From Haliangiales bacterium (GTDB lineage: Bacteria > Myxococcota_A > Polyangia > Haliangiales > Haliangiaceae), in the NCBI GenBank assembly GCA_041916575.1, contig JAYRZI010000002.1:149117-213116 (forward strand): DNA of 64,000 nucleotides, in the 5' to 3' direction. Below, one piece after another: positions 1-64,000 of this stretch. Under the pieces are notes generated by a model. The model saw nothing but the letters and a program-made list of their open reading frames with translations. It had not been told where the DNA came from and did not search any database. Both the position numbers and the translations under genes were made by a program. Positions within the stretch are counted from its first letter, which is position 1, and each line of letters opens with the position of its first letter.

Positions 1-35
1 TGGAGATCGGGGGGCGCGGCTGCTACCACCAAGCC

Positions 36-884
36 ATGAGGATGTTGCCGATGCTGGTGTCGCTGGGGGTCGCGGGCGTGGTGGCGCTTGGGTCGCCATG
101 GTGGCTCGGCTCCGAGGTGCGCGCGCAGCCGAGCCTGTGGCAGGCGCCGGATGGCGCGTATGTGGATGTGCTGCGAGTTATCTCCGACAAGGAGCCCACG
201 CGGCTCGGCGCGCGCTTGTTCTCGTACGAGCTGTCGCCGCCGGCGCACCAGCCGGTGGCGCTGCCGGGCGCGGCGATCGGCGAGCCGGTGGAGTTGGTGA
301 TGCGCGGCGAGCAGCTCGTGGTGCGCGGGAAGGAGCGGGCGTGGCGGCTGGCTTGGCGCAAGAAGGGGCTTCGCCTGCTGGGCTCGGCGCGCTGGGGCGA
401 GTCCGGCCAACCGCCGGCCTGGGCGCGAGCGCGGGTGGTCGATACGCCGAAGGCGGCGTTCGAAGAGCTGGCCGATGCGCTGCGCGCGGTGGAGCGGGGA
501 CCGGGCCTGGCGCGGTTCTTCGGCAAGGGCGAGATCGCGGTGCGTCAGCACGTCTTGGGCATGGCGCCGATCGATGAGCGGCTGCCTGCCGCCGAGCTGC
601 TCGCGCGCTGGCGCGATCGTGACCGCGGCCTGCCGGCTGCCATCGGCTTGGCGCGGGCGCGGGGCGCTCGCTGCGTGGAGCTGCCGGCCGCGCGAAAGCG
701 CGCCTCGTGGCGCCACCGGATGCGCGCCGGGATCGTCGAGCCGCTACAAGATCTGGGCGCCGCGTGCTTCGATGACAAGCTGCAGCTCGTGTCCGTGGAG
801 CTCTATGGCGCGCCGCCGCCGCCGGCGCCTACACCCGAGCCCTTCGCGGCCGATGACCCGACCGCCGTGCCCGCGGCCCGGTAG
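36..884 (+). CDS. hypothetical secreted protein (N-terminal signal peptide)
   Basis: ATG at 36; hydrophobic N-terminus MRMLPMLVSLGVAGVVALG; high GC3 in this frame; no recognisable catalytic motif. Confidence 0.5.
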   Translation: MRMLPMLVSLGVAGVVALGSPWWLGSEVRAQPSLWQAPDGAYVDVLRVISDKEPTRLGARLFSYELSPPAHQPVALPGAAIGEPVELVMRGEQLVVRGKERAWRLAWRKKGLRLLGSARWGESGQPPAWARARVVDTPKAAFEELADALRAVERGPGLARFFGKGEIAVRQHVLGMAPIDERLPAAELLARWRDRDRGLPAAIGLARARGARCVELPAARKRASWRHRMRAGIVEPLQDLGAACFDDKLQLVSVELYGAPPPPAPTPEPFAADDPTAVPAAR

Positions 885-976
885 GCGCACAACCTGCGCC
901 GACCAAGGGGCAGCGAGGAGTGCGCTTGTCGCCGGAGCGCCAACAGCGGCGCCGCGCCAGCCGCTCGGTAGGCTCG

Positions 977-2434
977 CTACCGGCGCCGACCAAGCGGCAC
1001 CAGCGGGCGCGCTTGTCGCCGGTGTGCCATCACGGTCGACCAGGGCCAGCGCTCGGTCACCTCGAGCCCGAACGCCGCCGGGTCGCGGCCCATCGGCGAG
1101 GTGCGCTCGAGCTGTAGCTCGTTGAGCTCGAGCTCGGCGATGAGACCCGGGCGCGCCGCCACCTCGCGGCGAAGCTCGGCGAGAGTCGCCTCTTCTTCGG
1201 CGCGCTCCACACCCGGGAAGCCCATCATGTAGTTGAGCACCAGGGCAACACCCGCGGCCTGAGCCGCATCGAGCAGCGCCAGTAGCATCGCAGGGGACTG
1301 GCGCTTGTGCGCGGTCCGCTGTCCATCTGGCGTCAGGGTCTCGAGGCCAATCTCGAGCGTCGCGCAGCCGCTCGCGCCGAGCTGCGGCAACGCGTCGACC
1401 AGCGCGCGGGAGAGCCTGGTGCAGGCGCTCCACTGGATCCGGCCTTCGATCTTCTCGGCGAGCAAGCGCAGGCGGTCGACCGTGAGGAAGCTGTCCTTGA
1501 ACGACACCACGCCGCCATGCCGCACCGCCAGCTCGATCGCATGGTCTGCCGCCGCCAAGGGCAGCTCGCGTGGCTGGGCCTCCACGCTGGGGTACGTGCA
1601 GAACGTGCACTTGCCATAGCTGCACCCACGGCTGGTCTGCGCCGGGATGATGACGCGATCTCCTTCATGGCGCGCGAGGTCATCGAAGATCGGGACGATG
1701 GCACCGTCTTCTTTCGCCCGCTGCGCGGTGCCGGAGCCGGCGAGAAACACCTCGGCGGGAAGCGCGGCGCCACGCGCAACGGCCGCTAGCAAATCGACCC
1801 ACGTACGCTCGGCGTAGCCCAGCACGAAGCGTTGCTCGAGCCTTCCGTACTCGGGGTCGGCGGCGATCTGCTCGCCGAGCGCGGTCACATGGGGGCCTCC
1901 CCAGACGATCACCGCCCGCGGCCACAGGCTCTTTGCGAGCATCGTGAGCGCCATGGCCGAGAGCACCTGGCCCGCGTACAAGACCGAGATGCCGACGACC
2001 TGCGGGGTCGGCCGGCGCTCGAGCTGGTGGCGCCACTTGGCGCCGAGCGCAGAATGGCAGAGGCGTCGCGCTCCCTCGATGGCCTCGCGATGCGAGAGCC
2101 TCATGGCCTTCACTGCAGTCGTCGGTAGCTCGGCAGCTGCGGCCACGAGCTGGTGATAGCGCGCTTCCCAGGCACGCAACGTGACAGGGCGATCGTGGTC
2201 GCCCAAGATCGCAGAGCGATCGGGCGCGAGCGACTGGGCTGCACGCTGCTCATCGAGCCATTGCGCGTTGAGATCCCATACGCTCATCTCGTGGCCGGCA
2301 TTCCGCGCAGCGCCCACGAGCATGGCCGGCCCCAGAAGCGGCCCGTGCAGCACCTTCAGCAAGGGGGGCACCAGCAACAGCGCTGTGGCCTTGGCTCCGT
2401 CGGCGCGCTGCGAATCGTTGCTCTCGACCTTCAT
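977..2434 (-). CDS. B12-binding-domain radical SAM protein
   Basis: Cys cluster RGCSYGKCTFCTY typical of radical SAM 4Fe-4S site; N-terminal Rossmann-like B12-binding region; start trimmed to ATG at 2434 (MKVESN...) preceded by AAGGGA RBS; the ORF track's upstream extension has an Arg-rich junk N-terminus. Confidence 0.7.
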   Translation of the reverse strand: MKVESNDSQRADGAKATALLLVPPLLKVLHGPLLGPAMLVGAARNAGHEMSVWDLNAQWLDEQRAAQSLAPDRSAILGDHDRPVTLRAWEARYHQLVAAAAELPTTAVKAMRLSHREAIEGARRLCHSALGAKWRHQLERRPTPQVVGISVLYAGQVLSAMALTMLAKSLWPRAVIVWGGPHVTALGEQIAADPEYGRLEQRFVLGYAERTWVDLLAAVARGAALPAEVFLAGSGTAQRAKEDGAIVPIFDDLARHEGDRVIIPAQTSRGCSYGKCTFCTYPSVEAQPRELPLAAADHAIELAVRHGGVVSFKDSFLTVDRLRLLAEKIEGRIQWSACTRLSRALVDALPQLGASGCATLEIGLETLTPDGQRTAHKRQSPAMLLALLDAAQAAGVALVLNYMMGFPGVERAEEEATLAELRREVAARPGLIAELELNELQLERTSPMGRDPAAFGLEVTERWPWSTVMAHRRQARPLVPLGRRR

Positions 2435-2653
2435 GTTCCGGTCCCTTTCTTCGCGAGTTCGCGAGTTGCACGGGGACCAGTGCCGAGCGGCCGTTTTGTG
2501 TAACCGCGGCCGACGATTTTTTGAAGATTTCTTGTAGGTCGCTGAAGTGGCGGGCTTTTCTGCGCTCAACCTTCTCGCTTCGGAGCCCTCGGTGAGCGAC
2601 CGACCAAGTGGTGGTGGCGCGGCAAGTGGAGCGTTGGTGGCGGCCGGGGCGCG

Positions 2654-4072
2654 CTACTCGCCCATGTACTCGCCCAGGTACTCGCGCCACCGCGCGCGGT
2701 GGGTTCGCAGCTTCTTCACCGCGTTGTGAAACGTGTCCTTGGCCTGGGTCTCCGACATCCCAAAGCGCCTACCTAGCTCGCGAAAGCTCGCATTGCTGGT
2801 GGTGCGTTCGCGAACCAGAGCCGCAGCGCTTCCCTGCAAGGTGTCGAGCGCACAATGATAGAACACCTGGAAGCGAGCCTCTTTTTCGCGTTGCTCCACG
2901 GCGGGCTCGCCGGGATCCGGCGGTTCCTCGGGGTCGCACAGCACCTCTCGGTGGCTGCGACGATATCGTGCCGCCAAGTGGTTCCTCACCACCTTCATGG
3001 CGTACGGGAGCACCGGGGTCGGCAACGGCTCCCGGGTACAGGTTCGGAAGATGGCCTCCGAGGTGGCATCCTCGGCATCTGCATATGAGCGGGTATGTCT
3101 CCGCGCTTGCTTCATCAGCTCCGCAGTCACTTCCGCGAGTTCGTCGAAGCAGATCTGGGCGGTATGCCCCTCCGATGGAGCTCCGTCCCGGGCCGGCTCG
3201 AGCACGGTGCTGCACGTCCCCGGCAGCGCGGCGAGCGAAGATCGCGCCGAGAGCTCGCCGGCGGCGACGCACAGCGCGGCCTGTTGGGCCTCGAACGGGC
3301 CCTCGGACTCGGCCAAAGGAGAGAGGTCGACCTTGGCTCGTAGCTCGGCCAGCGGCACCTCGTGCCAGTGGCTGCGCCGCAGGTGGAGGCCGCCTGCGCC
3401 GAGCACCAGCAGTGACGCGGTGACCAGGCCGGTCCGGTATGAGCTCGCGAGCGCCCAGCCTTTGATCGCGACCCAGATCACCGCCGCCACCCGGATCGAC
3501 CACGCCACCACCAGCAGGGCAAAGAAGTAGGCCGCGGCCAAGATGAGCGCCGCGGAGATCTCCTGGAGATGCCATTGCTCGCGGCCCCAGCCAAACGAGG
3601 TGAGCGCGCCCAGCGAGCAAAGGAAGAAGAGCGTCGTCCACACGATCGGGCGGCGCAGCACGAAGGAATCGATGGGGCGCTCGTGTGGGACCACGCGGGT
3701 GAGCCAGGCAACGATCAACACGGCCAGCAGCACGATGTTGACCGCGAAGGCCCCCAGCGATGCGGCGCGCAGGTCTGCCGGCTCGAACGTCCCTAACTGC
3801 AAGAGCGCGTTGCTCGCGCTGGTCACGATGACCGCCGCCACCGTCAGCCAGAGAAAGATCAGGAGCTGGGTGACCAGCCCATACGCAACTACGCCCCCAG
3901 CGATGGTGAGGCCAAGACGTTGCGCGATGGGCGGCGAGGTCGGCGAGGCTGCGGGAGGATCGCTCGGCGGGTCGGCGCCGCGGCCGCCAGTTCCCAGATC
4001 CTCTAGCTCGGTGGCCTCGCGTCGCGAGGACTCTTGTTGACGTTGACGACTGCCACCACCACTCAACACCAT
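2654..4072 (-). CDS. ECF sigma-70 factor domain fused to an N-terminal ~6-TM membrane domain
   Basis: C-terminal ~190 aa carry ECF region 2 (YADAEDATSEAIF...YAMKVVRNHLAARYRR) and region 4 HTH (FRELGRRFGMSETQAKDTFHNAVKKLR); N-terminal 270 aa hold 5-6 hydrophobic helices; one continuous frame with high GC3, ATG at 4072. Confidence 0.6.
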   Translation of the reverse strand: MVLSGGGSRQRQQESSRREATELEDLGTGGRGADPPSDPPAASPTSPPIAQRLGLTIAGGVVAYGLVTQLLIFLWLTVAAVIVTSASNALLQLGTFEPADLRAASLGAFAVNIVLLAVLIVAWLTRVVPHERPIDSFVLRRPIVWTTLFFLCSLGALTSFGWGREQWHLQEISAALILAAAYFFALLVVAWSIRVAAVIWVAIKGWALASSYRTGLVTASLLVLGAGGLHLRRSHWHEVPLAELRAKVDLSPLAESEGPFEAQQAALCVAAGELSARSSLAALPGTCSTVLEPARDGAPSEGHTAQICFDELAEVTAELMKQARRHTRSYADAEDATSEAIFRTCTREPLPTPVLPYAMKVVRNHLAARYRRSHREVLCDPEEPPDPGEPAVEQREKEARFQVFYHCALDTLQGSAAALVRERTTSNASFRELGRRFGMSETQAKDTFHNAVKKLRTHRARWREYLGEYMGE

Positions 4073-4233
4073 GACCCGACTGTACCGGGTTTCACGAATT
4101 GGTTGCGGCCATGCATGGCGTGTGAACGTTGTGTGTCGCCCAACATGAAGTGATCTTAGGGAGTCTAGAAAAGGGAGGTCTGCGACGAAAATGCAACAGC
4201 GCTGTACGGCATGGTGCCGTAGTATCCGCGCCT

Positions 4234-4986
4234 ATGATGAAACGGATTTCATTGTCTGCTGTTCTTTTGTTCACTGCGCTCGTGGGCTGTGTGGATCCCG
4301 GGGCTCCTGCCGAGGAGCCGGAGGTGGTGGAGCAAGAGGTCACCGATCCGGCGCAGCGCGTGTACAACGTGGTCGAGGCGTTCTTGCCGGCCGGCAACTA
4401 CGATGGCGTGGCTGGCGACGAGTGTGTGGCGCTGCTCAACCCCGAGCATCGGCTGCGCAAGATCATCCTCGTCGAGTCGGTGGCGGCCGGCGGCACCTGC
4501 GCGATCTCGGCGTACCCGGCCGGGGCGGCGATGAGCTTCACCTGGGGCGATACCTCGGTCTACCAGGGCAGCGCGGGCATCACCGCGCTACGCGCGGCGC
4601 TCAGCGACACCAACGGCGCCGTGCATCGCTTGATCGGCACCACCACGTCGGAGGCGGCGGCCTACGCCGCGCTGCAGTCGTTCCTGGCGCTGCCCGCCGC
4701 GCAGCAGGCAAGCCAAGTGCCCACGTTCACCGCCAAGCGCGTGCATTCGATCTATGACTTCGAGGGCCAGGAAGAGATCTACGCCGAGGCCGCATACCAG
4801 GCCGTCCGCGTGACCCAGCCGTGCGAGAACCCGGGCTCGCCGCGCCTCGACGCGCGCTACGTCGGCGGCTTCGTCTATGGCTACACCGCCAGCAACAGCG
4901 GGAGCTGCCACAGCGGCTGGTTCTCCAAGCTGCACATCTACAATCGCAACTGGACGCTCTTGGCCAAGCAAGAGTACTCGGAGTAA
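4234..4986 (+). CDS. lipoprotein, unknown function
   Basis: MMKRISLSAVLLFTALVGC lipobox (LVGC) at ATG 4234; the upstream part of the ORF is not used. Confidence 0.6.
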   Translation: MMKRISLSAVLLFTALVGCVDPGAPAEEPEVVEQEVTDPAQRVYNVVEAFLPAGNYDGVAGDECVALLNPEHRLRKIILVESVAAGGTCAISAYPAGAAMSFTWGDTSVYQGSAGITALRAALSDTNGAVHRLIGTTTSEAAAYAALQSFLALPAAQQASQVPTFTAKRVHSIYDFEGQEEIYAEAAYQAVRVTQPCENPGSPRLDARYVGGFVYGYTASNSGSCHSGWFSKLHIYNRNWTLLAKQEYSE

Positions 4987-5045
4987 CGAGCGGACTCGGC
5001 GGAGGTCCCGATCGCCGCCTCGGCCGCGAACGGGGCCTTTGCTTC

Positions 5046-5222
5046 AGCCCGGTCTCAGGCCCGGCCTCGTGCCCGGAATCGGCCTCGTGCCCGGAATCGG
5101 CCTCGGGCTTCGGAATCGGCGTCGGGCTTCGGAATCGGCGTCGGCTTCGGAATCGGCGTCGGCTTCGGAATCGGCGTCGGCGTTGGCGTCGGCGTCGGCT
5201 TCGGCGTCGGCTTCGGCTTCGA
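5046..5222. repeat. GC-rich tandem micro/minisatellite (6-18 bp units, ggcctcgtgcccggaatc x2 then (ggcttcggaatcggcgtc)n degenerating to (ggcgtc/ggcttc)n)
   Basis: Direct visual repeat in the convergent intergenic region between the lipoprotein gene and ada; no spacers, so not CRISPR. Confidence 0.8.
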
Positions 5223-5232
5223 GCCGGCCTCA

Positions 5233-6285
5233 CTACCTCTCACCCGCCTCCGCCTCCGCCTCCTGCGCCAGCAACGCTCGCTTGCGCTCGAGGCCCCAGC
5301 GATAGCCGGCGAGCTGCCCGTCGCCGCGCAGCACTCGGTGGCACGGCACGAGCAGCGCCACCGGATTCTCCGCACACGCGCGCGCCACGGCGCGTGTCGC
5401 GGTGGGCTGGCCGATGGCCTCGGCGATCTGCTGGTACGAGCGGGTCTGCCCGCGCGGGATGGCCTGCAGCGCCAGATACACACGGTGGCGAAAGGCCGTG
5501 GTCTGCACGTCGAGCGGCAGGTCGGGGTGCGGTCTCCGTCCGGCCAGGTGGTCTTCGAGTGCCGCGAACCACACCGCGAGCTTGGGGCTGTCCGGTGCGC
5601 GGACCAGCTTCGCCTGCGGGAACGTGGCGCGCAGGCTGCGCTCGAGCGCCTCGGCGCCATCGCCCAGCTCCACCGCGCACACGCCTGCATCGGTGCCGGC
5701 CAGAAGCAGCGCGCCCAGCGCGGTCTCCCCCACCGTGTACGAGATGGTAACGCCGCTGCCACCGCGCGCGAACGTCGCCGGCGCCATGCCCAGCGCGCCC
5801 TTGCCGTAGACCTGGCTGGGCGACGAGTAGCCCGCGCCGTAGATCGCCAGCGCGATGGAATCGGAGGTGCGCAGCTCGTGGCGCAGCGCCTCGCGTCGGC
5901 AGGCCTCGGCGAACTGCGCCGGGCTCACGCCCAGGACCTCAGCGAACAAGCGCTTGACCTGCGATACCGAGTAGCCGGCGCGGCGCGCCAGCGCCGGCAG
6001 CGGCACCTTGCCGCCGCGTAGCTCGGCGCACAGCGCTCGCACCACCGCCACCGCCATGGTCTCGCGGGCCAGCGGGGTGCAGCGTCGGCACGCGCGAAAG
6101 CCGGCGCGTTCGGCCTCGAGCGGCAGCCGAAAGATGCGCGCTCGGTCGCGTCGCGGCCTCCGCGAGGGGCAGGACGGCCGGCAGAACACCCCGGTCGAGG
6201 TGACGCCGTAGACGAACGCGCCATCGTAGGTGGCGTCGCGGGCCGCGATGGCAGCCCACGCCTTCTCTTCTGGTAGCTCGCTCAT
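5233..6285 (-). CDS. ada: bifunctional Ada: methylphosphotriester-DNA methyltransferase / AraC-type activator / O6-methylguanine-DNA methyltransferase
   Basis: N-terminal Ada Zn domain FVYGVTSTGVFCRPSCPSRRP; AraC HTH ARRAGYSVSQVKRLFAEVLGVSP; C-terminal MGMT active site VPCHRV; start trimmed to ATG at 6285 (MSELPEEK); the 180-aa upstream ORF extension is Arg/Ala junk. Confidence 0.85.
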   Translation of the reverse strand: MSELPEEKAWAAIAARDATYDGAFVYGVTSTGVFCRPSCPSRRPRRDRARIFRLPLEAERAGFRACRRCTPLARETMAVAVVRALCAELRGGKVPLPALARRAGYSVSQVKRLFAEVLGVSPAQFAEACRREALRHELRTSDSIALAIYGAGYSSPSQVYGKGALGMAPATFARGGSGVTISYTVGETALGALLLAGTDAGVCAVELGDGAEALERSLRATFPQAKLVRAPDSPKLAVWFAALEDHLAGRRPHPDLPLDVQTTAFRHRVYLALQAIPRGQTRSYQQIAEAIGQPTATRAVARACAENPVALLVPCHRVLRGDGQLAGYRWGLERKRALLAQEAEAEAGER

Positions 6286-6932
6286 TGCGGCGCCTGCGGA
6301 CGGTAGCGCTCCTCCGGGATGGTGGCCAGCGTCGAGTGGGCCACCGGTGCCGTCAAGCCGAAGAGCTCCTGGAAGCTCATGATGAGAGGCCGCCAGCGCC
6401 GCGGATCGATCTGGTGCCGTTTGTCGTGGCGCAGCAGGCTCTCTTCGACGTGCACCGCGACGATCTCGACCTCGAGCGCCAAGAGGCGGCCGGCGGTCGC
6501 CGGATCGTGCTGGCGCAGCGGCAGCTCGCCGCGCAGCTTGGCCTCGAGCTGCACTGGGCACTCGGCCAGGCGCGGCGGCTCCACCTTCGTGGACGCCAGG
6601 GCCGTGAGCCCGGCGCGGCCGAGCTTGTCGGCCACGTGCACGTAGCCCATCGCTTGCTTGTGCGGTGGCACCGGCGACGAGCCGGTGGTCTTGGCCAGCG
6701 CGTCGACCTGCGCCGCTTGCTCGACCGAAGGCAGGTTGAGCACGCACTCGCCGGTGCGCAGCAGGTTCTGCGGGGTCTGCGAGCGCGCGCCGAAGCCCAG
6801 CACGCACGACCAGCCTAGCCACCACGCCGAGGACATCGGCGCCACGTTGGGCGTGCCGTCGGGGTTCATGGAGCTGACCAGCACCACCGGCGTGCCGAAG
6901 TACAAGATCGCGGGGGCGATGGTTTTGTGCAT
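6282..6932 (-). CDS. flavin reductase-like (FMN-binding split barrel) protein
   Basis: GTPVVLVSS...PNVAPMSSAWWLG resembles the flavin reductase-like family; stop overlaps the ada start (ATGA coupling). Confidence 0.65.
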   Translation of the reverse strand: MHKTIAPAILYFGTPVVLVSSMNPDGTPNVAPMSSAWWLGWSCVLGFGARSQTPQNLLRTGECVLNLPSVEQAAQVDALAKTTGSSPVPPHKQAMGYVHVADKLGRAGLTALASTKVEPPRLAECPVQLEAKLRGELPLRQHDPATAGRLLALEVEIVAVHVEESLLRHDKRHQIDPRRWRPLIMSFQELFGLTAPVAHSTLATIPEERYRPQAPQ

Positions 6933-7011
6933 GCGTCCACCCTAGAGGGAGCCGGCGAGCGCCGCGATCTGGTTTGGCTCATCGCAGCCGGCCGCCGCCA
7001 TCCGGTACCTC

Positions 7012-7713
7012 TTGCGGCGCGGGCGCAGGCGCGGCATTTTCTCGAACGTGAGCTTGCACGCGCCCGAGACCTTCTCTTTCGCGCAGCGCAGCGCGCCGCT
7101 ATCGCCTTCGCCGGCGCTCGTGCACCTGCTCGCCGAGGCCTATGCCGAGCCGCCTCGCGGCTATCATCACCTGGGGCATATCGACGAGGTGCTCGGCTGG
7201 TACGACTGGGCCGGGGCGCAGGTGCCGTGGCGGCAGCCGCGCGAGGTCTTCGTGGCCACGCTGTTCCATGACGCGGTGTACGTGCCCGGGGCCAGGGACA
7301 ATGAGGCCAAGAGCGCGGCGCTGGCCGAGGAGGTCCTGGCCGGGCGGGCCGCGTGCGGCGTGCTCGAGGAGCTGCGCGGCATCGATGCGGCGAGGGTGGC
7401 CGAGCTCATCGCGCTGACCGCGCGCCACGGCCAGCTCGCCGTCGACGAGGTAGATGATGAGGCGGCGCGCTTCCTCGATTGCGACCTGGCGATCTTGGCC
7501 GCCGAGCCGGCGCGCTATCGGCGCTACACGCAAGAGATCGCCGGCGAGTACCGCGCGCTGCCGGCCGAGGCGTATCGTCAGGGCAGGCGTGCATTTGTCA
7601 CCAGCCTCGCAGCACGTCCGCGGCTGTTTCTGAGCGAGCTGTTTCACGGCGCGCTCGATGCGCGGGCGCGAGAGAACCTGGCCGCCGAGCTCGCCGAACG
7701 CGCCGCGCCGTGA
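7012..7713 (+). CDS. HD-domain metal-dependent phosphohydrolase (COG4339-like)
   Basis: YHHLGHIDEV ... ATLFHDAVY gives the H..H...D / HD pattern; the ORF starts on TTG at 7012, and the true start may be GTG at 7048. Confidence 0.5.
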   Translation: MRRGRRRGIFSNVSLHAPETFSFAQRSAPLSPSPALVHLLAEAYAEPPRGYHHLGHIDEVLGWYDWAGAQVPWRQPREVFVATLFHDAVYVPGARDNEAKSAALAEEVLAGRAACGVLEELRGIDAARVAELIALTARHGQLAVDEVDDEAARFLDCDLAILAAEPARYRRYTQEIAGEYRALPAEAYRQGRRAFVTSLAARPRLFLSELFHGALDARARENLAAELAERAAP

Positions 7714-7715
7714 CC

Positions 7716-7738
7716 GGCTGTGGCCTCGCCCACAGCCC
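7716..7738 (+). terminator. putative stem-loop (ggctgtgg-N7-ccacagcc) after the HD-domain gene
   Basis: 7-bp inverted repeat immediately 3' of the stop at 7713; no U-tract. Confidence 0.25.
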
Positions 7739-7791
7739 GCGATGAGGGTTGCGGCGCGGTGCTGGAGCTAGGCTAAGCTTCTGGCTCCATC

Positions 7792-9240
7792 ATGCTGCCC
7801 TTCGTCGCTGCTGCCATCGCCTGTATCAGCCCGCTCGCCTACGGCGCGGTGCCCAATGACGGCAAGCCCGACCAGGCCGCGCTGGCCAAGGCGCTGGCCG
7901 AGGCGCACGCCAAGCGCGCCGCCGTGTGCTTGCCCGCCGGGGTGTTCGAGCTGGGCCGAACCGACGACCGCGCCAGCTTGGTGATCGACCGCGGCCCCGT
8001 CACCTTGCGCGGCGCTGGCGCCGCCACCGTGTTGCGGATGACCGGCGATGGCCGCAAGGGCGACTGGCGCGGCCTCGAGCTGCGCGGCGGGGCTCGCGAC
8101 GTGGTGATCGAAGAGCTCACCATCGACTCGCTCGGCACCTTCAACACCGAGGAGCAGACGCATCTCATCCAGCTCTCTCCCGGCGTGCGCAAGGTGGTCC
8201 TGCGCAAGGTGCATCTGGGCCCGATGCGGCGCCCCGAGCAGAAGCTCGGCGAGGGCAGCGGCGGCGACTGCGTGCGGCTGATCGGCGAGCGCGATCGCAT
8301 GATCGAAGACGTGGTCATCCGCGACACCGCCTTCGTCGATTGCGATCGCTCGGGCGTGAGCCTGCAGCGCGGGCTGCGCCGGATCTCCATCACGCGCTCG
8401 AGCTTTCGCGGCACCGGCGACGCGGCGGTGGACTTCGAGCCGACAGCGCCCGGGCCCATCGAGCGGGTCACCCTCAGCGAGCTGGACATCGAGCAGGCCG
8501 CGGGCTCGCAGGCTTCCTGGGCCATGACCATCGGCGGCCACGGCGAGAGCGTGGCCACCGGGGTCAACGTGACCGATTGCAAGCTGCGCGGCGGAGGCAT
8601 CGGCCTGCTCAACGTCGGCGAGGTGTTGGTTTCCGGCAACGAGATCACGCACGGCTCGAGCGCCGTAGCCACCATCGCGCTGCGCCGACGCGCCGGCCTG
8701 GTGCGCCTGGAGGGTAACGTGATCGTCCGCCCAGCGGAGGCGCCACCGGGAGCCTTGATCGAGGCCCAACACAACAACGGCCTCACGCCGACCGCGCTGA
8801 GGATCTCCGGAAACCACCTTCGCCAGGAGACCGCCGCGCCGCTGGTCTCGACCACCTCGCTGGCGGAGCTAGAGGTGTCGAAGAACCTGCTCGAGTACCT
8901 GGCTAAGGACACGCGGCAGTTCATCATCGATACCCACGCGGTGGCCGCCGATGCAGGCAAGATCCGCGTGCTCGACAACACGATCCGCGGCGCCACGGCG
9001 GCGGCGGCGCTGCGTCTCGACGCTCGCAAGCGCGCGGTCTCGGGCGTCGAGCTGCGCGGCAACGTGGCCGAGTCGCTGGGAGAGTCGGTGGCGTGCGAGA
9101 TGCAACAAGGCGGGCGCATCTCGGAAGTGGCGACCAGCGACAACGTCCTGGGCACCACGCGCTCGCGCTGCATGCTGGCGCCGCAGGCCGATCCCACGCG
9201 CACGGCTCCTCCGCCGGCGGCGAGCGCGGACCCGCGCTGA
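7792..9240 (+). CDS. secreted right-handed parallel beta-helix (pectate-lyase-fold) repeat protein
   Basis: Signal peptide MLPFVAAAIACISPLAYG; repetitive G/N/T-rich turns characteristic of the beta-helix; ATG at 7792. Confidence 0.6.
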   Translation: MLPFVAAAIACISPLAYGAVPNDGKPDQAALAKALAEAHAKRAAVCLPAGVFELGRTDDRASLVIDRGPVTLRGAGAATVLRMTGDGRKGDWRGLELRGGARDVVIEELTIDSLGTFNTEEQTHLIQLSPGVRKVVLRKVHLGPMRRPEQKLGEGSGGDCVRLIGERDRMIEDVVIRDTAFVDCDRSGVSLQRGLRRISITRSSFRGTGDAAVDFEPTAPGPIERVTLSELDIEQAAGSQASWAMTIGGHGESVATGVNVTDCKLRGGGIGLLNVGEVLVSGNEITHGSSAVATIALRRRAGLVRLEGNVIVRPAEAPPGALIEAQHNNGLTPTALRISGNHLRQETAAPLVSTTSLAELEVSKNLLEYLAKDTRQFIIDTHAVAADAGKIRVLDNTIRGATAAAALRLDARKRAVSGVELRGNVAESLGESVACEMQQGGRISEVATSDNVLGTTRSRCMLAPQADPTRTAPPPAASADPR

Positions 9241-9281
9241 GGCGAGGGGCAGGGCTCGCTCGCTAGCAACCGCGGTAGACG

Positions 9282-9899
9282 CTAGCTCGCGAGCTCGGCG
9301 TCCGCGAGTCCTTGGATGTGGCGGATGAGCGGATCGATGGTGTCCCAGATCTTGCCGCAGGGCACGTACCAGTTCTTGTCGGTGACGATGATGCTCAGGG
9401 TGCTGGTAGCCTGGTTCCAGGTGCCGCGCAGCTTGACCCCGTTGTTGTGGGTGTCGACGTCCCACGGGTTCCCGCCAGTGACGGTGGCGCCGTTTGCGCG
9501 CAGCGCCGCCAAGATGGCGTCGATCTTGGCCTGGTTGATGTTCGGGTAGCTATGGGTGCCGCACTTGCCATCGCTCGCGGTGGCGAGCGCTTCGTCGGTC
9601 GATCCGAGCAGCGCCTCGGTGGCGGGCAGCGTCTGGATGTGGCGGATGAGCGGATCGATGGTGTCCCAGATCTTGCCGCAGGGCACGTACCAGTTCTTGT
9701 CGGTGACGATAATGCTCAGGGTGCTGGTGGCCTGGTTCCAGGTGCCGCGCAGCTTGACTCCGTTGTTGTGGGTGTCGACGTCCCACGGGTTGCTACCAGT
9801 GACGGTGGAGCCGCTTGCGCGCAGCGCCGCCAAGATGCCATCGATCTTGGTCTGGTTGATGTTCGGGTAGCTGTGGGTGCCGCACTTGCCATCGCTCAT
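9282..9899 (-). CDS. hypothetical protein built from two near-identical ~95-aa tandem domains
   Basis: DGKCGTHSYPNINQ-KID-ILAALRA-G-TVTG-NPWDVDTHNNGVKLRGTWNQATSTLSIIVTDKNWYVPCGKIWDTIDPLIRHIQ occurs twice; no signal peptide; ATG at 9899. Confidence 0.55.
   Translation of the reverse strand: MSDGKCGTHSYPNINQTKIDGILAALRASGSTVTGSNPWDVDTHNNGVKLRGTWNQATSTLSIIVTDKNWYVPCGKIWDTIDPLIRHIQTLPATEALLGSTDEALATASDGKCGTHSYPNINQAKIDAILAALRANGATVTGGNPWDVDTHNNGVKLRGTWNQATSTLSIIVTDKNWYVPCGKIWDTIDPLIRHIQGLADAELAS
9316..9899. repeat. intragenic tandem direct duplication (two ~290-bp copies with ~324-bp period, ~95% identical)
   Basis: gatgtggcggatgagcggatcgatggtgtcccagatcttgccgcagggcacgtaccagttcttgtcggtgacgat... 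seen at 9316 and again at 9640. Confidence 0.85.
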
Positions 9900-10043
9900 G
9901 TCGCCTCCTGTTGCTCGCGACGCAACAGCGCGTCGTTCGCCTAGCTAAGCGAGAATGGGCGGCGAAGGCCATTACGGAGCATTACGGGTCCGAGCTGCAT
10001 GCAGTGCGTGGCGCGCTACTCGAAGAGCGTGACTCGTAACGAG

Positions 10044-11498
10044 CTACACCTTGCGTAGCTCGGTGTGTGGCATCAGCAGGGTGGCGATGAGCCCCACCGC
10101 GCACAGCGCTGCGCCAAACCAGAACGTGGCCGCGACCGCGCCGGTCATCGCGTGCGCGCTCTGCTGCTGAGCCCCGAGGCGCAGCGCGAACACGGTGCCC
10201 GAGAGGGCGATGCCGGCGGTGCTGCCGATCTGCCGGAAGAAGCTGACGGTGGCGGTGGTGGAGCCTAGATCGCGCTGCGCGGCGCCGTTTTGGATCACCA
10301 GCAAGTAGAGCGGCAACAGCGGCCCCAGCGCCAGCCCGATCGCGAGGAGCTGCAGCGCGAGCAACGTGGTGGAGGTGCGCTCGTCGAGCGTGGCGGCTAC
10401 CCAGGTGAACGCGCAGGTGCAGGCCAGCGCGCCGGCGAGCAAGATGCCGCGCGTGGTGCCGAGCCGGCTCGCCAGGATGCCCGAGCTGATGTTGCCGGTG
10501 ACCATGCCAAGGGTCATGGCCGACAGCACCACGCCAGCGCTGGTCGAGCTCTTGCCCAGCACGCGCTGCAAGAACAGAGGAGCGAACACCACCGAGATGA
10601 ACAGCACCATGCCGAAGCACAGCGAGGCCACCACGCCCCAGCGAAACACCGGCTCGGAGAACAGCCGCAGATCCATGATGGGCGACGGGCTGCGGACTTG
10701 CGACAGCAAGAACGCGCCGGCGCCGGCGCAGGCCAGCGCGAGCAGCGCCAGCACTTTCGGATCGGCCCAGTGCTGGTGCAGCGAGGCGGCCTGCTCGGCC
10801 TCGAGGGTCAGCTCGCCGCGGCCCAGGGTGAGCGCGAGCAAGAGCGGCACGGTGGCCACCACCAGCGTGGTCGCGCCGGTGAGATCGAGCCGCGTGTGGC
10901 GGCCGCCGCCGAGGCGCGGCATGGCCAGCGCGATGAAGGCGAGGGCCACCGCCCCTACTGGCAGGTTGAGAAAGAACGTCCAGTGCCACGAGGCGTGGTC
11001 GGTGATGAGGCCACCGAGCAGCGGGCCCGCGACGCCGGCGATGCCCCACATCGCCGCGAACAGGCCGTTGACCTTGGCCCGGATGGCGGGCGGGTACAGA
11101 TCCGCGGTCACCGCGAGGGAGGTGGTCAGCAGGGCGGCGGCGCCCATCCCCTGCATGGCGCGAAACCCGACCAGCCACCCGAAGCTGGGAGCCAGGCCAC
11201 AGCCAAGGGAGGCCGCGCAGAACAGCGACATGCCCACCACCAGCACGGGGCGTCGGCCGTGGAGATCGGACAGCTTGCCCCACACCGGCATCAGCACCGT
11301 CGAGGCCAGGGCGTAGGCCGCGGTGATCCAGTCGTAGAGCCCGGGGCTCACCTTCAAGTCCGCGATGATCTGCGGGCCCGCGGTGGCGGTGATGGTCTGG
11401 TCGAGCGCCGACAGGAGCGTGCCCAGCAGGACCGCGATCATGATCGCGGTTCGCTGGCGAGGGCTCAAGGTGGCCGCGACGGGCGTGGGCTCGGACAT
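10044..11498 (-). CDS. MFS transporter, DHA2 (EmrB/QacA, 14-TMS) drug-efflux family
   Basis: QRTAIMIAVLLGTLLSALDQTI, LSDLHGRRPVLVVGMSLF, ~14 hydrophobic segments; ATG at 11498. Confidence 0.85.
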   Translation of the reverse strand: MSEPTPVAATLSPRQRTAIMIAVLLGTLLSALDQTITATAGPQIIADLKVSPGLYDWITAAYALASTVLMPVWGKLSDLHGRRPVLVVGMSLFCAASLGCGLAPSFGWLVGFRAMQGMGAAALLTTSLAVTADLYPPAIRAKVNGLFAAMWGIAGVAGPLLGGLITDHASWHWTFFLNLPVGAVALAFIALAMPRLGGGRHTRLDLTGATTLVVATVPLLLALTLGRGELTLEAEQAASLHQHWADPKVLALLALACAGAGAFLLSQVRSPSPIMDLRLFSEPVFRWGVVASLCFGMVLFISVVFAPLFLQRVLGKSSTSAGVVLSAMTLGMVTGNISSGILASRLGTTRGILLAGALACTCAFTWVAATLDERTSTTLLALQLLAIGLALGPLLPLYLLVIQNGAAQRDLGSTTATVSFFRQIGSTAGIALSGTVFALRLGAQQQSAHAMTGAVAATFWFGAALCAVGLIATLLMPHTELRKV

Positions 11499-11518
11499 CG
11501 AGCGCGAACGAACCTGGC

Positions 11519-12055
11519 CTAGGCCAGCTTGTGCGCGAGGTAGGCGCGTAGGCGGACCTCGGCGTCGGCCGGGTCGGTCAGCACCACGGTGGTGGTCTTG
11601 GCGAGCTCGTCGCCGATCTCCTGCCAGAGCGCGGCGCGGGCGGCCGCGTCTTCGACGATGGCCCCGGTGGTGCGACCGCGCACGGTCTGCTCCATCAGCT
11701 TGCTGACGTGAGCGCGCAGCTTGTCGAACAGCGCGCCGCCGAGGAACTCGTTGATCTGCTCGGACTCGTTGGCCATGCGGCCGAGCGCAACCGTGGCCGA
11801 CACCGGCAGCTCTCCGGTGTCGTGGTTCTGCAGCAGCAGCGCCGCGACGCGCATCACCATGACGTCATCGGCAAAGCCGATGCCCTCGTTCCAATCGGGC
11901 ACCAGGTCCATGCGGCTCACCAGATAGGAGAGCGAGGCCGCCGCCAGCCGGCGCGCCGCCGGATCGGCTCCGCTGGCCTCTACCACTGCCTTGAGCGCCT
12001 CGACATCGGCGCGCATGGTCTCAGTCCACGACTTGAACGTTTGGATGGCTGCCAC
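11519..12055 (-). CDS. DUF1232/YkvA-like protein (hypothetical)
   Basis: DLVPDWNEGIGFADDVMVMRVA resembles DUF1232; GTG start at 12055 with AGAGGA RBS, alternative ATG at 12016; 20 bp upstream of the MFS gene on the same strand. Confidence 0.45.
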   Translation of the reverse strand: MAAIQTFKSWTETMRADVEALKAVVEASGADPAARRLAAASLSYLVSRMDLVPDWNEGIGFADDVMVMRVAALLLQNHDTGELPVSATVALGRMANESEQINEFLGGALFDKLRAHVSKLMEQTVRGRTTGAIVEDAAARAALWQEIGDELAKTTTVVLTDPADAEVRLRAYLAHKLA

Positions 12056-12187
12056 GAGGTCCTCTTGTCCACGACGGTACTCCGGCGCTCGCTTCGTCGC
12101 AACCGGCGCGAGCGTGGCAACACGCGCGTTCGGTGCCAGTCGCGTGCGGTAGTGCGTCGAGGCCGGCGATCGGGTACCGTGGCCGAG

Positions 12188-13606
12188 ATGGGAAGGTTCG
12201 ACGTTCGCTCGCTGATGCTCGGCGGGATTCTTGCAATGGTGCTGGCGCGGCCTGCCGACGCCGAGCGCGCGGCCCCTTCAACGGCCGGCGCCGCGGCGGT
12301 GTCCGGGGCGACCTGGGGGGTCTCGCCAGAGCCGCGCATCGAGCATCGCTCCTTCACGTTGGCCAACGGCCTGCGCGTGTACGTGATCGAAGATCACCGG
12401 ACTCCGATGGTGCACGAGATCCTGTGGGTTCGCGTCGGATCGAAAGACGAGACCCCCGGGCGCACCGGCTTCGCCCACCTGTTCGAGCACCTCATGTTCA
12501 AGGGCTCGGCGCACATCCCGGATGGCAAGCTCGACGTGCTGCTCGAGGGCGCCGGCGGCTGGTCCAACGCGTTCACCAGCTCCGACATGACCGTGTACCA
12601 GAACGTGGCCGCGGCGAGCTTTCTCGAGCGCGTGCTGTGGATCGAGGCCGACCGCCTGGCCGGGCTGCTCACCGGGTTCGATCAGGCCAAGCTCGATAAC
12701 CAGCGCGAGGTGGTGCTCAACGAGCGGCGGCAATCCTACGAGAACGAGCCCTACGGTCAGGCCGAGCTGGTGCTGCCGGGCAAGGTCTGGCCCGTCGGGC
12801 ATGGCTACCACTGGCCGACCATCGGGGCGCCCGAGGACCTGCGCGCCGCCACCGTGAGCGATGTGGCGGCCTTCTTTCGCACCTACTATGTGCCGCAGAA
12901 CGCGACCATGGTGATCGCCGGCGCGGTGCGCTACGACGAGGTCAAGCGCTTGGTCGAGAAGTACTTCGGCTGGATGCCGCGGGCCGCCGAGCCGCCGCGA
13001 CCTCGCTACCCAGCGGTGGCCCCGCTGACCGCCCCGGTGACGGTGGCGCTCACCGATGATGTCCAGGTGCCGCGCGTGTACCTGACCTGGCGCGGGCCCG
13101 CGGCCTACAGCTCGGACGAGGCGCCGCTCGATCTGGCGCTGGCCATCCTCGGCGGCGGCAAGAGCAGCCGCCTGTATCGCCGCCTGGTGTACCAGGACAA
13201 GGTGGCACAGGATGTGAGCGCCGGCCTGGTCGCGGAGGAGCTGGGAGGCACGGTTCGCCTCGAGGTCACCGCCAAGCCTGGCGTGGAGCCGGCGCGTCTG
13301 GTGCGCGATCTCGAAGCGGAGATCGCGCGGCTCACTGCGCAGCCGCCCGATGCGCTGGAGCTGGCGCGCGCGCAGGCCACCTATGAGGCGGCGTTCCTCG
13401 GCGAGCTGGAGTCGGTGTTGCAGCGCGCGATCACGCTGGCCGAGTACGACGTGCTGGCGCGCGACCCCGACTACTTCGCCAAGGACCTGGCGCGGTACCG
13501 CGCGGTCACCCCGGCGGCGGTGCAAGCGGCGGTGGCGCGCTATCTGGCGCCGCAGCGCCGGGTGCTGCTCACCATCGCGCCCAAGGCCGAGGGAGGCAAG
13601 CCATGA
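12188..13606 (+). CDS. M16 family zinc peptidase (pitrilysin-like, catalytic)
   Basis: Inverted zinc motif HLFEHLMFKG (HxxEH); signal peptide; start trimmed to ATG at 12188 (MGRFDVRS) from an Arg-rich upstream ORF extension. Confidence 0.85.
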   Translation: MGRFDVRSLMLGGILAMVLARPADAERAAPSTAGAAAVSGATWGVSPEPRIEHRSFTLANGLRVYVIEDHRTPMVHEILWVRVGSKDETPGRTGFAHLFEHLMFKGSAHIPDGKLDVLLEGAGGWSNAFTSSDMTVYQNVAAASFLERVLWIEADRLAGLLTGFDQAKLDNQREVVLNERRQSYENEPYGQAELVLPGKVWPVGHGYHWPTIGAPEDLRAATVSDVAAFFRTYYVPQNATMVIAGAVRYDEVKRLVEKYFGWMPRAAEPPRPRYPAVAPLTAPVTVALTDDVQVPRVYLTWRGPAAYSSDEAPLDLALAILGGGKSSRLYRRLVYQDKVAQDVSAGLVAEELGGTVRLEVTAKPGVEPARLVRDLEAEIARLTAQPPDALELARAQATYEAAFLGELESVLQRAITLAEYDVLARDPDYFAKDLARYRAVTPAAVQAAVARYLAPQRRVLLTIAPKAEGGKP

Positions 13607-15081
13607 GAGCGCTACTGTGCGCGCTCGTCTGTGGCCTTGCCGCCGTGGCCTCGGCGGCGCCCGGCACCGAGCCCGACTACGCGGCTTCGGGGATCTCCGA
13701 CTGGACCGCTCCGCCGCCGCCCACCGCCGAGCCGGCGTACCGGCCGCCCGCGCCCAAGCGCCTGCGCTTGCGCAACGGCCTGACGGTGCTGGTGGTGGAG
13801 AACCGCGTGCTCCCGATCTTTGCGGTGACGCTGGTGGTGCCCGGCGCCGGTGCCGCGTTCGATCCGCCCGAGCGCTTCGGGCTGGCGTCCCTGACCGCTG
13901 ATCTGCTCGACGAGGGCGCCGGCGGCCTGTCGGCGCTGGCGCTGGCCGAGGAGGAAGAGCGCCTGGGCGCCGACCTCGAGCTCTACGCCGACTACGACGC
14001 CGGCGGCCTATCGGCGCGCGGGCTCTCGAAGAACCTCGATGGCACGCTCGAGCTGGTGGCCAAGCTGCTGGCCGAGCCCGCGCTGGCCCCCGGTGAGCTC
14101 GAGCGGGTCCGCGGCGATCGCAAGATCGCGCTCCAGCAGCGCCGCGATCGGCCGCGCGAGGTCGCCGGCCTGATGCTCTCGGCCGCGCTCTACGGCGGCG
14201 ATCGTCCCTATGGCCACGCCATCGCCGGCACGGAGGCGCACCTGGCCGCGATCACGCAGGCCGACGTGCAGCGCTTCTACCTGGAGCGCTGGCAGCCGGC
14301 GCGCGCGACCTTGATCCTCGCCGGAGACCTGGAGGCCGCCACGCTGCTGGCGCGGCTCGAGCCGACGCTGGGGCGCTGGAAGGCCAGGGCGCCGGCGGCG
14401 CCAGCGCGGCTTGCGGCGAAGCCGGCGGGCCCCTCGGCGCCCAGCTTGCGGCTGGCGGAGCGCCCCGGCGCCGAGCAGACCGAGGTGCGAGTGGGGCTCA
14501 TCGGCCCTGCGCGCACCGATGCCCGCTTCTATGCCTTCGAGGTGCTGCGCACGGCGCTCGGTGGCGGCTTCACCAGCCGGCTCACGCAACGGCTGCGCGA
14601 GGAGCTGGGCATCACCTATGGCGCCAGCGCGGTGATGGATTGGCGCTTGCGGCCGGGACCGTTTTTCGTGGGCACGGCGATCGAGTCGGCGCAGACCGCC
14701 AACGGCGTGGTCGAGATCTTCGCCATCCTGCGCGATCTGGCCAGCCGCGAGCTCGCTCCCGAGGAGCTAGACAAGACCAAGCAGAGCCTCATCCGCGCGC
14801 TGCCGGCCGAGCTCGAATCGAACCTGGCCACCACCACCGCGCTCGCCAATCTGGTGCAGCTCGGCCTGCCCGTGACCTGGCACTCCACCTACGCCGCCAA
14901 CGTTCGCAAGGTCACCGCGCGCCAGGTGCGCGCCGCGGCGGCGAGCCTCTTGCCGGTTGGCAAGCTGGCAGTGGCAGCGGTGGGGGATGGCGCGGCGCTC
15001 GAGGCCCTGGCGCGAGCACTCGCCCCGCTGGGCTACAGCGCGCCGCCCATCCTGCATGACGCCGCCGGCGCGCCGCGCTAG
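13603..15081 (+). CDS. M16 family peptidase-like protein (partner subunit, no HxxEH)
   Basis: M16 fold similarity; signal peptide; ATGA overlap with the upstream M16 gene. Confidence 0.75.
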   Translation: MRALLCALVCGLAAVASAAPGTEPDYAASGISDWTAPPPPTAEPAYRPPAPKRLRLRNGLTVLVVENRVLPIFAVTLVVPGAGAAFDPPERFGLASLTADLLDEGAGGLSALALAEEEERLGADLELYADYDAGGLSARGLSKNLDGTLELVAKLLAEPALAPGELERVRGDRKIALQQRRDRPREVAGLMLSAALYGGDRPYGHAIAGTEAHLAAITQADVQRFYLERWQPARATLILAGDLEAATLLARLEPTLGRWKARAPAAPARLAAKPAGPSAPSLRLAERPGAEQTEVRVGLIGPARTDARFYAFEVLRTALGGGFTSRLTQRLREELGITYGASAVMDWRLRPGPFFVGTAIESAQTANGVVEIFAILRDLASRELAPEELDKTKQSLIRALPAELESNLATTTALANLVQLGLPVTWHSTYAANVRKVTARQVRAAAASLLPVGKLAVAAVGDGAALEALARALAPLGYSAPPILHDAAGAPR

Positions 15082-15200
15082 CGGTCCAGTCCTCTCCCTT
15101 CCCATCACTACGGCGAGGCTCGTCGGCGCGTAGTTGTGGCCAGCCGCGCGCGGCCCTTGCGCCTTCTGTGTACAATTACGGCTCCACGGATAGGGGGCCC

Positions 15201-17240
15201 ATGGCGAAGCAACGCATCGCGATCCTCGGCGGAGGCATCTCCGCGCTCATGGCTGCGTTCGAGATCACCAATGATCCGGGCTGGCGCGACGAATTCGAAG
15301 TGACGGTGTATCAGCTCGGGTGGCGGCTGGGTGGCAAGTGCGCCTCCGGTCGCAACGCCGCGCGCGAGCAGCGCATCGAGGAGCATGGACTGCACATCTT
15401 CCTCGGCTTCTACAACAACGCCTTTCGCGTGATGAAGGAGTGCTATCGCGAGCTGGGGCGCCCACCGGGGGCTCCGCTGGCGACCTGGGACGAGGCCTTT
15501 CGACCTCACAACTACATCGTGCTCACCGAGAAGCTGGCCTCCGGCGCGTACGTGCCTTGGGTGCTGGACTTCCCTTCGACGAGCGAGGAGCCGGGGACCG
15601 GCGGCGTCCTTCCTTCGCCGTGGGCCGCCATCGAGATGCTAGTCGGATGGCTACGCCAGCTCATCGCGCAGGCCGAGGAACATGCCAAGGATGCGCGCTG
15701 GCAGCTCCACGAGGTGCACGCCGCGTGTCGCGAGCGAAACCCGTTCCGCGTGCTGGAGCTGTTGCGCGAGGCCCACACGCTGCTCGACAGCGTGGAGCTC
15801 GATCGCCTGGAGCTGGATCTCGACCTGCGACGGATCTTCATCAGCGTCGATCTGGGGATGGCGGCGATCAAGGGGCTCATCGAGAACCACCTGGTATTTC
15901 CGCCCTACGACTTCTTCAAGCTCGATGCGCTCGACTTCCGCGACTGGCTGCGCAAGTACGGAGCACGCGAGGTGTCGGTCAACTCGGCCTACATCAACGG
16001 CATCTACGACATTGGGTTCTCGCGGCAAGGCGAGGTCGGCGCCGGCACCGCGATCAACGGCACCCTGCGCATGGTGTTCACCTACAAGGGCGCCGTGATG
16101 TGGAAGATGCAGGCCGGGATGGGCGACACCATCTTCGCGCCGTTCTACGAGGTGCTGACCCGGCGCGGCGTGCGCTTCGAGCTGTTCGCGCGCGTCGATG
16201 CGCTCGAGCTGTCCGAGGACAAGTCGCGGGTCGCGCGGGTGGTCATCGGCCGCCAGGCCACTCTCAAGGATCCGGCGCGCGGCTACCAGCCGCTGGTGAT
16301 GGTGCAGGGCCTGCCGTGCTGGCCCAGCGGGCCCGACTACGCACAGCTCGTCGAGGGCGAGGCGCTGCGTGCCAGCGGCCAGAACCTGGAGGACTGGTGG
16401 ACCTCGTGGGTCGATCCGGTGCCGCCGCAGGTCCTGGTGGATGGCGTGGACTTCGATCGCGTGATCCTGGGCTGCTCGATCGCCACGTTCCCTTACATCG
16501 CCAAGGAGCTGATGGACGCCAGCCCACCGCTGGCCGCCATGGTGAACGCGCTTGGCACCCGCCAGACCCAGGCGGTGCAGCTCTGGATGTCACCGGATCT
16601 GGCGGGGCTGGGCTGGACGCTCCAGCCGCCGGTGCTCGACGGCTACGCCGAGCCCCTCGACACTTGGGCCGACATGACGCACCTGTTGCCGCGCGAGAGC
16701 TGGCCTGTGGGCAACGCGCCCAAGAACCTGGCGTACCTGTGCGGCGGCCTGACCGACCTCGAGCCGCTCCCTCCGCGCTCCGATCACGGCTACGTGCAGC
16801 GGCTCGAGGTGAGGGTACGCGCCGAGGCCATCCGCTGGATCGAGCAGTACGCGGCGGGGCTTTGGCCCAAGGCCGCGCCACCGCCGCCGGCGCCAGGAGA
16901 AGCGCCTGCCGGCGACGAGGCTGCGCCGGGCTTCAACTGGTCGCTGCTAGTAGATCCCAACCAAGGAGTGCGCGGCCCGGCGCGCTTCGATTCGCAGTAC
17001 TGGGTGGCCGGCAAGAATCCCTCGGACCGCTACGTGCTGTCGTTGCCCAACACCGTGCACAAGCGGCTGCGGCCCGACGGCGCGGGCTTCGCCAACCTGC
17101 TCTTGGCCGGTGACTACTTGCTCACCGGGATCAGCGCCGGCTCGGTGGAGGCCGCGACCATGGCCGGCCTGGAGGCTTCTCGCCTCCTGTGCGGAAGGCC
17201 CGAACAGATCATCGGCGACCTCGAAGGAGAGAAGGCATGA
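15201..17240 (+). CDS. FAD/NAD(P)-binding oxidoreductase (amine-oxidase / phytoene-desaturase-like)
   Basis: Rossmann dinucleotide motif IAILGGGISALMAAFEI...LGG; ATG at 15201. Confidence 0.7.
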   Translation: MAKQRIAILGGGISALMAAFEITNDPGWRDEFEVTVYQLGWRLGGKCASGRNAAREQRIEEHGLHIFLGFYNNAFRVMKECYRELGRPPGAPLATWDEAFRPHNYIVLTEKLASGAYVPWVLDFPSTSEEPGTGGVLPSPWAAIEMLVGWLRQLIAQAEEHAKDARWQLHEVHAACRERNPFRVLELLREAHTLLDSVELDRLELDLDLRRIFISVDLGMAAIKGLIENHLVFPPYDFFKLDALDFRDWLRKYGAREVSVNSAYINGIYDIGFSRQGEVGAGTAINGTLRMVFTYKGAVMWKMQAGMGDTIFAPFYEVLTRRGVRFELFARVDALELSEDKSRVARVVIGRQATLKDPARGYQPLVMVQGLPCWPSGPDYAQLVEGEALRASGQNLEDWWTSWVDPVPPQVLVDGVDFDRVILGCSIATFPYIAKELMDASPPLAAMVNALGTRQTQAVQLWMSPDLAGLGWTLQPPVLDGYAEPLDTWADMTHLLPRESWPVGNAPKNLAYLCGGLTDLEPLPPRSDHGYVQRLEVRVRAEAIRWIEQYAAGLWPKAAPPPPAPGEAPAGDEAAPGFNWSLLVDPNQGVRGPARFDSQYWVAGKNPSDRYVLSLPNTVHKRLRPDGAGFANLLLAGDYLLTGISAGSVEAATMAGLEASRLLCGRPEQIIGDLEGEKA

Positions 17241-18223
17241 GCTTGCCCAAGTACATCCGGCGCGGCGGCGACATCGTGATGGCGCCACCCTTGGAGCTGC
17301 GCGACACCATCATGTATTCGTTCCTGGTCGACGCCGACCTCGGCGCGCTGACCCGCATGCTCGATGCCCAGCTCAACGCCGTGAGCGCGCCGCACGGCCT
17401 GGTCTACAAGCCGCTGTTGCCGATGGTGGCGGTGGTGTGCGCCTCGGCGGGAGATTCGCACTCCACCGAGCCGCCGGATTCGCAGAAGGGTTGGATGGGC
17501 GAGCGCGATTTCGGCGTCTGGGTGCCGGTGGTGGCCGGCAAGCAAGAGGGCGGCACGTGGAAGCCGGAGCGCCTGTGCTGGTACTTGCCGTATGTCTTCG
17601 TCGACAACGTGGCGGCGATGGCCACCGGCCGCGAGGTGTATGGCTTCTTCAAGGAGCTGGCGACGCTGAACATGCCCCCTTCTCCTTGGGCGCGCGGCAT
17701 GTTCAGCATCGACACGCTGGTCATCCCCAGGTTCTCGCCGGCGTCACAGGCCGAGGTGCTGCGCTTGCTCACCATCACCGCGGCCGGGCCTTCGCCCGAG
17801 AGCGGCAAGACCTGGGGCAGCTTGCGCGAGGCCGCCGATGCGCTGTGGGGCGAGCTCGAGCGCGCGTTCTTCGATGGCAAGAGCTCGGACGGGCTGCCGA
17901 TCTCGTTGTGGCAGCTCATCAAGGAGCTGCTCGAGACCATCGTCTCCGGCGACGTGCCGCTGGTCTTCCTCAAGCAGTTCCGCGACGCCGGGCTCGAGGA
18001 TCTGGCGTGCTACCAGGCCGTGGTCGAAGCGCCGGCGCACCTAGAGCGCCTGCACGCTGGCTGGTTCACCCCGCCGCACGATCTCACCATCGCCGAGTTC
18101 GATAGCCACCCCATCATCGCGGAGTGTGGGTTAGCCGGGCCTGCGGTGCGTTCGCAGCTCGGCTTCTGGGTGAAGATGGACTTCGTGATGCAGCCGGGGA
18201 GGGTGGTCGCCTCCTCGACATGA
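17237..18223 (+). CDS. acetoacetate decarboxylase (ADC)-like family protein
   Basis: PPLELRDTIMYSFLVDADLGALTRML and ATGREVYGFFKEL resemble the ADC/MppR fold; ATGA overlap with both neighbours. Confidence 0.45.
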   Translation: MSLPKYIRRGGDIVMAPPLELRDTIMYSFLVDADLGALTRMLDAQLNAVSAPHGLVYKPLLPMVAVVCASAGDSHSTEPPDSQKGWMGERDFGVWVPVVAGKQEGGTWKPERLCWYLPYVFVDNVAAMATGREVYGFFKELATLNMPPSPWARGMFSIDTLVIPRFSPASQAEVLRLLTITAAGPSPESGKTWGSLREAADALWGELERAFFDGKSSDGLPISLWQLIKELLETIVSGDVPLVFLKQFRDAGLEDLACYQAVVEAPAHLERLHAGWFTPPHDLTIAEFDSHPIIAECGLAGPAVRSQLGFWVKMDFVMQPGRVVASST

Positions 18224-21200
18224 GCCCGCAGCGCCTCGGCGAAGGCCTACCGCAGCCCGAGGCGCCGCAGCACCTCGGAGACTACCTGCTCGTCGACGTG
18301 CTCGGCGCTGGCGGCATGGGCCTGGTGTATCGCGCGCGGCACCTGCCCAGCGATCGCGAGGTGGCGATCAAGACGGTGCGGGTCGCCACCGAATCGATGC
18401 TGGAGTCGATTCGGCGAGAGATCCAGATGCTGCGAGAGCTGCGCCATCCTGGGGTGATCTCCGTGCTGGAGCACGGCGTGGAAGGAGCCACGCCTTGGTA
18501 CGCGATGGAGCTGCTGCGCGGGCGCACGCTGCGCGACGAGCTCGACATGTGGTCGCCGGCACGGCGCCACGACGCCACTACCCGCGACCCGGCGCGCGAG
18601 GCCACCGCCTTGGTCGGCAGCGAGATCACGCGTGAGCTCGGCGCCGCTGCCGCGCGCGACCGTGGCGATCCGCTGGCGCGCACCTGGACGGGCAGCGAGC
18701 TGGGTTCGGGCGGCGAGGTCCGGGGAGCGGACGACAGGCGCGGCGCCGAGCCCGAGGCGCTGCCAGGCGTCCTGCGGTTGTTCCGCAAGATCTGCCAGGC
18801 GCTGGCCTATGTTCACGGCCAGGGCATCCTGCATCGCGATCTGAGCCCGGCCAATGTGTTCCTGCTCGAAGACGGCTTCGAGGTGCAGCCGGTGCTCTTC
18901 GACTTTGGTCTGGCGGGGCAGTTTCGGACTGCCAGCGGGCGCGAGGTGCTCGAGGTCGGCGGCCTCTTGCGCGGCACGGCACACTACATGGCGCCCGAGC
19001 AGGCGCGTGGCGAGGTGGTCGACGCGCGCGCTGATGTGTATTCGCTCGGCTGCATGCTGTACGAGGCACTGGCAGGGCGGCCGCCGTTTCTGGCCGAGTC
19101 GCCGCTGGCCGTGCTGCTGCGGCACTGCGAAGACCTGGCGCCAGCGCCCTCGGTGCTGGCGCCGCAGGTGCCGCGCGCGCTGGATGCGCTGGTCATGCAC
19201 ATGCTGGACAAGCGGCCGCGCGATCGCATCGGCTACGCCGAGGACGTCGCCGCCGAGCTGGCGCGGATCGAGCGCTCGCTCGCGCCGGACAGCGAGCCGC
19301 GGGTCGAGCTCCGCGCAGACCCGGCGGCGGGAGAGCGGCCGCGGCCGTATGTGTACCGGCCGGGCCTGGCCGGGCGTCAGGAGCTGGTGGAGCTGCTCGA
19401 GGAGCTGATGTTCGGGGCCGAGCCGAGGGAGGACCGGGGCGGCTGCGTCGCGCTGGTCGGCGAGGGCGGCGTGGGCAAGACGCGCCTGGCCGGCGAGCTT
19501 GCGACCCGGGCTCGCGAGCGAGACCTCACGGTGCTCACCGGCGAATGCGAGCAGGTCGGCGTGGGCGAGGCCGAGGAGCTGCGCGCCGGGCCGCTGGCCC
19601 CGCTGCGGCCCGTGCTCCGCGCGGTAGCGGAGCGCTGCCGTGAGGGCGGAGCGCTCGAGTGCGAGCGCTTGCTCGGCGCCAGCGGGGGCCTGCTCGCTGC
19701 CTACGAGCCTGCGCTGGCGGAGCTGGCGCCGGCGGTGCATGACCATGTCGATCCTGCGACCGCGCGCTTCCGCGTGCTGGCGGTCCTGGGCGACACCCTA
19801 CGTGCGCTGGTCCGCGACACGCCGACGCTGCTCGTGCTCGATGATCTGCAGTGGGCCGATGAGCTGACGCTGGCGGTCTTGGCCTCGCTGGGGCAGAGCG
19901 TCGCCGGGTTGTGGATCCTGACCACCGTGCGGGCCGAGGAGATGACGCCCGCGCTCGACGAGGTGCTGGCCGCGCTCGGCGCGGCGGTGGTGCAGGTGCC
20001 GCGGCTGTCCTCCGAAGCGGTGGGGGCCATGGTCAAGGACATGCTCGCGCTCGAGGACGCGGCGCCGGCGCTCACCGCGCTGGTCGCTGGGTGGTCGGAA
20101 GGCAACCCCTACTTCGCCGCCGAGTACGTGCGCGTCGCCGTCGAGGAGGGCGCGCTGCACCGCGACGTCGGCGGGCGCTGGCAGCTCCGCGAGTCCGAGC
20201 CCGCGAGCTTCGCGCGCCTGGCCACGCCGGGCTCGGTGCAAGCGCTGGTGGCGCGGCGCTTGACCTTGCTGTCGCCGCTGGCGCGCGAGGTGGCGCTGGC
20301 CGCTGCGGTGCTGGGCCGGGCGCTCGCCGCGCCGGCGCTGGTCGCTACCGCTGGGTGCGAGGCCGAGGCCGCGCGTGGTGCGGTGGTCGAGCTCTTGCAG
20401 CGCCACGTGCTGGTCGATGCCGGCGCCGCCGGCCTGCGGTTCTTGCACGCGCGGCTGCGCGATCACGTCTACGGCGCCGCCGAGCCCTCCGCGCGCCGCG
20501 AGCTGCATCGCCGCGCCGCGCACTGGCTCGAGCGGGCGCCGGTCGGCGATGCGCCGTCGGCGCGGTGGGCCGAGCTGGCGCTGCACTGGGAGCACTGCGG
20601 AGAGCTGCGCAAGACCGCCGACTACCTCGAGCGCGCCGCCGAGCATGCGCTGTTCGCGGCGGCTTTCGGCGAGGCGCGGACGCTCCTGCGGCGCTTGCTC
20701 GAGCTGCCGCTGGAGGTGGAGCCCGAGCGCAGCGCGCGCTGGCAGCGAAGGCTCGGAGAGGCGTGCTTCGCGCTCGGCGACTTGCCATCCGCTGCGCGCC
20801 ACGCGCAGCAGTCGCTCGAGCAGCTCGGCCACACGTTGCCGCGCTCGACCGCAGGCTGGGCGGCCACCATCGGGCTCGGGATCGGGCGACAGGTCGCGTC
20901 GCGGGTCGCTCGTTCTCGTCGGTTGCCGGCGCTGCTGCGCCCTTCGGCGCGTGAGCAGGAACGCGCGCCAGCGCCGGACAGTGCGTTGGTCGAGGCGGCG
21001 CTGGCCTCGGCGCGCATGACCTCGTACTACTTCTTCGCCAACGAGCCGCTGGGGCTGCTCGGATCCTCGCTGCAGGCGGTGAACCTGGCAGAGCGAGTGA
21101 GGGAAGGCGTGCCGGTCGCCGAGATCTATGCGCAGCTCGGCTACATCGCGAGGGTGGCGCGTCTGGCCCCGGTGGCTCGCGCCTACTTCGCCAAGGCGCG

Positions 21201-22092
21201 CGCCACCGCCAAGGCCACCCGCGATCGCTCGGGGCTGGCCTGGGCCTACTTCACGGAGGCGGCGTGCTGCGTCGGCAACGCCGAGCTGGCGCGGGCCAAA
21301 GAGGTGGCGCACAAGGGGCTGGCGATCGCCGAGGCGTTGCGCAATCCGCAGGACGTGGAGGTGGCGCACACCATCCTGGGCCACTGTGATTTCGCCGGTG
21401 GCGACTATGCCGCGGCGCTGGAGTCTGCTCGCCGTCTCTATGACTCGGCGCACGCACGGGCCAATCGCCAGCACGAGGCGTGGGGGTTGTATACGCGCGC
21501 GCGCGCGGAGCTGTACCTGGGGCGGCTCGAGCCGGCGCTCGCTGGCTTCGGCAAGGCGCAGGCGTTGCTCGACGGGACGTCGGATCGGGCGTCGCAGATC
21601 TTGTGCGGCGGGCTCGGTTCGCTGGCGTTGGTGCGTTCTGGTCGCCTGGCCGAGGCGCGGGCGCAGGCGCTGGCGGTGAGCGAGCTCATCGGCGCGCGCA
21701 CTCCGCCGGTGTTCACCATCGCCGAGGGGTTCGTGTGCACCGCCGAGACGTTCCTGGAGTTGTGGCGTCGCGGCGATGCGGCTGCAGAGGCGAGCGCCCG
21801 TCGCGCCATTGCGGATGTCGCGCGGCTGGCGCGGCTCTTTGCGATCGCGCGCCCAGCCGCGGCGGCGCTCGCTGGCCTCTATCAGCTGCGTCGAGGGCAC
21901 GCGCGCTGGGCTCGGCTGCGGCTGCAGCAGGGCCTGGCACTGGCGCGCTCGCTCGGCCTGCCGTATGACGAAGCGCGCGCGCACGCGGGGCTGGCCGCGG
22001 TGCCGAACCTGGGCGCCTCGGCCGAGCACGCCGCGGCGGCGCGACGGCTCTATCAGCGCCTGGGATGCGCCTGGCACCTCGGCCACGAGTAG
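18220..22092 (+). CDS. Ser/Thr protein kinase with C-terminal AAA/STAND ATPase and TPR domains
   Basis: Kinase subdomains LGAGGMGLVYRA...AIK, HRDLSPANV, DFG; P-loop ALVGEGGVGKTRLAGEL; long TPR-like C-terminus; ATG at 18220. Confidence 0.85.
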   Translation: MSPQRLGEGLPQPEAPQHLGDYLLVDVLGAGGMGLVYRARHLPSDREVAIKTVRVATESMLESIRREIQMLRELRHPGVISVLEHGVEGATPWYAMELLRGRTLRDELDMWSPARRHDATTRDPAREATALVGSEITRELGAAAARDRGDPLARTWTGSELGSGGEVRGADDRRGAEPEALPGVLRLFRKICQALAYVHGQGILHRDLSPANVFLLEDGFEVQPVLFDFGLAGQFRTASGREVLEVGGLLRGTAHYMAPEQARGEVVDARADVYSLGCMLYEALAGRPPFLAESPLAVLLRHCEDLAPAPSVLAPQVPRALDALVMHMLDKRPRDRIGYAEDVAAELARIERSLAPDSEPRVELRADPAAGERPRPYVYRPGLAGRQELVELLEELMFGAEPREDRGGCVALVGEGGVGKTRLAGELATRARERDLTVLTGECEQVGVGEAEELRAGPLAPLRPVLRAVAERCREGGALECERLLGASGGLLAAYEPALAELAPAVHDHVDPATARFRVLAVLGDTLRALVRDTPTLLVLDDLQWADELTLAVLASLGQSVAGLWILTTVRAEEMTPALDEVLAALGAAVVQVPRLSSEAVGAMVKDMLALEDAAPALTALVAGWSEGNPYFAAEYVRVAVEEGALHRDVGGRWQLRESEPASFARLATPGSVQALVARRLTLLSPLAREVALAAAVLGRALAAPALVATAGCEAEAARGAVVELLQRHVLVDAGAAGLRFLHARLRDHVYGAAEPSARRELHRRAAHWLERAPVGDAPSARWAELALHWEHCGELRKTADYLERAAEHALFAAAFGEARTLLRRLLELPLEVEPERSARWQRRLGEACFALGDLPSAARHAQQSLEQLGHTLPRSTAGWAATIGLGIGRQVASRVARSRRLPALLRPSAREQERAPAPDSALVEAALASARMTSYYFFANEPLGLLGSSLQAVNLAERVREGVPVAEIYAQLGYIARVARLAPVARAYFAKARATAKATRDRSGLAWAYFTEAACCVGNAELARAKEVAHKGLAIAEALRNPQDVEVAHTILGHCDFAGGDYAAALESARRLYDSAHARANRQHEAWGLYTRARAELYLGRLEPALAGFGKAQALLDGTSDRASQILCGGLGSLALVRSGRLAEARAQALAVSELIGARTPPVFTIAEGFVCTAETFLELWRRGDAAAEASARRAIADVARLARLFAIARPAAAALAGLYQLRRGHARWARLRLQQGLALARSLGLPYDEARAHAGLAAVPNLGASAEHAAAARRLYQRLGCAWHLGHE

Positions 22093-22234
22093 CTCCAGAA
22101 GGCGCACCTTCCGCCGGTTCGCCTCGGTCGGAACGGCGCGGGCCGCCGACACGTCGGTCGAGCTCTGCAGGCGCACCTGGTCGGCAAGCTTCGCGTAGCC
22201 AACCGTCGAGCCCGTTCGCGCTACAGCTACGCCC

Positions 22235-23149
22235 CTACGCCGCCGCCCGCTCGTCCAGCGCGCCCAGCACATACCGGTCCCACAGCGCACTGTGCTCGGC
22301 GCGGAAAAAACCAAAGTGCCCCAGCCGTGCCACCCCCAGCTCTGCTGGATCCAGGCGCAGCGCTTCGATCGGCGCGCTGCGATAGAGCGCGAGCAGCCCC
22401 GCGATGTTGTCCTGCGACATCAGCTCGTCGTCGGTGAACGACAGCGAGGTCAGCGGAGAGGTCACTTCGGAAAAGCGAGCGCGTATGTGCTCCCCTTCCG
22501 CCGCCGCGTACTCGGGATGCATGCACCACTTGCGCCACTGCCGGATGACTCCCGTCGGCAGATCTCCGACCATGCCCAGGCGCGCGCCCGGGAAGAAGCC
22601 AAAGAGCGGCGGCAAAATCGGCGCGGCACCCCACCACAAGAGCCACACCTTGCGGCGCAGCTTGGCAGGGTAGTGGCGCCAGTACCCGGTGCCTGCGGCG
22701 ATGGTGAGGATCTGGGCGAGCTCGCCGTGGTCGCGCAGGAACGGCACGATCTGCCCGCCGAGGCTGTGTCCGATCCAGCTCACGGGCAGCTCGGGAGCCA
22801 CCGCGCGCAGGTGGTCCAGCGCCGCCTGCGCGTCGCGCTCGGCCCACCCGATGATGTCGATGTCGACCTCGCGCAGCGAGCCCCGCCGCGACGCCCCCAC
22901 GCCGCGCGGATCGAAGGTCAACGTGGTGATGCCGCGCGCCGCCAGGTGGCTGGCGAACGGCTGGTAGAACCGCTGCGGCACCGCCATGGCAGGCGCCAGC
23001 AGCGCAGCTCCTCGGGCCTGGCCGCTCGCCCGGTACAGCCGCGCGGTCAGCCGCGCGCCATCGGCGGCGCATAGCTCGCGCGTTTCGAAGGGAGCAGGGC
23101 CAGGGGCGGCGGCGGCGCTTGCGGTGGGGCGTGGTCGTAGCGATGACAT
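22235..23149 (-). CDS. alpha/beta hydrolase
   Basis: Nucleophile elbow GHSLGG; start ATG at 23149 with AAGGAG RBS. Confidence 0.7.
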   Translation of the reverse strand: MSSLRPRPTASAAAAPGPAPFETRELCAADGARLTARLYRASGQARGAALLAPAMAVPQRFYQPFASHLAARGITTLTFDPRGVGASRRGSLREVDIDIIGWAERDAQAALDHLRAVAPELPVSWIGHSLGGQIVPFLRDHGELAQILTIAAGTGYWRHYPAKLRRKVWLLWWGAAPILPPLFGFFPGARLGMVGDLPTGVIRQWRKWCMHPEYAAAEGEHIRARFSEVTSPLTSLSFTDDELMSQDNIAGLLALYRSAPIEALRLDPAELGVARLGHFGFFRAEHSALWDRYVLGALDERAAA

Positions 23150-23243
23150 GGGGCTCCTTTGGGGCGGTCCAAGGCGCGTCGTTTCAGCTACGATACTGTT
23201 GTTCCGCACGAGAAAAACCTGTCTCTACGCAAGAGATCTTTGC

Positions 23244-24230
23244 ATGAAACACAAGAATGCAGGCAGCCGCCTGGGGTCCTTCGACGAGCTGACGGCGGCA
23301 GAGGTGTTCCTGCGCGTGGTCAAGGCGTCGGGGTTTTCAGCGGCCGCCAAGGCGCTGGGCAAGAGCACCTCGAGCGTGTCGCGCGCCGTGGCCGAGCTGG
23401 AGCGTGAGCTCGGCGCCCAGCTTCTGGCGCGCACCACTCGCCGGCTGCACCTGACCGAGGCCGGCGCCGTGTACGCCGAGCACGCCGAGGGCCTACTGGC
23501 CGCGCAGCGCGCGGGGCGCGATGCCATCGCCGCGCTCTCCGGCGGCGTGGTCAGAGGCCATCTTCGGGTGTCGATGCCGGTGGTGGTGGGCGAGCGCCTC
23601 TTGGCCCCGCACTTGCCGGCGCTGCGCCGCCGATATCCCGAGCTGTGGCTCGAGCTGCACCTCTCCGATCGCAACGCGCCGCTGGTGCAAGGCGGCTTCG
23701 ATCTCGCCATCCGGGTCGGCCGACAAGCGGACTCCTCGCTGCGCGCTCAGCTCCTGGGCCGCGTCCCGGTGCGCCTGGTCGCCAGCCCGCGCTACCTGGC
23801 CAGCCGCGGCGCCCCGGTGCGCCCCGCCGATCTGCGCGGCCACTCGGTGATCACGCTGGGACCGATCGGCGGCAACCACGAGTGGGGCTTTCACCGTCGC
23901 GGCGCGCGACCGCAGCGCGTCGCGGTGGAGAGCCCCTTGCATGCCAGCAGCCCCACCTTGGTAGCGCAGCTCGCCGTCGCCGGGCTCGGCTTGGCGCGCC
24001 TCGACGAGTGGGTGATCCGCGACGAGCTGCGGCGCGGCGCCTTGGTCGAGGCGATGCCGGCATGGTCGTGCAACGCGCCCGACGGCGGCCTGCCCGTGTA
24101 CGTGGTCTATGCGCAGACCGCCAGCGCCACGCCGCCACTCAAGTCACGAGTGTTCGCCGAGCTGCTCAAGGAGATCATCGCGCGGGAAGAGCTGCCCTCG
24201 GCCAAGGGCGGCCCTCTGGCCAAGCGCTGA
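23244..24230 (+). CDS. LysR family transcriptional regulator
   Basis: N-terminal wHTH FLRVVKASGFSAAAKALGKSTSSVSRAVAELE; divergent from the hydrolase gene; ATG at 23244. Confidence 0.85.
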   Translation: MKHKNAGSRLGSFDELTAAEVFLRVVKASGFSAAAKALGKSTSSVSRAVAELERELGAQLLARTTRRLHLTEAGAVYAEHAEGLLAAQRAGRDAIAALSGGVVRGHLRVSMPVVVGERLLAPHLPALRRRYPELWLELHLSDRNAPLVQGGFDLAIRVGRQADSSLRAQLLGRVPVRLVASPRYLASRGAPVRPADLRGHSVITLGPIGGNHEWGFHRRGARPQRVAVESPLHASSPTLVAQLAVAGLGLARLDEWVIRDELRRGALVEAMPAWSCNAPDGGLPVYVVYAQTASATPPLKSRVFAELLKEIIAREELPSAKGGPLAKR

Positions 24231-24270
24231 GCCCGCGCGCGACACCGCGCCGTGCTACGCTTCTGCGGCC

Positions 24271-24648
24271 ATGGCGATGACCCCTCATGAAGCGGAAGTG
24301 GAGCTCGACGGACTGCCCCTGGTACCGGCGATGTCGGGCTCGATGGCCGAGATGAAGGCCCTGCGTGACAAGTGCCTAGAGGCGGACCTGCCGGCCCTGG
24401 TGGGATGCCCGCCCGGCGCCGGCAAGAGTTGAGGGACTCGCACGCACCTCCTGGTCGAGGAGGCAGAGATTCCCCGGCTCGCCGAGCTCTTGCGCTCGGG
24501 CTGGCTCGAGGCGCTCTCTCGCGAGGGCCTGGCGCCGGTCGCGCTGCGTGCCGACGAGAGCTCCGAGCACCCGCCGTGTCCAGCGTGTGGGACCGCCGCC
24601 GCGTTGGTAGCGGGGGCGTGTAGCGACTGCGGGCTGGTGCTCGAGTAG
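24271..24648 (+). CDS. small ORF with Walker-A motif (GCPPGAGKS) interrupted by an in-frame TGA at 24430-24432; C-terminal CxxC...CxxC
   Basis: A single frame keeps high GC3 on both sides of the TGA (MAMTPHEAEV...VGCPPGAGKS*GTRTHLLVEEAE...CPACG...CSDCGLVLE); it may be a pseudogene or a Sec-containing gene. Confidence 0.3.
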
Positions 24649-24785
24649 CGCCAGCTCCGTTGTGCGCTCGCGCACCGCGGTTTCTCCGACGCGGCGCCGT
24701 CGGCTAGCGGGATCGCTTCCGAGGGTTGGCCGCGGGTTCGCGCGGCCTTTGCTTCCTCGGCAGATCCCAAGTAGATTCGCCGGCC

Positions 24786-26393
<1,608 letters not shown>

Positions 26394-26403
26394 CCTGCGG
26401 ACC

Positions 26404-26431
26404 CTGGCGTGCACGCCTTCGGGGCGCCAGG
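26404..26431 (+). terminator. putative terminator hairpin (cctggcg...gcc-TTCG-ggc...cgccagg)
   Basis: Inverted repeat with a UUCG tetraloop 10 nt after the prfC stop. Confidence 0.35.
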
Positions 26432-26694
26432 CCCTGTGGGCCGAGCGCCCCCGGCGCACGAGGTCGCGTCAACCGGAGCCAGCGGGGCGCCGGTGCGGCG
26501 CCGGTGCGTTCGGCGGCGCGAGCCTCGCGCTGGGCACTTGGCGGGGAACCGGGAAAGCCCGTACTGGCGGCTGTAACCTCTGCCGTGTAGGAGCCTCTCA
26601 CCCGCCTGTCCGCCGCGTCAGCTACCCGAAATCGCGGGATGCTGCCGCGCCTCCGAGGCTACATAGTAGCCTTGGGTCTGGATATAGTTCCGCT

Positions 26695-27048
26695 ATGGTA
26701 GTGCGTATGTCCGACGACAAGCGTCCCTCGAAGCCGCGCCCCCCGGGCGACCGGCAAACCGGCCTCATCCTCGAGGAACGGACGCGGACCAAGCAGCCCC
26801 CGATGTTCAAGGTGCTGCTGCACAACGATGACTACACCACGCGCGAGTTCGTGGTGTGGGTGCTGCAGACCGTGTTCCACAAGAGCGATGACGAAGCGGT
26901 GGCCATCATGTCGCACGTGCACAACCACGGAGTGGGGGTGGCGGGGATCTACACCTTCGAGATCGCCGAGACCAAGGTCACCAAGACCATGCACCTGGCG
27001 CGCGCGCAGCAGTATCCGCTGCAGCTCACCATCGAGCCCGCGGAGTGA
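26695..27048 (+). CDS. clpS: ATP-dependent Clp protease adaptor ClpS
   Basis: PPMFKVLLHNDDYTTREFVVWVLQTVF; alternative start at ATG 26707. Confidence 0.9.
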   Translation: MVVRMSDDKRPSKPRPPGDRQTGLILEERTRTKQPPMFKVLLHNDDYTTREFVVWVLQTVFHKSDDEAVAIMSHVHNHGVGVAGIYTFEIAETKVTKTMHLARAQQYPLQLTIEPAE

Positions 27049-27082
27049 TCGCGATGCCGCGTAAGGGAAAGGACCGGTTGTC

Positions 27083-29368
<2,286 letters not shown>

Positions 29369-29513
29369 GTGCTCGTGGCCCGTCGCGGCCGTACCTGCGA
29401 GCGAGCCTGCGCGGCATGACCGAGCGCGCCGCCGCGTCGAGCACGTTCCCTTTCGCCGCTGCGCCGCCGCTCGCGCTCGCAGTCGACATGGACGCTGCCT
29501 GCCCAGGGCCGGC

Positions 29514-29804
29514 TCAGCAGGCGCTGCAGGTACAGGTCATCACCTCCTCCTGCCACACGCAGGAGTCGTAGCCGTTGGCGCCACAAGGCCCCACTACACA
29601 TTCACAGCTCCCCGCGCCCGGAGTGCAGGTCGCGGGCGCTGGCACGCACAGCCGCTCGAGCGTCCATGCATGGGCCTCGACGCAGATCTCGCCAGTCGTG
29701 CACTCGCCGCACGAGGCGACCTTGCGCTCGATAGTCGACACCGCATCGTCGCCGCAGGCGCCGAGCAAGAGGCACATCAGCAAGAAGGTTTTGAGCTTGG
29801 GCAT
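29514..29804 (-). CDS. small Cys-rich lipoprotein
   Basis: MPKLKTFLLMCLLLGAC lipobox; 14 Cys in 96 aa. Confidence 0.45.
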   Translation of the reverse strand: MPKLKTFLLMCLLLGACGDDAVSTIERKVASCGECTTGEICVEAHAWTLERLCVPAPATCTPGAGSCECVVGPCGANGYDSCVWQEEVMTCTCSAC

Positions 29805-30431
29805 GACGTCAGTGTGCGATCAGAGATTGTGAATGGGGAGTGTCAGTCTCTGATATGTGAGCGCGATTCGATGTGTCGAAACTTCGCGTGCTGTCGCGGG
29901 GTTCTCGTAAATTGGAGGATCGAGCCGTCCTGCGTATCAGAGATTCGTCGTCGAGTGATCGAGGTCTCTAGTTCGTGATGAGGAAGCGTAAATGGTGCAG
30001 ATCGCGTGTCGTGAGATCGCTGGTGCCGTCGCCTAGACCCGCTCGGCGTTCGCAGGCGAGGAGACCTTCGATGAAGGCACCAGCCCTGAGTGCTCACATG
30101 GGCGGCGCGAGATCGAGCGGCGCGCATCGGCGCTCGTTGTTGCACGATGGCCTCGGGTCGAACGAGCTTCCGAACGACCTTCGGGAGGTCCTTCCTCGGG
30201 AGGTCCTTCCTGCCTACATCGGCTCGCCATCAATGGACCGGGAACCGAAGCCTCTCGCGCATGCAACCGCTTGATGAGAGGGCTGGCTCGGTCGACGGGT
30301 GCTGCCGCGTGCTGACAGCTCCTACAAAGGCCTTCCTCTAAAGTCCTCGTCGATCTGCTTGCGGATCCCGGCTGCGAGTCTGGCTTGACAGCCCTGCGCG
30401 CTGCGACGAGCATGAAGGGCGTCTGTAGCTC

Positions 30432-31253
30432 ATGCGTGCTGCCGTACCGAACGAATCCGCAGAGGTCGCCCAACGATTGGTTCGTGGCGCGCTGTTCGTC
30501 GACTACGTCCGCATGGTCAGGCGCCAGCGCCAGCTCGAACACCCGCGCCTGTCGCCGGACGACCGTGAGCTGTTGGTCCAGCGGATCGAGCCGATGGAGT
30601 GGTACCCCATGGCGGCGTTCGAGCGCATGGGGCTGGTGATCCTGGAGTCGTTATCGATGGCGCTGCGCAGCGCCGACGCGCTGGATCCCCCGACCTTGTC
30701 GCTGCTCTCCGTGAGCCCGGAGCCGATCCGGTTCTTTGGCCGACATCAGATCGCGCAGATCGTCGGCCAGTTTCCCGAGCTCGTGGTGCCGCGTTCGCCG
30801 CGCGAGACGCTCATGCGCTTCCGCGTGCTGCTGTCGAGCTTCTTCGCGTTCCCGGCCATCGAGGTGCTCTCGATCAACGACACCAGCGCCGAGCTCACTG
30901 TCGATTACGGCATGTCCCCGGCGGCAGAGCGCGCGGCGTGCTGGCAGACCTTGGGCTTCTGTGAGGCGCTCTTGGCGATGGCCGGGGCACGCCACCATCA
31001 CTGCGAGCTGGTGCCGCGGCCCTGGGAGGTCGCCGGAAAGGCGACGCGACTGCGGTTGGCCTGGGTGGACGCGCGCCGACCGCGGCCGAGCGAGACCGGC
31101 CCCGCCGACGTCGCGCCCGCAGGGCTGATTCGGCTGCAGGTTGCGGCGCCTGCCGTCGCGCGGGCGGCGGACGAGATCGTGGTGGAGGTGGAGCCCGCAG
31201 GCCCGAGCGACTCGGCGCCCATCGAGCTCACCGAGCGCAAGGACCGGCCCTGA
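30432..31253 (+). CDS. myxococcal paralogous-family protein (TIGR02265/DUF2378-like)
   Basis: Resembles the paralogous family common in Myxococcales; ATG at 30432. Confidence 0.5.
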   Translation: MRAAVPNESAEVAQRLVRGALFVDYVRMVRRQRQLEHPRLSPDDRELLVQRIEPMEWYPMAAFERMGLVILESLSMALRSADALDPPTLSLLSVSPEPIRFFGRHQIAQIVGQFPELVVPRSPRETLMRFRVLLSSFFAFPAIEVLSINDTSAELTVDYGMSPAAERAACWQTLGFCEALLAMAGARHHHCELVPRPWEVAGKATRLRLAWVDARRPRPSETGPADVAPAGLIRLQVAAPAVARAADEIVVEVEPAGPSDSAPIELTERKDRP

Positions 31254-31276
31254 GCTGACCGAGCCCCGCCGTTCGG

Positions 31277-32280
31277 CTACAAGCCGACTTCGCGGCGTAG
31301 CTCCACGCCGCGGTAGCGGCGCTTGCCGCCGCGCTCGGCTGCGCGCACCAGGTCTACGACCCGCTGGCAGACCGGCGCGGTCACGCCGTGCTGCGCCGCC
31401 AGCTCCAGCACCGCGCCATTGATGTCATCGATCTCGGTGGCGCGGCCGGCCTCCAGATCCTCGGCCATCGAGGAGCGTGCCGCTGGATCGATGCGCAGCG
31501 TGCGTAGCGCCAGCCGCGTATAGGCCCAGGTCGGCAAGCGCAGCAGCGAGGGGATCGCGCTCGGGCGGACGCGGGTGAGCCGAGCGGGCTCGATGTCGGC
31601 GGCGCGCAGCGCCGATAGCCCCTCGCGCATGCACGCCGAGAGCACCACGCGGAAGTCGCGATCGGCCAGCTCGTCGAGCAGCGGCACTCCGGACAGCGCG
31701 TTGATCGGGTTGTTGAGGTTGAGCAAGACCTTGGCCCAGAGCACGGCCCGCATGTCGCGGTGGCGCTCCAGGCGGAGGTTTCCGGCGCGCAGCGGCCCAT
31801 CGAGTGCGTCGAGCTCGGGCGTGGGCGCCGCGGCCAGCGCACCTTCCGTGCCGCGGTGCCAGTGTGCAGGCCCGAGCTGGGTCAGGTTGAAGGGCACCAT
31901 GCCCGGTACCACGCGACAGCGCGGTGCGGCGGCGGCGAGCCGGGCGGCGTTGTGTACGCCGTTTTGCAGGCTGACCACCACGGTGCCGGCGCGCGCGTGC
32001 TCGTCGAGCTCGCGGCCCGCGGCCTCGGTGGCCGCAGACTTGACGCACACCAGGACCAGGTCGGCGGCAGCCAAGCATGCAGCCTCGGTAGCCACGGCGA
32101 AGCGCTGGCGCGGCACCCTGGCGTCGAGTCCGTCGAGATCGGTGAGCCGCAGCCCTTCGCCGAGCGCCTCGAGGAAGCGCGGCCGGCCCAGCAGCGTGAC
32201 CTCGGCGCCGCCGTGCGCGAGCGCGCCACCGACGAAGCCGCCGACCAGGCCGGCGCCGTGGATCACGATCTTCGGGCCGC

Positions 32281-32284
<4 letters not shown>
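31277..32284 (-). CDS. 2-dehydropantoate 2-reductase (PanE/ApbA) family oxidoreductase
   Basis: [18 protein letters not shown] Rossmann motif; ATG at 32284 overlapping the rtcR stop (ATGA). Confidence 0.7.
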
Positions 32285-33921
<1,637 letters not shown>

Positions 33922-34005
33922 GTTTCTGGTTCATCGGGAACCAGGAAGGCGGGCGGCGTCCGGGGCGCGTACGAGGTTTCGAGGGACTGCGAGCGCGTGA
34001 GCCGC

Positions 34006-34021
34006 TGGCACGTGCCTCGCA
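34006..34021 (+). promoter_or_regulatory. sigma-54 (-24/-12) promoter TGGCACgtgccTCGCA upstream of rtcB
   Basis: GG-N10-GC spacing and TGGCAC/TTGCA-like elements; divergent from rtcR. Confidence 0.55.
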
Positions 34022-42416: not shown

Positions 42417-44401
42417 TGCTGGAACGGCCGCGCTTGCTTGATGTAGAGGCGCGGCGTCTCGCCGGGGAGTCCTTCGAGCTTCCATTCCACGTCCATCGCA
42501 TACCAAGGCTTGCCGGCGCCATAGGAAGCGCGGAACGCTTCGTGGATGCGCTCGAGCGCGGTCGCCAGCTCGAAGAGCTGGGTGCTGGTGAGCACCGAGG
42601 TTCCGGGTGCCACCAGGTTCGAGCGCTTGAGGTAGACCACGGGCTGGCCTTGCTGTTGCCAGAACAGCAAGATCTGATCGGTCGTCACCCCGGCCGGCGG
42701 CAGCACTACGGACTCTCCGCCGAGCTGCGCGTTGATGTAGAACGCGGGCGACAGGCCGGTGTCGTCGTAGGGGTTGTTGGTGAGCGCGACGCCGTTGGCC
42801 TCCTCATCTGGGAAGGCGCGGTGACAGAGCAGCGCCATGCCCACCGCCAGGTGCTCGATGCCGCGGTAGCTGCGCTCCTCGAAGGCCTTGTAGAACCAGA
42901 CGCTCGCCCACACCGCGCGGATCGCGTCTTCGATGGGGTCGGTCGGGTCGTTGGGATCTCCGCTCTTCGACGTGTAGAGCCCAGCGCCGGTGAAGCCATC
43001 GAGGTCTTCGGCGTTGGTGCTGGAGCGAAACCGCATCCGCACGCCGGGGTAGTCGGCGGCGAGCTTGTCCTTGACGAGCTGCACGAACGCGGGATCCAAC
43101 GGCGCGGCTTGCATCGCCGCGCGCAGCGTGGCGAGGCGCGCGTCGCGGGTAGCGGCGCTGTTTTGGAACTCCGGATCGGCGAGCATGGCGCGCACTTGAT
43201 CGTCGAAGCCGTGTTGCTCCATGAACTGCTGGTAGTAGTAAAGCGGGATCGCGAAGCCCTTGGGGATGAGCACGCCGCCGACGAAGGTGAGCGCGCCGAA
43301 ATGCGCTGCCTTGCCGCCGAAGGCCCGAGTGGCGGTCTTGACCCTGTCACGGAGGGGTAGCTGCGCGTCGCGGGACACCAGGTCGACGTCGTTGCGCAGG
43401 TCGGTGGCAGACAGATCCATCACCGGCACTGCGATGGCCTTGGGGCGGTGGGCTTCCCACCAGGCATCGGCCTCGGCCTTGGACACCTCGATCACCGAGT
43501 GCTCGAACAGCCCGACCGTGAGCTTGACCCACTTGCCCTCGAGGGCGCGCAGCTCTTCGTTCTCGAAAGCGCCGCGCAGCGCCATGTTGGGCGTGCCGCG
43601 GTTGGCCGACAGCACGTTGACGTGCGAGAGCGGGGTTTGGAACTCGGAGGTCACGATGCCCATGGCCACCGCGATGTCGTTGGGCACGTGATCGAGCACC
43701 ACGATGTCGCGGAACGAGAGGTAGCTGCCGCCGCCGCTGAGGCTCTCGGCGGTGTAGAAGCGGAGCTGGCCGTAGCTCTCGGCCACGTTCAGCGGCTGGT
43801 AGGTGATGCCCTGGTACAGCTCGTCCGTGGTGACGACCTTGACCGAGCTCGGCAGCGTGGCAGCGAGCTCTTCCACGGCCTCCGAGGTCGGGTGGAACGC
43901 CAGCTTGCCGCCGATGAACGAATGGCTGGCGATGGCGCGGTACGCGGTGGTGATCATCTGCGCGTCGGCGGTGTCATACGGGGAGATCTCATAGACCCAG
44001 CGATCGGGCTGCTCGTAATGGGTGAGCGCGCCCAGGATGAAGCGCCGGCTGGGCGAGAAGTACTCGCTGGTGTTGAACTCCGCGAGCATCGGCACCACCG
44101 GCAGGCCGTTGCCCGAGAGGTGCTTGGAGGCGAATTGGTAGTGGGTCTGGAAGGTGACGCTGTTCTGGAAGTGCAGCCGGTCGCCATCGAAGCGGTCGAC
44201 GATGGTCTTGACCGAGCGCGCGCCGGGGATGGTGGCGTCGAGGGGGCGAGAGGCCAGGGCGCGGAAATCCTCGGCGCAGCCCAGACTTGCCGTGGACACC
44301 GTGTCCTCGGTGAGGCCTGCGCAGGTAGGCTCGCTGTCGCCACAGGAAGCGACGGCGAGCCACAAGCACGCCACCGATGCGAGCTTGGCCACGCCGCTCA
44401 T
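42413..44401 (-). CDS. lipoprotein with PPDK_N (PEP/pyruvate-binding, ATP-grasp-like) domain
   Basis: Lipobox LAVASCGD; GGKAAHFGAL...IPKGFAIP and RFRSSTNAEDLDGFTGAGLYTS match the PEP-synthase/PPDK N-domain signature (VRSSAxxEDLxxxSFAGQ). Confidence 0.65.
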   Translation of the reverse strand: MSGVAKLASVACLWLAVASCGDSEPTCAGLTEDTVSTASLGCAEDFRALASRPLDATIPGARSVKTIVDRFDGDRLHFQNSVTFQTHYQFASKHLSGNGLPVVPMLAEFNTSEYFSPSRRFILGALTHYEQPDRWVYEISPYDTADAQMITTAYRAIASHSFIGGKLAFHPTSEAVEELAATLPSSVKVVTTDELYQGITYQPLNVAESYGQLRFYTAESLSGGGSYLSFRDIVVLDHVPNDIAVAMGIVTSEFQTPLSHVNVLSANRGTPNMALRGAFENEELRALEGKWVKLTVGLFEHSVIEVSKAEADAWWEAHRPKAIAVPVMDLSATDLRNDVDLVSRDAQLPLRDRVKTATRAFGGKAAHFGALTFVGGVLIPKGFAIPLYYYQQFMEQHGFDDQVRAMLADPEFQNSAATRDARLATLRAAMQAAPLDPAFVQLVKDKLAADYPGVRMRFRSSTNAEDLDGFTGAGLYTSKSGDPNDPTDPIEDAIRAVWASVWFYKAFEERSYRGIEHLAVGMALLCHRAFPDEEANGVALTNNPYDDTGLSPAFYINAQLGGESVVLPPAGVTTDQILLFWQQQGQPVVYLKRSNLVAPGTSVLTSTQLFELATALERIHEAFRASYGAGKPWYAMDVEWKLEGLPGETPRLYIKQARPFQQ

Positions 44402-45102
44402 GGCGCCTGCTCGGGGATGACGTAGGAAGTGAGCGCCTCCGCTTGTTCTCCCTCTTCCTTGATCTTGCCGATGCCGGGTGCGAACCAGTAGCGCTTGTCC
44501 GCCGCTCCCGAGGTGGTCTTTCGCAGCTTGAGGCACGTGAACGTGCCGGCCGGCACCGTCACCGTCTCGGCGGTCGATTCGACGATCCAGGTCTCCGTCT
44601 TGGAGACGGTCTTGGTCCCGGTGACCGGATCGACCTCGACCTCGGTGTAGTCCGTGGACCATTGCGCGCCAAGCGCCAGGTGCGGCGCGGTCTCGTCAAT
44701 GCGCAGCTTGCCGGGCACATAGAACTGGTCGTTCTCCAGCACCCCCGCGGCATCGAAGGACTGCTCGCGGTGGCGCACGATGGAGGTGCACAGATCTTGC
44801 TGCCAGCTCACGACGTGGCCGGCTGTCTTCTCGGTGCGGATGCGGAAGGCGGTGATGCCTTGCTTGCGATCGCCCACGTCCTCGATGGCCTCGACCTTGG
44901 TGGCCTTGCGGACGGTCGGGCCGCCGCGGTCGCTGGTGTCATAGACCCACTCGGCGCCCACGATGAGGGGCAGATGTCGGGTCGAGAGCGCGGCGTCACA
45001 CTCCGCTGTGATCGGGGGGGAGGCGCTGGGATCGTCGTCGCAGGCGGAGAGCACGAGCGAGCAGGTGGCGACGGCGGCGAGGAGCCAGTTACGAGGCGGC
45101 AT
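44398..45102 (-). CDS. lipoprotein, unknown function
   Basis: MPPRNWLLAAVATCSLVLSAC lipobox; ATGA overlap downstream. Confidence 0.5.
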   Translation of the reverse strand: MPPRNWLLAAVATCSLVLSACDDDPSASPPITAECDAALSTRHLPLIVGAEWVYDTSDRGGPTVRKATKVEAIEDVGDRKQGITAFRIRTEKTAGHVVSWQQDLCTSIVRHREQSFDAAGVLENDQFYVPGKLRIDETAPHLALGAQWSTDYTEVEVDPVTGTKTVSKTETWIVESTAETVTVPAGTFTCLKLRKTTSGAADKRYWFAPGIGKIKEEGEQAEALTSYVIPEQAP

Positions 45103-45763
45103 GGGTGCTCTCCTTTGGCGGGGGGGACGTGGTGGTGTTCGAGGTCGCGCTGGCGCTGCGATGCTGCACCGTGATCTCTGCGGCATCCCGTAGAAAGTCG
45201 ATGCGGTGGACCTGCACGCGCAACACGTCGAGGCCGGTGCGCTGCGCCAGGTCCTGAAACAAGGCCTCTTGTTGGTTTGGATGCAGCAGCGCGAGGTTGT
45301 CGTAGAGCATGGGGGTGGAGCCATGGCGGCGGGCACGGGAAGGGAGCTCGAGTAGCGCCGAGCCGAAGACGATCACCAAGTTCACGAGCAAGAGCTCGGC
45401 GGTGCTGACCTTCTTGTTGGCGACGCCGTTGATGATGCCTAGCCCGATCAAGATGAACAGGTAGGTCAGATCGCGCATGCGGATCTCTTCCGTACGGTAG
45501 CGCAGGATGCCGAACACCGCGAAGAGCCCCAGCGCGAAGCCCAGCTCCATCGGGACCTTGCGCAACAGCAGACACATCGAGAACGTGATGACGTTGAACA
45601 CGTAATACGTGAACACGAACTCGCGATTGCGATAGATCCGGTAGTAGACGAAGAGGATCACCGCGGTGGCGAACACCAGGTTCATGCCGAGTCGCGACAT
45701 CAACCGGACAAAGTCGCCAACGTCGATGAAACTATCGGTGCCAAAGATGTCGTCCTGAGTCAC
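45089..45763 (-). CDS. DUF4956 family membrane protein
   Basis: TM-rich region (LGMNLVFATAVILFVYYRIY, ITFSMCLLL, FILIGLGIING); GTG start at 45763 overlapping the VTC gene stop (GTGA). Confidence 0.6.
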   Translation of the reverse strand: MTQDDIFGTDSFIDVGDFVRLMSRLGMNLVFATAVILFVYYRIYRNREFVFTYYVFNVITFSMCLLLRKVPMELGFALGLFAVFGILRYRTEEIRMRDLTYLFILIGLGIINGVANKKVSTAELLLVNLVIVFGSALLELPSRARRHGSTPMLYDNLALLHPNQQEALFQDLAQRTGLDVLRVQVHRIDFLRDAAEITVQHRSASATSNTTTSPPPKESTHAAS

Positions 45764-46458
45764 TGGATCATCCTCTCGATCGCGCGGACATCGCCGAGCA
45801 GGCGATTTTGCCGGAGCTCGGGGTGTAGCAGGGCGGTCGCGAACGTGTATTTGCTCATCGAGCGCTCGTGCAGGCGGCAGGTGTGGATCCGCCGCATGAT
45901 GGGGGTCCGCACGCAAAACGGCGATTGCTTGACCTCGATGACGGCCACCTTGCCGAACGACAGCTCGGCGCCGCCCGGCTCGTGCGCGCGCAGTCCCACA
46001 TCCACAGTGACGCGCTCGGCGCTGCCCAAGCTGACCAAGCTCAGTCGAGCGAAGTTCACTCGCAGCGTCGGCTGCAGCGTGTCGATGGCAAGCGCAGCAT
46101 GATGCCGCAGAAATGCCAGCTCGGGTTCACCGAGCACCTCGCTACCGAACTCCAGTGCCAGGCGCTGCTTGTCGGTGAGGACCTCGTTTCGCTTGGTCTT
46201 GACCTCGAGGAACGTCAGGTGGCGATCCGGATAGTGGCGGATCCGGATCTTCTGCCTGAGCCGGCGGCCGCGTCGGTGATCGTGGAAGCAGCGGCGGTCG
46301 GGTGTGTCGAAGTACAGGCTATGATAGATGGCAAAGTGGCCTTGGCCGGCGGGGAGCGCTGCGTAGTCTTCGCACAAGGGCTCCAGAATCTCGTGAAGTA
46401 GCTCACTGCTGCAGGTGTATTTGCTGTCGATTCGCCGCTGTAGCTCTCGCTCGCGCAT
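45760..46458 (-). CDS. VTC-domain (CYTH-like, polyphosphate-polymerase-domain) protein
   Basis: RIDSKY...HSLYFDT...FLEVKTK typical of the bacterial VTC domain; classic pairing with DUF4956; ATG at 46458. Confidence 0.65.
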   Translation of the reverse strand: MRERELQRRIDSKYTCSSELLHEILEPLCEDYAALPAGQGHFAIYHSLYFDTPDRRCFHDHRRGRRLRQKIRIRHYPDRHLTFLEVKTKRNEVLTDKQRLALEFGSEVLGEPELAFLRHHAALAIDTLQPTLRVNFARLSLVSLGSAERVTVDVGLRAHEPGGAELSFGKVAVIEVKQSPFCVRTPIMRRIHTCRLHERSMSKYTFATALLHPELRQNRLLGDVRAIERMIQ

Positions 46459-46642
46459 GAGCGAGAGGTTGGCAGGGGCAAATCTCGAGCCGGTGCGCAG
46501 CAATGGAACACCGACGAGGCTGGGAGCGGATGACAGCGCCATGAGGTACTACCGCCGGCCGCGGCGCGCCGGTGACGATTTGTTTGTATCACGGTGTCGT
46601 TTTCGTAAGACAATGATCCGGCAAACTAGCGAAGGTGTTCCC

Positions 46643-47437
46643 ATGTTCCGCTGTCCTCGCCGCCTCAGCTTGTTTCTGGCCTTCTCCCTCCCCTCGGCCT
46701 TCTCTGTGGTCGGAGCATGTGGGGGGTCGACGCCCTCCGAGCCTGACGCAGGGGGGCCGGGCGTAGACGCGCCGACGCAGGATGCGCCGGTCACTCCCAC
46801 GAAGTTCAGCTTCTTCGTGACCAGCCTCGCGACCATGCGCTTGCAGTCCAACAGCATGGATGGCTACGGCGGCAACCTCGGTGGGCTCACTGGCGCGGAT
46901 CGGATCTGCCAAACCGCGGCGGCGGCGGTGGGCGCTGGCTCCAAGACCTGGCGCGCCTTCCTCTCCACCTACAACAACGGCGCCCCGGTGCATGCGATCG
47001 ATCGCATCGGCGCTGGCCCCTGGTACGATCGCAACGGTCGCTTGATCGCCATGAACCGCGCCGGCCTGCTGACCGGCAACCGGCCTGCCGGCGATGTCGC
47101 CACCATCAACGACCTGCCCGATGAAAACGGCACGCCGCTCACCACCTTTGGCGACAGCCACGACGTGGTCACCGGCTCGAACACCATGGGCATGCTCGAT
47201 GGCAACAGCGCGGCCGCCACGTGCAACGACTGGACCGATGCCACCGCCGGCAGCCCCAACGTCGTGCGCCTGGGCCATTCCTGGCCGGCGACGAGCGGGC
47301 AGCACTGGATCCGCGCCCACACCGCGCGTGGCTGCTCGCCGGGCGTCAACCTCACGCAGAACGGTCCCGGGACCGGTACCGCGATCGGCGCCGGTGGCGG
47401 CTGGGGCGGGATCTATTGTTTCGCGCTCACCCCGTGA
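46643..47437 (+). CDS. lipoprotein, unknown function
   Basis: MFRCPRRLSLFLAFSLPSAFSVVGACGG lipobox; GAAGGTG RBS; divergent from the VTC operon across an AT-richer promoter region. Confidence 0.55.
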   Translation: MFRCPRRLSLFLAFSLPSAFSVVGACGGSTPSEPDAGGPGVDAPTQDAPVTPTKFSFFVTSLATMRLQSNSMDGYGGNLGGLTGADRICQTAAAAVGAGSKTWRAFLSTYNNGAPVHAIDRIGAGPWYDRNGRLIAMNRAGLLTGNRPAGDVATINDLPDENGTPLTTFGDSHDVVTGSNTMGMLDGNSAAATCNDWTDATAGSPNVVRLGHSWPATSGQHWIRAHTARGCSPGVNLTQNGPGTGTAIGAGGGWGGIYCFALTP

Positions 47438-47446
47438 GGAGCTTCC

Positions 47447-48376
47447 ATGCGCCGAGTGATCTTCTGCTTCGTGTTCCTGGCCGCCTGCGGTAGCGACGGT
47501 AGTGGTGATGGCGACATCGACGTGTCGCGATTGACATACCGGCCGTGCGCCGCCGATCGCCACATCGGCACCTTCAAGGTGGCGCTGGAGAGCGGCTTCA
47601 CCGCGGTCCAAGGGCAGGTGTTCGACGCGGTAACCCCAAGTCGGGTGACGCGCACGTTGGCGACCAACGGCGCGTGTACGTGGGTGCGCGCGCCCACGCT
47701 GGTGTGCAATCCGTCTTGCGGCGCCGGGCAAACCTGTGGCCTCGGCGGTCAGTGCGTGGCCACACCGACCGCGCAGGACATCGGTACGGTCGAGGTCGAC
47801 GGGCTGCGCACGGCGGTGTCGATGGCGCCACGGCCGCCGGCCTACTTCTACAGCTTCACCGGCACGCTGCCTCATCCAGGCGTGGCTTCTGGCGCCGGGG
47901 TGCGCCTTCGCGCGTCGGGGCTCGAGCTCCTCGGCTGGGGGATCGAGCCGCTGGATGTGGGCTTCTCCACCTTGATGGTGCAGACCGGCATGGCGGTGCC
48001 GCTGACGTGGACCGCTCCCTCGAACCTCGGCTCGACCGCTGGCCCCGCCAAGATGGAGATCTCGCTCAACGTCAACGGCCATGGCTTGGTCGGCAGCCAT
48101 GTCGAGTGCGTGGTGGAGGACACCGGGGCGTTCACCATCCCCGAGTCGCTGGTGTCGAGCCTGCTCGCCGATGGCCTGTCCGGGTTTCCGACGCTGACGC
48201 TGCGGCGCACCACCTCAGATTCGGCGGACCTGGCTGCCGGCTGCGTAGAGCTGGACGTCGAGTCGGCGGTGAAGCTCGATGTGACGATCCCCGGGCTGCG
48301 GTCGTGCGATGGAGATGAGGACTGTATCTCTCCCGAGATCTGCCGCGGCGATCTTACCTGCGGCCCAGCGACCTGA
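47447..48376 (+). CDS. lipoprotein, Cys-containing, unknown function
   Basis: MRRVIFCFVFLAACGSDG lipobox. Confidence 0.55.
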   Translation: MRRVIFCFVFLAACGSDGSGDGDIDVSRLTYRPCAADRHIGTFKVALESGFTAVQGQVFDAVTPSRVTRTLATNGACTWVRAPTLVCNPSCGAGQTCGLGGQCVATPTAQDIGTVEVDGLRTAVSMAPRPPAYFYSFTGTLPHPGVASGAGVRLRASGLELLGWGIEPLDVGFSTLMVQTGMAVPLTWTAPSNLGSTAGPAKMEISLNVNGHGLVGSHVECVVEDTGAFTIPESLVSSLLADGLSGFPTLTLRRTTSDSADLAAGCVELDVESAVKLDVTIPGLRSCDGDEDCISPEICRGDLTCGPAT

Positions 48377-48411
48377 GGCGCCGTGACGCGCTGGCTCCAT
48401 CGGCCGGGCGA

Positions 48412-49806
48412 CTAGCCCGAGGCGGCCAGCTTCTGACGCAGCGCTCGCGCCGCGGCCAGCGAGGGATCGAACGTGAGCGCTTGCTGCAGGTGCCACTGTG
48501 CGGAGGCTCGATCCCCATCGGCCGCGCACAAGAGCGCGAGCGCCAGCAGCGCGCGTGGCCACGGGCGGGCGCCGAGCAGGAGGTCTTCCACGAACGCACG
48601 CTCGCGACGGAGCAGCTCGCCGCGCTGGTTGCCGGCGAGGTCTCCGACGCGAAAGCGCGCCCACGCCAAGGTGGCTTCGTACTCCGGGTGGCCGGGGTGG
48701 TGCCGGCAGGCGCGCGCCAGCTCGCCGATGGCTCGATGCGGCTCGCCAGCGCCGAGCTCGGCTTGACCGCGGGCGAACGCTTCGGCCGCTGCGGTGGCCG
48801 CTGCGGGGTCGATCGCCCAGGTCGATCGCAGCTCGGAGCGGCTGCGCAGCCAATCGTGGTAGCGGCCGCGCGCCGGCATGTCGAGCAGGGTGGCGCGCGC
48901 GCGTTCCACCAGCTCCCATAGCGGCGCCACCGTATCGGCGAGCTCGGCGAGGTCCCAGGCCGCTAGCGAGCTCGGCGCGTAGCGAACCGCTAGCGCTTGC
49001 ACCGCCGCTTCGATCTCTGGCTCTTCGGCGCGTGGGGTGATCTCGAGGACATCATAGAACGTGCTACCGGCCAGGCGCTGCTTGCGGCGCTCGAGGTGGC
49101 GGCGCAGCTCATGCAGCTCGCGACGCGCCGGCGTCTCCGTGTCACGGATGAAAGGGGTCAGGGTCAGCGCGCCGGCGCACGCCAGCGTCCACACCAGCCG
49201 CGCGATACGCGAGGGCGGCAGTGCGCCGAGCTGTACCAGGGTCTGCAGGCTGCGCGTACCATCGCAGGCCTCGGCCACCGCGCGCTCGGGGACGGCGAGC
49301 CCGCGGGCCTCGAGCAGCTCGAGGAGCAGGTCGGTGTCCGTGACGTAGTGCTGGCTCAGGTTGGCCAGCGCCACCCGCGCCAGCTCGATGGGCGCGTCGC
49401 GTGCACTGGCGATCGCCACGGCGATCGCGTCCACCGTCGGCACGGTGGTCGGCAGCTCGAGCGCGCCACAAAGCATGGGCCAGGACAGCTCGCCAGCGAA
49501 GCGCAGGCGATAGGCTTCTCGGACGGCAGCGAGCAACGTCGCCTCGGAGGCCTTGCCGGCGAGCAAGGTAATCCGCGCCTTGGGCGCGTGAACGCGCGCC
49601 TGCTCGCCATCGCCGATCGCCACGAGCCCTGGTCTCTCGTCCGTCTGTCGCCACGCCTGCGCGACCTCGGGCAAGCGCGCTCCAAGGTGGTCTCCATCGA
49701 GCAGGATCACGGCGGCGCCGTGCGGCTCGGCGCTGGGGCCATCGGCGAGCGCGGGGACCCAACGCGCCTGGGCGCCGGCCCGCGTCAGCGTGTTCTCCAG
49801 CGACAT
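48412..49806 (-). CDS. J-domain (DnaJ-like) protein with C-terminal TPR-like region
   Basis: YDVLEITPRAEEPEIEAAVQALAVRYAP J-domain-like; start trimmed to ATG 49806. Confidence 0.5.
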   Translation of the reverse strand: MSLENTLTRAGAQARWVPALADGPSAEPHGAAVILLDGDHLGARLPEVAQAWRQTDERPGLVAIGDGEQARVHAPKARITLLAGKASEATLLAAVREAYRLRFAGELSWPMLCGALELPTTVPTVDAIAVAIASARDAPIELARVALANLSQHYVTDTDLLLELLEARGLAVPERAVAEACDGTRSLQTLVQLGALPPSRIARLVWTLACAGALTLTPFIRDTETPARRELHELRRHLERRKQRLAGSTFYDVLEITPRAEEPEIEAAVQALAVRYAPSSLAAWDLAELADTVAPLWELVERARATLLDMPARGRYHDWLRSRSELRSTWAIDPAAATAAAEAFARGQAELGAGEPHRAIGELARACRHHPGHPEYEATLAWARFRVGDLAGNQRGELLRRERAFVEDLLLGARPWPRALLALALLCAADGDRASAQWHLQQALTFDPSLAAARALRQKLAASG

Positions 49807-50753
49807 GCCCGCTCCCACCGTGGGCACGGCGATGATGATCGATGGCACGAGGCAGTGTAGCAAGCGCACGCGAACTAGCACTACTGCGTCAGTGCAACGT
49901 CGAGCGAGACCAAGCGGCGGGAGGCAAGTCGCGGCGCACGCCCGGAGCGCAGCGACGAGTGTGGCGGTTCCACACGAGGAGCGAGCACCGGACGTACGTC
50001 GCGAGGTGCCCGCGCCGCGACGGTCGCAGCCGATGGTGGACTGACGCAGTAGTGCCAACCCGCGCGCGCTCGAGCCTCGGCGAGGTCAGAGGCTCTCTGC
50101 GGTGGTTGGCCGACTAGAAGGGTGGTTTCGATGAGGACTAGCAGTGAGCGAACGCAGGAGCCCAATGGTCGAGTCGAGATCTCGAATTCTCACTCTGGAG
50201 CGAGTCGAGAATGTCGCTCTGTTGGTAGGCCATCATCCGGTGAGATCCTCGACGGAAGCTCGACGGTTCCTCGTCGGCGAGCCCTGCCCAGGGCGCCGCG
50301 GCAAGAGATCGTCGGATCAAGGCCTCGAAAGCGAAGCATTCGCAAAAAAAATGAGATCGCTTCGCAGCTCGGCCGACGATGTCTGGTGATGCGCGAAAAC
50401 TCCCATGATACCGCTCGGCTCGAGTGCCGGATAGGTGATGTAACCGATTAGATCTGCTCGATATTTATTTGTAAGGCGTCGACATCACGAGATCCAGAAG
50501 GCACTGGGCGTTACGCCAGAGCATTACGAGAAACTCGGGCCGTCGCATGGCGGATCGCGAAGCTGAAATTCATGCGATGTGGAACACTGAGATGGGGCGC
50601 TGAAGGCCGACACTCCCCATTTTTGCATTGGGCTGCGTCTCTGAAATCGCGAGTACAGCGCCGCTGCATTTCCGTATGAGCGCTTTTGGGTTTCTTGCCA
50701 ATTGACTAAAATGCGTTGACACCTTCCGAAGTCTCCCGTAGCGTCGGACCCAC

Positions 50754-51485
50754 ATGTTGCACACCTCGTCGGCGGCGAGCTCCGCACAACCGAGCACAAA
50801 CCAGAAGTTCGAACTTCCGTTTGTCGTGCGTCAGCCGCTCAATCACTACGAGCTGCAGCAGATCGCCACGCTTCGCTCGCAGGCTTATGGCAGGCACAAT
50901 GTGCAGCTCGGCGAGATGCTGACCTTGCCTGAGGATGCCGATATGCAGCCGGGCAATGTGGTGCTCGGCGCCTTCGACAAGGCCAGCAACTCCCTGCTGG
51001 GTACGCTGCGGATTCATACCAACCAGTACGGTCCGCTTCCACTGGAAGAGTCGGTCGACCTGCCGGCCCACATGCGTGACCAGCGGCTATGTGAGGTCAC
51101 CCGCCTGGCGATCCGGTATGATGCGCCGTCGCTGGTCAAGCTCGCGCTGTTTAAGACCTGCTACCAGACGGGCATTCGCCACTCCCTGGATGCCATCACT
51201 GCGGTAGGCCGCGATCCGATTTATCGGCAGTATGAGAACCTCTTGTTTCAAGAGGTGTTTCCCGGTCGTGGCTTCATGCCCATCCGGCACGTCGCCAACT
51301 TGCCGCACAAGGTGCTGTTTCTCGACCTGGCGAGCGCTCAGGAGCGCTGGGCCCGCGCCAAGCACCCGCTGCTCTCGTTCATGGTCACGATTCGCTACGA
51401 TGACATCGAGACGCCAGCGCACTTCAATCACGGCCCGGTGCTGGCCGCTGGCAGTGGCACGTTCCCTGTACGAATGGCCAAGTAG
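50754..51485 (+). CDS. LuxI/FeeM-like GNAT-fold N-acyltransferase (candidate autoinducer / N-acyl-amino-acid synthase)
   Basis: Pattern LRSQAY (cf. LasI LRAQVF), TLRIHT (cf. WRILDT), CEVTRLAI (cf. ELSRFAI), ITAVGRD (cf. TVTTVG); GC ~60% versus ~70% flanks; TTGACA-N17-TAGCGT promoter-like element just upstream. Confidence 0.45.
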   Translation: MLHTSSAASSAQPSTNQKFELPFVVRQPLNHYELQQIATLRSQAYGRHNVQLGEMLTLPEDADMQPGNVVLGAFDKASNSLLGTLRIHTNQYGPLPLEESVDLPAHMRDQRLCEVTRLAIRYDAPSLVKLALFKTCYQTGIRHSLDAITAVGRDPIYRQYENLLFQEVFPGRGFMPIRHVANLPHKVLFLDLASAQERWARAKHPLLSFMVTIRYDDIETPAHFNHGPVLAAGSGTFPVRMAK

Positions 51486-51552
51486 GCCAACGTAGGCCAA
51501 GGTAGATAGTCGTGACGCAATGCGCCCCAACGGGCGCATTTTTCATTTTCGG

Positions 51553-52044
51553 CTACTGGGCTGTGGCCGCGTCGGATGACGATGGCGCTCTAGTGCTGAT
51601 GGCGATTGCGACGCTGAGCACGAGACCGACGAGGTAGAGCGGGGCGCCCCAGGCCCAAGATGGCGGGCTGATGCGCGGAAACATCACCCACGAGCCTAGC
51701 GCGCACGCGAGCGCGACGACGGCATTGACGAGCAAGCTCCGGGCAGCGGTGACGGGGACACGCCCGGCGGCCCGGGCACCCGCGACGAACAACGCCAGCA
51801 GCGCTCCGAAGAGGCCGAGCCCGTAGGTGGCAGTGGCGAGCCGGATCCACCAGTCGCTGGCGCCGAGCCACGCCAGGCCCGCGGCATCACAAGCGCCGCC
51901 GCCGAAACAGCGTTCGGAGCGCGTGAGGTAGACGGTAGTCTCTGGCAGCGCCCACCACGGCAGGAGCTGAGTTGCTGCGACGAGGGCGAACGCGGCGAGG
52001 AGCGCGATGCTAGTGGACCACCAACGTGTGTAGGTGAACGTCAT
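51553..52044 (-). CDS. hypothetical membrane protein (4 TM)
   Basis: Hydrophobic helices; convergent with the acyltransferase gene. Confidence 0.45.
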   Translation of the reverse strand: MTFTYTRWWSTSIALLAAFALVAATQLLPWWALPETTVYLTRSERCFGGGACDAAGLAWLGASDWWIRLATATYGLGLFGALLALFVAGARAAGRVPVTAARSLLVNAVVALACALGSWVMFPRISPPSWAWGAPLYLVGLVLSVAIAISTRAPSSSDAATAQ

Positions 52045-52150
52045 GAATAGAGAGCAATTGTGGCGGGATCAGTGAGTTATTAGCAAGTCGTACCGAGGGA
52101 TGGATGCTTTTGCCAGCCCCTGTGGTTGACCTCGGACAGCCGGATCGCGA

Positions 52151-64000: not shown

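Follow-up and report, generated by a model that had tools for sequence, protein, structure and literature searches.

The open reading frame at 50754-51485 of the window (the whole 64-kb stretch of DNA that was analysed) looks like a further member of a known enzyme kind and a solo copy of an apparent synthase-receptor module. The joint explanation that best fits the observations, to which we give a probability of about 0.7, is that it encodes a FeeM-type N-acyl amino acid synthase which is long-resident in its host and whose product is likely a lipid signal. The features of the locus on which this reading is built are the following.

49807-50753, no strand: divergent intergenic gap of 947 nt, with its low-GC part at 50060-50753
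50301-50355, no strand: conserved non-coding block 1, holding an invariant A8 tract at 50344-50351
50545-50753, no strand: conserved non-coding block 2, directly 5' of the ORF, presumed promoter and operator region
50716-50744, + strand: predicted sigma-70-type promoter, with -35 TTGACA at 50716-50721, a 17-nt spacer and -10 TAGCGT at 50739-50744
50754-51485, + strand: FeeM-family N-acyltransferase gene, 243 aa, ATG start
51519-51550, + strand: intrinsic terminator from the terminator scan, a 9-bp GC-rich stem AATGCGCCC / GGGCGCATT followed by TTTTCATTTTC

FeeM family membership and receptor linkage

In order to identify the 243-aa protein, profile searches and structure comparison were used. 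The Pfam FeeM profile scores 42.7 bits against it, above the gathering cutoff of 27, with residues 37-168 matching profile positions 2-138 of 158, while no other credible Pfam family was found; the sequence-only reading had considered that a generic GNAT acetyltransferase might be the best HMM match, and the match obtained is FeeM. In the structure comparison FeeM is the clear top match, 4 Z units above every generic GNAT and aligned over nearly the whole length of the protein, with the GNAT/FeeM fold covering residues 21-222 and disorder at residues 1-20 and 223-243. At the level of sequence the two proteins share only 16-17% identity. A search of PDB sequences with the single 243-aa protein returned no match; the family profile did find FeeM there, marginally (E = 1.1), together with designed Kelch-repeat proteins which were rejected as repeat artefacts.

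Glu114, in the motif C-E-V-T-R117-L-A, is the putative catalytic residue and is conserved in 89% of the family. Its putative equivalence with Glu95 of FeeM is drawn from the fold match and from a weak alignment (E 1.1) of the FeeM segment 'KKLAEVVQFA' with the family motif 'aeatRLa'. In Nas354, a Glu-to-Ala exchange at the equivalent site led to loss of activity (PMC4897644). Furthermore, the window protein keeps the family-conserved residues R41, Y45, D63, R86, E98, E114, R117, K134, Y160 and H185. After strand β4 it reads, by eye, R-Y-D-A-P-S in place of the canonical CoA P-loop Q/R-x-x-G-x-G/A, and degenerate P-loops have been described for carrier-protein-dependent GNATs, e.g. FeeM and SbzI (PMC11685415).

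The sub-family to which the protein belongs comprises 754 clusters in an exhaustive search, most of them aligned over their full length; its profile matches the window ORF with an E value of 4e-82, and the 64-kb window has no second copy of the family. Among 98 family members, 80 pass the Pfam FeeM profile. The sub-family nevertheless differs from FeeM, since it carries E-x-x-R where FeeM has E-x-x-Q and has additional conserved C-terminal elements, namely H185, W199, H204 and an H-P-D-I motif, the last being Y-D-D-I in the clade of the window. FeeM also has a dedicated ACP, FeeL, whereas no such gene adjoins the window gene; indeed, no ACP gene was found in the window and no acyl-handling gene lies beside the ORF.

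A further difference is the genomic company of the sub-family. An orthologous 7TMR-DISM-(PAS)-GGDEF-EAL receptor adjoins the synthase, in either orientation, in 21 of the 28 loci examined; the sample is biased, as its 14 metagenome loci were picked up by a single motif common to them and include several near-duplicates. The two genes are separated by ~70-270 nt or overlap by 4 nt. In Burkholderiales and in L010 the receptor is co-directional with the synthase, in 13 metagenome loci the two converge, and most receptors carry the GGDEF, EAL and DDFGAG motifs. This linkage, typical of the sub-family, is not described for FeeM or Nas enzymes, and in the literature searched the synthase-receptor pair looks like an undescribed module. 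In the window the synthase is solo: the receptor profile gave nothing at E<=10 in its six frames, and no receptor was found in the relatives L013 and L014 either. Given that no receptor was found in this clade and that H-P-D-I has become Y-D-D-I, its enzyme may by now serve another role than the receptor-linked members do.

By analogy with FeeM, the acyl donor would be a thioester, most likely acyl-ACP from fatty-acid synthesis. With Glu114 acting as general base, a free amino acid or a related amine would be acylated on its amino group, which would yield a lipid of the N-acyl amino acid type. Because genes of the sub-family normally have a 7TMR-DISM-(PAS)-GGDEF-EAL receptor gene as their neighbour, the product is, on this comparison, most likely a lipid signal. 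The sequence-only reading had also proposed a small-molecule signal synthase, which gains indirect support from the receptor linkage in the family, although the window itself has no receptor. A comparable arrangement is known in Burkholderia, in which RpfF, the BDSF synthase, has a crotonase fold and its gene lies beside that of RpfR, a cytoplasmic PAS-GGDEF-EAL receptor. The logic resembles that of the sub-family, in which a lipid-signal-type synthase lies beside a GGDEF-EAL receptor and a signal derived from fatty acids would have c-di-GMP as its readout. However, the sub-family combines a GNAT/FeeM-type enzyme with a 7-TM membrane receptor, and the window locus is without receptor. Few ligands of 7TMR-DISM receptors are known, and a synthase that stays beside its receptor across orientations and hosts provides a testable lipid-amide ligand hypothesis, with which the naturally 'solo' synthase of the window, from a predatory lineage, can be compared.

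Myxobacteria are bacteria of surface gliding and predation. The same N-acyl amino acid or aminolipid chemistry could, with a chance that is small but has to be reckoned with, serve a structural or physical end, the product being a biosurfactant used in surface motility or predation, a lipid with antibiotic action or an aminolipid of the membrane. Indeed, the NAS enzymes characterised so far yield surfactants and antibacterials (PMC4897644; PMC7293339), and the window copy has no receptor partner. OlsB-type (PF13444) and TIGR03694 NAS enzymes carry out related N-acyltransferase chemistry, and a minority of the family gives weak cross-hits, 3 of 98 members touching OlsB-type models, 4 of 98 the PF13444 models and 14 of 98 TIGR03694 (best E 5.9e-7). 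However, a bulk lipid is hard to fit with the tight, orientation-independent receptor adjacency seen in most of the family. The window protein, moreover, matches neither the OlsB model (NF052554) nor PF13444, and OlsA, the defining neighbour of OlsB, is missing: no OlsA-type partner is adjacent, the nearest PF01553 (PlsC-type) acyltransferase, the sole one, being located at 37069-38514, 12 kb off.

A more far-reaching version of the signal reading is improbable as a whole, if less so than the remaining alternatives. It supposes that the sub-family makes a new class of N-acyl-amine signals which are sensed by 7TMR-DISM-GGDEF-EAL receptors and read out as c-di-GMP, in a circuit resembling quorum sensing, and that an ancestor of the Kofleriaceae took over the synthase alone, so that the predator would emit a prey-type signal altering c-di-GMP, and with it biofilm or motility, in Burkholderiales-like neighbours. 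The idea of a solo prey signal parallels the one proposed for the solo LuxI AgpI.

LuxI-type and exosortase-associated synthases

The sequence-only reading had named an AHL synthase first and a FeeM-type enzyme as the alternative, and it is the latter that the searches bear out. A LuxI-type enzyme, solo like AgpI of Archangium gephyra, would use SAM and acyl-ACP or acyl-CoA to make AHLs that disturb the quorum sensing of prey. LuxI-type synthases do share the superfold of the window protein as well as the core R, F/Y, D, R and E-x-x-R, and the spacing of these residues in the latter (R41-x3-Y45, D63, R86, E114-x2-R117) is LuxI-like. AgpI itself is a precedent for a functional solo LuxI without cognate receptor, encoded, like the window gene, by DNA of low GC in a high-GC myxobacterial genome (57% vs 69%, PMC7862692). 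Yet AgpI is clearly LuxI by sequence, whereas PF00765 (autoinducer synthase) finds nothing in the window protein at E<=10 and is touched by only 1 of 98 family members (E 0.006). Against PDB sequences the family profile finds FeeM and no AHL synthase at E<=10, and the structural scores of AHL synthases equal those of unrelated GNATs, far below that of FeeM. Of the eight residues conserved in LuxI (R, F, W, D, D, R, E, R), compared by spacing only, six correspond to R41, Y45, D63, R86, E114 and R117, while the conserved Trp and the second Asp have no counterpart.

The motifs on which the AHL assignment had been based are largely present, namely RSQAY (41), EVTRLAI (114) and TAVG (149), while the second, TLRIHT (84), is one residue shorter than the pattern given for it. 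They belong to the core shared by LuxI- and FeeM-type enzymes (R..Y, R, E..R) and cannot tell one family from the other. That no luxR-type gene is nearby was confirmed, every plausible ORF of the window being free of LuxR and none of the ~57 ORFs spanning it having an Autoind_bind or GerE domain. Judged by profile and structure comparison, the protein is FeeM-type and not LuxI-type, an AHL synthase now being very unlikely, and a tempting label gives way to a tested assignment as a FeeM-type N-acyl amino acid synthase.

That LuxR is missing is in itself of no consequence here, the typical partner of the family being the 7TMR-DISM-GGDEF-EAL receptor, which is also missing from the window.

An equally slight chance is left for an exosortase/PEP-CTERM-associated NAS (TIGR03694) involved in exopolysaccharide-linked protein sorting. 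In addition to the weak TIGR03694 matches within the family, in L009, a distant relative, a gene with a PEP-CTERM domain lies 4.6 kb away, and a linkage of NAS genes with exosortases is known (Craig et al. 2011, as cited in PMC7293339). However, the window protein shows no match to TIGR03694, nor to any other NCBIfam model, at E<=10, so that the TIGR03694 scoring suggested by the sequence-only reading came out negative. The exosortase that defines the neighbourhood of TIGR03694 NAS genes is missing as well, neither the tested ORFs of the window nor the contigs of close relatives having yielded an exosortase or PEP-CTERM gene.

The intergenic gap and the transcription unit

The ORF is preceded by a low-GC stretch which had been read as non-coding from 50060 onwards. 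Its non-coding nature holds but its extent does not: the upstream gene, which runs divergently, begins at 49806 (MSLENT...), in agreement with the gene calls in relatives, and the gap is therefore 49807-50753. Short ORFs within it look conserved, but their substitutions relative to L001 show no third-position bias; hence the gap is taken as non-coding, in line with the earlier remark that no convincing ORF is present. Relative to L014, 49880-50058 is an insertion of ~180 nt, the blastn break at 49879/50059 falling on one point of L014.

Two blocks of the gap are conserved. Block 1 is 92.7% identical in L001 and 96.4% in L014, while the flanking intergenic DNA reaches 37-52% and 70-87% respectively. 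It holds the A8 tract already noted from the sequence, which is the sole A/T run of at least 7 in the 64 kb and is preceded by a GCGAA-GCA-TTCGC mini-hairpin; the block is possibly a protein-binding or DNA-bending site. Block 2 is 97.1% identical in L014 and 85.6% in L001, compared with 68% and 60% at four-fold sites, and 50695-50844 is 100% identical in L014, a conservation that is equalled but not exceeded by any other 150-nt stretch of the 11-kb syntenic region. Block 2 displays no codon-position bias, its RNA folding is unremarkable (z +1.5 and +0.6) and it has no Rfam match.

Within block 2, three lineages keep both hexamers of the predicted promoter unchanged, and nearby substitutions are confined to the spacer (50727, 50729). 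A consensus scanner did not report this promoter, TAGCGT agreeing with TATAAT at 3 of 6 positions only, and a sigma-54 promoter, sought by eye, was not seen, there being no GG-N10-GC arrangement. From the hexamers, transcription is predicted to start at ~50751-50752 and, with the ATG at 50754, the mRNA would be leaderless or near-leaderless; no Shine-Dalgarno sequence precedes this ATG. At the other end, the terminator lies 34 nt past the stop codon, and its stem core GCGCCC/GGGCGC and its T-tract are kept in 4 of 4 relatives while loop and flanks vary. With its own strongly conserved promoter region, its own terminator and such a start, the FeeM-like gene would constitute a monocistronic unit.

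Other candidates for the gap were rejected. A structured RNA or riboswitch found no Rfam match at E<=1, and the gap folds, on either strand, no better than shuffled sequences; covariation analysis was precluded by too little variation among relatives. The several hairpins described by the sequence-only reading amount to four short imperfect inverted repeats (76-82% complementarity), without folding beyond that of shuffles. The GAGATC hexamer occurs in 103 copies window-wide, and its 6 local copies are barely above other bins. To look for a decayed remnant of a receptor or partner, 11 receptors and 5 proteins from neighbouring genes served as tblastn queries, which gave noise only (E 0.09-0.7, at inconsistent positions).

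Base composition and origin of the gene

At scales of 300, 700 and 1400 bp, the GC minimum of the whole window lies at this locus (z = -4.0, -3.9 and -3.3), and the tetranucleotide composition is the most deviant in the window (z = 3.4). The trough noted earlier is therefore real, but the ~50% GC given for it is not its mean, which is 0.570 over 50060-50750 (0.57 over 50060-50753) against a window background of 0.70 ± 0.03-0.04; such a value is reached only locally (100-bp minimum of 0.46 at 50436; 300-bp minimum of 0.54). The figure of ~60% for the ORF agrees with the 0.612 measured. Codon use is close to the lower limit of the native range but still inside it (GC3 0.78, codon adaptation 0.56), GC3 being equal to that of a native neighbour, while most of the GC anomaly is carried by GC1 (0.64) and GC2 (0.41).

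The host was placed as Kofleriaceae-like from the best named homologues of its 3-hydroxyacyl-CoA dehydrogenase. The gene, both flanks, the low-GC spacer and the GC deficit are common to four Kofleriaceae-like relatives. Scans of species-representative genomes for relatives found none. In the relatives the ORF has 92-96% amino acid identity compared with 58-68% at four-fold sites, and is more conserved than the neighbouring gene (82% amino acid identity), which points to strong purifying selection. Given these identities and the conservation of promoter hexamers and terminator, the gene is judged functional, and the synteny that L013 and L014 share with the window to either side of it indicates a resident gene and no recent arrival. 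Least probable of all is that the ORF encodes a generic GNAT acetyltransferase or is a foreign gene in decay, without function: FeeM stands 4 Z units above generic GNATs over a near-whole-length alignment, the CoA P-loop reads as degenerate, and decay is ruled out by the strength of purifying selection together with a promoter and a terminator that are hyper-conserved in four lineages.

The FeeM-type synthase gene had been called horizontally acquired, which is plausible for an old event and is not borne out for a recent one, given that gene, flanks and spacer recur in four relatives and that GC3 and codon adaptation are in the native range. The GC deficit, of 6.6-8.8 points, is confined to the Kofleriaceae-like clade and family members elsewhere match the GC of their hosts, so that an old, partly ameliorated acquisition is plausible; since the anomaly lies mostly in GC1 and GC2 while GC3 is native-like, the composition is no more than suggestive of transfer. 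The gene probably passed long ago from a lower-GC donor to the ancestor of this clade and would have been held by purifying selection since then, the low-GC 'island' thus appearing as an old, selected and well-regulated chromosome resident. The family also occurs on megaplasmids of Paraburkholderia and Caballeronia, one of which is conjugative.

The encoded enzyme and its active site

The 243-aa ORF is present with an ATG start at 50754..51485 (+), as the sequence-only reading had claimed. That reading described its product as a LuxI/FeeM-like N-acyltransferase, of which only the FeeM half stands. Indeed, Pfam places the protein in FeeM (PF21926) with 42.7 bits against a cutoff of 27, the autoinducer-synthase HMM check gave no Pfam match at E ≤ 10, and no NCBIfam model, TIGR03694 included, matched it. 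A LuxI-type AHL synthase fails these membership tests and is rejected, as are the exosortase-associated and OlsB-type readings, for each of which HMM match and defining neighbours are both absent. Three of the four motifs quoted as AHL synthase blocks are exact; the fourth was quoted with one residue more than the actual TLRIHT has.

A word-indexed search with the protein found only six homologues; an exhaustive profile search gave 754 clusters at E ≤ 1e-3 (213 at E ≤ 1e-30), most of them full-length matches. Among the aligned sub-family members 80/98 pass as FeeM, 14/98 weakly touch TIGR03694 and 1/98 weakly touches PF00765. Where members are named (Limnobacter, Burkholderiaceae, Gammaproteobacteria), the annotation is 'hypothetical' or 'FeeM domain-containing' throughout; the enzyme kind is a known one, the sub-family an uncharacterised one. 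Furthermore, the AF2 model (58-sequence alignment) is confident, with pLDDT 89.5, pTM 0.84 and residues 20-222 above 95, and Foldseek is concordant with FeeM as the top structural match.

The catalytic base proposed for FeeM is Glu95, and Nas354 is inactivated by E103A, a change at the equivalent residue (PMC4897644). A weak profile alignment (E 1.1) brings the FeeM Glu95 segment 'KKLAEVVQFA' onto C-E114-V-T-R117-L-A of the window protein, where E114 and R117 are conserved in 89% and 99% of the sub-family. Nearly all conserved positions are kept, with the exception of the C-terminal H-P-D-I (H 94%, P 80%, D 91%), in place of which the window protein and its close relatives have Y-D-D-I:

51396-51407, + strand: Y-D-D-I motif, residues 215-218 of the ORF, from comparison with the sub-family H-P-D-I

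Judged by eye, the canonical CoA P-loop is degenerate (R-Y-D-A-P-S), as reported for carrier-protein-dependent GNATs (PMC11685415). A functional FeeM-type N-acyltransferase is the best-supported reading; with E114 as base, it would transfer the acyl group of a thioester donor, probably acyl-ACP, to an amine and so make a lipid like an N-acyl amino acid.

Receptor linkage and the role of the product

In Limnobacter parvus the FeeM-like gene overlaps a downstream 7TMR-DISM-GGDEF-EAL gene by 4 nt, and two annotated Paraburkholderia plasmids carry an 'EAL domain protein' directly 3' of it. When the ORFs downstream of the gene in six Burkholderiaceae plasmid loci and one metagenome locus were searched against Pfam, 7/7 showed 7TMR-DISM_7TM (+PAS), GGDEF and EAL, one of these ORFs being cut off by the contig end. 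A profile built from seven of these receptors, most of which hold GGDEF, EAL-type and DDFGAG motifs, found a full-length orthologue in 13/13 further metagenome loci with downstream sequence, the complete ones scoring E 1e-250 to 1e-277; in all 13 it lies convergent, 150-215 nt from the FeeM-like gene. Of 28 loci compared, 21 have synthase-receptor pairs, all 21 being loci of relatives (L010 6001-8621, L011 6001-9632, L016-L021 and L022-L034). The sample includes 14 metagenome loci picked up by a single motif, several of them near-duplicates. Both genes of the pair run in one direction in Burkholderiales and L010 and towards each other in 13 metagenome loci. The loci lacking it are the window, L013 and L014 (Kofleriaceae), L007, L008, L009 and L012. 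In L008, the 3' end of the FeeM-like gene (protein P0175) overlaps a convergent hybrid histidine kinase (HisKA-HATPase-REC; 6674-8587, −), which may be an alternative sensor partner.

About 57 ORFs spanning the 64-kb window include no LuxR, ACP, exosortase, GGDEF or EAL domain, which bears out the earlier remark that no luxR lies nearby. The receptor profile matched nothing in the window's six frames, and a search of the gap 5' of the gene for a decayed receptor found no remnant.

Because of the receptor linkage at sub-family level, a signalling role for the product seems most likely, with a logic of synthase and receptor like that of RpfF/RpfR; the Kofleriaceae copy would then be a solo synthase within the 64-kb window. 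For this solo copy, a serious rival is that the same chemistry makes a non-signal product, such as a surfactant, an antibiotic or a membrane lipid. A literature search turned up no paper that connects N-acyl amino acid synthases and 7TMR-DISM receptors; the closest published case is an NAS with a c-di-GMP-binding PilZ domain as fusion partner (PMC4897644). Pairs of this sub-family and a 7-TM c-di-GMP receptor appear not to have been described. The window gene alone is ordinary once correctly labelled; from the linkage comes a hypothesis, open to test, on the ligand of 7TMR-DISM receptors, and this gene may be a predator-held solo signal synthase.

Non-coding flanks and transcription

The divergent upstream gene starts at 49806 and not at 50058, as indicated by the blastp alignment, gene calls in relatives and the N-terminus MSLENT; the non-coding gap therefore covers 49807-50753 (947 nt). 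Identities below are to the relatives L014 and L001.

48412-49806, − strand: divergent neighbour, 464 aa, corrected start; no Pfam match
50301-50355: block 1, 55 nt with the A8 tract; 96% identical to L014, 93% to L001
50545-50753: block 2; 97% identical to L014, 86% to L001
50716-50721 and 50739-50744, + strand: TTGACA and TAGCGT with a 17-nt spacer, putative promoter in block 2, read from sequence
51519-51540, + strand: hairpin of a terminator with T-tract 3' of the FeeM-like gene, from a terminator scan

The gap shows no coding sign, Rfam family or stable RNA structure, in agreement with the absence of a convincing ORF noted before, and the 'several hairpins' seen there are four inverted repeats, short and imperfect. 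The A8 tract is confirmed at 50344-50351 as the sole A/T run of at least 7 in 64 kb; it is invariant in three lineages, block 1 lying ~400 nt 5' of the ORF. Conservation across the gap is a mosaic, the rest being 37-52% identical to L001. Positions 50695-50844 are 100% identical to L014, in joint first place among 150-nt stretches of the 11-kb syntenic region, but other promoter-bearing spacers there are also 93-96% conserved; hence this conservation is strong, not unique.

Both promoter hexamers are invariant, with nearby substitutions only in the spacer; a consensus promoter scanner did not report the site. Transcription would start 2-3 nt before the ATG, giving a leaderless or near-leaderless mRNA. 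In four lineages the stem core and T-tract of the terminator are conserved, and the loop is variable. Having its own putative promoter region and its own terminator, the FeeM-like gene is thus a self-contained transcription unit.

Elsewhere in the gap, a perfect 12-bp palindrome at 50174-50185 (TCGAGATCTCGA), kept in L001 and with one mismatch in L014, may be a regulator-binding site. A ~180-nt insertion relative to L014 (49880-50058, GC about 0.68) lies just 5' of the divergent gene start.

Residence, selection and possible acquisition

For the neighbouring 3-hydroxyacyl-CoA dehydrogenase (3HCDH), the top homologues with a name are from MAGs of Kofleriaceae (78-84% identity), a family in Myxococcota, Haliangiales; Ser/Thr kinases, a sigma-54 activator and DUF1554 in the window are consistent with a Kofleriaceae-like host. 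Metagenomic contigs L001-L006, L013 and L014 carry the FeeM-like gene at 92-96% aa identity. The order common to relatives is VTC, DUF1554, a hypothetical gene, the 464-aa divergent gene and a gap of ~800 nt on one side, then the FeeM-like gene, a 163-aa membrane protein, M23 peptidase, 3HCDH and FAD oxidases on the other.

53038-56959: 3-hydroxyacyl-CoA dehydrogenase, then two tandem FAD_binding_4/FAD-oxidase_C proteins; order kept in L013 and L014

These last genes may serve lipid-related metabolism. Four-fold degenerate sites are 58-68% identical between lineages against 89-96% for the protein; the gene is therefore under strong purifying selection and not a recent insertion; a decaying gene is rejected on the same ground. 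The divergent neighbour evolves faster (82% against 92% aa identity for the FeeM-like gene, L001 homologues).

Horizontal acquisition, as first proposed, is plausible as an old event. The GC trough is real (0.570 across 50060-50750, 0.612 in the ORF and 0.70 in the rest of the window), although the '~50%' ascribed to it is reached only locally (100-bp minimum 0.46). The locus has the window's lowest GC at 300, 700 and 1400 bp scales (z -4.0, -3.9, -3.3), and the tetranucleotide check gave it the largest distance (z 3.4). Codon usage lies at the low edge of the native range for GC3 (0.78-0.84), with a CAI of 0.56 (native range 0.54-0.78). The gene lies 6.6-8.8 GC points under its contig in each of the four clade members, whereas six sub-family members in other hosts (contig GC 0.50-0.73) differ from theirs by -0.024 to +0.025; hence the deficit is no property of the protein family as such. 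This composition would fit a gene taken up long ago from a donor with a GC of roughly 55-63% and partly ameliorated since then. Megaplasmids of Paraburkholderia and Caballeronia, including a conjugative one, also carry sub-family members. By neighbour joining, the clade and its 55%-identical outgroup protein P0002 fall on a long branch of their own outside any named group, and no donor group is identifiable from this tree.

The window's second-lowest GC (about 0.60) is at 45100-46100, around the VTC-domain gene and its neighbour, a region third for tetranucleotide deviation (z 2.3). Among other window genes, 38518-41178 (−) encodes an 887-aa bacterial MVP homologue with a Major Vault Protein shoulder (PF11978, 82.7 bits) and Vault_3 repeat domains, and 34001-36009 (+) an RtcB RNA ligase (PF01139) followed by an overlapping ORF with an RF-1 domain, an arrangement that resembles the rtcB-prfH pairing.
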